64,000 bases of DNA from NCBI GenBank assembly GCA_963703315.1, contig OY969811.1:2880001-2944000 (forward strand), in the 5' to 3' direction. Both the position numbers and the translations under genes were made by a program. This stretch comes from an uncultured cyanobacterium (lineage in GTDB: Bacteria; Cyanobacteriota; Cyanobacteriia; Pseudanabaenales; Pseudanabaenaceae). Of this stretch, positions 1 through 64,000 are shown piece by piece. How positions within the stretch are numbered: the stretch's first letter is position 1; each line of letters starts with the position of its first letter. The notes under the pieces are model-generated. The model was given only the letters and a program-made list of their open reading frames with translations. It ran no database searches and had not been told where the DNA came from.

Positions 1-109
1 AAGCTGCAAATATTTTCCCCCACAGTTGCCTTGACTCAAGCTTTGGCTCAAATTTTGACTCGCTCGGTTGTCCGTCAATATTCTCTAAGATGTCTAACCC
101 TTTACTCAT
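1..109 (-). CDS. pstA: Phosphate ABC transporter permease PstA, 5' part only (runs off window)
   Basis: ATG at 109 overlaps the pstC stop (ATGAGTAA); open frame [36 protein letters not shown] to the window edge; pstS-pstC-pstA order. Confidence 0.75.
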
Positions 110-1064
110 AGGTTTCTTGGAAACGTTTGCTAATTTGCTTACTGATAATGTTGAGAAGAAGCGTGATCAAAAATAGTGTCATCCCAACGGCAAAGAGGGC
201 TTGATATTCGACGCTGCCAACTCGCGAATCACCTTTGGCAACCTGTGCGATATAGGCGGTCATTGTGCCAACTGTTTGTCGGGGATCGAGTGTTAGGATT
301 GGACGCTGACCCGCCGCGATCGCCACAATCATCGTTTCGCCAACTGCCCGCGATATGCCCAAAATAATTGCCGCACAAATGCCAGACAAGGCAGCAGGAA
401 AGACAATGCTAGTTGCCACTTCTTTTTTGGTGGAACCAAGTCCATAAGCAGCTTCACGTAAGGAACTTGGGACTGCGCGCATGGCATCGGTACTAATTGA
501 GGCGATCGTGGGGATAATCATCACGCCCATAATCAAACCTGCGCTGAGAGCATTAAACCCATTTAAACCTGGAATGATTTTGGCAAGGATAGGGGTAATA
601 AAGGTCAGCGCAAAGTATCCATAAACAACGGTAGGTACGCCAGCGAGCAACTCAATTATGGGTCGCAAAAATTTACCTACTCTTGGAGATGCATATTCTG
701 ACAGATAGACGGCAGTTGCTAAGCCGAGAGGTGTTGCCACTAACATGGCAATTAGCGCTACCATCATTGTGCCGTTCACAGTGGGCCACACACAAAAACC
801 TTTGTCAGCAAACTGTGGTGTCCAGCTACAGCTATAACTACCATTTTCTAGAGTCTTACCAAATAAAAACTCACCAATACCGACTTTGCCAAAGAAACTA
901 ATTGTTTCTGATGCGAGTACATAGACGATCGCAATGGTCGTCAGTACAGAAACGAAAGCACAAAAAAGCAACGCATAGCCGATCGCACTTTCACGGATAT
1001 TGCGATCGCGGCGTTGATAAAGATCAAGATCTTCGACTGGAGGGGGAATTACAGGACTTGTCAT
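102..1064 (-). CDS. pstC: Phosphate ABC transporter permease PstC
   Basis: [15 protein letters not shown] loop (LREAAYGLG), SRAVGETM motifs; downstream of pstS. Confidence 0.95.
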
Positions 1065-1141
1065 AAAGGTTCCTAATCAAGTACATCAAAAGTCAAAGTC
1101 CCCCATCGAATAGGAGGACTTTGCTCAAAACTAACTCAAAA

Positions 1142-2239
1142 TTACTTCAAGTCCTTTGCCAACAATTCCGCGATCGGTACGCCAGCTTCAGCACCCATAA
1201 AGGTTGTACCTGCCTTAGCCGAAGTCACACGCTCGATGATCTTAGGCAATGCGTCAGTAGGAAGTGGCACGTAACCAACTTCTTTAACAACTTTAATGTC
1301 CTTGAAGTAGTACTCAACAAAAGCCTTTACTTCAGGACGAGCAAGGGACTTCTTGTTAACGTAAATGAATAGAGGACGAGATAATGGTGTGTATTTACCA
1401 CTGTTAATATTCTCAGCAGTTGGAGCAACGCAACCCTTGCCGCCATCGACTTCAACAGCATTTAAAGTTTTGGCATTTTCTTCAAAGTAAGCAACTCCAA
1501 AGAAGCCCATTGTGCCTTTACCACCTTGCACACCCTTGATGGTGATGTTGTCATCTTCGCTAGGTTGGTAATCCTTGCGAATCACTTTTTCCTTTTTATT
1601 GATGGCTTCGGTGAAGTAGTCAAATGTACCAGAGTCAGCACCAGCACCAAACAGAGCTAGAGGCTCACTAGGGAAGTCAGGACGCACTTGATTCCAGTTG
1701 GTGATCTTACCTTCTGACTCAGGACTCCAAATTGTGTTGAGTTCCTTGGTAGTCAAGCACTTTGCCCAAGTGTTTTCTTTGTTAACAACTACAGTCAAAC
1801 CATCAATAGCAACGGGCAACTCGATAAATTCGACCCCTGCTTTCTTACAATCTTCGGCTTCTTTCGACTTGATTGGACGAGATGCATTGGAAATGTCAGT
1901 ATCTCCAGAACAGAATTTCTTAAAGCCGCCGCCAGTACCACTTGTACCGACAGGAACTTTTACGCCAGGGTTAGATTTTGCGAAGTCTTCAGCAACAGCC
2001 TTACTGATTGGGGCAACTGTGCTAGAACCATCAATAGTGATATTTCCTGATAGATTTGATGGAGCCTTAGCTGGTTCCTTAGCAGGATCTTTCATCGCTG
2101 TTGTCGCTGCGGGGCTAGTTGCACCAGTTGTAGTAGGTTTGGTGTCGCTACCGCCGCTACAGGATGCTAGTGTTGCAGCTAGTGTAACACCTGCTACAAA
2201 AGTGACGACACTACGATTGATACTCTTTTTGGACATCAT
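1142..2239 (-). CDS. pstS: Phosphate-binding lipoprotein PstS/SphX type
   Basis: Lipobox LASC; DGSSTV, GTGGGFKKFC, DSGTFDYF, YTPLSRPLFIYV motifs. Confidence 0.93.
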   Translation of the reverse strand: MMSKKSINRSVVTFVAGVTLAATLASCSGGSDTKPTTTGATSPAATTAMKDPAKEPAKAPSNLSGNITIDGSSTVAPISKAVAEDFAKSNPGVKVPVGTSGTGGGFKKFCSGDTDISNASRPIKSKEAEDCKKAGVEFIELPVAIDGLTVVVNKENTWAKCLTTKELNTIWSPESEGKITNWNQVRPDFPSEPLALFGAGADSGTFDYFTEAINKKEKVIRKDYQPSEDDNITIKGVQGGKGTMGFFGVAYFEENAKTLNAVEVDGGKGCVAPTAENINSGKYTPLSRPLFIYVNKKSLARPEVKAFVEYYFKDIKVVKEVGYVPLPTDALPKIIERVTSAKAGTTFMGAEAGVPIAELLAKDLK

Positions 2240-2326
2240 AGGAAATCTGGTTGGGACTAAATCTGTTACGGTTGACTAGGCATTTAAACTAGATAAGATT
2301 GATACTAAACTGCATCCGTCAACACA

Positions 2327-2356
2327 AGGTTAAGAACTGTTAAAGATGCAGTTAAG
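2327..2356 (-). promoter_or_regulatory. Probable cyanobacterial Pho box (SphR site) upstream of pstS
   Basis: Minus strand CTTAACTG-catc-TTTAACAG-tt-CTTAACCT: three PyTTAAPy units spanning 22 nt, about 90 nt upstream of pstS. Confidence 0.65.
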
Positions 2357-2399
2357 TTTGAGTTGACTATGGAACTTTTTGTTAGGTATTAGTGACAAG

Positions 2400-3302
2400 C
2401 TAGCCCGAAAAAATTCTTAACAGAATAGAGTTGACCAATTCAGGAGCTTCATCTTGTGGACAATGCCCAGCATTCGGTAAGTCAATAAATTCCTTAACGC
2501 AAGCAAAATCAGTAAAAGACTTACGACCTAATTCTATTGGTTCCCAAGGATCACGATCGCCCCACAACACGATCGCCTCACAGGGTAAAATCGCTAACAA
2601 ATCTTCAGGTCTTGGTCCTTGTGAGTAACGCACAAAAGCCATAAATACATCAACAGCATTAGGGTTTTGAGCAGGCTTAATTAATATTTCAATTAACTCA
2701 TCGGTGATTGCGTCTTTGTTCACATAAGCCTGCGAAAGAATCTGTTTTACTGATTGCGGTTGCCGCACTTGATCAAAAAACAATTTAGCGATCGCCCGAT
2801 TGCCCAAAATACTTTGCACAAATCCTACGCCTACACGCTTAAACCAAGGCATAGCCAACTGGTTTTGTTCTTGTAATAAACGTAACGAGCAGTTAATTAA
2901 TACTGTTTTAATAACTAGATCAGGTGCATAAATCGCCGCTTGCATGGCTACCACTGCACCGATGGAATTGCCAACGAGCATAGCGCGATCGCCCACCACC
3001 TCGCGTACAAAGTCCGCCACCTGTTGCCCCCAAGTCTCGAAAGTGTAGGCTAGCTCGCTAGGCTTTGGCTGAGCCGAAGAACCAAAACCAATCAGATCGA
3101 TCGCATAAACCCTAGTAGTCTCAGCTAAAACTGGCAGATTCTTCCGCCAATGCCCTACTGAAGCACCGAAACCGTGAATTAAGACAATCGCAGGTTTACC
3201 TTTTGTTAAGCTTTCAGACTCTAACCCATCGGCACAATAACCAATGTCATAGCCACGCCATTTCCAGACGCGATCGGCAAATTTACGATATGCAAGAACC
3301 AT
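2400..3302 (-). CDS. Alpha/beta hydrolase
   Basis: HGFGAS, nucleophile elbow GNSIG, GHCPQDE. Confidence 0.9.
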   Translation of the reverse strand: MVLAYRKFADRVWKWRGYDIGYCADGLESESLTKGKPAIVLIHGFGASVGHWRKNLPVLAETTRVYAIDLIGFGSSAQPKPSELAYTFETWGQQVADFVREVVGDRAMLVGNSIGAVVAMQAAIYAPDLVIKTVLINCSLRLLQEQNQLAMPWFKRVGVGFVQSILGNRAIAKLFFDQVRQPQSVKQILSQAYVNKDAITDELIEILIKPAQNPNAVDVFMAFVRYSQGPRPEDLLAILPCEAIVLWGDRDPWEPIELGRKSFTDFACVKEFIDLPNAGHCPQDEAPELVNSILLRIFSG

Positions 3303-3696
3303 GAAAATAACTTAAATTATAAATTTAGATATAAGAAGCTGTGAAGCACGCGCAGCCTACTTCACAGCTTCTTATCTACTCGGATACTGCGAAGTGTCAT
3401 GATCCGCCGCAAAGGTAAACTTATATGAAGCAAGTAGAACTAGCTAATTTCGCCTATCCTATCATTGACTAGAGGTTAGACTCTCGTAATTATATTTAGC
3501 TTATTTAGCCCCGAACTCATTGTATTGTGGTGTTTATATTGACATAGACAATTTAAAAACTACAAAGCAAATACAAATACGAGTTCTACGGTTTTCAGGT
3601 TATGACTAATAGCTTGGAAATTTTCGTAAATTTGGAAATAAGTATTTTTAGAACTTTTCGATAGTACTTTTCAATAATTTAATTGGAGATTTAAAC

Positions 3697-4452
3697 GTGG
3701 CTCTTCCCTTATTAGAATACGCCCCAACATCGCGAAACACTCGCGTCACTGGTTTTACAGTCGGTGGTAATAACACCCCTCATATTTACACTACCAACAA
3801 TGGTCTGTCGAAAACAGAACTAGACGATTTAATTGAAGCTGCCTATCGTCAGCTTTTCTTCCATGCTTTTGCAGTAGATCGCGAAGTCACATTGGAATCC
3901 CAACTTCGTTCTGGCAACCTCACTGTCAGACAGTTTGTGCGGGGTCTCGTGCTTTCCAACACCTATAGAAGAAGTTTTTACGAAAAGAACAGCAACTATC
4001 GTTTTGTAGAGCAAACTGTACAGCGTGTTCTCGGTCGTGATGTTTATAGCGAACGCGAAAAAATTGCTTGGTCAGCCGTAGTTATGACTAGGGGCATTGA
4101 AGGCTTCATTGATGATCTAATCAATAGTGATGAGTACCTTGATGCATTTGGTGATGACACCTTACCTTACCAACGTCGTCGTGTGCTACCTAGCCAAGCT
4201 ATTGGTGAAGTGCCTTTCAACATCAAGTCTCCTCGCTATGATGCTTACCACCGCGCACAATTGGGCTTCCCACAACTCATTTGGCAAAACAATGTTCGTG
4301 GCTATACTCCAGCCGACAGACAACCAAGAGCAGGCGATCCAGCTTTGTTCTTGAACTTGGCTCGTAGCCTCAATGCACCGCCTGCTGCACCAAGAATCAT
4401 CTCCGCGCAGAATCTTGATTACAACAACTTGGTTCCTTACCGTAAGCGCTAA
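3697..4452 (+). CDS. cpcG: Phycobilisome rod-core linker polypeptide CpcG
   Basis: [10 protein letters not shown] start, [35 protein letters not shown] start with GGAG; hydrophilic C-terminus (not CpcL-type). Confidence 0.93.
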
Positions 4453-4488
4453 ATATAGCTAAATATAACTGTCCTTAGTGACGTTAAT

Positions 4489-4523
4489 AACAAAAAGGCG
4501 GCGCAATGCGCTGCCTTTTTGTT
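4489..4523 (+). terminator. Stem-loop/intrinsic terminator after cpcG
   Basis: aacaaaaaggcggcgc-aat-gcgctgcctttttgtt. Confidence 0.7.
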
Positions 4524-4613
4524 GTGAGATATTTCCATAAACATCAAGATTTGTGTCAATATTAGTTAGGTTTTAAATTTTCTTATTTTTATCTTTTTAT
4601 TAGCTTTTGATTC

Positions 4614-5135
4614 ATGGATATTCATCAATTTCTCGAACTATTTGTCGGTCGTTGGCGATCGCAACGCAGCGATCATCAATTTAGCAAGGGAAATGGTAGT
4701 GACAGTCGCTCTGTGCTTGAGATTACTAGACTAGGTTTTGATGATCCAGACCTAATTTCTATTTGCCAAAAACATAATATTGCGCCCGACCAAACGATCA
4801 ACCCAATGCGGATATCTTGGGAAGAGGAATCCTTAAGCAGTAAAAAACCTAATGGCAGTAACTTGTTTGTACCCGTGCCTAATGATAATAATGCACTACA
4901 CAAGGGATTAATTTTAGGGAATCAAAGTAAAGGGATTTACGAGCTTGGTTTAGATGAGGCAATGACGATTCAGACCAGAACTGCACAGGGTGAGATCGTA
5001 GAACGCATTTGGTACGGCAATCCTAACTTAAGATTTCGCGTAGCAACTTTGATCACAGGGGCGCATGATGGTGACAAGCTGGTGCAATCCTCCAAGTTTT
5101 ATTCTGAAATTCGTATGGCTCCCCCAAAGGCATAA
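4614..5135 (+). CDS. Phycobiliprotein lyase, CpcS/CpeS family
   Basis: MDIxxF..GRWRSQRS N-terminus, ERIWYGNPNLRFR, FYSEIR; next to cpcG. Confidence 0.85.
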   Translation: MDIHQFLELFVGRWRSQRSDHQFSKGNGSDSRSVLEITRLGFDDPDLISICQKHNIAPDQTINPMRISWEEESLSSKKPNGSNLFVPVPNDNNALHKGLILGNQSKGIYELGLDEAMTIQTRTAQGEIVERIWYGNPNLRFRVATLITGAHDGDKLVQSSKFYSEIRMAPPKA

Positions 5136-5182
5136 AAAAGCAGAGTCAGCGCTAGGCGCTGACTCTGCTTTTTTATGCCTTT
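5126..5182. repeat. Perfect 27-bp-arm hairpin overlapping the lyase stop codon
   Basis: aaaggcataaaaaagcagagtcagcgc-tag-gcgctgactctgcttttttatgccttt. Confidence 0.9.
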
Positions 5183-5434
5183 AAGAAATGTGATACCAGT
5201 GTCCAAACCTCCAAGCCGATAAAACCTGCTAAAAAGATAAAAATTGCAATATTTAAGCCAGTCTTAATTTTTTCCATATAGTTATCGATAGGTTCTGTAG
5301 ATCGATTAGGGTGATTAATCTATTTAAGATTGTCATATTTTGATGAATTAGGTGCTTAAATAAACCAAATAATTTTGACTAGAAAAAACATCACTTGATC
5401 TAGTTGAGTTAAACTTAACCGTTATTACATTCAA

Positions 5435-6622
5435 GTGTGGGGATGTACTGTTGTGAATTGGTTCAAAAGGTTTAGTATTCTTGGCACTGTGGCGATCGCA
5501 TCGTTGGCGATCGCGCAATCGGCTTCGGCACGTTTTGTAATTTTTGTATCAGGTAATGATGCAGCAACATTACAGCGAGTTCGTACTGTCTCACCCTCTG
5601 CTTTTGCAACCCAAATAAATGGTCAACCTGTAGTTCAAGCAGGCATCTTTAACTCAGAGACTAGTGCTGATAGCCTTGCAATCACTCTGCAACAATCAGG
5701 GCTATCAGCACAAAAGTATTTTCAAGCATCAGGCGGCAAGGAAACTAATGTCCAAGTACCTTTTGTGGACACGACCAGTTCTCCTGTGGTCAATACTTCT
5801 GTTGCCAGTTCTCCTGTGGTAAGTGTGGCTAATCCGCAACAGGTTGTCATCCAACAAAATCCCATCGCCCAATCTCAACCCGTCAGTTTTCAAACAGAAC
5901 CGCAAACACAGTTTATTAGCTCTGTACCTCAACAGGCGATCGCCTATGACAATAACCAATATCAACAGATCACAACTAGTGCTGTTGTCCCTCAGGTACA
6001 AACTCAGCAAGTACTAGTACCACGCTGGCAACAGGTCTTAGTTCCAGAGACTCGGCAAGTTGTGACGCAGACTGTTGTACCACAGACGCAAATTGTCCAA
6101 ACTGGCAGCTATACACAGGGTTATGTGCAGCAACCAATCGCCTATAACCAAGCAGCCTCTACTTCTGCATATATACAACCGTCAGTACAGACGACAACAG
6201 GCTATACCCAAGCAACGGGTTCGCAAGTAACAAATTATGTACAGCCCCAGACAGGTTTTATCCCTGCGACTTCGGTAGTAACCACCCCAAGCACCTACAA
6301 TAGTTCGCTGGCAGCAACTAATAGTGTTGTCATCCAGCCCCAGCCAACTTCTACAGCATATAGTAGTGCTAGCAGCAGCGAACCACAGCTACCTCAAGCT
6401 GCTCAGAATTCTAACTTCCGTTATGTAGCAGCCGTACCTTCGGCTGCCAACAATCCCTTCTTGCTATCACGAGTGCGTCAATACGTTCCTAGAGCCTTTC
6501 TATCAAGTTCGGGGCGTGGTACTTACATTCATGCAGGTGCTTACCAAAATCGTGATTCCGCAGAAGCTGTATCTCGGTATCTGCGATCGCAAGGTGTTGA
6601 CTCACGAGTTCTGTATTTTTAG
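5435..6622 (+). CDS. Secreted protein with two SPOR-like domains and a Q/T/V-rich linker (start more likely GTG 5453)
   Basis: Signal peptide ending ASA; N-terminal VQAGIFNSETSA and C-terminal IHAGAYQNRDSAEA segments resemble SPOR repeats. Confidence 0.6.
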   Translation: MWGCTVVNWFKRFSILGTVAIASLAIAQSASARFVIFVSGNDAATLQRVRTVSPSAFATQINGQPVVQAGIFNSETSADSLAITLQQSGLSAQKYFQASGGKETNVQVPFVDTTSSPVVNTSVASSPVVSVANPQQVVIQQNPIAQSQPVSFQTEPQTQFISSVPQQAIAYDNNQYQQITTSAVVPQVQTQQVLVPRWQQVLVPETRQVVTQTVVPQTQIVQTGSYTQGYVQQPIAYNQAASTSAYIQPSVQTTTGYTQATGSQVTNYVQPQTGFIPATSVVTTPSTYNSSLAATNSVVIQPQPTSTAYSSASSSEPQLPQAAQNSNFRYVAAVPSAANNPFLLSRVRQYVPRAFLSSSGRGTYIHAGAYQNRDSAEAVSRYLRSQGVDSRVLYF

Positions 6623-6624
6623 AT

Positions 6625-7527
6625 ATGACTGAAAATAGCACTGCAAATAATCCCGATCCCAAACCACGCCCAATTCGTCACTTTAAGTGGCTGGAACCGC
6701 TTACTTTACTTTTACCAAGTGGTTTCTGGTTAACGACATTTCTGATTGTTCCGACAGTCTTGATTTTAATTCAGAGCCTCGTACCCCTTGGCAAAACTGA
6801 GTTTGGTCTAGCCAACTACCAAAGAGTATTTGAATACGTTGGTGGCAACTTTATTTATTTAGTCGTTGTATGGCGATCGCTGCTTTACGCCATGATCACA
6901 ACGGGATGTTGTCTATTGTTAGGATTTCCCGTTGCTTATTGGTTAGCAGTGATCGCCCCTAAACGGTGGAACAATATTTTATTGCTGCTATTTGTCTTAC
7001 CTCTATGGACTTCATCTCTGTTGAGATCCTATGCATGGATTACCATTTTGCGCCCCACAGGGGTTTTAAATAGTTTTCTAAATTTCATTGGTCTGTCGGG
7101 GATCAATGTCTTGAACAAAGCCGAGGGTGTGATTATTGGCATGGTTTATACCTATCTGCCCTATATGGTGTTAGTCCTCTATACGTCGCTCGAACGTCTG
7201 GATTTACGTTTGCTAGAGGCGGCGGCGGATCTCGGCGCAAATGCTAGACAAACCTTTTGGCAAATTACAGTACCGCAGGTGTCGTCAGGAATTATTGCAG
7301 GATCGGCATTGGTATCAATTACTAGTTTTAGCGATTATATTAATCCCCAATTACTCGGTGGACCTGGTAGCCGCACGATCGCTTCAATTATTGAGTTACA
7401 GTTTTTGGGCGCAAGCAGTAATCGCGGCTTTGGTTCGGCTCTCAGCATGGTGCTAATTCTTGCCGTGACGATCGTGATTGCTTTGCTGCTGAAATATGGC
7501 GATCGCAGGGTGGTAAGTGATGGCTAA
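6625..7527 (+). CDS. potB: Polyamine ABC transporter permease PotB-like
   Basis: LPLWTSSLLRSYAW, YLPYMVL, LLEAAADLGA. Confidence 0.85.
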   Translation: MTENSTANNPDPKPRPIRHFKWLEPLTLLLPSGFWLTTFLIVPTVLILIQSLVPLGKTEFGLANYQRVFEYVGGNFIYLVVVWRSLLYAMITTGCCLLLGFPVAYWLAVIAPKRWNNILLLLFVLPLWTSSLLRSYAWITILRPTGVLNSFLNFIGLSGINVLNKAEGVIIGMVYTYLPYMVLVLYTSLERLDLRLLEAAADLGANARQTFWQITVPQVSSGIIAGSALVSITSFSDYINPQLLGGPGSRTIASIIELQFLGASSNRGFGSALSMVLILAVTIVIALLLKYGDRRVVSDG

Positions 7528-8323
7528 TGAAATCAATGTTCCGCCCATCAAGCGTTGGCAAACTTGGTATACGGTGCTTGCATTTTTCTATATGTACTTG
7601 CCGATCGCCGTTCTCACGATTTTTAGCTTTAATCAATCGCCATCGCCATCACGCTGGACTGGTTTCACTTGGCAATGGTATGCCAAGTTTTTGCAAAATC
7701 CTACGTTACTAACAGCATTACAACATAGCCTTAGCGTGGCATTCGCTGCCGTCTCAGTTTCAGCAGTACTAGGGACACTTACAGCAGTCGGTTTAGCTCG
7801 ATATTATTTCCCCGGCAAAAGTTTATATCGTGGCGTTACCTATTTACCTTTGATCATTCCTGATATTGCGATCGCGGTGGCAACCCTCGTATTTTTTGCA
7901 GCGATTAATCTTCCACTTAGTCTTGGCACAATCGTCATTGCCCATATAGTTTTTTGCCTAGCCTATGTTGCCGTAATTGTTTCTAGTCGCCTTGCTAATA
8001 TTGATCCCAAGCTCGAAGAAGCAGCCCTTGATCTAGGTGCTACACCTGTACAGGCTTTTTTACGAGTATTACTGCCCCAGCTTTTACCAGGGATTGTGTC
8101 AGGTTGTCTCTTAGCCTTCATTCTCAGCATGGATGATTTCGTAATTGCTTATTTCACCGCAGGCGTTGGCTCCACCACATTACCGATCGCGATTTTCTCG
8201 TCATTACGCAGTGGTGGTGTCACCCCTGAATTAAATGCCCTCAGCGTTTTACTGATTTTGGCATCGGCATCAATGGCAGCGATCGCGGAAGCGGTGAGAA
8301 GTTGGGGCAATCATGATTCATGA
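7517..8323 (+). CDS. potC: Polyamine ABC transporter permease PotC-like
   Basis: YLPIAVLTIFSFN, WTGFTWQWY, LEEAALDLGA, SMDDFVI; overlaps potB. Confidence 0.88.
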   Translation: MMANEINVPPIKRWQTWYTVLAFFYMYLPIAVLTIFSFNQSPSPSRWTGFTWQWYAKFLQNPTLLTALQHSLSVAFAAVSVSAVLGTLTAVGLARYYFPGKSLYRGVTYLPLIIPDIAIAVATLVFFAAINLPLSLGTIVIAHIVFCLAYVAVIVSSRLANIDPKLEEAALDLGATPVQAFLRVLLPQLLPGIVSGCLLAFILSMDDFVIAYFTAGVGSTTLPIAIFSSLRSGGVTPELNALSVLLILASASMAAIAEAVRSWGNHDS

Positions 8324-8376
8324 AACCAAAAAGAGAGTAGCGGCGCTTCGCGCCGCTACTCTCTTTTTGGTTTCAT
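8320..8376. repeat. Perfect 27-bp-arm hairpin overlapping the potC stop
   Basis: atgaaaccaaaaagagagtagcggcgc-ttc-gcgccgctactctctttttggtttcat. Confidence 0.9.
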
Positions 8377-8702
8377 TTGGCTATACATCATATTTTCTCT
8401 ATCATGATTTCCTATATTTAGGATGATCATTATTAATTAAGTGATATAAAAATAAGAGATAAAACAACTTTAAAAAAAGCTTAAAACAAATGCTAGTTTC
8501 GACTAGTTAAAGCATATCAAAATCAAATAAATTTAGGCTTATAATTAAGCAATTTATTGTATATACGATGCCTACAAGACATGGTTATACAAGGTTTTTT
8601 GACAAATTAATAGCAAAAAATTGTTGGTTTTCCTAACATCGGTTAAAAACCTGTGGTATATTACATCTGGCAAAGCTAATCAAAGCTAAAGAATGACTCC
8701 CC

Positions 8703-9146
8703 ATGAGTGAGAAGCCTTTAAAGCTGCGAATCTCTATTCCACCCGTTGAGGGAATCGAGGACATTCCCATCGCAGCAGTCGAAGTACTCGCTACAAAAAT
8801 GGGGTTTAGTCCTGATGCTGTGCAAGATATCGTACAAGCTCTTACGGAAGCTTTAGTTAATGCGGTTCTTTACACTACATCTGATCTTGACGTGGAAGTT
8901 GTAGTTTTCGCGGCACATAACAGCCTAATTGTAGAAGTCCACGATCGTGGATCAGGTTTTGATGTTGATAGTGTCCCACCGCCCGATTTTGATTTGATAT
9001 CCGAGGTTGGTGTCAAAAATGGCGGTTTTGGTATACACATGATCAAATCTCTGGTTGATAAGGTCGAACTCGAATCTACCAATCAAGGCACAACTGTCCG
9101 TATGAGTAAGTTTCTGTCTATCCCCAAACCCATTCTCCAATCATGA
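8703..9146 (+). CDS. RsbW/SpoIIAB-like anti-sigma factor / Ser kinase (HATPase_c_2)
   Basis: ALTEALVNAV (N box), DRGSGFD (G1), GGFGIHMIKSLVD (G2), GTTVRM. Confidence 0.88.
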   Translation: MSEKPLKLRISIPPVEGIEDIPIAAVEVLATKMGFSPDAVQDIVQALTEALVNAVLYTTSDLDVEVVVFAAHNSLIVEVHDRGSGFDVDSVPPPDFDLISEVGVKNGGFGIHMIKSLVDKVELESTNQGTTVRMSKFLSIPKPILQS

Positions 9147-9493
9147 CTCATTCCTCATTTTTACAAGATGAACTCAAGATCGTCGAACAAATTGATGGCG
9201 ATCAGGTTATTCTCAAGCTGAATGGTGCTTTGAGTGTAACTACAGTTCCATACTTTAGACAAGCCGTACAACCATTTATTGATCAGAAATTAACGGCGAT
9301 TGTACTAGATTTTGAGGGAGTGACCAAAATCGTCAGTAGAGGTGTAGGTGCAGCAATCGATATGGCAGTGCAAGCCAAAAAGCAAGGTGGCAAGCTACGC
9401 TTAGAGAATGTTGGTAAATACGGTCGCTCTCTATATATTCAAGGTGTACATTTAGTCGCTGAAGTACCTGAGTTAGAAGGCTTTGAGCCATAA
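9143..9493 (+). CDS. STAS-domain anti-sigma factor antagonist (RsbV/SpoIIAA-like)
   Basis: ILKLNGAL, IVLDFEGVTKIVSRGVG, GGKLRL; ATGA overlap with the kinase gene. Confidence 0.82.
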   Translation: MTHSSFLQDELKIVEQIDGDQVILKLNGALSVTTVPYFRQAVQPFIDQKLTAIVLDFEGVTKIVSRGVGAAIDMAVQAKKQGGKLRLENVGKYGRSLYIQGVHLVAEVPELEGFEP

Positions 9494-9550
9494 AAGCCAA
9501 TAAATTTATAAGCAGTGCAAAGCACTGCTTATAAATTTATTGGCTTTTAT
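9490..9550. repeat. Perfect 29-bp-arm hairpin overlapping the STAS gene stop
   Basis: ataaaagccaataaatttataagcagtgc-aaa-gcactgcttataaatttattggcttttat. Confidence 0.9.
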
Positions 9551-9564
9551 TTTAGGAAATAAAT

Positions 9565-9669
9565 ATGAAAATCGTTAGCCGTAAATCGTTAGGTGTGCAA
9601 TCTGTTTTTGACATCGGCTTAGAAGGCGATCATAATTTTTTACTAGATAAGGGTTATATTGCCTCAAAT
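9565..9669 (+). other. Split intein C-fragment (35 aa)
   Basis: MKIVSRKSLGVQSVFDIGLEGDHNFLLDKGYIASN followed by CFN extein. Confidence 0.95.
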
Positions 9670-10932
9670 TGCTTTAATAAGTCCCATAGTGTCGCCTATG
9701 GATATGTAACCTACCAGACAGCATATCTAAAAGCGAATTATCCCGTTGAATATATGGCAGCGCTATTGTCTTCGGTCAGTGGTGACCAAGACAAAGTGCA
9801 GCGCTATATTGCTAACTGCCGTAGCATGGCTATTGATGTCCTACCTCCTGATGTCAATAGTTCAGGAGAAGACTTTACGCCACGTGGTCAGCAAATTTTA
9901 TTTGGATTAGCAGCAATTAAAAATCTCGGTGCAGGACCGATCGCGGCAATTTTACAGGCGCGTCAGGATGGTGCTTTTACATCTTTGGCAGATTTATGTA
10001 GTCGCCTCGATTCGCGATCGCTTAACAAAAAAGCGTTAGAAGCCTTAATTCAAACTGGGGCGCTCGATTTATTAGAGCCGAATCGTCATCAGTTGATGAG
10101 TGACCTCGATATTACGATGGAATGGGCTTCGCGCCGTGCTAAGGAGCAAGCATCGGGTCAGGGCAATATTTTTGACTTTTTTGGTGAAAGTAGCAATACG
10201 AAAACCTTTGATACTGCACCAAAAACAACTCGCGTGCAGGATTATTCTTCGCAGGAAAAACTGCGCCTAGAAAAGGAATTGCTTGGTTTTTACATTTCCG
10301 ATCATCCCCTGAGCGTAGTTAGTCGCTCGGCGAGGGTGATGGCTCCGATTAATCTCTGCGATATTCCTGATTCTTCAGAAACTAAGATCGTGACGGCGAT
10401 CGCGATCATTCTCGATATTAAAGAAGTCGTCACTAAAAAAGGCGATCGCATGGCAATTGTGCAACTTGAAGACCTGACGGGCAGTACCGAAGCTGTAGTT
10501 TTCCCCAAAACCTTTGATAAGGTGAAGCATCTGCTTGAAAAAGATAAACGCTTGATGGTGTGGGGCAAAATTGATCGCCGCGATGAACAAACCCAATTAA
10601 TTATTGACAATATGCAGTCCATTGAGTCAGTGCGAATGGTGCGGGTCGAGCTTACTCGCGAACAGGCAAGCGATCGCCAAGTTTTGCAACAACTTAAGAA
10701 TGCCTTAAATCCTAATCCTAGCTATAGCAATGCTAGTCAAGGTAATTCTAGCTATGGCAGAAATGAACCCGATACTTCTGGCAAAATCCCTGTGATTGCC
10801 TCGATTGAATATATGCCCAAACTTGTACGCTTAGGCAATCAGTTTTGGGTTGAAGATGAAGAGACTGCTGTTAAGTCCTTAAAGCAAGCAGGATTTAATG
10901 CCACCTACGACGCACTAGTTACCAATAATTAA
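9565..10932 (+). CDS. dnaE: DNA polymerase III alpha subunit, C-terminal half, fused to the C-part of a split intein (DnaE-c)
   Basis: 35-aa IntC then CFNKSHSVAYGYVTYQTAYLKANYP; EKELLGFYISDHPL; OB fold. Confidence 0.97.
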   Translation: MKIVSRKSLGVQSVFDIGLEGDHNFLLDKGYIASNCFNKSHSVAYGYVTYQTAYLKANYPVEYMAALLSSVSGDQDKVQRYIANCRSMAIDVLPPDVNSSGEDFTPRGQQILFGLAAIKNLGAGPIAAILQARQDGAFTSLADLCSRLDSRSLNKKALEALIQTGALDLLEPNRHQLMSDLDITMEWASRRAKEQASGQGNIFDFFGESSNTKTFDTAPKTTRVQDYSSQEKLRLEKELLGFYISDHPLSVVSRSARVMAPINLCDIPDSSETKIVTAIAIILDIKEVVTKKGDRMAIVQLEDLTGSTEAVVFPKTFDKVKHLLEKDKRLMVWGKIDRRDEQTQLIIDNMQSIESVRMVRVELTREQASDRQVLQQLKNALNPNPSYSNASQGNSSYGRNEPDTSGKIPVIASIEYMPKLVRLGNQFWVEDEETAVKSLKQAGFNATYDALVTNN

Positions 10933-10987
10933 CAAGTGTGCGGCGCTTCGCGCCGCACACTTGTATGAATGAAAGCGGTTGACACTC

Positions 10988-11102
10988 TATAGCAAAAAAA
11001 GTTTTGCTTAGGACACAAAACCAGAAGGCGAGTGGCGGCGCTCCGCGCCGCCACTCGCTTCTTGGGTTTTAGGTTGTACTAACCAACTCTTGCTTTGCTA
11101 TA
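10988..11102. mobile_element. MITE (TA-TAGC...GCTA-TA) inserted into the loop of a 16-bp-arm hairpin
   Basis: Termini tatagcaaa...tttgctata; internal ttaggacacaaaaccagaag and a GCGGCGC hairpin; flanked by atgaaagcggttgaca / tgtcaaccgctttcat. Confidence 0.8.
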
Positions 11103-11125
11103 TGTCAACCGCTTTCATAACTTCA

Positions 11126-11141
11126 GTTCGGTAAACCACAC
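11126..11141 (+). promoter_or_regulatory. K-box upstream of groESL
   Basis: GTTCGG-TAAA-CCACAC matches GTTCGG-NNAN-CCNNAC. Confidence 0.8.
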
Positions 11142-11169
11142 TATAGACATTGCAACCCTTTCGGTTAAA

Positions 11170-11196
11170 TTAGCACTCAGTCACCTAGAGTGCTAA
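11170..11196 (+). promoter_or_regulatory. CIRCE (HrcA operator)
   Basis: TTAGCACTC-N9-GAGTGCTAA, exact match. Confidence 0.97.
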
Positions 11197-11243
11197 ACCA
11201 CTCTAGACAAAGCCACAAACGCTAGTCAAGTGAGTGCATAACT

Positions 11244-11552
11244 ATGGCAACAACATTAAACGTAACTACCGTAAAGCCTTTAGCCGATCGCGTATTTATC
11301 AAAGTAAGCGCTAAAGAAGAAAAAACCGCAGGTGGAATTTTCTTACCTGATACCGCCAAAGAAAAGCCCCAAGTTGGTGAAATCGCCGCAGTCGGACCTG
11401 GCAAGCTCGATGATAAAGGCGATCGCCAAGCCCTCGAAGTCAAAGTCGGAGATAAAGTTCTTTACTCCAAATATGCTGGCACTGATATCAAACTTGGCAC
11501 AGACGAATATGTGCTGCTAGCAGAAAAAGATATTTTAGCGATCGTTTCATAA
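11244..11552 (+). CDS. groES: Co-chaperonin GroES
   Basis: [32 protein letters not shown]. Confidence 0.98.
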
Positions 11553-11615
11553 TCTTCTTTTTAGAGCGCGAAGCGCTCTAAAAAAATACTAACTAATCAA
11601 CTATTAACCAATTAA

Positions 11616-13256
<1,641 letters not shown>

Positions 13257-13263
13257 TTATCAT

Positions 13264-13325
13264 CAAGATTCGCTAAGCGAATCTTGATAAAAGAAAAGGG
13301 AGCGCTAAGCGCTCCCTTTTCTTTT
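13264..13325 (+). terminator. Two hairpins after groEL; the second is terminator-like
   Basis: tcaagattcgc-taa-gcgaatcttga; aaaagaaaagggagcgc-taa-gcgctcccttttctttt. Confidence 0.75.
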
Positions 13326-13366
13326 TTGAGTTAAGATTTCAAAGCTAAGTCGTATCTTTTCTATCA

Positions 13367-14683
13367 ATGCCTAAGTTCTATAAGCTAGCTGAGCATTTGC
13401 CCAAGCTTCACAAGTGTCTTCATCCCAATCCCAAATTACAACGGGGATGGCTGAGTTTGCAGTGGGGAATGGCGCTACATCCGCTTAATGGATTGCTTGC
13501 AGCTTTTCCACTAACTTTTGGAATGTTTACAATGTGGTGGCAACATTGGCAGAAAATTACTAGCGATCGCCTGAGTCAAAGTTTTTTATACTTTTGTGGT
13601 TGGTTTGCGATCACCTGTCTATGGTCACTCAATCCTCTACAGTCTGTAGGGGGTGCAGCTAATTACATTCCATTTATCTTGTTTTTTTTACCATTGCGCT
13701 TAATTTTACGCACAACTGAGCAGTTACGCCGCATTGCATGGATGATCGTTACTGGCTCAATTTTTAATGCGGTACTGGGATTGGGACAGAATTTTTGGAA
13801 CTGGTCAAAGCAAGTTAATTTCTCTATAACGTCTCTCGCTTTGAAAGAGCCAGATACATTGGCGAGAATGACTGCTAGTTTTACCCATGCTAATTTTTTT
13901 GCTAGTTATTTAGTTATTGCTTTAATTTTAGGCATAGTGCTTTGGTGTGAGGCTTGGCAGCATAATTCTGGAAAACAATGGCAAAATCCCCAAAAATTAG
14001 CGATCACAATACTTAGCATCAGCATTTTATTAAACCTAGTCTGCCTTTTTTATACGAGTTCGCGTAATGGCTGGTTGACATTCCTATTAACTGCTGTAGC
14101 CTTGATGCTCTTTTATGGTCAGCGTTGGCTTGTCATCGCTTTAGGCGCGATCGCCAGTTTAGTTATGGCTGCTGCCTTTGCGGGGGAACCTATTCAAGGT
14201 TGGTTGCGCCAAATTGTCCCTTACGCGATCTGGGCAAGAATCAATGGACAAATGTATCCTGAGCCCTATACTAGTAGCCGTGTTGGTATTTGGCAATATG
14301 CATGGGAATTAGTTCAGCAAAAGCCTTGGACGGGATGGGGATTACAAACTTTTCCACAATTGTACGAAGCTCATGCTCAAATTTATTTAGGACACGCCCA
14401 TAATTTATTTTTGACGCTCTCAATGGAAGTAGGCATCCCTACAACTTTGATGTTAGGAGGTTTGATTGGCTGGATTATGTTCCAATCTGTGAGAAATCTG
14501 ATGCTAGCAGACCGTAGCGATCGCCCGATTTTATTTGGATATATTCTGTGCTTTAGTGCTTTGATTATGTTCAATATTGTGGATGTTACTTTATTTGAGC
14601 CGAGGCTGAATATGCTTGCTTGGATATTTTTAGCGGTGCTATCTAGGCATGGCAAAAAATTAGCAAGTAAGGACAATTCATGA
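13367..14683 (+). CDS. O-antigen ligase/polymerase (Wzy_C, IctB-like) membrane protein
   Basis: Multiple TM helices; HANFFASYL, TSSRNGW, RVGIW, PWTGWG, HAHNLFL. Confidence 0.85.
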   Translation: MPKFYKLAEHLPKLHKCLHPNPKLQRGWLSLQWGMALHPLNGLLAAFPLTFGMFTMWWQHWQKITSDRLSQSFLYFCGWFAITCLWSLNPLQSVGGAANYIPFILFFLPLRLILRTTEQLRRIAWMIVTGSIFNAVLGLGQNFWNWSKQVNFSITSLALKEPDTLARMTASFTHANFFASYLVIALILGIVLWCEAWQHNSGKQWQNPQKLAITILSISILLNLVCLFYTSSRNGWLTFLLTAVALMLFYGQRWLVIALGAIASLVMAAAFAGEPIQGWLRQIVPYAIWARINGQMYPEPYTSSRVGIWQYAWELVQQKPWTGWGLQTFPQLYEAHAQIYLGHAHNLFLTLSMEVGIPTTLMLGGLIGWIMFQSVRNLMLADRSDRPILFGYILCFSALIMFNIVDVTLFEPRLNMLAWIFLAVLSRHGKKLASKDNS

Positions 14684-14700
14684 ATTGTCCTTACTTGCTA
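14661..14700. repeat. Perfect 40-bp palindrome centred on the stop codon
   Basis: tagcaagtaaggacaattca|tgaattgtccttacttgcta. Confidence 0.92.
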
Positions 14701-14798
14701 CAGCAGGTTTCGATTAAAAGAACCCCAAAAAGCTTAAAACGTTGCTTTGCAAAGTTTTTAAGCTTTTTGGGGTTCGGATTTGAGCGCAAAGCGCTGTA
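14699..14798. mobile_element. MITE-like element (TA-CAGC...GCTG-TA)
   Basis: Termini tacagc/gctgta; internal long hairpin gaaccccaaaaagcttaaaa...ttttaagctttttggggttc. Confidence 0.6.
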
Positions 14799-14804
14799 AG
14801 TTCT

Positions 14805-16999
<2,195 letters not shown>

Positions 17000-17021
17000 T
17001 TTTAAGCAAATTACAACGGTA

Positions 17022-18245
17022 ATGAAAATTCGCAAGATTGATAAAAACGATCGCCTTGAAATTCTCAAAGGAGATTTGTATGCCTATTCACGCTGGACTA
17101 ATCAGGATTTGCCGCGATCGCATTTAACAGCAATTAATCCTGATGAGGTATTAGCAGTCGAAATCGATGGCAAGATCGTAGCGGCTTTGCAATGTTTTCC
17201 CTTTCAGCAATCGGTGCGCGGCACGCTAAAACCAATGGGGGGCATCGGCGGCGTATGGACATATCCTGAATATCGCAATCGTGGCTGTGTCAGCGCCTTG
17301 ATGAAAAGTGCTTTTTTAGAAATGCGGATGCAGGGAATTTCGGTGAGTATGCTCACGCCCTTTAAAGAAAGTTTTTATGAATCATTGGGCTATGCGATCG
17401 CTAATGCCACCAACGAGATCACAATTCCGATTGCATCTTTCAGCAATTATCTAAAACTTCCCATTTATGCCAACTGGTCATGCGATCGCCTGCCAGCAAC
17501 CGAAGTCAGAGATACTTTGTCAAATTTCCTCTACGAAAGTCTGCGATCGCAAACCCTGTTGCCCCATAGTCACGGTTTAGCGATTACGAATTTTACTTAT
17601 GACCAATGGTGGCATTTGCATCGGCAGAAGCTCTGTGTGTTGATCAAGCGCAATCATCAGCCTGTAGCACTGGCAATTTATGCGATCGATAGCAGTGGCA
17701 ATTTGCCATTCACCGATCGCCAGATTGAAATTTCATCGATATTTTGGACAGACTTAGAATCCCGCGATCGCCTGTTTTCTTTTTTTGCCAGCCATCGTGA
17801 TCAAATCCATAGCCTGAAAATGCCATTGCCATTAGATACAAATGTGCATACATGGTTAAGTAATGCAGGCAAATTACCATCATCGCTGACTGAGCCTTGG
17901 ATGGTGAGAATTATCGATATTGTCCAAGCTTTACATGGTTTGCCAATCGCCTGTGAGCCATTTACCTTTGCCCTTAACGATCCGCATTGCAGTTGGAATG
18001 AAGGAGTTTTTCGAGTCGATGGCGATCGCGGTAGTCTGACGGTCAAGCGTTATAACGGTGATTTTCCTGATTTAGCGATCGACTTTCGTGCCACCATTGC
18101 AGGGATCTCAGCCCTGATTTATGGCACACATGGCATTGATGAACTTATACATAAACAATGGATTACGGATATTAACCCCATCACTTACGAAGTATTAGAA
18201 AATGCCTTTACACCATGCGTGATTTATAATCCTTTTAAGTTCTGA
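17022..18245 (+). CDS. Eis-family GNAT acetyltransferase
   Basis: MGGIGGVWTYPEYRNRG, LTPFKESFYESLGY, WMVRIID, SCP2-like C-terminus. Confidence 0.88.
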   Translation: MKIRKIDKNDRLEILKGDLYAYSRWTNQDLPRSHLTAINPDEVLAVEIDGKIVAALQCFPFQQSVRGTLKPMGGIGGVWTYPEYRNRGCVSALMKSAFLEMRMQGISVSMLTPFKESFYESLGYAIANATNEITIPIASFSNYLKLPIYANWSCDRLPATEVRDTLSNFLYESLRSQTLLPHSHGLAITNFTYDQWWHLHRQKLCVLIKRNHQPVALAIYAIDSSGNLPFTDRQIEISSIFWTDLESRDRLFSFFASHRDQIHSLKMPLPLDTNVHTWLSNAGKLPSSLTEPWMVRIIDIVQALHGLPIACEPFTFALNDPHCSWNEGVFRVDGDRGSLTVKRYNGDFPDLAIDFRATIAGISALIYGTHGIDELIHKQWITDINPITYEVLENAFTPCVIYNPFKF

Positions 18246-18300
18246 CCCCCGTTGCAGCAACCGAGCCTGCGGCTCGGTTGCTGCAAAACCTTATAAAAGC

Positions 18301-18690
18301 ATGAAAGAAAAACTCACTCGCAGTCAAGAACGAGTGCTACATCTCCTCCAACATCACGATCGCGCCGTATCCGCGCAAGATATTCATTCGGAGTTACGCA
18401 ATAGCGAAAAAAGTGTGGGTTTGGCGACAGTATATCGATCGCTAGAAACGCTCAAATTGCAAGGCTTAATCAAGGCGCTGACTTTACCCAATGGCGAAAC
18501 AATTTATAGCGTCACCCGTGCCGATCGCCATCATCTCAATTGTCTGAACTGTGGTCAATCTTTCCCGATTGATAGCTGCCCCATTCACGATTTGGGTAAT
18601 CAACTCGCAAAACAACATAAATTTCAGATTTATTATCACACTCTCGAATTTTTTGGTATGTGTAGTCAATGTCAGCAGGAATCTCCATAA
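18301..18690 (+). CDS. zur: Fur-family regulator, Zur-like
   Basis: LTRSQ, GLATVYRSL, HHLNCLNCG, HTLEFFGMCSQC. Confidence 0.8.
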   Translation: MKEKLTRSQERVLHLLQHHDRAVSAQDIHSELRNSEKSVGLATVYRSLETLKLQGLIKALTLPNGETIYSVTRADRHHLNCLNCGQSFPIDSCPIHDLGNQLAKQHKFQIYYHTLEFFGMCSQCQQESP

Positions 18691-18727
18691 ACAAGGGGCT
18701 TAAGCCCCTTGTCCAAGAAACTAAACT

Positions 18728-19267
18728 ATGAAAACTGTACTTGTACCTCTATTTGAAGGCTTTGAAGAAATCGAAGCAATTACGATTATCGATGTGTTGC
18801 GCCGCGCTGATATTGAAGTGGTGACGGCAAGCTTAGCAACACAAACTGTGATCGGCGCTCATGCGATCGCCATTACCGCCGATAAGATTCTTGATGAAGT
18901 TGATGCTAGTCAATTTGATGCGATCGTCCTTGCTGGTGGTGCAGGTACTTTCCGACTTAGAGAAGATCCTCGCATTGCCAAAATATTGATTGCCCATGCC
19001 AAAACCAATAAACTGCTGGGGGCAATCTGTGCCGCACCGACCGTTCTCTCCGCCGCAGGATTGCTCAAAGGTAAACGTGCCACATCCTTCCCATCGGTTA
19101 AATCTCAATTAGAAGTAGGGGAATATTTAGAAATTCCTGTGGTAGTTGATGACAAGGTGGTTACTAGTCGTGGCGCAGGTACAGCGATGGCGTTTGCACT
19201 CAAGTTAGTTGAAATTTTACAAGGGGAGGCGATCGCCAATAAACTCGCCACAGACATGATCGTGTAG
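18728..19267 (+). CDS. DJ-1/PfpI (YajL/ThiJ) family protein
   Basis: GFEEIEA, AICAAP nucleophile, TSRGAGTA. Confidence 0.92.
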   Translation: MKTVLVPLFEGFEEIEAITIIDVLRRADIEVVTASLATQTVIGAHAIAITADKILDEVDASQFDAIVLAGGAGTFRLREDPRIAKILIAHAKTNKLLGAICAAPTVLSAAGLLKGKRATSFPSVKSQLEVGEYLEIPVVVDDKVVTSRGAGTAMAFALKLVEILQGEAIANKLATDMIV

Positions 19268-19355
19268 ATATTGGCAGGTTTAACCTTGGGGTCGAAAAGA
19301 TTGGTTTTGACTTATGATAATCTTGTGAAATAGCTAGCCAGTTATTGATGAATCT

Positions 19356-20654
19356 ATGTCAGAGGTTAAATCAGTATCCCAAGTTCTCTTAGGTTATAAA
19401 TCAGCGCTTGAGAAACTGGAAAGAACATATCCAAAGCCATCATCTACTGATGCCTTAGTTGTTCTAATGAAGCGAGAGGAGTTGCAAGCTTTACTTTCAG
19501 AACGTCCTGAATTGCTAACTGCAAACCTGATCGCGATCGCAGATTTAGACAATCGGCTCAAAAACCAAAAAAGTTTAATTGTTAAGTTGCTAAAGCTTTC
19601 TGAATGGAGAGCAATTCTTGAACCGCCTGAAAAGCATTGGTGGTGGTTTTTCTCTTCTAAATGGGAGAGATTTGATTGGCTGTGGAACGCTGGTTCTATT
19701 CTGTTTTTGGCTGTTTCCTTGGGGTTACTGGTTAATACATCAACTAGGATGCTGAGTGGTGGCGCAACCTCTGGAAATACGATATTTGTGGTATTGCAAA
19801 GCGTTTTACCGTTATTAGTTGGTGGTGGGACTTTCACGCAAGCAGGGAAAGAAGCCTATGAAAAAGTTCTGATTAGCTTGCAGATTGATAAACAGTTTTG
19901 GCAAGAAATTAGTTGCGGTTTATCTTTTCTAGTATTGTGCATTTTGTTTGGAGTGAATTCTTCCTTACCCAATTGGGCGATCGCTGTTAATCAGAGTGGC
20001 ATCACAAATTACAACAATAAGCGCATAGAAAGTGCAAAAGCTGATTTTGAGAGGGCGATCGCTATGCGTCCTGACTATGGCGAAGCTCATTACAATCTTG
20101 GCTGGCTTTATGAAGAACTAAATGATCTTGAGAAGGCGAAAGTGCAGTATGAGTTAGCTGTTCAAGGCGATCTGCAAAAATTTGATCAGGGTGTTAATCA
20201 TCTCAAGGCGTTGAATAATTTAGGGCGTTTATACATTCTCAAAAAGGAATATGGAACGGCTGTACGTTTTCTCAATCAAGGTATCCAAGAGAGCGCAAGT
20301 ACTAAATCTATGACTTCATGGGAAAATTCTAGTGACGGAGGAGTCTATTACAATTTACGCAAAAATATGGGCTGGGCGAGGTTCATGCAGGAGCGCTATG
20401 TTGAAGCAGAGGTGCAGCTTAGAGCAGTGATCGCTTTAGAGCCTAAACGCAGTTCTGCTTACTGCTTGCTAGCTCAGGTTTTAGAGGCTAAAGAGCCAAA
20501 TAATCAAGCGATCGCCTTAGAGTTTTGGACAAAATGTATCCGTTTCGCAACTCCGATGGATTTTTCTCAGTCAGAGGAGGATGACTGGTACGGATTGGCG
20601 AATAAGCGTTTGGATAAGGCGTTTTCCAACAAAGATACAAGTAAGGATAAGTAA
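19356..20654 (+). CDS. Membrane-anchored TPR protein
   Basis: About 110-aa N-terminal domain ending WWWF, about three hydrophobic segments, TPRs (AHYNLGWLYEE, ALNNLGRLYI, SAYCLLAQVLE). Confidence 0.8.
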   Translation: MSEVKSVSQVLLGYKSALEKLERTYPKPSSTDALVVLMKREELQALLSERPELLTANLIAIADLDNRLKNQKSLIVKLLKLSEWRAILEPPEKHWWWFFSSKWERFDWLWNAGSILFLAVSLGLLVNTSTRMLSGGATSGNTIFVVLQSVLPLLVGGGTFTQAGKEAYEKVLISLQIDKQFWQEISCGLSFLVLCILFGVNSSLPNWAIAVNQSGITNYNNKRIESAKADFERAIAMRPDYGEAHYNLGWLYEELNDLEKAKVQYELAVQGDLQKFDQGVNHLKALNNLGRLYILKKEYGTAVRFLNQGIQESASTKSMTSWENSSDGGVYYNLRKNMGWARFMQERYVEAEVQLRAVIALEPKRSSAYCLLAQVLEAKEPNNQAIALEFWTKCIRFATPMDFSQSEEDDWYGLANKRLDKAFSNKDTSKDK

Positions 20655-20656
20655 CC

Positions 20657-21559
20657 ATGCAAAAGCGATCGCGAGTTGGGCAAGCCTTTATATTTGGTTG
20701 TGGTTTATTAAGTATGTTAGGGACGCTGGTATTGCCTGAGATGGCTGTGGCTAATCCTCCTGTCAGGATTTGGTCGCTTAGTCCTAAGGCGAGCATTCTC
20801 CGTAATGGAGTGAGTAAACCAGCACGTTATTTTATGGAGATAAAGCCAGAGGATCTGGTGAAGCCTGAGATTGGTAGGGTGTTGGAGGTTCTTTGTTCTG
20901 ATAATCAAATCCGTACAGTACAATCTGGTGTCTTTTCAGGATTAGGCACAATCTGTCCTCTATCTTCTTCAAATCGTATAACTCCCAATACTTTTGAGTC
21001 ACGCGGTAATAACTGTTCTTCGATCGCGCCTAATGTTTTGGCTCCTGCATCTGACAAACTAATCGCGACAACGGCTGCTTATCCCACGTTTCAGTTTTTA
21101 GTGCCAACGACATCGGCGAGTCAGGCTGAGTTTGTCCTCAAAGGTAGCGATCGCAAGGCGATTTATCGTCAGACCTTTGCTTTGTCTGGTCAGTCGGGTA
21201 TTTTACGAGTGGCGTTACCTACCGATGGCAGCATTGGCGAGTTGGCTTTGGGGCAGACCTATAAATGGGAGCTTAATATCATTTGCGATCCAAGCGATCG
21301 CAAGCAGGACGACTTTGTGGTGGGTTCTTTGCAGAGAGTGCCTCTAGCGAATGATCCTCAGCATCAGTTACCGCTATCTTTGCGCGATCGCCTCTTGTTT
21401 TATAGTGTCAAAGGATTAAATTATGATGAATTAGTGGTGTTGGATGCATTGCGAAGGGAAGCTCCGACCGATGGCGAGATCCAAACTTATTGGGAGTCTT
21501 TGTTAGAACGCTACAAGTTGGGAGATTTGAAAAGGTTGCCAGCGATCGCCTTGCCGTAG
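20657..21559 (+). CDS. Secreted DUF928-domain protein
   Basis: Signal peptide ending AVA; TTAAYPTFQFLVP, AEFVL, YKWELNIIC, GSLQRV recalled as typical of DUF928. Confidence 0.75.
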   Translation: MQKRSRVGQAFIFGCGLLSMLGTLVLPEMAVANPPVRIWSLSPKASILRNGVSKPARYFMEIKPEDLVKPEIGRVLEVLCSDNQIRTVQSGVFSGLGTICPLSSSNRITPNTFESRGNNCSSIAPNVLAPASDKLIATTAAYPTFQFLVPTTSASQAEFVLKGSDRKAIYRQTFALSGQSGILRVALPTDGSIGELALGQTYKWELNIICDPSDRKQDDFVVGSLQRVPLANDPQHQLPLSLRDRLLFYSVKGLNYDELVVLDALRREAPTDGEIQTYWESLLERYKLGDLKRLPAIALP

Positions 21560-21598
21560 CCAAAATCTCAGTAAATTTGAAAATAATAAGGAGTTAAT

Positions 21599-21892
21599 AT
21601 GACGCAAATTATTTTAGAAATCGGTCAGCCTATGGTCATTGAAAAGCTGAGAAGTCTTGCCCAAAAGTATCAGCGAACTTTGGAGGAGCAGATTGTTCTA
21701 ATTTTAGAAAATGCTGTTACGCCTTTGCCCCAAGGACAAGGGACTGTTTCTGCCTTAGATAATGGTCAAGATGGCTTTTGGGATATGACTTTAAGGTTTA
21801 GGCAGAGGATACAGCAGGAAAATATTGTGTTCACTGACGAAGATTTTGCGGGTTTGCGCGATCGCTCTGCGGGTCGGGAGGTTGAGTTTTGA
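21599..21892 (+). CDS. Antitoxin-like protein (FitA/VapB type)
   Basis: Small, AGGAG RBS, N-terminal RHH-like segment, C-terminal LRDRSAGREVEF; TTGA overlap with a PIN-domain remnant. Confidence 0.7.
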   Translation: MTQIILEIGQPMVIEKLRSLAQKYQRTLEEQIVLILENAVTPLPQGQGTVSALDNGQDGFWDMTLRFRQRIQQENIVFTDEDFAGLRDRSAGREVEF

Positions 21893-21987
21893 CTTTAAGG
21901 TATTTGTTAGACACCAATGTTATTTCGGAGGTGACTCGTCCAAGCCCTAAGACTAATATTGTCCGAAAGCTTACTGAGCATCAATGA
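21889..21987 (+). pseudogene. Truncated VapC/PIN toxin
   Basis: TTG start; MTLRYLLDTNVISEVTRPSPKTNIVRKLTEHQ then TGA after 32 codons; the LDTN..SE PIN motif is present but the rest of the domain is not recognisable. Confidence 0.85.
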
Positions 21988-22138
21988 GCGAGAACAACGG
22001 CTACCATTGCTGCACTCAAGATGAATCGTTCGCCTTTGGTTCGGGTTAGAACGATGTGGGTAAAATTGGGCGAACATCCACCCGCATAGGAATAATTGTA
22101 GGCTGTCGCATTAAGGTTAAACAAATAGAGAGGCTGAA

Positions 22139-25100
22139 ATGATGCGTAAGGTTGGTGTGGCGGTGAGTCGGGTTGGATTGATTTTGATGTTGGGAATGTT
22201 TGGTGTTCCTTTGATTTCGCCGAGTTTTAGTCAGTCGAATTCTGATCTTTCTTCACCAGCTTTGAAGGAGGCGTTGGAACTTCATGAGCAGGCGTTTCAA
22301 CTCTACAATCAGGGGAAATATCGAGAGGCAATTGCCATAGCACAACGTTCCCTCTCGATCTATGAAAAAACATTAGGAGTCAATCATCCCGATATCGCTA
22401 ATAGCCTCAACAATCTCGCGACATTTTATCAGTCACAAGGGAACTACCCAGCCGCCGAACCACTTTATAAACGTTCCCTCGCGATCTATGAAAAAGCATT
22501 AGGAGCCGAGCATCCCTCCGTCGCCACTAGCCTCAATAATCTCGCTGGGTTATATCAGGCACAGGGGAACTACCCATCCGCCGAACCACTTTATAAACGT
22601 TCCCTCGCGATTCGCGAAAAAGCATTAGGAGATGATCATCCTGATGTCGCTACTAGCTTCAATAATCTTGCAGCGTTGTATCGATCACAGGGGAACTATC
22701 CAGCCGCCGAACCACTTTACAAACGTTCCCTCGCGATCTATGAAAAAGCTTTAGGAGCCGAGCATCCCTCTGTCGCCACTAGCCTCAATAATCTCGCATT
22801 GTTGTATGATTCACAGGGGAACTACCCAGCCGCCGAACCACTTTACAAACGTTCCCTCGCGATCTATGAAAAAGCTTTAGGAGCCGAGCATCCCTCTGTC
22901 GCCACTAGCCTCAATAATCTCGCATTGTTGTATGATTCACAGGGGAACTACCCAGCCGCCGAACCACTTTATAAACGTTCTCTTGCAATTCTAGAAAAAG
23001 CATTAGGAACCGAGAATCCCTCTGTCGCCACTAGCCTCAATAATCTCGCAGCGTTGTATCGATCACAGGGGAACTACCCATCTGCCGAACCACTTTATAA
23101 ACGTTCTCTTGCAATTCTAGAAAAAACATTGGGATCTGAGCATCCCGATGTCGCCACTAGCCTCAATAATCTCGCTGGGTTATATCAGGCACAGGGGAAC
23201 TACCCATCCGCCGAACCACTTTATAAACGTTCCCTCGCGATTTATAAAAAAGCATTAGGAGCCGAACACCCCCTTATCGCCACTAGTCTCAATGGTCTCG
23301 CAGTTTTGTATCAGTCACAGGGGAACTACCCATCCGCCGAACCACTTTATAAACGTTCTCTCACAATCTATGAAAAAGCATTAGGAGCCGAGCATCCCAA
23401 TGTCGCCAATAGTCTCAATAACCTCGCAGCGTTGTATGCCGCACAGGGAAATATTGATCGCGCAATTACATTTCGACAAAAAGGACTTGAAGTTCAAGAG
23501 TACAACTTAAAACTCAATCTAGGATCTGGCACTGAAATCCAAAAAGAAGCTTATATGCAAACCGTTTTGGGCAGAACCTTTGAGACTCTTTTCCTCCACG
23601 TCCAATCCGCCCCCACAAATCCCGCCGCCATTCGCCTAGCCCTAACCGCCATTTTGCAACGCAAAGGTCGTCTCCTCGATATCTTATCAACCAACCTGCA
23701 AACCCTCCGCCAATACCTCACCCCCGACATCCAACCACAATTTGACCAATGGCTAACCCTCAAAAGCCAACTCGCCAACCTGACCCTAAAAAATACCCCT
23801 ATCGACAAATATCGCCCAATCCAACAACAAGCCGAAGAATTAGAATCCAACCTCAATCGTCGCAGTTCAGAACTGCAAGCAATCAACGAAACCGTCACCA
23901 TCGAAGCAGTCCAAAAACAAATCCCCAACGATGCAGTCCTGATCGAACTATTTCGCTACAGCCCATTCAATCCTAAAGCAGCCTTAGATAAAGACAAATG
24001 GGGAAATCCTCGCTACGTTGCCTATATTCTCCATTCCCAAGGTGAACCCAAATGGGTAGACCTCGGCGAAGCCGCAACCTTAGAGCCATCAATTCAAACA
24101 TTTCGCCAAGCCATAGGACGCAACCCCACCAATCCCGATCGCGACTCCGATCCGCAATTAACCATAGCCGAAGTCAAACAAGCCGCCCGTAACCTCGACC
24201 AAAAGTTAATGCAACCGATCCGTCCCCTGCTAGGCAACGCCCGTCATCTGCTGATTTCACCCGATAGCCAACTCAACCTCATCCCCTTTGCTGCCCTCGT
24301 TGACGAGCAGAACCGCTTCCTCCTCGAAACCTACGACATCACCTATCTCTCGTCAGGACGCGACTTACTCCGCCTAAAACGCACGGGTATCAATCTCCAA
24401 AATCCCGTTCTTTTCTCCGACCCCAACTACGGTAAACCCTCAGATAAATTAATTGCTAGCATTGGTCGCAACCCCTGCGAATCCAAGATTGCCGCCAGAG
24501 GTGAAGACATAACTGACCTAGCCAGCAAAATATTTTGTCCACTCCCCAACGTCGCCGCCGAAACCAACGCCATTCAGAATCTTTTGCCACGATCTCAATT
24601 ACTGAGCCAGTCCCAAGCCACCAAAGCAACTGCCAAACAACTCCACAACCCTAGCATTCTCCACTTTGCCACCCACGGCTTCTTCCTACCCGATCCACCC
24701 AATATCAATCCCGACACCCCGATCCGCCAAAATCCCCTCGCGCGATCTGCCCTAGTCCTAGCTAACTTCAATCAGCGCCAATCTTGCAGCGACTCCGACT
24801 CCAATTGCAATGGCTTACTCACAGCCCAAGATGTCACCACCATCGACCTGCGCGGAACCAAACTCGTATTTCTCTCCGCCTGTGAAACAGGACTAGGCAA
24901 AGTCTCCAACGGCGAAGGTGTATATGGCTTGCGCCGAGCCTTTACCCTCGCAGGAGCCGAGAGCCAAGTGATGAGCCTCTGGAAAGTCAACGATCAAGTT
25001 ACGAGGGAATTAGTCGAGAGCTACTACCAAAATCTCAAGGCAAATCAAGGGCGTAGCCAGTCCCTCAAAACGATTCAGTTAGATTTACTAAAAAAATATC

Positions 25101-25174
25101 AATATCCCTACTATTGGGCAGCCTTTATCCCCTCTGGCAATTGGTCAGCAATGCCTGAAGTTTTTAAAAACTAA
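22139..25174 (+). CDS. Secreted TPR-repeat CHAT-domain (caspase-like) protease
   Basis: Signal peptide; nine 42-aa TPRs; ISPDSQLNLIPFAAL; catalytic His (LHFATHG) and Cys (LSACETG); YPYYWAAF. Confidence 0.93.
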   Translation: MMRKVGVAVSRVGLILMLGMFGVPLISPSFSQSNSDLSSPALKEALELHEQAFQLYNQGKYREAIAIAQRSLSIYEKTLGVNHPDIANSLNNLATFYQSQGNYPAAEPLYKRSLAIYEKALGAEHPSVATSLNNLAGLYQAQGNYPSAEPLYKRSLAIREKALGDDHPDVATSFNNLAALYRSQGNYPAAEPLYKRSLAIYEKALGAEHPSVATSLNNLALLYDSQGNYPAAEPLYKRSLAIYEKALGAEHPSVATSLNNLALLYDSQGNYPAAEPLYKRSLAILEKALGTENPSVATSLNNLAALYRSQGNYPSAEPLYKRSLAILEKTLGSEHPDVATSLNNLAGLYQAQGNYPSAEPLYKRSLAIYKKALGAEHPLIATSLNGLAVLYQSQGNYPSAEPLYKRSLTIYEKALGAEHPNVANSLNNLAALYAAQGNIDRAITFRQKGLEVQEYNLKLNLGSGTEIQKEAYMQTVLGRTFETLFLHVQSAPTNPAAIRLALTAILQRKGRLLDILSTNLQTLRQYLTPDIQPQFDQWLTLKSQLANLTLKNTPIDKYRPIQQQAEELESNLNRRSSELQAINETVTIEAVQKQIPNDAVLIELFRYSPFNPKAALDKDKWGNPRYVAYILHSQGEPKWVDLGEAATLEPSIQTFRQAIGRNPTNPDRDSDPQLTIAEVKQAARNLDQKLMQPIRPLLGNARHLLISPDSQLNLIPFAALVDEQNRFLLETYDITYLSSGRDLLRLKRTGINLQNPVLFSDPNYGKPSDKLIASIGRNPCESKIAARGEDITDLASKIFCPLPNVAAETNAIQNLLPRSQLLSQSQATKATAKQLHNPSILHFATHGFFLPDPPNINPDTPIRQNPLARSALVLANFNQRQSCSDSDSNCNGLLTAQDVTTIDLRGTKLVFLSACETGLGKVSNGEGVYGLRRAFTLAGAESQVMSLWKVNDQVTRELVESYYQNLKANQGRSQSLKTIQLDLLKKYQYPYYWAAFIPSGNWSAMPEVFKN
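22380..23450 (+). repeat. Tandem array of 126-bp TPR-coding units
   Basis: Recurrent cagggGAACTAcccagccgccgaaccacttta and actagcctcaataatctcgc at a 126-nt period. Confidence 0.92.
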
Positions 25175-25656
25175 GGTAATTTACCAATATAGTCACGAAT
25201 TACAGGTGTGAAAATTTTCACTACCTGTTGATAAACTTCTCTTTTAAATCTAACAATCGAATCGAGAGTCTTGTCGATCGCCATAAATTGCACCACCCGA
25301 AACTCGCGATCGTGGATATCTAACTTGCAATCCGAAGCAGGATGATCCCAATAAAAAGCAAACCAACGCTGTCTTTGACCACAATAATTTGCCCATTTGC
25401 CTGTTAACTTTAGCGAAGGTGGGAAGTCGTAATATAGCCATTCAGGATGAACATAAGCAAGCTTGGCATCATCAATGCCCACCTCTTCATAAAGCTCTCG
25501 TAATGCGGCTACTTGCGGATCTTCTCCTTCATCAATGCCTCCTTGAGGAAATTGCCATGAATCAGGTACTCCCAGACGCTCACCGACTAGCACTTCTCCC
25601 TTACGATTAAAAACAATCAGCCCGACGTTTGGGCGATAAGACTTTTCAGGTTTCAT
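25171..25656 (-). CDS. rppH: Nudix RNA pyrophosphohydrolase, RppH-like
   Basis: YRPNVG, WQFPQGGIDEGE..ALRELYEEVG, GQRQRWF, FKREVY; ATG 25656 preferred over the TTG start at 25689. Confidence 0.82.
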   Translation of the reverse strand: MKPEKSYRPNVGLIVFNRKGEVLVGERLGVPDSWQFPQGGIDEGEDPQVAALRELYEEVGIDDAKLAYVHPEWLYYDFPPSLKLTGKWANYCGQRQRWFAFYWDHPASDCKLDIHDREFRVVQFMAIDKTLDSIVRFKREVYQQVVKIFTPVIRDYIGKLP

Positions 25657-25794
25657 AATTTTGAATTTGACAAAGCAAAAGCATAGCACCGCCGCTAATT
25701 ATCATCAAAAAGAATATACTCACACCGCAGAGTGGTGGGGTGTTTACCCTCTTAGTTGAATAAAAAAATCCTTGCAGAGCAAGGATTTTTTTAT

Positions 25795-27558
25795 TTATAC
25801 CAATTGAGTGACTCTTTCCAATTCAGCCGCAGCTTCTTGAACTTCTCTGCTCAAAAGCGATCGCTTTGGTGTTTGCAAACCAACCATTTGATCATTACTT
25901 GCACCGGGAGGAACCATCGGATAGCAGTTTTCATCACGCTTCACGCGGAAGTCAGCGAAAACAGGTCCATCGTAAGCCAAAATTTCGGCAACTGCGGCTT
26001 GCAAATCGCTTGGCTCAATCACCTTGATACCCTTGATACCATAAGCTTCAGCAAGCTTTACAAAATCTGGCATACCAACTTCCATATTAGAAGAAGAGTA
26101 ACGCTCATCATAGAAACTCTCTTGCCATTGGCGTACCATGCCTTGCCAACCATTATTAACAATGATTACCTTGACGTTGATGCCATACTGAGCCAACGTA
26201 CCAAGTTCCTGAATATTCATCTGAATACTGGCATCACCACTAATACAGACTACTTGGTGATCAGGAAATGCCACCTTTGCGCCCATTGCCGCAGGCATTC
26301 CATAACCCATTGTGCCAAGTCCCGCACTCGAAATCCACTTACGGGAACCAGTCTTAATCAACTGGGCTGCCCACATTTGATGCTGTCCCACATCTGTTGC
26401 AAAGTAAGCATCGGGAGCTTGTTTCCCAAATTCGTAAATTACTTGCTGTGGTGAGAGAACTCCATCATATACAGGCACTTCAAGGGGGTAGTCTTCTTTC
26501 CATTCATCAAGCTGCTTGAACCAATCCTTAGTTTGGATGGTTTCTTCATAGCTTGTGGCTTCAAGGATCGCTTGCAATACTTCCTTTACGTCACCAACAA
26601 TTGGCACATCAGGTTTGCGATTTTTACCGACTTCCGCAGGATCGATATCAATATGAATGACTTTGGCGTTAGGAGCAAATTTATCGAGACGACCCGTAAC
26701 GCGATCGTCAAATCTTGCACCAACAGCAATCAACAAATCACAACCCTGTACTGCAAAGTTAGCGTAAGCAGTACCATGCATTCCCAACATACCAAGAGAA
26801 AGGTAATTGTTTTCATCATAAGCACCCTTGCCCATCAGAGTTGTGGTCACAGGCAACTGAAACCGCTTCGCGAGTTCCTCGATTTCCCCATGGGCATCAG
26901 CAAGGACAGCACCACCACCAGCGTAGAGCAATGGACGTTTAGATTCTCGGATTAAGGCGATCGCTGCTGCAATTTGATGCAGATGCCCCTTCACTCTAGA
27001 TTGATAACCTGGGAGATTAACTTCTACTTCAGGATTATAGTCAAAAGTTTGTTGAGCAATATCTTTAGGAATATCAATCAATACAGGGCCTGGGCGACCC
27101 GTCGCTGCAATGTGAAAGGCTTCTGCTGTAATCCGTGCAATATCTTCAGCTTTGCGAATCACATAGGAATGCTTAACAATTGGCAGGGTAATTCCCCAAA
27201 TGTCTGTCTCTTGGAATGCATCAGTACCGATCGCATAGGAAGGTACTTGACCTGTAATCACGACTAAAGGAATTGAGTCCATTTGCGCGGTAGCAATACC
27301 TGTCACCAAATTGGTTGCTCCAGGTCCAGAGGTTGCCACACATACTCCCACCTGTCCAGTAGCGCGGGCATACCCATCGGCAGCATGGACGGCTCCCTGC
27401 TCATGACGCACGAGATAATGTTTAATCTCACCTCTTGACTCTGCCTGATAAATCTCGTCATACACTGGCAGAATCGCTCCACCGGGGTAGCCGAAAATGT
27501 GTTTTACACCCTGTCGTCTCACACTGTCGATGAGAGCAAATGCACCCGTTGTTCGCAA
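25795..27558 (-). CDS. ilvB: Acetolactate synthase large subunit
   Basis: [42 protein letters not shown] start with GGAGG. Confidence 0.97.
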
Positions 27559-28071
27559 AGTAGCCTCCTCTAGACTCTTACTGTAAGTTCTTGAATCATT
27601 TACAGATACTTTTAGCTCACTACTACAAACTAGTAATAATAGGCAAGTACCTTAAGTCGATAATTTGTAGCAATTGTATCGATAATAACATAGACAAGCT
27701 GACCCAAAGCTGCTATGTGCAAAGTCTTAAGCCGACAAAATCTAGAAATACAAGCAATAATATAGACACTATTTAAAGTCAAGAATCGGTGGTGCGAAGC
27801 AAAGCCCCGCATCACCGATTCTTGACTGGGAAGGGAGTACATATTACCAAGATGATTGAAAGCCATGTCAGACAAGATGTCTGACCTACAAAGATTAAAT
27901 CTCTGTGGGACGGGCATCTTGCCCGTTTGTTGCTAAGACTTGTCAGTCTAAAATATTAATAAACATATAATATTTGCCCCACCAAAGAGATCTTTGCGCT
28001 ACAGAATGATGACAAGTCGCATTTAAAAATATAATAACTGCGTGTCCTTCTGTCATACATCGTCTAAATAA

Positions 28072-28971
<900 letters not shown>

Positions 28972-29049
28972 ATCCTAAGTTTAAAAAGAGAGGGCTGTAA
29001 TGCAGCCCTCTCTTTTTGGATATAATCAGGCAAATTTACCTGTTGCGGC

Positions 29050-30408
29050 ATGAAATTGGAATTACTCTGGCTGCTTGTCGGAATTGGTATTGGCGCGATC
29101 GCTACTAGTGCTTGCTGGTTTAGTTGGAGTTACGCTAAAAAACGACGCAACCGTAAATTTCATAAGCGATCGCGTCATGTATTTAGGGTAAAGTCAATCC
29201 GCAATCTCAAAACTTGGGCGCATAGTATCCAGCAGAATATTCAAAAAAATATTCAAAAAAATATTCGGGATCAATTTGAATTAGGTAACTCTACAGACAA
29301 TGATCTTGAGCGCATATTGTGGGAAAAAATCGTAGAATCTGCTCCTATTGGTTATATTCAAGTTGATCAAGACAACCGCTTGGCTATATGCAATCAAAAA
29401 GCCGCCAGCATGATGGGGATCATTAACCATCAACAGGGGCTACTTCGCAAACCATTTTTGTTGCAACTAATTCGCTCCTATGAACTCGATTACCTAGTTG
29501 AACAAACGAGATCGCGTTGCCAGAGTTCACAGGTTGATTGGGTGTTTCATCCCGCAATTCCTGATCCTGTTAATCCTGTACCACAGTTAGGCAGACCGAT
29601 TCGCGCCCATAGTATTTATTTAGAGCATGGTCAAGTTGGCATTTTTTTGGAAGATCGTCAAGAAGCAGTGATGATCGCGCAGCAACGCGATCGCTGGACT
29701 TCAGATGTTGCCCATGAACTCAAAACACCACTCACCTCAATTCGTCTAGTTGCGGAGACCATTGAACCTCGTGTTGATCCATCCGCCAAAATTTGGGTGG
29801 AGCGATTACTCGGTGAGATCGAGCGCATGACTAATCTCGTCAAAGACTTGCTGGATTTGGGACAGATGGATGTGGGCATCGAACCAACGTTAAATTTTCA
29901 TGAAGTTAATCTAGACAAACTAATCCAATCAGTTTGGACAACCCTTGAACCAATTGCCAATCGTAAGAAAGTTGGTCTCAAATATATCGGCGATCGGCAG
30001 TTAATCTTGCAAGTGGATGAGTCTCGCATTTATCGACTTTTACTCAATTTATTAGATAACAGCATTAAGCACAGCCCCGCGCTTCAGTCGATTACAATCA
30101 AAACCAGCGTGGTAGACTCAAACATACTCATCGAAACAATTGATGCAGGAGAAGGTTTCCCTGAAGAGTCACTGCCCTATATATTTGACCGCTTCTATCG
30201 CATTGATCCATCACGGACAAGGTCAGGACTAGATCGGGGTGGCAGTGGTTTAGGATTAGCGATCGCCCAACAAATTATCCGACTCCATAAAGGATCGATC
30301 TCTGCTAAAAATCATCCTGAGACTGGTGGAGCATGGATGACAATCACGCTACCATATCAAAAACTTGCAACGGAAAACCCGCAAGTCTCTAAGCACTTTC
30401 GTACATAA
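29050..30408 (+). CDS. sphS: Phosphate-sensing histidine kinase SphS (PhoR-like)
   Basis: N-terminal TM, PAS-like region with LIRSYELD, H box SDVAHELKTPLTSI, NLLDNSIKHS, GSGLGLAI. Confidence 0.82.
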   Translation: MKLELLWLLVGIGIGAIATSACWFSWSYAKKRRNRKFHKRSRHVFRVKSIRNLKTWAHSIQQNIQKNIQKNIRDQFELGNSTDNDLERILWEKIVESAPIGYIQVDQDNRLAICNQKAASMMGIINHQQGLLRKPFLLQLIRSYELDYLVEQTRSRCQSSQVDWVFHPAIPDPVNPVPQLGRPIRAHSIYLEHGQVGIFLEDRQEAVMIAQQRDRWTSDVAHELKTPLTSIRLVAETIEPRVDPSAKIWVERLLGEIERMTNLVKDLLDLGQMDVGIEPTLNFHEVNLDKLIQSVWTTLEPIANRKKVGLKYIGDRQLILQVDESRIYRLLLNLLDNSIKHSPALQSITIKTSVVDSNILIETIDAGEGFPEESLPYIFDRFYRIDPSRTRSGLDRGGSGLGLAIAQQIIRLHKGSISAKNHPETGGAWMTITLPYQKLATENPQVSKHFRT

Positions 30409-30411
30409 ATC

Positions 30412-31404
30412 ATGAGCGCAGAAAAACTCCTGAAAGACTATGCTTTGGGGCGGCGTGACTTTGCTAGCTTAAATCTCGCCAATGCCAATTTGTTTAATAG
30501 CGATTTGATCGGCGCTAATTTAAGCAAAGCTGACCTAAGACGTACCAATTTTGTCTTTGCATACCTCAACAAAGTTACTTTTAATCACGCCAATCTATCT
30601 GGGGCAAAACTAGGTGGAGCAACACTCAACCAAGCCATCATGATGAGTGCTAACCTCTCTGAAGCTGATTTGCATGGGGCAATGTTGCAAAGAGTAAACT
30701 TATTTGGAGCAAACCTTGCACTAGCGAACTTAATGGATGCAAACCTCAGCGAGGCAGACTTACGCAGTGCCAATTTGCGCGGAGCAAATTTACGTTGTGC
30801 GATTTTGACAGCTACACTCATGCGTGAGGAGCGCGGCTATCCACCCACCACGATGAGCGGTGCAAATTTACGCAAAGCCGATTTGCGCGGGGCGAACCTG
30901 AGTGGAGCCGATTTAACGGGGGTGGATTTGTCGGGTGCGAATCTGAGTGAGGCGACGCTATCAAGGGTGAATTTACAGGGTGCAAATCTCAGTGGGGCGA
31001 TCGCCAGTGGCACAATTTTTACTGAGGCAAATCTAAATAGTGTCAACCTGACCGAAGCAAATCTCAAAGGTGCAAACTTAACTAAGGCAGATCTCAAAAA
31101 TGCTAACCTACGTCTTGCGAACCTCTTTGGAGCTAATCTAAGTAAAGCTAATCTCAGCATGGCTACTTTGAGCAATGCAGGATTAATTCAGGCGATACTT
31201 ACAGGTAGTGATCTGTCGCGATCGCTTTTAGATCAAGCAAATCTTAGTCAAGCCAGTCTAGTTGACGCTTATTTAGTGAGAGCTAATCTTGATGGAGCCG
31301 ATTTCAGCGATGCTATTTTGACCAGAGCCGAACTGAGCGGAGCTAGCACGATTGGCACTATCTTTAGTGGTGCAACTATGCCTGATGGCAAAATACACTC
31401 CTAA
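30412..31404 (+). CDS. Pentapeptide repeat protein
   Basis: LLKDYALGRRDF start; continuous A(N/D)Lxx repeats; GATMPDG end. Confidence 0.95.
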   Translation: MSAEKLLKDYALGRRDFASLNLANANLFNSDLIGANLSKADLRRTNFVFAYLNKVTFNHANLSGAKLGGATLNQAIMMSANLSEADLHGAMLQRVNLFGANLALANLMDANLSEADLRSANLRGANLRCAILTATLMREERGYPPTTMSGANLRKADLRGANLSGADLTGVDLSGANLSEATLSRVNLQGANLSGAIASGTIFTEANLNSVNLTEANLKGANLTKADLKNANLRLANLFGANLSKANLSMATLSNAGLIQAILTGSDLSRSLLDQANLSQASLVDAYLVRANLDGADFSDAILTRAELSGASTIGTIFSGATMPDGKIHS

Positions 31405-31426
31405 TTAGCACTAACCCCAAAAGACT

Positions 31427-32152
31427 ATGGAAGATTCAAATCTTCTAGAGGAAGTTATCGAAAGCTTGGAGCAAGACAGCAATGTACTTCGCATCAAACG
31501 CCTCATCCTCTTCACTTGTCATGATACTTGGTCAAATGATGTCAACGAAGTTAAAGCGTTGCACGTGCGTCAACTTGTCCGCGAATTGATGCTGATGTTT
31601 CCTGATCTCAATACGCTGAAGCACAAGTTAAATAGCCATGTGAAGCAACTAAGCAAACAATCAGACTATCTACTTGCCGCCGACAACATTATTGATAGCA
31701 TTGGGTTTCTCTATACGTTGCGAGATGAAGGTAAGCTCCCTCATAGTTTTTTAAATCCGCCTCCATCGACACCAACCAAAAGTAAAAATAGTTCTCCTCA
31801 ACCAACAGCCGATAGAAATAATGATCTCGACACGATTCCCCATAAACACAACCTTAAATACTTAACTAACTTGTTTGATTTGCGAACTGATATTTCACGC
31901 AATGTTAGTCCTCTCCATGCCAAGATCCTGTTATTTTCTAGTCTCAATTATCGGTTTAGTCCTCAAGAACGTGACTGGTCAGCCCTCTATACTTACGATT
32001 TGGATGATCTAATTCAACTCATGTTTCAGACCTACGAAACTGTTGATGCCTTAGAAAAAAAGCTATCTGAAGTCAGCAAAACTTTAGACCAGCCAGAGGA
32101 TGCTAAACGGGCTGCGGCAGTGATTTTACAAGTACTTAGACCTTTTTACTAA
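31427..32152 (+). CDS. Hypothetical protein with two similar helical halves
   Basis: 241-aa ORF co-oriented with the upstream genes; P/S-rich central linker. Confidence 0.75.
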   Translation: MEDSNLLEEVIESLEQDSNVLRIKRLILFTCHDTWSNDVNEVKALHVRQLVRELMLMFPDLNTLKHKLNSHVKQLSKQSDYLLAADNIIDSIGFLYTLRDEGKLPHSFLNPPPSTPTKSKNSSPQPTADRNNDLDTIPHKHNLKYLTNLFDLRTDISRNVSPLHAKILLFSSLNYRFSPQERDWSALYTYDLDDLIQLMFQTYETVDALEKKLSEVSKTLDQPEDAKRAAAVILQVLRPFY

Positions 32153-32273
32153 TCATCAAGCTAAGCCAAAAGTGAGTGGCGGTGCGTAGCGCCGCCACTC
32201 ACTTCTTATGGTCTTGAGACGCATTAAAGTAAGGTAAGCTTCTAGAAACACTAATTTTCATCCATAGAACGTA

Positions 32274-33614
32274 ATGGCAGCTACTTCTTCTCGACAGCCC
32301 AAAATTATTGTGCTTGATGATGACCCCACAGGGGCGCAAACTGTACATAGCTGCCTATTGCTAACTAAATGGGATGTGGAAACTCTGAGAATTGGTTTGG
32401 CAGATGCCTCACCGATTATGTTTGTCCTTACTAATACCCGATCGCTTACCCCCGAAGATGCCGCAAACGTAACTCGCGAAGTTTGTCGCAACCTCAAACC
32501 TGCGATCGCGGCTGAAGGTATTCAAGACTTTTTGATCGTGAGTCGTTCTGACTCGACTTTGCGCGGACATTATCCAATCGAAACCGATGCGATCGCTGAG
32601 GAGTTAGGCAATTTTGACGCACATTTTTTGGTTCCCGCATTTTTTGAAGGGGGACGCTTTACCAAATCGAGTGTGCATTATTTAGTGGTGAATGGCGTAC
32701 CTACCCCAGTCCATGAGACTGAATTTGCTAAGGATTCTGTTTTTGGTTATACCCATAGCTATTTGCCTGATTATGTCGAAGAAAAAACTCAGGGCAGAAT
32801 CCCTGCGGCAAAGGTAGAAAGATTTGTGTTAGGGGATATCCGTGCAGGTATCCGTCTCCGACTAGCTCGCTTGCGTGACAATCAATGTGGTGTCGTTGAT
32901 GCGGAAAACCAAGCCGATCTCAATCAATTTGCCTCCGATATTTTAGCGATCGCCTCTACAGGTAAACGCTTTTTATTCCGTAGTGCCGCTAGTTTGCTGA
33001 CTGCTCTTGCTAAGTTGCCACCCCAGCCCATTCCTGCGGAAGAGATGTCGAAATATATGCGATCGCATAAAGCAGGTGTGGCGATCGTCGGCTCCCATGT
33101 TAAAAAAACCACCGAGCAGTTAGAACATCTCCTGAAAGCTCCTAATACCGTTCCTGTGGAAATCGATGTTTCTCGCCTACTAAGTGATACCGAAGCACAA
33201 TCAGAAGTCCTTAAACAAGAAGGATTAACCCAAGTTTACCAAGCTCATCAACTAGGCAAAACGGCGGTGATATTTACCAGTCGGAAAGAATTAGAGTTTG
33301 CCGATACTTCTACTCGTCTGGCATTTGGGCAATCAGTTTCAGCGCTCTTGATGGCGATTGTGCAGGAATTACCCACCGATATTGGCTTTTTAATTAGTAA
33401 AGGTGGCATTACCTCTAATGATGTTTTGAGTACAGGCTTAAACTTGCCCACTGCAAGGCTATTAGGTCAAATTTTGGCTGGTTGCTCGGTGGTGCGTACT
33501 CCTGAAAATCATCCCCGTTTTCCTGATTTACCCGTTGTCCTATTCCCCGGTAATGTTGGTGATGCTCATGCCTTAGCCACTGTTTATACAAGGCTGGCGA
33601 TCGGTATTGAATAG
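32274..33614 (+). CDS. Four-carbon acid sugar kinase family (DUF1537)
   Basis: VLDDDPTG, SRSDSTLRGH, GSHV, SKGGITS, FPGNVG. Confidence 0.9.
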   Translation: MAATSSRQPKIIVLDDDPTGAQTVHSCLLLTKWDVETLRIGLADASPIMFVLTNTRSLTPEDAANVTREVCRNLKPAIAAEGIQDFLIVSRSDSTLRGHYPIETDAIAEELGNFDAHFLVPAFFEGGRFTKSSVHYLVVNGVPTPVHETEFAKDSVFGYTHSYLPDYVEEKTQGRIPAAKVERFVLGDIRAGIRLRLARLRDNQCGVVDAENQADLNQFASDILAIASTGKRFLFRSAASLLTALAKLPPQPIPAEEMSKYMRSHKAGVAIVGSHVKKTTEQLEHLLKAPNTVPVEIDVSRLLSDTEAQSEVLKQEGLTQVYQAHQLGKTAVIFTSRKELEFADTSTRLAFGQSVSALLMAIVQELPTDIGFLISKGGITSNDVLSTGLNLPTARLLGQILAGCSVVRTPENHPRFPDLPVVLFPGNVGDAHALATVYTRLAIGIE

Positions 33615-33625
33615 ATCGTAAATAC

Positions 33626-34228
33626 TTACAAAATCGCCCCGTCAAAGTTGGTGTTTTCCATACTTGCCCCATCAAACATGGCTTTAGTGAGATCACTTTT
33701 TAGCAGGTCAGCATTGTCCAGATTTACTTCGGTCAGGTTAGCGGTTTTGAGATTTGCATAACTTAGATTGCAACCATCGCAGTTAGCCCCCGTTAAGTCT
33801 GCGCCTTGCAAATTTGCGAATTCGAGATGGGCATTACTCAGGTTCGCACCTCGTAAATTGGCATTTTGGAGATTTGCGCCTTTTAAAACTGCCCCACTCA
33901 GATCGGCTCCTCCCAGATTAACTTGCCTTAAATTTGCATTACTTAAGTCAGCATGAGTCAGGTTTGTAAAGCTCAGGGTTGAACGCTCTAGATTTGCCCC
34001 CCGCAAATCAGCTTCACTTAAATCGGTCAGGTCTAGATCAGCATCTTGCAGATCAGAATTTGTAAGATTAATTGATGACAATTTGCAGCAAGATAGCTTC
34101 AACCCCGAAAATTTTTCCGAATTAAAATCTTTACGTCCCATTTCATACATTTTTTTGAGTGCCATTCCCATCGCAAGGGTATTGGCTGTAGGGGGATGAT
34201 AAGTTCCAGGATTTTGAGTGGACATCAT
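33626..34228 (-). CDS. Pentapeptide repeat protein
   Basis: YEMGRKDF followed by A(D/N)Lxx repeats. Confidence 0.92.
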   Translation of the reverse strand: MMSTQNPGTYHPPTANTLAMGMALKKMYEMGRKDFNSEKFSGLKLSCCKLSSINLTNSDLQDADLDLTDLSEADLRGANLERSTLSFTNLTHADLSNANLRQVNLGGADLSGAVLKGANLQNANLRGANLSNAHLEFANLQGADLTGANCDGCNLSYANLKTANLTEVNLDNADLLKSDLTKAMFDGASMENTNFDGAIL

Positions 34229-34452
34229 TGTGATCTCTCTCTAGCTGAGTCATTTAGCTACTTGTAACTATTGACTTCAATATAAAGCGATCGCCCTCAA
34301 TTGCACTTCACCCTATAGGATTGCCCAAAAAATGAAGATGCTTGGGAGAGCGTAGGGACGTTAACAGATTAATGAGGATTAAGCTAGAATAGTTAAGATA
34401 AACGACGCTTTGCACCGTTTAGTCTAGATCTTGATATCCAATGGAGAAAATA

Positions 34453-34548
34453 ATGTCAAAAGAACAAAAGGGTAATAAAGAGTCTAAAAAACCTAAGAAA
34501 GATCCTTCTGAAAAGAAGGAAAAGAAAGATCCTAAAAGATACGATTAA
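34453..34548 (+). CDS. Putative 31-aa Lys-rich microprotein (not in the ORF track)
   Basis: GGAG RBS at 34443-34446; MSKEQKGNKESKKPKKDPSEKKEKKDPKRYD*. Confidence 0.65.
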   Translation: MSKEQKGNKESKKPKKDPSEKKEKKDPKRYD

Positions 34549-34576
34549 TCCAGAACTGACAAGGCTTTCTCAAAGT

Positions 34577-34691
34577 TATAGCCATAGCCAAGCAAGTTAA
34601 GACATAAAACCCCAAAGAGAGTGGCGGCGCGAAGCGCCGCCACTCTCTTTGGGGTTTTAGTTTTGTCCTAACATAACTGACTACAGCTATA
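34577..34691. mobile_element. MITE (TA-TAGC...GCTA-TA)
   Basis: tatagc...gctata; internal aaaaccccaaagagagtggcggcgc-gaa-gcgccgccactctctttggggtttt. Confidence 0.8.
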
Positions 34692-34758
34692 GTATTAGCC
34701 TTACACACATTGCTAATACTAAAATATTGAAATAATTGAAATAGATTAGATAAGTCCT

Positions 34759-35178
34759 ATGTCAACTGAAACCTTGAGCAACTCCAGTAACAAAGATTTT
34801 GCTGAATATGCACCCCAAATTTTGGAACGCGCCGAAGTAGCTTTGCGATGTGCGCCATTTAGCGTGAAGTTATTGGCAGATATGGCAAAACAAGGTGTGA
34901 ATTTGAGGGTGATCGCTGGTAATGAAGGAATTAAAAATGCATATTTAACCAGAGCAACTAATTTAATTATTACGGAAAATGCTTTGCTATGGCTGATTCA
35001 AGTAGGTGTGTTGCGCCGTGAAGTGGATGGACAAGGTATCACTGATAGCTTCCGCTTGACACCAATGGGACATTTGTTACTCGATAAATGGCGATCGCAA
35101 CCTAGATTTCCCGATCCTAGTTTTGGCGATCGCTTAAAAAATTTTTGGGCGCAGATTCAAATCTCGCGCTTTCTTTAA
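34759..35178 (+). CDS. Conserved cyanobacterial hypothetical protein (Npun_F0494-like, from recall)
   Basis: LLWLIQVGVLRREVDGQGITDSFRLTPMG. Confidence 0.75.
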   Translation: MSTETLSNSSNKDFAEYAPQILERAEVALRCAPFSVKLLADMAKQGVNLRVIAGNEGIKNAYLTRATNLIITENALLWLIQVGVLRREVDGQGITDSFRLTPMGHLLLDKWRSQPRFPDPSFGDRLKNFWAQIQISRFL

Positions 35179-35388
35179 TTTAGTGGTGCGCGGCTAAGCC
35201 GCGCACCACTAATGCTAAATGCGATGCTAAGCATCGCATTTATTTTATGGAACAAAATCTCTCACTTAAGCGTCCTGCATTAGAGCCTATTGCCCTATCT
35301 TGAAGCATTGTGTGCTTTCGGTAGCCATGCATCAATTCAATTAGGCTTTAGCAAATCACGGATCACATTAAGTTGAGAACAAATCACG

Positions 35389-37032
35389 ATGAATATTTTC
35401 CGTAAAAATTTTCGTAACCAAATAAATACAGGGGTTCGGAAGACATCTCTATGTCTATTTGCGGCAACTCTAACTACAGCATCTTTGCTGAGTACTATAG
35501 AAGCGATCGCGGCTCCTTCTGTTCCTCAAATCGTTGCTCAAGTTCCGCAAGATTGGAAAACAGGAGTACAGCTTTTACGTTTGCTGGATAATTCTGGCAA
35601 CCTCTCAAGCATTGGCATCTTACTCGACGTTGCCAATAAGCCTTCAACAACTTATGCCAATGCGGTATATCAGCTTTATGTAAGACGCTCTGGGGAATGG
35701 CGCGAAGTTTATACTAATTCAGGGGCAAGACTACTCTCCAAAAATGCGGGTAGACAATCTTCTTTTGTGGAAGTGATTCCCTTAAATTTACTGAGTGAAA
35801 AAATTTCACTTGATGATATTTACAATGGTGATCTCAAGGCAATTACGAGCGTTCGCTACGATCAGCCCAATGGAATCAAGGATGCAAGATTTACGATCGA
35901 AGAAGTGAGATCCTTTACTTCAATTGTTACAGCTAGTGCGTCTGATGTAAGTTCTGGACGAATTGCTTATATATATAACAATTCATCCAACAACTCTTCT
36001 AACAATTCATCCAACAACTCTTCTAATAATTCATCCAACAACTCTTCTAACAATTCATCCAACAACTCTTCTAACAATTCAGGACTTTCTGATCGCGACT
36101 TGGGGATTTCAAGCAGTTCTCAATCGAATCAAACTACTATTGTCCAAACCACCAATGTCCAAACAAATAATTCTATGAAAACAAAGCCTGTCTTTGTTTC
36201 TAGAAGAGATGATGATGACGATGAAGATGATGATTATGAAGATGATGATCGTAGATCTGATCGTCAAGATCGCAAGGATCGGAGGAATGTCGATGGTGTT
36301 GAACTATCCAAGAAAAATCCTCATCGCGGACATTTCAGCCTAGCCGTTTTGCAGTCTCAGCCACGTTTGTCTGAAGTGGTTGCTCGCATATCCATCAAAT
36401 CTAAGCGTTCTAAAGGTTTTCTTGAAGAGCGCTTTGTCGGTGACTATCGCTTTGCGATCAATCAACGCGCTACCTTTATTCGTGGTCTAAATGCAGGCGA
36501 TCGCTTAGTCGTCAGACTGTTTGATTTACAAAATCGTCCTCTGGGCTATAGCGAAGTACAGTTGCTGAAAAATTTCTCAACGATCAGCCTCATTTTGCCA
36601 AGTGATCCATCAGCCTATGGCACATTAAGAACTATCTCAGGGATTGACTCAGAAAGAGTTGGGCGCATTGATCGCAATGTCAGAATCTATGACTATTTCA
36701 CCCAAATCCAGACTAGTAATTCTATCTCCCAAACAGTTGCGAGATTTTTGACCACATCACAGGGTATTCCCCTCGGTTTATTTAACGTGGCTGGTCTGCC
36801 TCAAGCAACCAATCAGTTTACATATACCAATGCATTCTTCAAAGGTAATCAATCATTAATTGATCGCGCAATCAATGTATTTACCCCAAGCTTGCCTCCT
36901 GTAATGCAGGTTTTACCTGGTCAACTAACTTCACTAATTCCTATTACCAACAACCAATCTACGTTTGATGTAGTCCGCAAGATTCTCGATTACAAAGACT
37001 TGCGTCCCAATGGTTTAACAACCTTATTCTAA
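35389..37032 (+). CDS. Secreted hypothetical protein with NNSS repeat and D/R-rich linker
   Basis: Signal peptide; low-complexity centre; 547-aa ORF. Confidence 0.8.
   Translation: MNIFRKNFRNQINTGVRKTSLCLFAATLTTASLLSTIEAIAAPSVPQIVAQVPQDWKTGVQLLRLLDNSGNLSSIGILLDVANKPSTTYANAVYQLYVRRSGEWREVYTNSGARLLSKNAGRQSSFVEVIPLNLLSEKISLDDIYNGDLKAITSVRYDQPNGIKDARFTIEEVRSFTSIVTASASDVSSGRIAYIYNNSSNNSSNNSSNNSSNNSSNNSSNNSSNNSSNNSGLSDRDLGISSSSQSNQTTIVQTTNVQTNNSMKTKPVFVSRRDDDDDEDDDYEDDDRRSDRQDRKDRRNVDGVELSKKNPHRGHFSLAVLQSQPRLSEVVARISIKSKRSKGFLEERFVGDYRFAINQRATFIRGLNAGDRLVVRLFDLQNRPLGYSEVQLLKNFSTISLILPSDPSAYGTLRTISGIDSERVGRIDRNVRIYDYFTQIQTSNSISQTVARFLTTSQGIPLGLFNVAGLPQATNQFTYTNAFFKGNQSLIDRAINVFTPSLPPVMQVLPGQLTSLIPITNNQSTFDVVRKILDYKDLRPNGLTTLF
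35977..36081 (+). repeat. 24-bp tandem repeat (four units plus 9 nt) encoding NNSS
   Basis: aacaattcatccaacaactcttct x4 (one c>t), then aacaattca. Confidence 0.95.
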
Positions 37033-37074
37033 AAAAGAGAGGCGGTGCAAGCACCGCCTCTCTTTTTTAGAATA
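37025..37074. repeat. Perfect 24-bp-arm hairpin overlapping the stop codon
   Basis: tattctaaaaaagagaggcggtgc-aa-gcaccgcctctcttttttagaata. Confidence 0.9.
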
Positions 37075-37123
37075 TTTGCTTAGGGCAGACAAGGAGCTTA
37101 AGTCCCTTGTTCATAAACGTTCA

Positions 37124-37216
37124 CTAAGAACAAAAAACTAGAAGATGAGTTGCGGCGCGGAGCGCTGCAACTCATCTTCTAGTTTTTTGTTCTTAGCTAA
37201 CTCTTGCATTGCTATA
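37124..37216. mobile_element. MITE relic: right end intact, left end replaced by a mirrored arm
   Basis: ctaagaacaaaaaactagaagatgagttgc...gcaactcatcttctagttttttgttcttag-ctaactcttgcattgctata. Confidence 0.65.
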
Positions 37217-37224
37217 GTTTGAAG

Positions 37225-37557
37225 TTATTGGACTTCCTGCCTTGAACCATTAAACACAAGAGCATTAGCCATCTGATTCAGCTTGTTACTATTTAATTGC
37301 TCAGCATTTTCTTGATATCTGCCGCGAATCTGTACATACTCATCCTCCAACAAAAAGTCTTTCACCTTCTCATATTCCCGCGCAGAATAAACCACTTGAT
37401 ATCCTTCAGTTGGGTCATAAAGTGTAAATATCCCATCCACATCACCAACCAACATCAACACATAAGGTAGATCAGAAGTTGGATCAACCCACATTTCAAT
37501 AAACTTCCAATTAGATAACTTCGCTTGGTTTTGTGCGTGGAATGACATGATATTCAC
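37225..37557 (-). CDS. Small acidic protein, putative immunity partner (start uncertain)
   Basis: Overlaps the end of the upstream toxin-like gene; ends with FLLEDEY. Confidence 0.6.
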   Translation of the reverse strand: MNIMSFHAQNQAKLSNWKFIEMWVDPTSDLPYVLMLVGDVDGIFTLYDPTEGYQVVYSAREYEKVKDFLLEDEYVQIRGRYQENAEQLNSNKLNQMANALVFNGSRQEVQ

Positions 37558-37870
37558 CCTTAATAATTTTCATTTCTGCAAAATATAACGGTAGCCAATT
37601 CCCCTCTAAATCAATTCTATAGCCTATTGCTTGCTCGAAATACATCCCATAACGTTCATGACCTCTCACAGTGCCAATAAACTCGCCCTTTTCAAACAAA
37701 GCTTCCGTAACCTCAAGCAATGTTTGGAGATCTTTAAACACATGAGCTTTACCATCTTCTCTTAGCAGTTTCAACATTTGTGGTGTATCTGGCAAATGCT
37801 TCTGTACGTGTCTTTCTGCTAAAACAAGTCCTCTTGGTAGTTTACGATTTTCGCCATCGTTTTGCGGCAT
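37511..37870 (-). CDS. Small toxin-like protein (DUF6972 / polymorphic toxin 50-like, from recall)
   Basis: HVQKHLP near the N-terminus and GEYHVIP near the C-terminus. Confidence 0.55.
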   Translation of the reverse strand: MPQNDGENRKLPRGLVLAERHVQKHLPDTPQMLKLLREDGKAHVFKDLQTLLEVTEALFEKGEFIGTVRGHERYGMYFEQAIGYRIDLEGNWLPLYFAEMKIIKGEYHVIPRTKPSEVI

Positions 37871-37935
37871 AAAATTTATATGGTAGCGATCGCAGTTAAC
37901 TTAGAAAAATTAACCTGCGATCGCTATCGGAGAAG

Positions 37936-38469
37936 TTAAGAAATACGCAATAGTTCCACATCAAAAATTAATGTGGCATTAGGAGGAATGACTCCACCTG
38001 CTCCACGAGCGCCATAACCCAAATCTGGAGGAATAATTAGGGTACGGCGATCGCCAACACGCATATCGGCTAAACCTTCATCCCATCCCTTAATTACTTG
38101 ACCAACACCAAGCTTGAAGGAAAAAGGACTATTGCGATCGCGAGAACTATCGAACTTGGTTCCATCTTCGAGCGTGCCAGTATAATGCACGACGACGGTA
38201 TCGCCTTTTTTAGGTGTTGCACCTGTACCAGCAGTGATTACTTTATATTTAAGTCCAGTGCCAGTGTCTTTGATATCGGAATCACTCATATTAATTAAAG
38301 ATGCTTCTGCTATTTTTACTTCTGTTTGAATTGGTGCGCCTGTAGATGGCGCACTAGTACTAGCGACTGCTGCCTGTCCGCCTGTAATTTGAGCAACTAC
38401 AATGACCAGTACAGCAACTGCCATAATGCCAAAGCTAATCAAAATTCCTTTCAAGGCTAATATCTCCAA
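37936..38469 (-). CDS. FKBP-type peptidyl-prolyl isomerase
   Basis: [41 protein letters not shown]-terminal hydrophobic segment. Confidence 0.96.
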
Positions 38470-38564
38470 TCAATTATGTGATGACTTCGCTTTTGGGATT
38501 TTACAGTGATTCTGTAACAAAAAAAAGAAGCCACTTGGTAACATCCTCGTGACTTCCTTTTTAT

Positions 38565-38642
38565 ATAGCAAAACAAGTTTTGCTTAGGACACAAAAACTA
38601 AATGATAGTTGCGATGCAACTATCGTTTAGTTTTTGTGTCTC
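38565..38642. mobile_element. Short MITE relic next to the tRNA-Phe 3' end
   Basis: tatagcaaaacaagttttgcttaggacacaaaaacta, same left end as the 10988 and 43719 elements. Confidence 0.65.
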
Positions 38643-38649
38643 ATATATA

Positions 38650-38722
38650 TGCCAGGAACGAGATTTGAACTCGTGACACGTGGATTTTCAGTCCACTGCT
38701 CTACCAACTGAGCTATCCCGGC
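38650..38722 (-). tRNA. trnF: tRNA-Phe(GAA)
   Basis: GCCGGGATAGCTCAGTTGGTAGAGCAGTGGACT-GAA-AATCCACGTGTCACGAGTTCAAATCTCGTTCCTGGCA; CCA not encoded. Confidence 0.97.
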
Positions 38723-38875
38723 ATGGCGCTTTTTTTGCGCTTTATTAAGATAACACCTATGGTGATTTACAATCAATAAAATTTGAAAATTTGTCCAAAA
38801 AACCCAAAAAAGAGAGATGGCACTTTGTGCCATCTCTCTTTTTTGGGTTTTAAGACAGCGAAAAGCGCAGTAAGG

Positions 38876-39508
38876 CTATGACCCAGTTACTAACCAAAAA
38901 ACTGAACGTAATCCATCCCGTAAAGACTTCGCAGGATTTTCGGATTTAATTCTAGAAGGAATCGTCACAGGATGCATTTCAATGCCACGACTACCTAAAA
39001 TTATTTTGCCAATCACAAGGGCGCGGGGCATATGAAAATCAGAAGTCAGTACATATACATCCGTAATCTTGCGCTGCTGTAATTCCGTCACCATAATTGT
39101 AAAATTTGATACGGTATCCACGGCTCGGTAATCCAGATGTATACGATCGCGCCTTACTCCCGCAGTATCAAATACATATTGGGCATATTCCTCTGGACTG
39201 CCCGAAGATACAAAAATTGGTAACTGTGGATGTTGTAAAGCAAACTGAGCAGCAAATTTTTCGCGGGTCGGCGAGCCTCCCAGTACCAATATGGCTTGTG
39301 GTTCTCTAGCCGATGGACTGGTGCTGACTGATGGGAAACAGGTCATTCCAAAAATCACGCACCCAGAACTAACTAACCCAGATAAAGCTGTCATAGAAAT
39401 CCTGCTAGAAAAAGGGTTAAGCATCATCATTACTGCATCGTTGCGAATCAGCAAAATATTATCTGGAGGATGGAACAATATGCAACAAGATTTTGCTAAA
39501 AGGTTCAT
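38876..39508 (-). CDS. YdcF/DUF218 family protein (true start probably further downstream)
   Basis: AILVLGG, FVSSG, AVDTVSNF, LTSDFHMPRA. Confidence 0.85.
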   Translation of the reverse strand: MNLLAKSCCILFHPPDNILLIRNDAVMMMLNPFSSRISMTALSGLVSSGCVIFGMTCFPSVSTSPSAREPQAILVLGGSPTREKFAAQFALQHPQLPIFVSSGSPEEYAQYVFDTAGVRRDRIHLDYRAVDTVSNFTIMVTELQQRKITDVYVLTSDFHMPRALVIGKIILGSRGIEMHPVTIPSRIKSENPAKSLRDGLRSVFWLVTGS

Positions 39509-39532
39509 CCTGCGGATGAACCTTTTAGCATT

Positions 39533-40129
39533 CTAAAAATCTAGCTCACGTCTGCCCTCGATCGCTTTGGCGAGGGTGACCTCATCTGCATATTCTAAGT
39601 CACCTCCCATCGGAATACCAAAGGCAATTCGCGTAACTTTTGTAAAGGGTTTTAATAAGCCACCCACATACAAAGTTGTGGTTTCACCTTCCACACTAGG
39701 AGCGATCGCCATAATCACCTCAGCGACTTTATTACCACTGACACGCCGCACCAGACTCTGAATATTTAACTGGTCGGGGCTAATCCCATCCATTGGCGAA
39801 ATCAGTCCACCGAGAACATGATATTTGCCACGATATTCGCGAGTTTTTTCAAGGGCAATTAGATCGCGGGAGTCAGCAACTACACAAATGATGGAGTTGT
39901 CGCGACTAGGATGGGCGCAAATTTCACAAATTGGTTCTGCGGAAAGATGCCCACAGATTGTACAAAGACCAACCTGCTGCTTTGCTTGAATCAATGCTTG
40001 AGCAAGGGCTTCTACCTCTTCAGTGGGGCGCTTGAGGATATGTAGTGATAAGCGTTGAGCAGTCTTGGTTCCCACACCAGGCAAGCGCTGCAATTGTTCG
40101 ATGAGATTGGCTAGAGGTCGAGTATACAA
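39533..40129 (-). CDS. recR: Recombination mediator RecR
   Basis: [13 protein letters not shown]4 zinc finger, [18 protein letters not shown]. Confidence 0.97.
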
Positions 40130-40198
40130 AACAGCGAGGGGTATGAAGTAACGCTAACAATTTTAACAAAAAAGTAGAATCAGCCCTTCGAGCTACCT

Positions 40199-40783
40199 CT
40201 ATTGATTAGTTTTGGCAAAGCGAGTTTGGAGATCGTAGGCTTCTCGCTCCATGAGATTATTTTCATAGATCTGTTTGGCACGTTTATATTCCACAAAGTA
40301 CTGATAGCCAAATTGATCTAAGCCGCCATTTTGAACGCATTGACGAACATGGGTCATCTCATGCGCTAAAACTGATAGTTGTTTGATATCTTCAGGCTTG
40401 TAAGGATCACGAAGATAAATGCGATCGCAATAGGTTTGGGCGATCGTATCAACTTTGCCAAAATGCACCGCCACATTACCAAATACCCAGCGATCCATCA
40501 TTTGTGCGTTATAAACGACGGTCACCCGATCAATGTAGTCAATAAAATAGCGGCGTAAATAACGCTTTTGGACGTTATCAAGAGGTTTACCACCTACATT
40601 TTTTGACCGCATGGTTTTTGCCGCCGCTTGATAGGCGATCGAGCCTGCTTGTCCCCAAGCTTCCTCGGCTAGGCTCGATTTTGTTTCAGAGTCAGCAAAA
40701 AAGCTCACATCTGAGAGTCCTACAGTTGCGACTAGAGCTAAGGTAAGCAAAATTAAAAAGCCGATTCTGCGAAGGCTATCCAT
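40199..40783 (-). CDS. Exported DUF4157-like HExxH metallopeptidase-fold protein
   Basis: Signal/TM segment; AQTYCDRIY; LAHEMTHVRQ; MEREAY. Confidence 0.75.
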   Translation of the reverse strand: MDSLRRIGFLILLTLALVATVGLSDVSFFADSETKSSLAEEAWGQAGSIAYQAAAKTMRSKNVGGKPLDNVQKRYLRRYFIDYIDRVTVVYNAQMMDRWVFGNVAVHFGKVDTIAQTYCDRIYLRDPYKPEDIKQLSVLAHEMTHVRQCVQNGGLDQFGYQYFVEYKRAKQIYENNLMEREAYDLQTRFAKTNQ

Positions 40784-40922
40784 TTCATTGCTCTTGAGAC
40801 AAGTAGAAACGTTACGAAGCTTTGCCTTAAATGATTGCGGTATTTAGAGAATTTTATAGAGTGGCGGCGCGAAGCGCCGCCACTCTATAAAATTCTTCTT
40901 CGGACTGTTATTACGATGATTT

Positions 40923-41663
40923 CTATTGTGAATTCTGATTTAACTCATTAGAAACAATCACTACAGTGATATTGTCGCGACCACCGCGTAACTTGGCTGA
41001 CTCAATCAGAGCTTGGGCAGCTTGTTGAGCATTGCGAATACTTTTAAGATGATGAGCAATGCGATCGTCAGTGAGTTCTTCGGTTAAGCCATCACTACAG
41101 ATCAAAAAGCGATCGCCTGGTTGCCATTCGATTTCGCGGGCAGGAATAGTTTTAATGTCTTCACGCCCTAGACATTGCAATAACATATGTCGCCAAGGAT
41201 GACTTTTAGCATCTTCAGGATTAACTACCCCTGTTTGAATTGCCCTTGCAATCCATGTATGATCATCACTAATTTGCTCCAGCTTTGCACCGCGCAATCG
41301 GTATAATCGCGAATCACCAATATGGGAAAACCAAGGCTGATCATCACGAAACAGCAAAATGACTACCGTTGTCCCCATGTCCGATCGCACAGGATTTGCC
41401 GATTGATCATTAATAATCGCTTGATTGGCTTTATCGATCGCATCTTGGATCAGTTTTTGAGTATCAGTTTCGATATCCCAAAAGGCTTCTAAGCTGGCGC
41501 GAATGGCATCAACAGCAATCTGGCTTGCCACCTCGCCTCCTGCGTGTCCTCCCATGCCATCAGCAACTACAAAAAATCGTCCGTCAGGATCGACATAGTA
41601 AGAATCTTGGTTGGCTGATCTCACACAGCCTGTATCGGTTGCTCCTGCAAATAGACGCTTCAT
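40923..41663 (-). CDS. PP2C-family Ser/Thr phosphatase (PphA-like)
   Basis: RSANQD, VADGMGGHAGG, HIGDSRLY, CSDGL, GGRDNIT; ATG 41663 preferred over 41738. Confidence 0.92.
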   Translation of the reverse strand: MKRLFAGATDTGCVRSANQDSYYVDPDGRFFVVADGMGGHAGGEVASQIAVDAIRASLEAFWDIETDTQKLIQDAIDKANQAIINDQSANPVRSDMGTTVVILLFRDDQPWFSHIGDSRLYRLRGAKLEQISDDHTWIARAIQTGVVNPEDAKSHPWRHMLLQCLGREDIKTIPAREIEWQPGDRFLICSDGLTEELTDDRIAHHLKSIRNAQQAAQALIESAKLRGGRDNITVVIVSNELNQNSQ

Positions 41664-41839
41664 GTTAGGTGGTTCGGCTCGACGTATTGAATTGACCAGT
41701 TCTGCTATAGCAATCTTTAGTTTAACGCTCACAGGCAAAAACTATAGCAATATCTCCTGCGATTGATATTTTTGTTTTCTGTACTTTACCCAAATATAGC
41801 TGTACCGCTTCTCACCATAGCTATATTTGGAGTTATAGA

Positions 41840-43531
41840 TCACCGTTCAGGGCGATCTATGCGCGATAACAATCGTAATAAAACTAATACAAAAATACCT
41901 GCGATGATTGCCGTAACTATGGCAGGAATCTGTGAGCCATTTACAAACAAGAGCGTGGCACACAATAGACAGGTTGCCCCTAACAAAGCATAAATTGCGC
42001 CGATGCCAACGTTACTGAGTCGTCTTAAAAGGCGATCGGTTTCTTGAGATTTAACCCTGACTCGTATATCGCCGCGATCAAGTTTGGATAGGGTTTCATC
42101 AATACGACGAGGCAAGGCGATCGCCGTATTACTTACCTGTGCAGCTTGACGACCTAACTCACCTAGAAAGGCGGTGGATAAATTGCCTGATTCTCTAGAA
42201 CTGCCATTTTCCATAAGATTTGTTGCGTAGGGTTTTGCGACTTCCATAAAGTTAAAGTTGGGATCAAGTCCTTTGCCTAGACCTTCAAGGGTGGAGAGCG
42301 CCCTCATCACAAAGGTAAAGGTAGCGGGAAATCGAAATGGTTGGTCATAAGCAATATCGTACAAATCATCACTGATCGCGGCAACCGATTGCTTACCCAT
42401 CGGCTGCCCCATAAAATTGTCGAGCATATATTGTACTGATCGCCTAATTGGACCAATATCGCCTTTGACTTCTAAAGCTCCTAGCTCGATTAAAGAATTA
42501 ACCACTGCCTCAGCATCTTTTTGTGCGATCCCAAAGAAAGTCTTTAATAGTTTGTCACGGGTAATCGACTGGATCTGCCCCATCATCCCGAAATCATAAA
42601 AAATTAGTTCGCCTTTACCTGTGACCGCTAAATTTCCGGGGTGGGGATCAGCGTGGAAAAATCCATGATTGAGCAACTGTTCTAGATATGCCTCAGCACC
42701 AATACGGGCGATCGCTTGGCGATCGAGTCCTGCGGCTTCCAGTGCATCATAATTACTAACTTTAATCCCCGGCATATATTCCAATGTCAGGACTCTTCGT
42801 GAGGCATAGCGCCAATATACTCTTGGAACCATAATGCGGCGATCGCCTCGAAAGTTACGCCGAAAGGTATCTGCATTCTTGCCTTCATTTAAGTAATCCG
42901 CTTCTTCATAGAGAATTTTGCGACATTCCTCATAAATGCCAACCCAATCACGTCCCCTACCATATTTGGGATGATTTTGAAAATATTGAGCAATTTTCTT
43001 GAGAATCCCTAAATCGATCGCAAATAGTTTTAATAACCCTGGACGCTGTACCTTAACAACAATTTCTTCGCCTGTATGCAATTGCGCTTTATGGACTTGA
43101 CCGAGACTTGCTGCCGCAAGGGGGATCGGATCAAAGTAGCCGAACATTGTCTCAACGGGTTTACCTAAGTCTGACTCAATAATCTGCTTAGCTTTTTCGG
43201 CAGTAAATGCAGGAACCTTATCCTGTAACTTTGATAGCTCCTCGACCGACTCCGTTGGCAAAATATCAGCACGGGTAGAGAGCAACTGCCCAACCTTAAT
43301 AAAGGTTGGACCTAGTTGCAGCATTGACTCACGCAGCCATATAGCGCGTTTACGAGTGCGTTTTTTGACCTTTGCTTCAGTCTTACCACCGACATAGCTC
43401 CATTTTTTACCGTCGAGCCAGATCATCCAAGAAAAGGTCAGAACGGTTCGCCAAATGTCAATAGTACGGGCAAGTTCAGAGTAGTTGTCACGACTCCAGC
43501 GATAGTTGGGTTCAGGAGATAAAGCTGGCAC
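41840..43531 (-). CDS. ABC1/AarF/UbiB-family atypical kinase
   Basis: LGPTFIKVGQ, AAASLGQVH, VKVQRP, FHADPHPGN, DFGM. Confidence 0.95.
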   Translation of the reverse strand: MPALSPEPNYRWSRDNYSELARTIDIWRTVLTFSWMIWLDGKKWSYVGGKTEAKVKKRTRKRAIWLRESMLQLGPTFIKVGQLLSTRADILPTESVEELSKLQDKVPAFTAEKAKQIIESDLGKPVETMFGYFDPIPLAAASLGQVHKAQLHTGEEIVVKVQRPGLLKLFAIDLGILKKIAQYFQNHPKYGRGRDWVGIYEECRKILYEEADYLNEGKNADTFRRNFRGDRRIMVPRVYWRYASRRVLTLEYMPGIKVSNYDALEAAGLDRQAIARIGAEAYLEQLLNHGFFHADPHPGNLAVTGKGELIFYDFGMMGQIQSITRDKLLKTFFGIAQKDAEAVVNSLIELGALEVKGDIGPIRRSVQYMLDNFMGQPMGKQSVAAISDDLYDIAYDQPFRFPATFTFVMRALSTLEGLGKGLDPNFNFMEVAKPYATNLMENGSSRESGNLSTAFLGELGRQAAQVSNTAIALPRRIDETLSKLDRGDIRVRVKSQETDRLLRRLSNVGIGAIYALLGATCLLCATLLFVNGSQIPAIVTAIIAGIFVLVLLRLLSRIDRPER

Positions 43532-43624
43532 AGTTCACTAAAGATGGAAGGACTAAAAATCTGTAACAAACCTTTACATCTTAGCGTAAATGTTTATATT
43601 TGTTAACATTTAAATTCCCTATGA

Positions 43625-43832
43625 TATAGCATTTCACAGTCTAGTAAGGTACGGGATTTTTTTCCCGCCGAAGGCGGGAAAAAAATCCTCTGTAACTCGC
43701 TTGCTTGAAAAGCGCTATATAGCAAAGCAGGTTTTGCTTAGGACATAAAACCAGAAGATGAGTTGCGGCGAAAAGTGCCACAACTCGCTTCTTGGGTTTT
43801 GGTTTGTACTAGCTAACTCTTTTTTTGATATA
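43625..43832. mobile_element. Two different MITEs in tandem sharing one TA
   Basis: TA-TAGC(43627)...GCTA(43718)-TA-TAGC(43721)...GATA(43830)-TA; the first has a cccgcc-gaa-ggcggg core, the second a ttaggacataaaaccagaag core. Confidence 0.8.
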
Positions 43833-43969
43833 TCAATATCAATGTGTAAATTCTACGATCTAGGAGATAGATTGTTGAGGCGATCGCGAACAGGAAATGA
43901 AAAAAGCCTTATCGCACCTCGGCAATGACTTTGCAGACAAACATCCATCAGTTTAATTTCTAGTAACTA

Positions 43970-44043
43970 TCGGAATGTTGGGATTTGAACCCAAGACCCC
44001 CACTACCCCAAAGTGGTGCGCTACCAAGCTGCGCTACATCCCG
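43970..44043 (-). tRNA. trnP: tRNA-Pro(GGG)
   Basis: CGGGATGTAGCGCAGCTTGGTAGCGCACCACTTT-GGG-GTAGTGGGGGTCTTGGGTTCAAATCCCAACATTCCGA. Confidence 0.96.
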
Positions 44044-44153
44044 TTGCGTTTTTGACGCTTTCCTATGATAGCACGATGATTTACAAATTTGAAAAGTTAA
44101 CAAAAAATATCGCGATAAAAGCTAATAGAGTTACGGCATAACTCTGTTGGCTT

Positions 44154-44726
44154 TTATTTACCCAGATTACGTTTGAGTCTTTCGAGTTCTTCATCCATCT
44201 CCCAACGTCGGAAGGTTTCTTCTAGTTTGTCATTAGGATCACGAAAGGGCGGAGTGTAGAGATTATCCCAGTTTAAAGGAGTACTAGAAGGAGATTTTGT
44301 TTTGGCAGTTTTGGCAGCCTCAGCGATTTTTGCTTGCACTTCTTTGCGGCGTTCTTGGATTTGGACTTGCAGGGCTTGACTATCGATCGCTCGTTTTTTG
44401 ACTAATTCCATTTGCGCCCAGATTTGATTACCTTGACGTAGCAAAGCCGCTTCACGTTCTTTGGCAGGATTAGCCAGATCAGGGCGATCAAAGGACTCTG
44501 CTTTAACCGTGCGATCGTGCCAAACTCGAATTTCTTCAGCAATTTCGAGAATCCGATCCTGTAATTTTTTCTCTTCTTGTTTAGAGCTAATGATTAACTT
44601 CGTAATCTCTTCTTCTTGCTGGCGCAACTTATCTTCGAGGATTTGCAACTCAATTTGGGGATTATTGCGAATAAATTCCTCTAGACGAGTTTCCAAAAAG
44701 CGAGATATATCGTCTATCAACCCCAT
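44154..44726 (-). CDS. PspA-like coiled-coil protein (TIGR04376-like)
   Basis: MGLIDDISRFLETRLEEF, REAALLRQGNQIW, FRRWEMDEEL. Confidence 0.8.
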   Translation of the reverse strand: MGLIDDISRFLETRLEEFIRNNPQIELQILEDKLRQQEEEITKLIISSKQEEKKLQDRILEIAEEIRVWHDRTVKAESFDRPDLANPAKEREAALLRQGNQIWAQMELVKKRAIDSQALQVQIQERRKEVQAKIAEAAKTAKTKSPSSTPLNWDNLYTPPFRDPNDKLEETFRRWEMDEELERLKRNLGK

Positions 44727-44816
44727 ATATTTTCCTCAGATAAGCTGCTATGAGTTTACTCAATTTACTAAATGATTGCGCTGTAATTTAGACGCAAAAG
44801 TTATCTTTATGATTAT

Positions 44817-45953
44817 TTAAAATCTTTGTCCAACAAATACAGTTTTCGTTTCTTTACCGCGTTTGAGGATAATTTCTTGCTGGCTCACGCGAGATAATGA
44901 CCAACCTGTATTATTGATTACTTTACCTAATCCAATTGATTGCACAGAGCCATTTATGTCAATCATCGCTGTAGAGCGATCGCCTAAATCTAGCACGCCA
45001 ATTAATGTATAAGTTGGTGCTGGTGCAGATACAGGTGTGTTTACCGCTTGAGTAGGCGCAGAGTTGGTCTTTGTTGTTGATGTGTTGGAGGAGACATCAA
45101 CCGAGTTATTGGTAGTGACAGGAGGTAAGGCAAGTGGTGATGGTAAATTTCCACTATTCGTTGGTACAGGGGGTTGATAGACAGGTACATACATCGGTTG
45201 TTGCATCCCATTTGCAAAGGGATTTGCGCCAACTGGTAGAGGCATATTCCCGATGAGTGGTGCTGTCATGAGGGGAAGGTTGCTACCAATGGGGGCATTA
45301 TTTGAGTTAGTGGCGATCGCCCGATTTTTATCAACTACTTCCGCTAGCATCCGCTTAACTTCGTCAGCAAAGGTTTTGTTGTCAGGGACAGCTTTGGTAT
45401 TGACTTGGGCAACGCTAACGGACTGTTTGCCTAACCAAATGCCATGATTAATCGTCCACATTACTGCTGCTAAGAGGGCTGAGCTACAGGCAACCACCAG
45501 CAAAATGCGATCCAAAAGACTATATTTGGCAACTCCTAAGGGTGGATCTATGGGCGGAATATTGCCAGTTGGTTCTGGATTCCGCATGATGTAGGGCTGA
45601 ATCCAGAGTACATCTTGTTTGGAAATGGGAGGTAAGGAAATATCAGCAACATTAAGTTGAGTAATGTTAACCGTATCTTTGGATGTCGATCTGTCTCTTT
45701 CGGTAGCATCAACCTTAGAAATGGCAACTATGTCTGAGCTTGAGGAGTTTACAGAAGCATAGGGTGCTAATTTTGGGGATTGACTGCGGTTCTGCCCCTG
45801 TTTTTGTCTGAGCGATCGCTGCTTAGCATAATCAACATGGAGTGTATTCTCAACCTCTCCAAATAGATCATCCATTAAGTTATCAACGTTGTCCGTATAA
45901 GCGTCAACGTCTTGCGTTACATAAAACTGTTTATTATCTGTATCTTGTGTCAT
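44817..45953 (-). CDS. Single-TM protein with a Pro-rich linker and a GspC/PilP-like C-terminal beta domain
   Basis: DNLMDDLFGEVE; TM segment; YTLIGVLDLGDRSTAMIDINGS. Confidence 0.6.
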   Translation of the reverse strand: MTQDTDNKQFYVTQDVDAYTDNVDNLMDDLFGEVENTLHVDYAKQRSLRQKQGQNRSQSPKLAPYASVNSSSSDIVAISKVDATERDRSTSKDTVNITQLNVADISLPPISKQDVLWIQPYIMRNPEPTGNIPPIDPPLGVAKYSLLDRILLVVACSSALLAAVMWTINHGIWLGKQSVSVAQVNTKAVPDNKTFADEVKRMLAEVVDKNRAIATNSNNAPIGSNLPLMTAPLIGNMPLPVGANPFANGMQQPMYVPVYQPPVPTNSGNLPSPLALPPVTTNNSVDVSSNTSTTKTNSAPTQAVNTPVSAPAPTYTLIGVLDLGDRSTAMIDINGSVQSIGLGKVINNTGWSLSRVSQQEIILKRGKETKTVFVGQRF

Positions 45954-46174
45954 ATACCGACCCTGTTCACTTTTTTATACATACACAACAACGGGTTATA
46001 CCCAAATCATGCTGTTTTTATCGCTATCTTAACCAAACTGCAATGCTCTCAACTCGTCTCAACACAAATCAGAAAAATAATACTGGTATGTAATACCACA
46101 GATTGCTGCTTAGCACCATAACTTTGATGATGGATCTATAAATTACAGCACAAAAATCTGCAAACAATTTTGAC

Positions 46175-46356
46175 GTAGGGGTAGAGCATTTGCGCCACAA
46201 TTTTTTAACTTTTTGCTAGGATTTTGACCCGCAAATGCTCTACCCTTTCCCCATTTGAGGATTAGGCTGCGATCGCGTTAAGTTTAGGGCAGAGCATTCC
46301 TGTATATAAAATCTAGTGATATAGATAAATAGTTGTAGGAATGCTCTGCCCTAAAC
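46175..46356. repeat. Two REP-like inverted dyads
   Basis: gtaggggtagagcatttgcg...cgcaaatgctctaccc and gtttagggcagagcattcct...aggaatgctctgccctaaac. Confidence 0.75.
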
Positions 46357-46408
46357 TCCAAAAAAGAAAAGGGACGCTTTGCGTCCCTTTTCTTTTTTGG
46401 AGATTTGT

Positions 46409-47380
46409 TTAAATTCTGACTAAATCAGGATAAATCGTTAAAACCTCATCATTGGTGAGGGTATATTCCTCAGACTGAGGTTCCCATAATACTTCTACGG
46501 CTAATAGATTGTCGGTAGGGATAGAGCCAATCATGGATAGTGCTGATTGCAAATCTTCTGAAGAGCGTAAAGCTGGTAATTTGCTCAAAGATTCTCCAGA
46601 AACTGCTAGTAATAGGGTCACTACAATATATTCGCTAGGATCTTCAAGACTGGTGCTACCTTCGCTAGGTAGCGAGGCAACCGTTTTACCTTGCAATACA
46701 CGACCACTAACATTACTTAACACTTCAGCATTGAGTTTGCTGCGCTCGGACATTACTAAACTATTAAATTTTTGTTCCGCAAGGGCAAACTTGGTGTTTT
46801 CATTAGCGCTGCTGACATAGATCCAATATTCAGGATGGCGCATCAAGGAAATAGCCGTTTCACGAGTAACGGTGGCTAAGCCTTCTACATCGGAGGTGTC
46901 AGACTCTAGGGCAAGACGGGTTAGCTCTTGTTGGAGCGATCGCGCTGAGGCGAGTAACCCAACTTGAATTTTGGCAACGCTGACCTTACTATTCATGCCA
47001 GTGATGCCTTCGCCCTTGCCACTACCGCGAAATGCTTGGAGGATTACACCTGCAATGATCGCAATTAGCAAAAAGGTAAACAAGCCACCACCCATGCCGC
47101 CACCAAAAAACATAGGTAGAAAGAAGAATCCACCACCGCCGCTATTGCCGTAATAATTGCTACCGCTATAACCTGAATTTGATGGGGCAGAACGACTGGG
47201 GGCTGATTTAAAAGAGCTACCACCAATTCTGCCGCCTGAACGTTTTGCGAAAGCTTCTTGGGCATTGCCAAACAAGGATATCGCAATCAGTGAAATTGCT
47301 GAAATTACCGCAAGCGATCGCGTCCAGACTTTGACGTTAGCTTTAACTTTTTTCATAAATTCTGAGCTAAAAAACTTCAT
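46409..47380 (-). CDS. DUF1517 (FLAP1-like) membrane protein
   Basis: SGGRIGGSSF, KIQVGLLASARSLQ, RHPEYW, YIVVTLL, AVEVLWEP. Confidence 0.88.
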   Translation of the reverse strand: MKFFSSEFMKKVKANVKVWTRSLAVISAISLIAISLFGNAQEAFAKRSGGRIGGSSFKSAPSRSAPSNSGYSGSNYYGNSGGGGFFFLPMFFGGGMGGGLFTFLLIAIIAGVILQAFRGSGKGEGITGMNSKVSVAKIQVGLLASARSLQQELTRLALESDTSDVEGLATVTRETAISLMRHPEYWIYVSSANENTKFALAEQKFNSLVMSERSKLNAEVLSNVSGRVLQGKTVASLPSEGSTSLEDPSEYIVVTLLLAVSGESLSKLPALRSSEDLQSALSMIGSIPTDNLLAVEVLWEPQSEEYTLTNDEVLTIYPDLVRI

Positions 47381-47482
47381 AGGAACTAGAAACTTGCCTT
47401 AAAAAATTGCTATAGATGTTCTATATCAATTCTAACCTGAGTCTAAGTTTTCAGGGAGTTAAAAAAGGTGCAGCGCTTTGCC

Positions 47483-48445
47483 CTACACCTTTTTTAATAA
47501 CCAATCCATCACCCGATCGCCTAGCGATACACCATCAAGACGATCAATTTCGCGCACACCTGTGGGGCTAGTGACATTCACCTCCGTCAGGTAGCCACCA
47601 ATCACATCAATTCCTACAAACATTAAGCCATCACGCTGGAGAGTCGGTGCAAGTTGGTTGCATATTTCCCTCTCGCGATCGGTAATATCAACTTGCGCCG
47701 CACTACCACCTGCCGCCATGTTGCCCCGAAATTCACCCGATTGCGGAATGCGATTTACTGCGCCAATGGGTTGACCATCCAGCAAAATAATTCGCTTGTC
47801 TCCTTTTTGTGCGTCAGGCAAGTATTCCTGCACCATTACGGGAGTTTTGCCCATATTCGTACTGATTTCGATCAGCGAGTTGATATTGCGATCGCCTACT
47901 TCCAAAAACAAAATTCCTTCACCGCCTTTACCACCTAACGGTTTCATCACAGCTTTCCCTTCAGCCTCTACAAACTCACGAATTGTCCCTTTGTCAGCCG
48001 TCACAATTGTTTTCGGAATTGCATCGGTAAATTGGAGGGCGTACATTTTCTCATTGGCAGCGCGAATACCTTGGGGCGAATTGAGAACTTTAGTTTTACT
48101 AACATCCACATAATCGAGAATATAAGTAGCATAGAGATATTCGGTGGTGACGGGTGGATCAGGGCGCATCCACACAAATTGCATATTTTCTAAAGGTTGA
48201 AATTTGCCATCTGCGACTTCATACCAAGGATTAGAAACTTGCCATTTACCATTTACAAGAGGGATTGGATAGATTTTGGTGGATTGCAGAAATGCCCATG
48301 CTTTGCCATCTTTGACACTGAGCGTATTCATATTGGCAATAAAGACTTCATAGCCCTTGCGACAAGCTGCTTCCATCAGTGCAACACTGGTGTCATGGGC
48401 AGGATCGAGTTTCGCGATCGGATCAATAATAAAAGCAAGCTTCAT
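47483..48445 (-). CDS. gshB: Glutathione synthetase
   Basis: WMRPDPP, NEKMY, GDKRI, RGNMAAGG, TEVNVTSPTG. Confidence 0.97.
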   Translation of the reverse strand: MKLAFIIDPIAKLDPAHDTSVALMEAACRKGYEVFIANMNTLSVKDGKAWAFLQSTKIYPIPLVNGKWQVSNPWYEVADGKFQPLENMQFVWMRPDPPVTTEYLYATYILDYVDVSKTKVLNSPQGIRAANEKMYALQFTDAIPKTIVTADKGTIREFVEAEGKAVMKPLGGKGGEGILFLEVGDRNINSLIEISTNMGKTPVMVQEYLPDAQKGDKRIILLDGQPIGAVNRIPQSGEFRGNMAAGGSAAQVDITDREREICNQLAPTLQRDGLMFVGIDVIGGYLTEVNVTSPTGVREIDRLDGVSLGDRVMDWLLKKV

Positions 48446-48479
48446 AGAATTTTATTGAGGTTTTGATGATGATTGTCTA

Positions 48480-48648
48480 GATCCCCCAGAGATTTTAAAA
48501 TCTCATCAATTACCCCTCCCTAACCCTCCCCTTTGAAAGGGGAGGGAACAAGATTTCTAGTCTTCCCCCTTTACAAGGGGGAATTAAAGGGGGTTTTTGA
48601 GACTTGTGTGTACAGGTCAGCTTGTATAAGGGGAATTGAGGGGGATCT
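48480..48648. repeat. Cluster of C-rich/G-rich small dispersed repeats
   Basis: cccctccctaaccctcccc-tttgaaa-ggggaggg; ttcccccttt-ac-aagggggaattaaaggggg; aaggggaattgagggggatc. Confidence 0.75.
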
Positions 48649-48690
48649 CTGAGAGATCTTAACCGCAGAAAGTAATTCTTCAATGACTCC

Positions 48691-48987
48691 CTAGTCGCGC
48701 GTGGAAACTAGTCGTAATAACTGTGGTATTTCCTCTGTCTCAGGCGCAAATTCTAACTGAGTTTCGCGGGTGGGCAAATACCCTGATTCTGCAAAAGAGA
48801 TTAACATTCTCTGCAAGGCAATCCATACCTCTGACTCAAATTCCCAATCATGCCGCGAATTAGCTCGACCTGAGATCGATCGCAATGCCCAAAAGTAACT
48901 ATTACGGACGATTGAGCCTTGCTTATTATATTTCGGCACATCATCACGATGGATAAATAGAACTTCGTTTTCAATTTTGACGCGCAT
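48691..48987 (-). CDS. Hypothetical protein directly after minE
   Basis: ATG abuts the minE TAA; 98 aa, aromatic-rich (NSYFWALRSI). Confidence 0.75.
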   Translation of the reverse strand: MRVKIENEVLFIHRDDVPKYNKQGSIVRNSYFWALRSISGRANSRHDWEFESEVWIALQRMLISFAESGYLPTRETQLEFAPETEEIPQLLRLVSTRD

Positions 48988-49713
48988 TTATTCTGAATGA
49001 TTCTCACTGACAACATCTTGAGGTTCTGATGATTCAGATAAATTGAATGACAGTTCTAATTGATCGGTGTGATCACTTGCTTGATCTTCCACTTGAGCCT
49101 CTACTTGCTCAGTTTGATTAACATCGTTAGGACTTTCTACTAACTTCTCAGGACTAACTGTAACTACATGCTGAACATTAATAGATTCTTGATCTGTGGC
49201 TATAACTTGAGACTTATTGGTAGCATTTCTTAATTTTGTGCTTACGTTTATAGTTCGTTCGGCAATTTCATCTATATTTTCAGCAGTAGGACTTTCGGGG
49301 GCAACTTTTTCGGTTTCTTTAGCGGCGATCGCATCAAGGGCTGCTTCTGCGGAAAGATCCATTTCTAAGGAGGATGGATCAGCATTTAACATTGCATTGG
49401 CTTGATCTAACTGATCTGGTTGATCAAATAATTCCTCTAGATCAGGAAACTCTTCGCGCACCATCCTGATGGGCAAATTTGCAATTAGTGCGGTCATCCG
49501 TTTGTCGGACTCTAAACGAATATCCAATGAACTTTCATCAAGCTCTACATATTTAGAAACTACACGCATAATCTCATGACGCATACTTTCAAATACCTGT
49601 GGCTCGATCGCCGCCCGATCATGAGCCAAAATAAACTTCAAACGCTGCTTGACTTGCGCTCCACTAGGGACATTACTTCTTTGAAATAGGCGATCGAGCA
49701 GTGTTGAAATCAT
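48988..49713 (-). CDS. minE: Cell division topological specificity factor MinE with a long acidic C-terminal extension
   Basis: VKQRLKFILAHDRA, VVSKYVELD, ALIANLPIR. Confidence 0.9.
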   Translation of the reverse strand: MISTLLDRLFQRSNVPSGAQVKQRLKFILAHDRAAIEPQVFESMRHEIMRVVSKYVELDESSLDIRLESDKRMTALIANLPIRMVREEFPDLEELFDQPDQLDQANAMLNADPSSLEMDLSAEAALDAIAAKETEKVAPESPTAENIDEIAERTINVSTKLRNATNKSQVIATDQESINVQHVVTVSPEKLVESPNDVNQTEQVEAQVEDQASDHTDQLELSFNLSESSEPQDVVSENHSE

Positions 49714-49721
49714 CTCAAACC

Positions 49722-50525
49722 TCAGGAGTTCCCACTAATCCAGCTTGACAGACGCGCAAAAATTCCTTTTGGTGGAGCTTCGAGTTGTAAAAACTCAACA
49801 TCTCTACCTTCAAGACGTTTTGCCACGTTCATATAGGCAGTGCCTGCAAGGGAGGGCTTATCTGACAACACCAATGGTTCCCCTTTATTTGTGGAAACGA
49901 TCACCTGCTCGTCATCGGGAATTACGCCAATTAATTTAACTGACAAAATATCCAGCACATCTTCGACACTCATCATGTCGTTATTTTTTACCATAGCTGG
50001 GCGAATACGGTTCAAAATTAACTTAATATCGGTGATGCGATTGGCTTCGAGTAACCCAACTACGCGATCGGCATCCCGTACCGCCGAAATTTCGGGAGTC
50101 GTGACGATGATTGCCTCTTTTGCGCCAGCGATCGCATTTTGAAATCCTGACTCAATCCCTGCGGGGCAATCGATCAATACATAATCAAAATAACGGCTTA
50201 AAACTTCCACCAAAGCCTTCATGTGGGCTGCCGTGATCGCGGTTTTGTTGCGAGTTTGCGGTGCAGCCAATAAAGACAGATTCGGCTGGCGCTTGTCTTT
50301 AACTAAGGCTTGGTCGAGTTTACATTCTCGCGCAATTACCTCTAGGGCTGTATACACGATGCGATTTTCCAATCCCAATAACAGATCGAGATTTCGCAAG
50401 CCAAAGTCAGCATCCACCAAAACCACTTTGCGTCCGAGTTTGGCGATCGCCATGCCGAGATTTGCAGAAGATGTGGTCTTGCCGACACCACCTTTACCAG
50501 AGGTAACAACGATAATGCGACTCAT
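49722..50525 (-). CDS. minD: Septum site-determining ATPase MinD
   Basis: SGKGGVGKTT, DFGLRNLD, DCPAGIE, C-terminal amphipathic helix. Confidence 0.98.
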   Translation of the reverse strand: MSRIIVVTSGKGGVGKTTSSANLGMAIAKLGRKVVLVDADFGLRNLDLLLGLENRIVYTALEVIARECKLDQALVKDKRQPNLSLLAAPQTRNKTAITAAHMKALVEVLSRYFDYVLIDCPAGIESGFQNAIAGAKEAIIVTTPEISAVRDADRVVGLLEANRITDIKLILNRIRPAMVKNNDMMSVEDVLDILSVKLIGVIPDDEQVIVSTNKGEPLVLSDKPSLAGTAYMNVAKRLEGRDVEFLQLEAPPKGIFARLSSWISGNS

Positions 50526-50579
50526 GTTTACAGGTTACTATAGATGAATATTTGGTAAGAATGACGCGAAACGTAATTT

Positions 50580-51626
50580 TTACTTAGACTTTGAAGAATA
50601 ATCAACAGCTTGGACAATTTGGATCGCAGGCGTACCCTGATTACTTACGAAGGCAACTTCGGGATAAAAATAAGTACTAGGACTCTCAACACGGGCGATC
50701 AAACTAGCGATTCTGATTTGGGTAGCATTGAGGTGTAAAGCCATAACTACCGCTTGGGCATTGCCTTTCACCCCTGCATGAGCCATGCCCTTGAGCTTGC
50801 CCCATACAATAATGTCACCTTCAGAGATCAGTTCTGCACCAGCATTGACATCACCGAAGACAATGATACTGCCAGAATGCCGAATTTCTGTACCAGATCT
50901 TACGGTCATCTTAATGTATAGCGGATCATCGGTTGGGGCATTAGGAATTGGGTTAAAACCTAATATCTCCTGAAAGATAGTTCCCTGCTCTACACAAAAG
51001 CCCATACTCGCAGCATTAATTGCGGTCTGACGACGATTTGTCACCACACAATGTAGCAGCAATTGATGATTTTGTAATGACTCGGATAGTTCTTGGAGTT
51101 GACGGGTATCTAACAGGCGATCGCCTGCTTGGAGATGCACCTGTGTACGGGGCTTCCAATCATGTCCACTGGCTGCCATGCGCTGCTCTAACTGGGAAAG
51201 TATTTCTTCCCAAGTCAAGGTTAGCAATGAATTTGCAGGACTACTTGGCTCGCTCCATCCCATAGGCTGCCCAAGAGGTTGAGATTCACCGTTATCATTT
51301 GGTTTATCAAACGGTAACTTGATCTTTCTCTCTGTCGGTAATAGCAGATTCAGCTTGCCATCTAGGGTTTTAAACCTAACTTGGGCAATCTCAGGGTCAG
51401 GAGTTGGCTCTGGCTGAGATTGTTTAGCAGGTTTATTGGGAATTGGTTTGAGTTCACCCCCCTCAACATCTGCAACCGTAAGTGGTGCAAGAGTAAGAGT
51501 CTCCTCGGTCTCTGCCACGAAAACGACTTCGGGCATCTCCGCAGATGACAAATCCCCTGCCCCTGACTGGAATTTTGTAGGCGGCAGAGGATTAGGTTTC
51601 ACGGCAATATTACGCTCGTTATTCAT
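50580..51626 (-). CDS. minC: Septum site-determining protein MinC
   Basis: TVRSG, GDVNAGAEL, IIVWGKLKGMAHAG. Confidence 0.93.
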   Translation of the reverse strand: MNNERNIAVKPNPLPPTKFQSGAGDLSSAEMPEVVFVAETEETLTLAPLTVADVEGGELKPIPNKPAKQSQPEPTPDPEIAQVRFKTLDGKLNLLLPTERKIKLPFDKPNDNGESQPLGQPMGWSEPSSPANSLLTLTWEEILSQLEQRMAASGHDWKPRTQVHLQAGDRLLDTRQLQELSESLQNHQLLLHCVVTNRRQTAINAASMGFCVEQGTIFQEILGFNPIPNAPTDDPLYIKMTVRSGTEIRHSGSIIVFGDVNAGAELISEGDIIVWGKLKGMAHAGVKGNAQAVVMALHLNATQIRIASLIARVESPSTYFYPEVAFVSNQGTPAIQIVQAVDYSSKSK

Positions 51627-51691
51627 GAAGCTTGTTTCAAGCTAAAAATCTAAAAACTAGAAAACAAGGGGCTGAAGCCCCTTGTCCTATT

Positions 51692-54181
51692 CTAAGCTGA
51701 AGGTAGTAACTGAAGATTATTATCAGAACCACTTAGAGCTTGCTGCTCGATTACTTTGACCTTGCCATCATCATCGACATCAACCTGTACTGATGCACCT
51801 TCACGGACTTTGCCCGTCAAGATTTCTTCAGCAAGGGAATCTTCGAGTAAGCGCATGATCGCTCGACGTAATGGACGCGCACCGTAGCTGGGGTTATAGC
51901 CTTCTTGGACTAACAGATCCTTAAAGCGCTCAGTTACCGTAAGCACGATGTGCTTATCGAGCATCCGCTTGAAGAACTCGTTGAGCATGAGATCGGCGAT
52001 CTCCTTGACTTCGGGTTTGGTCAACTGACGGAAGACGATGATTTCATCAAGACGGTTGAGGAACTCTGGACGGAAGTATTGCTTGAGTTCTTCGTTAACC
52101 AGCGATCGGATGCGGGTATAAAGCGCATCCTCTTGGCTAGCGGCGAAGTCAAAGCCAAGACCACCACCGCCTTTTTCAATTACCTTCGATCCGACGTTAG
52201 AGGTCATGATCAAGAGCGTATTCTTAAAGTCAACCGTCCGTCCTTTGGAGTCAGTCAAGCGACCATCTTCAAGGACTTGTAAGAGCAAGTTGAAGACATT
52301 GGGGTGCGCTTTTTCGATTTCATCAAATAGCACGACAGTATAAGGACGACGGCGCACTGCTTCCGTAAGCTGTCCACCCTCGTTATAACCAACATAGCCA
52401 GGAGGTGAACCGATCAGTTTGGATACGGTGTGACGCTCCATGTATTCCGACATATCGAGGCGAATCATCGCATCTTCGGAACCAAAGAAGTAAGCAGCAA
52501 GAGCTTTGGTTAGCTCTGTCTTCCCAACACCTGTAGGACCAGAGAAGATAAAGCTAGCGATCGGGCGGTTGGGACTCTTAAGCCCCACACGGGCGCGACG
52601 GATCGCACGAGAAATTGCTTTGACCGCTTCATCTTGTCCAATCACGCGGCTATGCAGAGTTTCTTCCATCTGCATGAGCTTGACCGATTCAGACTCAGTA
52701 ATCTTGAGGACAGGTACGCCAGTCCAAGAACTGACGATATAAGCAATATCCTCTTCGGTTACATGAATTTCAGGAGCTTCCTCGGCAGGAGTTTCCGCCT
52801 TTTTCGTTTGACTGAGGGCGCGAATTTGTTGCTTTAGATCAATTTCCTTGTCGCGCAATTCCGCAGCCTTATCAAAGTCTTGCTTACGAACGGCATCATC
52901 CTTATCTTTGAGGGTTTGACGCAATTCTTTGTCAAGCTCCTTCGCGGCAGGAGGTAATTGTGAATTAATCAAGCGCACCCGCGAACCAGCTTCATCAATC
53001 AAATCGATCGCCTTGTCTGGTAAGAAGCGATCGCTAATGTAGCGATCGGACAATTTGGCGGCGGCAACTAGGGCTTCATCATCAATCTTGAGTTTGTGAT
53101 GCTCTTCATAGCGCTGACGTAAACCGATCAAGATTTCGATAGTTTCTTCAACGCTTGGTTCACCGACCATTACTGGTTGGAATCGGCGTTCAAGGGCGGC
53201 ATCACGCTCAATATGCTTGCGATATTCATCAAGGGTGGTTGCGCCAATGCATTGCAGTTCACCACGAGCAAGGGCGGGCTTGAGAATGTTAGCAGCATCG
53301 ATCGCGCCTTCCGCCGCACCAGCACCGATCAAGGTATGGACTTCATCAATTACCAAGATCACATTGCCCGCCGTGCGGACTTCTTCCATGATTTTTTTGA
53401 GGCGTTCCTCAAATTCACCACGATATTTTGTACCTGCTACGAGCAGACCGATATCTAAGGTAACAACCCGCTTTTCTTGCAAAATGTCAGGAATATCACT
53501 GTTAGAAATACGCTGAGCTAGACCTTCAGCGATCGCGGTTTTACCAACACCTGGTTCACCAATCAAAACGGGGTTATTTTTGGTGCGGCGACCAAGGATC
53601 TGGATCACACGTTCAATTTCTTTTTCACGACCCACAACAGGATCGAGCTTGCCATCTTGGGCTAGCTGAGTTAGATTTGAGCCAAACTCATCAAGGGTGG
53701 GTGTTTTGGTGCGTCCTGACGAGCCACCACCTGCGGAGACTTCGGCAGTCTCACCTAACATACGGATGACTTGAGTGCGGACTTTGGACAGATCTACGCC
53801 CAAGTTTTCTAAAACTCTAGCGGCAACGCCTTCGCCTTCACGAATTAGTCCTAGCAATAAATGCTCAGTACCGATATAGTTATGCCCCAACTGGCGGGCT
53901 TCTTCTAACGACAACTCTAGGACTCTTTTGGCGCGAGGCGTGAAAGGTATTTCAACTGCTACAAAACCAGAGCCGCGTCCGATGATTTTCTCAACCTCGA
54001 TGCGAGCATCTTTGAGGTTTACACCCATGGACTTAAGTACTTTGGCGGCAACGCCAGTTCCTTCTCCGATTAGACCCAATAGGATTTGCTCTGTGCCGAC
54101 AAAGTTATGACCGAGGCGGCGAGCTTCCTCTTGAGCCAGCATGATGACTTTAATTGCTTTTTCTGTAAAGCGTTCAAACAT
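51692..54181 (-). CDS. clpC: ATP-dependent Clp protease ATPase ClpC
   Basis: [19 protein letters not shown]; two Walker A motifs ([16 protein letters not shown]); UVR domain; GLGF loop. Confidence 0.98.
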
Positions 54182-54457
54182 GGCGTTTCCCCATACTTTG
54201 CTGCGTTCTGGTTAAAATTAATACTAGCACAGCATTAGCAGCATTCTGTGTGTACGGCTTTCACTCCTTTTTAACTAAATTGTGAAGATCTCTCTTAGGG
54301 ATCATGTTTGCTTTTTACGGGCTGTTTAGACCCATATTTTTAGTTTTTTGTGGTTTGTGCAACCGATTAAAGCGCCGCTTTGCTGTATCCGAGGCTTAGG
54401 CAAAACCAAGAAGCGGGGTGCGCTGCACCCCGCTTCTTGGTTTTTGTGTCCTAGCCG

Positions 54458-56254
54458 TTAACTTTTAGCAGGAGGCAAAGACAACTTAACGTGTAGTTCT
54501 TTCAATTGCGAGTCATCGACACTGGATGGCGCATCGGTCAACAGGTCGCGTGCTTGCTGAGTTTTCGGGAAAGCAATCACATCACGGATCGAGTCTGCAC
54601 CAGCAATCAACATCACTAAGCGATCGAGTCCAAAGGCTAAACCGCCGTGAGGAGGAGTGCCATATTCAAAGGCTTCCATGAGGAATCCAAACTTCTCTTT
54701 TGCTTGCTCATCACTTAGCCCGATCGCCGCAAATACTTTCTCTTGAACTTCGCGCTTATGAATCCGAATACTACCACCGCCAATCTCTGTACCGTTAAGT
54801 ACAAGGTCATAGGCTAGTGCGATCGTATTCACATCAATAGGTTGACCATCGGCAATATCTTCAGGACGAGGCGATGTGAAGGGATGGTGCAGTGCTTCCA
54901 ATCTTTTCTCATCAGCATTCCACTCAAACATCGGGAAATCAGTGATCCAGACAAAATTGAGCTTGTCATGATCGATTAATCCTAACTCATGACCTAGAGC
55001 TAAACGTAAACGATAGAGAGATTCATTGACGATCGCCTTTTCACCAGCACCAAATAACAGGATTGTCCCTGCGGTTGCGCCTGTGCGTTCGAGCAATTCC
55101 TTCTTAACTTCATCGGTAAGGCTATCTTTAAGAGCGCCGATGGTATCGATTACGCCGCCTTCACGCACGCGGATAAAGGCTAAGCCCTTTGCGCCATACT
55201 GTGCAACGAGATTGGATAAGTCGCCACCGGGTTTGATGCGGGTATTGGAAATTGCTTCATCACCACCAATGACGGGTAGAACTTTGATAATGCCGCCATT
55301 GGCAACGGTGTTGGCAAAAACTTTAAAGCCCGAATTGGCAAACAAATCAGTGACATTGACCAATTCCATACCAAAGCGAGTATCAGGGCGATCGCAGCCA
55401 TAGCGATCCATTGACTCAGCGTATGTAAGTCGAGGGAAATCACCAAGTTCTACACCTTTAACAGTTTTGAAAATGTAGCGAATTAGGTTCTCATTTAGCT
55501 CAATAATTTCTTCCTGAGACATGAAACTCATTTCCATGTCCAGTTGCGTAAATTCAGGCTGGCGATCAGCCCGAAGGTCTTCATCACGGAAACATCGCGC
55601 AATCTGATAGTAGCGATCGCATCCGCCTACCATTAGCAATTGCTTAAACAACTGTGGAGACTGAGGCAATGCATACCATTGACCTGCATTAACTCGACTT
55701 GGCACAAGATAATCCCGCGCTCCTTCAGGAGTGGAACGGCAAAGGATCGGCGTTTCCACTTCCATAAAGCCATATTCATCTTCAAGGAAGCGACGAATCG
55801 ATTTGACCACCTCAAATCTGAGTTTGAGATTGCTGGCTAGGCGATCGCCACGCATATCGAGATAGCGATATTTCAGGCGCAATTCTTCTTTAATCGTGTC
55901 CGCTTCCGAAATTAGGAAGGGTAGCGGCTTGCTGACTGCATTCAATAATTCGATTGATTCTGCATAAATTTCTACTTCACCTGTAGCTAGTTTCGGATTG
56001 AGCGACTCGTCGGGACGCTTAGAAACTTTGCCGATAATCCTGACCACGTATTCATTTCGCATTTCCCCTGCGAGGTCATAGGACTCAGGAGTACGCTGGG
56101 GATCGCTGACGATTTGCAAGATTCCTGTGCGATCGCGCAAATCTAAAAAGATCACACCACCATGATCCCGTCTGCGATCGATCCAACCGCACAAGCTAAC
56201 TGTTTGTCCGATATGTTCGGCGTTGAGGTGACCGCAATAGTTGCTACGCATCAT
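54458..56254 (-). CDS. aspS: Aspartyl-tRNA synthetase (probably non-discriminating)
   Basis: [40 protein letters not shown]; His in RDHGG suggests the ND type. Confidence 0.97.
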
Positions 56255-56376
56255 GATGTTATTGGCGAAACTTTAGATAAAAAAGTGAAAATTGTAATTT
56301 TGACCATTTACTATCATAACTTGTAAAGGATTCAAAACTTAAAAAACTAAAGATAGACAGCAATTCTCAATTATGG

Positions 56377-59300
56377 CTACTTGGCAAGCTGCATTGTGTC
56401 TAGCCACTCAATTAAATGATCGAGTTGTTTATCATGGGATAACGTGCCTAAACCTCTCACAGTGACATTGCCTTTGCTAAATACAAAGCGCGATCGCAAA
56501 TGACTCGGTAAATGCTCATGGAGTAATTTCCATGCTGGTTCTTCCATCTTTGACTCTAGGACAACGTGTTGCTTACCATCAGGCTTAATCCGTGAGAAGC
56601 CAATTCGCTTAGCAATTAACTTCAATTCCATGACTTTGATTAATTGCATGGCAGGGGCAGGAACCTTTCCATAACAATCATTCCATTCTTCAATAATTTG
56701 GGTAAGCTCACGGCGCGAATTGACAGAAGCTACGGCTCGGTAGGCGCTCATCTTGCGGTCGCCATCAGGAATATACTCCGCAGGTATAAAAGCAGTAATC
56801 GGTAAATCCACCTGTGTATCATCGACTTCAGGGATTTCCGAACCACGTATTTCGGCGATCGCCTCTTGCAGCATTTCCATATAGAGATCAAAGCCAATCG
56901 TGTTAATCTGTCCAGACTGTTCTGCACCAAGCAAATTGCCGACACCTCTGATTTCCATATCGCGCATTGCTAATTGATAGCCTGAACCGAGATGCGTAAA
57001 TTCTTGAATTGCTTTCAGTCGTTTACGAGCGACATCGGTGAGTTCACCTTTCTCTTGATAAAACAGCCATGCATGGGCTTGGATGCCAGCACGACCGACC
57101 CGACCTCGCAATTGATAAAGTTGTGCTAGTCCAAATCTTTGAGCATCTTCGATAATGATCGTATTCACACGAGGAATATCCAACCCAGATTCGATAATCG
57201 TAGTACAGATCATCATGTCTGCTTCACCACTATTGAAACTGAGCATGGTTGCTTCGAGTTCCGCTTCGGGCATCTGTCCATGCGCGATCGCCATGCGTAC
57301 CGATGGCAACATTTCATGAACTCTTGCCGACACCTCCTCAATATCATCAATGCGCGACACCACATAAAAAATCTGCCCACCGCGATCGAGTTCTTGACGG
57401 ATGGCTGCCCTTACCAATTCAAGGTTATAGCGAGAGAGATGGGTCATGATCGATCGCCTTGAGGGTGGTGGCGTAGTAATCAGACTCATTTCCCGCACGC
57501 CCGACATCGCCATATACAAAGTGCGCGGAATCGGTGTTGCGGAAAGGGTGAGAACATCTACTTCTGTTTTGAGAGTTTTGATTTTCTCTTTCTGAGCCAC
57601 ACCAAAGCGTTGTTCTTCATCAATTACCAATAGCCCTAAATCCTTAAATTCCACTTCTTTGGATAGAAGCTGATGCGTACCGACCACAATATCTAATTCA
57701 CCCGTTTTTAATTTTTTGAAGATTTCCTTCTTTTCAGAAGTAGTGCGGAAACGGTTAAGCAGTGCAATATTCACAGGATAGGCTGCATAGCGTTCTTGCA
57801 AACTATGATAATGCTGTTGCGCCAGAATCGTTGTGGGGACTAGTAGCGCTGCTTGTTTGCCAGAGGTGACTGCTTTAAAAATGGTACGAATCGCTACTTC
57901 CGTTTTACCAAAACCAACATCGCCACAAACAAGACGATCCATTGGACGGGAACTTTCCATATCCTGCTTCACGTCCTGTGTTGCCTTGAGTTGATCAGGT
58001 GTGGCTTGATAGGGAAAGGAATCTTCCATTTCCTGCTGCCAAGGATTATCAGGAGGGAAAGAATATCCCACTTGTTGCGATCGCTTGGCATAAAGTTCTA
58101 ACAAATCAAAGGCAATCTTCTTAATCGCTTTCTTGGCTTTGCTGGTAGTGTTTGTCCAAGCCTTGCTTGCCATTTTATGCAGTTCGGGCTTGCCTTCATT
58201 CATGCCCCGATAGCGCGATAGAGTGGACATTTGATCGACAACTACTCGTAACAATCCATCGGCATATTTGAGAACTAAATATTCGCGAGTTTCCTTATTA
58301 ACCGTCAACTTCTCTAATTTAATAAACTGACCCACACCATGATTTTTATGTACAACGTAATCACCTGCGGATAATTTATTCAGATCAACCTGTTTGGAGA
58401 CGGCTCGGCGGCGTTTACGCACATAGTTGGGAGTTCCCAAGGCGTGCTGTCCAAAAAACTCGCGATCGCTAATTACAGCAATCCGATAGGTGGGCAGTAC
58501 AAAACCTTGGATCTCGGCAATGCCTGAATATTTCAAAGCTACGGCAATCCGTAAATTATGGGTTTTCTCGATCGCAGGATAATCACGGACATTGGGAATA
58601 AACTGCGCCTGACAATCATGTTCTTGGAGCAGCGCAACCGTGCGCGAAGGCTGGGCGGAGATGAGAATGATTTTGTACTTCTGTTCGCGATAGTCGCGAA
58701 TTGTCTGAGCTAGCTTCCCGAACTGGTGCGGAATCGCAGGAACAGAACGACTAGCCATATTCAACCCACGATTTTCTTCGGCTAGTTCCGATAGATCAAG
58801 GCGATCAAATTTATTAATTTGTTCTAGACATTCCGTAAAGGAGCGATGGAGTTTGCCCTCACCCCCAGCCCCTCTCCCATTGAGGGAGAGGGGAGCAATT
58901 TCTACAGAGGATTCATACCAGCGATCGCAATGGGCTTGACATTGATCGATTTCATCAATGACGACTAAACAATTTTCTGGACTTGGTAAATAATCTAATA
59001 AAGAAGCGGTGGAGTTGGGATGAACCGCAAAACCTTGAGGTGTAAACTCATCCTCTAGCTCGTCATTGGTTGATGTGGAATCTCCTAATATATGACCGTA
59101 GCTAGTGGGAGTCAGTAAGATAGAGGGAATACTATCCAGTGGTCTTTGGGTGGCGGGTTCAAACTCACGAATCCGTTCGATTTCATCGCCAAACCAGTCA
59201 ATCCGCACAGGCATTTCACTAGAAACTGGGAAAATATCAATAATATCGCCACGTCTTCCCCATTGCCCCTCAGTTTCCACGGTTGAGGTATGGCTATAGC

Positions 59301-59802
59301 CCATTAGGGTTAAGTTTTCCGCCATATCTTGCAGTTTAATCTCAGAACCAACTTCCAAAGATAGGCAATATTCTTTAAAGGCTTCAGGACTGGGTAAATG
59401 CGGCTGAAGGGCGCGATCTGTCGCCACGATCGCTACTTTTTTCTTGTCTCCCTCGCGCTCATGCCAATTCACCAAATCCGCTAACACCTGCATCTGTCCC
59501 CAAATGATCTCTGATTCAGGCTGATAAGGCTCGTAGGGCAAGGCATCGGAATTGGGGTAAAAATGCACAGTCTGCCAACCCATCGTTTCCAATTGCACAG
59601 ACCAACGCCCTGCCTCCTCAATCGTGGCGGCAATCACTAACATCAGCCGTTCTTGCTTTTGACTCAAGGTGGAGCTAACGAGTCCTTTGCCCACCCGCGA
59701 TAAACCTGAAAGACTGAGTTGATGCGATCGCACCAATTTACTCTCTAGTTCATCAGTGAGAGGCGATCGGATTAATGAACGAATTACAGAGGAAAATGGC
59801 AT
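56377..59802 (-). CDS. mfd: Transcription-repair coupling factor
   Basis: [39 protein letters not shown]-terminus. Confidence 0.98.
58856..58896. repeat. Small dispersed repeat embedded in frame in mfd
   Basis: ccctcacccccagcccctctccc-attga-gggagaggggagc, read as [14 protein letters not shown] on the minus strand. Confidence 0.8.
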
Positions 59803-59878
59803 GGTCTATCTAGAATAGGTAATACTAAAATTCAGGGTTTGGCTCATCGGCACATAAGTAAAGTTGTTGAAATTAAAC

Positions 59879-59953
59879 GTAGGATGGGTTAGCGATCGCG
59901 TAACCCATCATTGAGACACACTTGATGCGTTACGTTGCACTAACGCATCCTAC
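59879..59953. repeat. REP-like inverted doublet (GTAG...CTAC)
   Basis: gtaggatgggttagcgatcgcgtaacccatc ... gatgcgttacgttgcactaacgcatcctac. Confidence 0.75.
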
Positions 59954-60110
59954 ATTTAATTAAGCTTTCCCACTTAGTAACGCTTATGCTAACCGCTAAG
60001 GGACTCGTAATAGATTTTTGTGGCGCGGCAAAGCCGCGCCACAAAAATCTCTAGTTCTTTATTTACCACGCTAACAAAATTTGCAGCGATTTTTGGGAGA
60101 TAAGTTTTTA

Positions 60111-61466
60111 ATGATCAGACACTTAGAAGAACAAAATCTAGAATATGCGTTTTATCAGCTAGCCGATCGCCTGATTGAGCGTCTCCACCATGACGAACAT
60201 CTCACGATTAATTTAGATAGTGAGCGCAGCCAATTCACGAGATTTAATCATGCTAAGGTTCGACAATCAGGGGTTGTCGCTGATGGAAATGTGACAATTT
60301 CGCTGATTTTTAATCAACGCGAAGCCTATGCCGAATTTCCCTTTACGGGCGATCTCAGTACCGATATCGCGATCGCCATCACCAGCCTCGATTATCTTAG
60401 GCAAGAAGTCGCCCAAATTCCTGAAAATCCTTATCTGGTCTTACCTGAAAATCAAGGCTCCAGTCGGGAAGTTTATCAAGGCAAGTTGTTAGCACCAGAA
60501 GAGGCGATCGCCACAATTCTCGCACCTGTAGCAAACATTGACTTTACAGGCTTTTATGCATCAGGTTCGATCATTCGTGCCAATGCCAACTCCGCAGGTC
60601 AGAGACATTGGTTTGCGACCGATTCTTTCTTTGTCGATTATTCGATGTTTGTCCAGACTAATTCTGGAGAAAAAGCTGTCAAAGGTATTTACGCTGGTAC
60701 AGAATGGCAACCAGAGTCTTACAAGTTAAAGATTGCGCGATCGCAAGAGCAACTCGTAGCTTTACAAAGACCTAGCAAAACTCTAGAACGTGGGCAGTAC
60801 CACACCTATTTTGCCCCCGATGCTGCTGCCTATTTATTGAGCTTCCTCACTTGGAGCGTAGGGGAGGCGAGTTTACAGCAGGGTAGTAGCGCCCTTTTGA
60901 AATTAAAAAATCAGGAACGCACCCTCTCACCCTTGCTATCCCTCAACGAAAACTTCACCTACGGCAATGTGCCACGTTTTAATAGCTTAGGGGAAGTAGC
61001 ACCTGAACATTTAGCGATTATTAGCAATGGCAAGCTAGTAAATACGCTCGTCAGTTCTCGCAGTGCTAAGGAATATGGCAAAACTGCCAATGGTGCAGGT
61101 AGTGGTGAATCAATGCGATCGCCTGAAATTGCCGCAGGAAATTTAACGGGCGCAAATATTCTTAACCAGTTAGATACGGGGCTATATCTGTCAAATCTGC
61201 ATTATCTGAACTGGAGCGATCGCGCTGGCGGCAGAATCACAGGCATGACTCGCTATGCTTGTTTCTGGGTCGAAAATGGCGAATTAATTGCCCCCATTGA
61301 AAATCTGCGTTTTGACGATAGTATTTACGATTTCTTAGGCGACAATCTTGAAGAATTGACAGCATTTCGGGAATTTATTCCTGATACGGGAACCTATGAA
61401 AAGCGATCGCTAGGCGGTATTCTCTCCCCTGGAATGCTAATTAAAGACTTTACATTTACGCTGTAA
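60111..61466 (+). CDS. TldD/PmbA family protein (TldE-like, no HExxH)
   Basis: TRFNHAKVRQ, GLYLSNLHY, TGMTR, WVENGELIAPIENLRF; ATG 60111 with GGGAG. Confidence 0.88.
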   Translation: MIRHLEEQNLEYAFYQLADRLIERLHHDEHLTINLDSERSQFTRFNHAKVRQSGVVADGNVTISLIFNQREAYAEFPFTGDLSTDIAIAITSLDYLRQEVAQIPENPYLVLPENQGSSREVYQGKLLAPEEAIATILAPVANIDFTGFYASGSIIRANANSAGQRHWFATDSFFVDYSMFVQTNSGEKAVKGIYAGTEWQPESYKLKIARSQEQLVALQRPSKTLERGQYHTYFAPDAAAYLLSFLTWSVGEASLQQGSSALLKLKNQERTLSPLLSLNENFTYGNVPRFNSLGEVAPEHLAIISNGKLVNTLVSSRSAKEYGKTANGAGSGESMRSPEIAAGNLTGANILNQLDTGLYLSNLHYLNWSDRAGGRITGMTRYACFWVENGELIAPIENLRFDDSIYDFLGDNLEELTAFREFIPDTGTYEKRSLGGILSPGMLIKDFTFTL

Positions 61467-61567
61467 ATATCATGCTTTAGAATTATGCTTTAGATAAATT
61501 GAGAACAATCTATCTTTTCTAATCTTCCTAAAAAAAATATTGCCTAAAAATCAATATTTATTAACCT

Positions 61568-61583
61568 TGTATACAATGCTACA
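61568..61583. promoter_or_regulatory. Possible NtcA site
   Basis: TGTA-TACAATGC-TACA in the AT-rich region upstream of the small ORF. Confidence 0.35.
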
Positions 61584-61943
61584 TAGCTAGGTTATTAGTA
61601 TTGATAGATACACTTACTATTTACTTGTGTATAAGGTTTTATGCTTTATCTCGGACATTATTCACTAGTCCAATCTTGAGATTATTAAAAAAAAGTAAAA
61701 TAGACTAGGGATAGCTGATTATGCAAAACTATGCCTAGTCTTTAAGTGCTAAAACATTTACCTAGAGAGCTTTTACAGCTTTATATCATCAGTTTATTCA
61801 GTTAGCTATATCCAATAATTTTAAGCTTTTAACATTATCTGCGACATTTGGCGGTAGAAAAAAGTTATCTAATAGTTATATAAAGTAATTATTTTTCAAA
61901 AAATCGGGTAAGCTGTTAAGGTAGCTTAAGAGCCAGAATTTCT

Positions 61944-62183
61944 ATGTTGTTAACTTCCTACAAAAATATTCTGCCAGCTTCAATTGCCTTAATCGGGGGG
62001 GTAATGTTGACTGTTGGTTTTCCACAGCTATTGCTAGAAAATAATCACGTAGGATACACACCATCTCGTCCTCAACCTAAGACGACGCAAGGTGGAGGAT
62101 CTCGTTTAATAGATATTAATCGTGAATTAGTATCTTCTCGTTCACTAGCTCCTCAAGCTAGTACTGCAAAAACATTAGCTTAA
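61944..62183 (+). CDS. Small predicted-secreted protein with a Pro-rich GGGSR motif
   Basis: Hydrophobic N-terminal segment, then YTPSRPQPKTTQGGGSR; followed by a terminator-like hairpin at 62228-62280. Confidence 0.7.
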   Translation: MLLTSYKNILPASIALIGGVMLTVGFPQLLLENNHVGYTPSRPQPKTTQGGGSRLIDINRELVSSRSLAPQASTAKTLA

Positions 62184-62282
62184 AGTAACGTTTAGCATGA
62201 TCATAGGCACGAAGTTTCAGGCAAATTACACCAAAAAAATAGAGAGAGATTCTAAGAATCTCTCTCTATTTTTTTGGTGTTA

Positions 62283-62397
62283 TATAGCGAGTTACAGGAG
62301 ATTGTTTCCCCGCCGAAGGCGGGGAAACAATCCCGTACTTCATGCACCTAAAAAGCGAGTTGCGGCGCTTCGCGCCGCAACTCGCTTTTTAGGTGCA
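62283..62397. repeat. Two abutting MITE-derived hairpins
   Basis: gattgtttccccgcc-gaa-ggcggggaaacaatc (relative of the 43625 element, reversed) and tgcacctaaaaagcgagttgcggcgc-ttc-gcgccgcaactcgctttttaggtgca. Confidence 0.75.
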
Positions 62398-62499
62398 GCT
62401 TACGACAAAGCGCTTGCATACATTTAAGCAGGAATTTGATAGGATAAAGTCATTTCAAAATGTGGGTCTTAGGGCGGCAATTCTAACTAAAATCTTTAA

Positions 62500-64000
62500 A
62501 TGATTGCTATCAAAACACTTAAGTCCAATTGGGAAAAATTACCTCGTAGAATTCAACAATGGGGCGGCTTTTTTCTGTCTAGTGGCAGTATCTACTTATT
62601 AGTATTTGGGCTGCGTTGGTTAGGTTGGTTACAGCCGATGGAATGGGCGGCTTTTGACCTATTTATTCAGCTTCGACCTGAAGAGCCTGTTGATCAACGA
62701 GTGATCATTGTTGGTGTCAAAGAGTCAGACATTCGTTATTTGGGTAGGTGGCCCGTATCTGACCGCATTCTTGCCAAAGTTTTGCTTAAAATTCGTGACC
62801 AACAACCGAAAGTGATTGGGCTGGACTTATATCGAGATATTCCCGTTGATGATGGCTACAAAGAATTAGAGCAGGTATTTAAAACTACACCTAATCTCAT
62901 TGGTATCGAAAAAAGTATTGGCGATCGCTTTGATAGTGTGATTGCACCACCGCCTGCTTTAAAAGTACTGGGACAGGTATCTGCAAATGATGTAATTATT
63001 GATCCTGATGGCAGATTGCGACGGGCTTTACTCTATCCATTGCCTGAAGGTAATGAGGGTTTAGCAAGTCTTGGCTTGGAAATAGCCCTAAGATATCTCA
63101 AAGATAAGGGCATAGAACCGAAATCTTCAGCTTCTGGCAATTTACAGCTTGGCAATACCATTTTTAAGCCGATCGAAAGTACTGATGGCGGCTATATTAA
63201 CGCGGATGCAGGGGGATATCAAATCTTGATGAACTATCACGGTTCTTCAGACAAGTTTCGGCATATTTCCCTTGAAGATCTACTAGAGAATCGCATTGAT
63301 CCCAATTTAATGCGCGATCGCATTGTGTTAATTGGCGTTCAGGCAGTTAGTCTTAATGATGTTTTTTACACACCCTACAGTAGTAATTTCATCACTTCCC
63401 CAACGCGAATGTCGGGAGTTGAGGTGCAAGCAAATATCATTAAATCAGTCTTAGGGGCAGTTCTTGATAATCGACCACTTTTCAAAGTCTGGACAGATCT
63501 ATGGGAAGAGATCTGGATTGCTTGCTGGGCGATCGCTGGGGCGGCAATTATTAGCATATTTGCGACTAGACGCTTAATTTTGATTGGCGTGATTATTGGT
63601 GGAGCAATTCTCCTGAGCGGTAGTACTTATGCTCTCTTTCTAGGAGGATGGTGGATACCCTTAGCACCCTGTTTAGTGACTTATATCGGCTCAATCTTGG
63701 TAATGCAGAGCTATACCTATGTCTCACAACTACGCGAATTAAACTCAGCGCTTTCAGATTCGGTGGAAATGCTAGCCCATGATGCTTCCCATGATGCCTT
63801 GACAGGTTTACCAAATCGCAATCTCTTTATGGATCGCGTAGAACACGCAATTAAATATAGTAAACGTCATCCTAGTTATCTATTTGCGATCTTTTTTATT
63901 GACTTAGATCGCTTCAAGATGATTAATGACAGTCTGGGACATCATATTGGTGACTTGTTCTTACAGGCGATCGCGCAGGTTTTACAGGATTGTTTACGTT
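62500..64000 (+). CDS. CHASE2-sensor GGDEF-domain protein, 3' truncated by the window (absent from the ORF track)
   Basis: ATG 62500; LQPMEWAAFDLFIQLRP, WPVSDRILA, IGLDLYRD, DPDGRLRR, MSGVEVQA, three TM segments, then HDALTGLPNR...FIDLDRFKMINDSLGH. Confidence 0.93.
   Translation, partial: MIAIKTLKSNWEKLPRRIQQWGGFFLSSGSIYLLVFGLRWLGWLQPMEWAAFDLFIQLRPEEPVDQRVIIVGVKESDIRYLGRWPVSDRILAKVLLKIRDQQPKVIGLDLYRDIPVDDGYKELEQVFKTTPNLIGIEKSIGDRFDSVIAPPPALKVLGQVSANDVIIDPDGRLRRALLYPLPEGNEGLASLGLEIALRYLKDKGIEPKSSASGNLQLGNTIFKPIESTDGGYINADAGGYQILMNYHGSSDKFRHISLEDLLENRIDPNLMRDRIVLIGVQAVSLNDVFYTPYSSNFITSPTRMSGVEVQANIIKSVLGAVLDNRPLFKVWTDLWEEIWIACWAIAGAAIISIFATRRLILIGVIIGGAILLSGSTYALFLGGWWIPLAPCLVTYIGSILVMQSYTYVSQLRELNSALSDSVEMLAHDASHDALTGLPNRNLFMDRVEHAIKYSKRHPSYLFAIFFIDLDRFKMINDSLGHHIGDLFLQAIAQVLQDCLR

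Follow-up and report, generated by a model that had tools for sequence, protein, structure and literature searches.

Gene organization of the locus

The window analysed here is a 64,000-nt stretch of DNA from an uncultured cyanobacterium of the Pseudanabaenaceae, and its end is occupied by a short open reading frame (ORF) followed by the gene for a large membrane receptor. The features of this locus are as follows.

61909..61914, + strand: putative −10 element TAAGCT, about 30 nt 5′ of the start codon (proposed from orthologue comparison)
61944..62183, + strand: truncated DUF928 head gene, 79-aa ORF (head-profile homology, conservation in the genus, RNA-library contigs)
61944..62039, + strand: signal-peptide-like region with a hydrophobic core at residues 9–23 (hydrophobicity; dN/dS 0.42; predicted export)
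62055..62105, + strand: conserved motif YTPSRPQPKTTQGGGSR, candidate ligand (dN/dS 0.05 for the last 8 residues across short forms)
62106..62180, + strand: variable tail, 25 aa in the window and 0–50 aa in relatives (comparison of short forms)
62225..62283, no strand assigned: long hairpin, terminator-like on both strands, with a 20-bp hairpin scored at 62231–62277 (hairpin and repeat searches)
62300–62332 and 62343–62397, no strand assigned: two palindromic intergenic repeats (repeat search)
62395..62499, + strand: decayed 3′ DUF928 remnant, reading YDKALAYI and then stops (E = 2.5e-6)
62500..64000, + strand, continuing to 65085 outside the window: CHASE2-GGDEF-EAL membrane receptor, 861 aa (Pfam, catalytic motifs)

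The signal-like N-terminus of the 79-aa ORF and the sequence YTPSRPQPKTTQGGGSR are both present as the initial annotation had described them; the hydrophobic core has a mean Kyte-Doolittle value of 2.05, and the motif corresponds to residues 38–54. The signal was scored by hydrophobicity and cleavage-site pattern only. The ORF itself matched no Pfam family at E ≤ 1 and gave no match in NCBIfam. When the 3.94 million six-frame residues of its own genome were scanned with a motif matrix combined with a hydrophobic-signal filter, the 79-aa ORF was the single match, in a scan that is partly circular, the matrix having been built with four full-length congeners. A plain motif pattern, composed after the three motif-only matches outside the genus (see below) were known and so not an independent test, gave two matches, namely the 79-aa ORF and one repeat-derived ORF. 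A separate homology search of the own genome gave a second match at window positions 4261–4407, which lies inside a longer gene and was missed by the head profile, and we took it as a chance match.

The receptor follows the ORF, as first proposed, but not directly, since a gap of 316 bp carrying the hairpin and the repeats separates the two, and it is a CHASE2-GGDEF-EAL protein rather than the CHASE2-3TM-GGDEF protein initially assigned. Pfam places CHASE2 (PF05226) at residues 33–348 (E = 1.8e-68) and GGDEF (PF00990) from residue 429 (E = 4.2e-22); the membrane segments were assigned by eye. The GGDEF, EAL, DDFGxGYSS and EGVE motifs are intact in all 33 receptor orthologues examined, from which activity is predicted. 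AlphaFold modelled the CHASE2 domain with a pLDDT of 45 from 33 close orthologues and of 91.6 from 98 diverse sequences. A Foldseek comparison of the model with the PDB returned no match at E ≤ 0.001, a search of CHASE2 against PDB sequences returned none, and the best hit of a wide structural search (Z = 5.2) was too weak to inform. The conserved acidic residues of CHASE2 show the same degree of conservation whether or not a motif-bearing gene stands nearby, and so they do not mark a peptide-specific pocket.

Upstream of the ORF, the position of the putative −10 element is occupied in many orthologues by TAAGAT, TAAAAT or TATAAT, and a consensus promoter scan did not pick up TAAGCT at 61909..61914. 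Contigs from RNA libraries cover the ORF with 0–1 differences in three freshwater runs from two studies, the runs having been selected by means of this very stretch and the contigs carrying neither strand nor level. In run X1, a 17-kb control stretch was covered in 13 of 30 bins, which included clpC and minC/minD and did not include 55039–59686; RNA fits such uneven cover better than stray DNA would. Position 61921, where the contigs of X1 and X2 start, lies 7 nt past the −10 element and was considered as a transcription start; it was set aside, since X4 contigs break at 61924 and X3 extends upstream. The cover of the receptor gene is thin, which says nothing on its level. The DUF928 remnant at 62395..62499 has possibly been retained as the promoter region of the receptor gene.

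Origin of the short gene from a DUF928 gene

How might such a short gene have arisen? A profile of its first 55 residues (the head) matches 35 of the 48 genomes of the genus, once in each, with the head standing in a short ORF in 30 genomes and in a full DUF928 gene in five. In these five (G007, G019, G024, G029 and G061), the head runs on via Gly-Cys into a full DUF928 protein of 235–241 aa. Four of the full-length proteins match the Pfam model at E values of about 1e-41 to 1e-42, and position 1 of the model falls at the GGGSR motif, which agrees with the earlier proposal that the motif is the head of DUF928 proteins. The full DUF928 gene abuts the receptor gene in four of the five genomes (a contig break intervenes in the fifth), and a divergent TPR-CHAT gene faces it. 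The receptor, a full DUF928 gene and, divergent from the latter, a TPR-CHAT gene make up the ancestral locus, which survives in five congeners.

The short forms carry clear traces of this ancestry. First, their reading frame stops 2–48 residues past GGGSR, and eight sequences retain in their tails, in register, the first strand of the DUF928 domain. Second, a decayed 3′ piece of DUF928 lies within 240 nt 5′ of the receptor (E < 1e-3) in 25 of the short-form genomes, the window genome and two whose peptide gene has moved away among them, whereas the opposite strand gave no match in any of the 30. Third, all 14 longer homologues of the head, among 7996 candidates scored, are DUF928 proteins. From the homology of the head to that of full DUF928 proteins, and from the domain remnant found downstream, we deduced that the ORF is a DUF928 gene whose middle has been deleted. 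Compared with the family (PF06051), its head, with an N-terminal signal and a homologous motif, is orthologous to the N-terminus of full members at the same locus, whereas the folded domain of about 180 residues (by Pfam search) and the cognate CHAT gene are absent from the window locus.

The loss of the folded domain was accompanied by that of the protease. An orthologue of the cognate CHAT gene (E ≤ 1e-120) was found in all five full-form genomes and in none of the 30 short-form genomes, that of the window included, and the folded DUF928 domain was likewise found solely in the five. The two disappear jointly while the head stays, which indicates that the receptor is accompanied by the head, and the protease by the folded domain. 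The His/Cys dyad motifs of the CHAT protein are intact in all four sequences read. Maturation of the peptide by a cognate CHAT protease, as envisaged in the initial annotation, is thus not supported for the window genome, which has other CHAT paralogues (about 15 CHAT-like ORFs). A connection to the gene cluster at 19–25 kb of the window, also suggested there, was not borne out either: the motif is missing from the DUF928 protein encoded there, of which just 2 of the 48 genomes have a full-length orthologue.

The receptor tree rejects a single split between full and short forms (p-AU 4e-5), and the 55-column head tree is compatible with one (p-AU 0.23). It is possible that the CHAT-DUF928 block was regained by G024 and G029.

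Co-inheritance of the head with one receptor

An orthologue of the receptor is present in exactly the same 35 genomes as the head (E < 1e-170, the next best matches being at 1e-100). Each genome encodes several CHASE2 paralogues, and the head tracks one of them. Within the genus, the head thus co-occurs exactly with this CHASE2 receptor, and the ORF itself is conserved (35 of 48 genomes, with the motif selected at the protein level). The 13 genomes without head and receptor, among which are one single-contig genome and four that are less than 90% complete, are scattered over the rpoB tree, in which 12 of them could be placed.

The peptide gene and the receptor gene are adjacent in 26 of the 30 short-form genomes, and in one there is a contig break. 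Since neighbouring genes can be lost in one deletion, the co-absences are not independent tests. In G001, G010 and G014, the head and the receptor are unlinked yet both are retained, an observation that covers three genomes of two lineages. Co-inheritance of the peptide with the receptor and selection on the peptide, two of the properties expected of a ligand/receptor pair, are both found.

Selection on the motif and variation of the tail

We considered that the ORF might be a functionless, decaying remnant of a DUF928 gene, either in the family as a whole or in the lineage of the window alone. Its origin by deletion is clear, decayed remnants adjoin it, the window allele carries three unusual changes, and P0063, a relative of that allele, is short of another conserved Arg. 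The pattern of substitution argues otherwise. Among 15 disjoint pairs of short forms, dN/dS (obtained by simple counting and pooled, with the tails compared ungapped) is 0.05 for RTQGGGSR, 0.14 for the last 17 residues of the head, 0.42 for the signal and 0.71 for the tail, compared with 0.10 for the CHASE2 domain. In 12 close pairs, the last eight codons of the head show 20 synonymous and no non-synonymous changes, and the tail has a dN/dS of 0.57, so that some constraint is left there. Synonymous change in the motif is free; a conserved RNA element as the cause of its conservation is ruled out, as third codon positions vary freely. Furthermore, none of the 30 short forms, which span the depth of the genus, has its frame broken before the end of the motif, whereas the adjoining remnant has stops; the last 10 residues of the motif are identical in the window allele and P0063, whose tails differ; and the ORF is covered by RNA contigs. 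A mere remnant is consequently very unlikely, and we regard the 79-aa ORF as a real, selected feature and, on support that is wholly genomic, as a strong candidate for a CHASE2 ligand.

The tail behaves differently from the motif. Among 70 short proteins from a large genome collection, retrieved with a genus-specific pattern and hence informative for the genus alone, the motif is kept in all and the tails range from 0 to 50 residues. One of them, L222, has a stop codon straight after the Arg of GGGSR (its contig ends before the position of the receptor), and the tail is thus dispensable in at least one natural form. Because the tail begins with Leu or Phe in 29 of the 30 short forms, and because some constraint remains on it, a free C-terminal Arg is uncertain for the short forms.

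In having a constant head and a variable tail, the short forms recall the precursors of the double-glycine leader family, in which the mature peptide follows the GG site, and the nearest protein-atlas clusters of the ORF are PatX, with a score of 0.78 that is below the 0.9 level and serves as a lead only. One could accordingly see the ORF as coding for an inhibitor that acts on HetR as PatX does, or for a leader in front of the actual product, the variable tail. Natural tails of 0 and 2 residues leave little or nothing to serve as a mature product behind a GG site, and a conserved Ser-Arg stands after the glycines. Neither RGSGR nor HRGTGR is present, and descent from DUF928 has been shown. 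The resemblance to PatX without RGSGR that was pointed out at the outset is one of layout alone, the sequence being TQGGGSR, and we consider both forms of this explanation highly improbable.

The signal region and the window allele

Is the product of the short gene released at all? It might instead be fixed in the membrane by a signal that is never cleaved, or be confined to the periplasm, and act as a constitutive accessory subunit that sets the resting state of the receptor, in which case it would be a co-factor and the stimulus would come from elsewhere. The window allele, with LLE in place of the x-x-A of most orthologues, has no Ala in front of the predicted mature part, the loss of the protease takes away the obvious gate for a signal, and peptide and receptor are usually encoded together. 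A cleavage pattern ending in Ala is nevertheless present in 24 of the 30 short forms, and the gene has an apparent promoter element of its own, often a hairpin downstream, and can leave the vicinity of the receptor, so that a resident subunit appears quite unlikely in comparison with an exported ligand.

The window allele departs from the other short forms at further points. It is the sole one of 30 to have Thr for Arg at position −8, and with a one-residue deletion at the motif it is the most divergent allele there. These changes may mean that its specificity has altered, that its product is anchored in the membrane, or that the gene is beginning to be lost.

Comparison with known systems

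DUF928 appears in PMC5587647, and the literature searched gave no known function for the family. No paper came up that connects CHASE2 binding with a peptide, with DUF928 or with the DUF928 motif, in a search of main texts that reached few subscription journals; PMC7475262 contains a general speculation that peptides or ligands bind the CHASE2 domains of orthocaspases.

A protein comparable to the receptor is Dgc2 of Leptolyngbya boryana, a CHASE2-GGDEF protein that suppresses motility and biofilm formation and whose CHASE2 ligand is stated to be unknown (PMC10581220). Both proteins combine CHASE2, membrane segments and GGDEF in a filamentous cyanobacterium; however, Dgc2 contains PAS/PAC, and the available part of that paper lists no EAL domain and describes no peptide partner, whereas the window receptor has EAL. 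On the side of the peptide, the PatX/PatP system of Nostoc PCC 7120 involves a small Sec-exported precursor with a short Arg-ended motif that is matured outside the cytosol (PMC12756182), a layout like that of the 79-aa ORF, whose export is predicted. PatX, as described there, has HRGTGR and targets the cytoplasmic HetR; in contrast, the window peptide bears TQGGGSR, is derived from DUF928 and follows a membrane receptor in its distribution.

For the protease, the CHAT domain of HetF, which cuts PatU3 after Arg (PMC9457339), offers a cyanobacterial precedent for the cut proposed in full-length DUF928 proteins. HetF, however, destroys an inhibitor, with no known ligand released, and the short form studied here lacks a cognate CHAT. 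Elsewhere, too, CHASE2 receptors have been connected with proteins outside the cytoplasm: the cyclases CyaD1, CyaD2 and CyaK of Sinorhizobium (S.) meliloti answer a protein signal through NsrA (PMC13001267), and in the Magnetospirillum case (MtxA, PMC4439547) the exported neighbour protein has Ig-like and TPR domains. Both differ from the present locus in having cAMP as output and, in the parts of these papers available, no self-encoded short peptide; in S. meliloti it is a foreign protein that is sensed, by way of an outer-membrane protein.

A proposed ligand of the CHASE2 receptor

We propose, with a probability of roughly 0.6, that the exported peptide, a retained DUF928 head, binds the CHASE2 domain and tunes the c-di-GMP output of the neighbouring GGDEF-EAL receptor. 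Sec export and cleavage by signal peptidase would yield a Pro/Arg-rich peptide of 20–25 residues that ends in GGGSR and is followed by the tail. In the full form, cleavage behind the Arg (R|G) by an exported CHAT protease would release the peptide from the DUF928 domain, so that the protease would gate signalling and the folded domain would serve the protease and not the receptor. In the short form, this gate would have been lost and the peptide would be made from its own transcript, its tail being trimmed by a general protease or tolerated; control would then have passed to transcription, as the conserved −10-like element upstream and the hairpin downstream suggest. Binding of the Arg-ended motif to the extracytoplasmic CHASE2 domain would shift the balance between the cyclase and phosphodiesterase activities of the receptor and might, by analogy with Dgc2 (PMC10581220), change gliding or aggregation. 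The peptide could act in the periplasm of the same cell, along the filament or between filaments.

A functional peptide could also reach the receptor indirectly. It might act on another envelope protein, as a decoy substrate or inhibitor of a CHAT protease or by way of an adaptor like NsrA, and share only pathway and locus with the receptor. The motif resembles a protease site, with Arg after small residues, CHAT-like ORFs are numerous in the genome, and the signal in S. meliloti does reach its CHASE2 cyclases via NsrA (PMC13001267). Against this, the motif persists after the cognate CHAT has been lost, it tracks one receptor among the several CHASE2 paralogues of each genome, and forms with a stop after the Arg offer no bond to cut. 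We therefore consider indirect action unlikely and retain direct binding to CHASE2 as the preferred reading.

What is new here is a series of natural deletions, with selection measured along it, in which the parts linked to the receptor and to the protease have been cleanly split. It leaves about 17 residues, which can be synthesized, as the candidate ligand and places the folded DUF928 domain with the protease; it also pairs one peptide with one receptor, whose c-di-GMP output can readily be measured. Should the peptide bind, a function for DUF928, a class of ligands for CHASE2 and a new route of peptide signalling in cyanobacteria would follow, with a bearing on motility and on the formation of mats or aggregates.

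Motif and CHASE2 loci outside the genus

We speculate that the Arg-ended head of DUF928 is a general ligand of cyanobacterial CHASE2 domains, which was released by CHAT ancestrally, was repeatedly reduced to free-standing pheromone genes at c-di-GMP receptors, and acts as a strain-specific cell-to-cell signal for gliding and aggregation. This wider reading is tentative, and we judge the odds to be against it. The survey that bears on it comprised 80 loci among the 150 CHASE2 matches listed, with 120 more beyond the list, drawn from the whole class with congeners excluded. DUF928-like ORFs were present at 33 of the 80 loci, and the head of 30 of the 36 outside DUF928-like ORFs has an Arg-ended pattern of small residues. 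Short signal-bearing ORFs with the motif only were found at three further loci, all of the c-di-GMP type (3 of 22, against 0 of the other 58). Within the fetched regions of about 8 kb, 44 of the 80 loci, 15 of the 22 c-di-GMP-type loci among them, have neither a DUF928 nor a motif-only ORF, and the peptide is therefore no universal neighbour of CHASE2.

The motif-only peptides outside the genus have the motif alone in common with the peptide of the genus. In G046, G048, G084 and G043, the motif-only ORF lies within about 500 bp of a CHASE2-GGDEF/EAL gene; a fifth member of the group, G106, has no CHASE2 gene in 12 kb. The motif ends in His in three of these five, and the terminal Arg is replaced by His or Phe in six outside peptides. 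A second motif-only family occurs in 16 of the 25 genomes of one family group. CHASE2-GGDEF lies in the fetched region in 9 of these 16, with three regions cut by contig ends and four without CHASE2 there, and 11 of the 15 peptides compared end in an Arg followed by a stop.

Gene arrangement around the peptide gene

The gene that precedes the peptide gene (a 79-aa ORF, the truncated head of a DUF928 gene with the GGGSR motif) is as follows:

window 60081-61466, PmbA/TldE-type peptidase gene, 5′ of the peptide gene

A gene of this type is likewise found 5′ of the peptide gene in many short-form genomes, in which the head lacks the folded DUF928 domain, and at L222, a short-form locus with a stop directly after GGGSR. 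In G029, a full-form genome, it sits on the far side of the CHAT block, an arrangement that agrees with the deletion of the CHAT block having placed the PmbA/TldE-type gene beside the peptide gene. The stretch separating the peptide gene from the receptor gene contains palindromic repeats (e.g., window 62343-62397).

Other DUF928 genes and related motifs

The own genome, G000, carries further DUF928 or DUF928-like genes at the following sites:

window 19356-25174, TPR gene, DUF928 gene, 97-aa gene and TPR-CHAT gene
G000:C1:547151-548110, DUF928-like gene
G000:C1:1262440-1263231, DUF928-like gene
G000:C1:2686868-2687767, DUF928-like gene

The DUF928 protein of the window cluster (Pfam E 2.5e-38) has an additional N-terminal region, and lacks the GGG(S/T)R motif, and a full-length orthologue of it turned up in G033 only; the 97-aa gene gives a weak antitoxin-like match (E 0.07), and the cluster itself contains no CHASE2 gene. 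The three DUF928-like genes have divergent, Arg-ended heads: one shares a cassette with CHAT, CHASE2 and what we take to be haemagglutinin-like genes, one follows a CHAT gene, and another is solitary. Short repeats that translate to GGASRR in many frames are abundant throughout G000, and overwhelm naive motif searches.

Outside the genus, L253-L267 (family group f27) encode conserved, secreted-looking proteins of ~81 aa with a C-terminal GSGTR-stop; the single member scanned had no Pfam match. Their usual neighbours are a presumed L-aspartate-oxidase-like gene on one side and a multi-PAS gene on the other, often with CHASE2-GGDEF next. At L163, L196, L268, L269 and L270, which span several families, motif-only ORFs with the pattern (D/E)xPGRRxGGGT(R/H)W adjoin CHASE2-GGDEF-EAL genes in divergent, convergent or tandem orientation.

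Separately, P0072, an unrelated 380-aa protein that we assume to be carboxypeptidase-like, is a listed member of the cluster of P0003 (57 aa), seemingly through an artefact of the clustering. Window 9565-10932 is a candidate split-DnaE gene, which would encode the C-terminal half and its intein piece.
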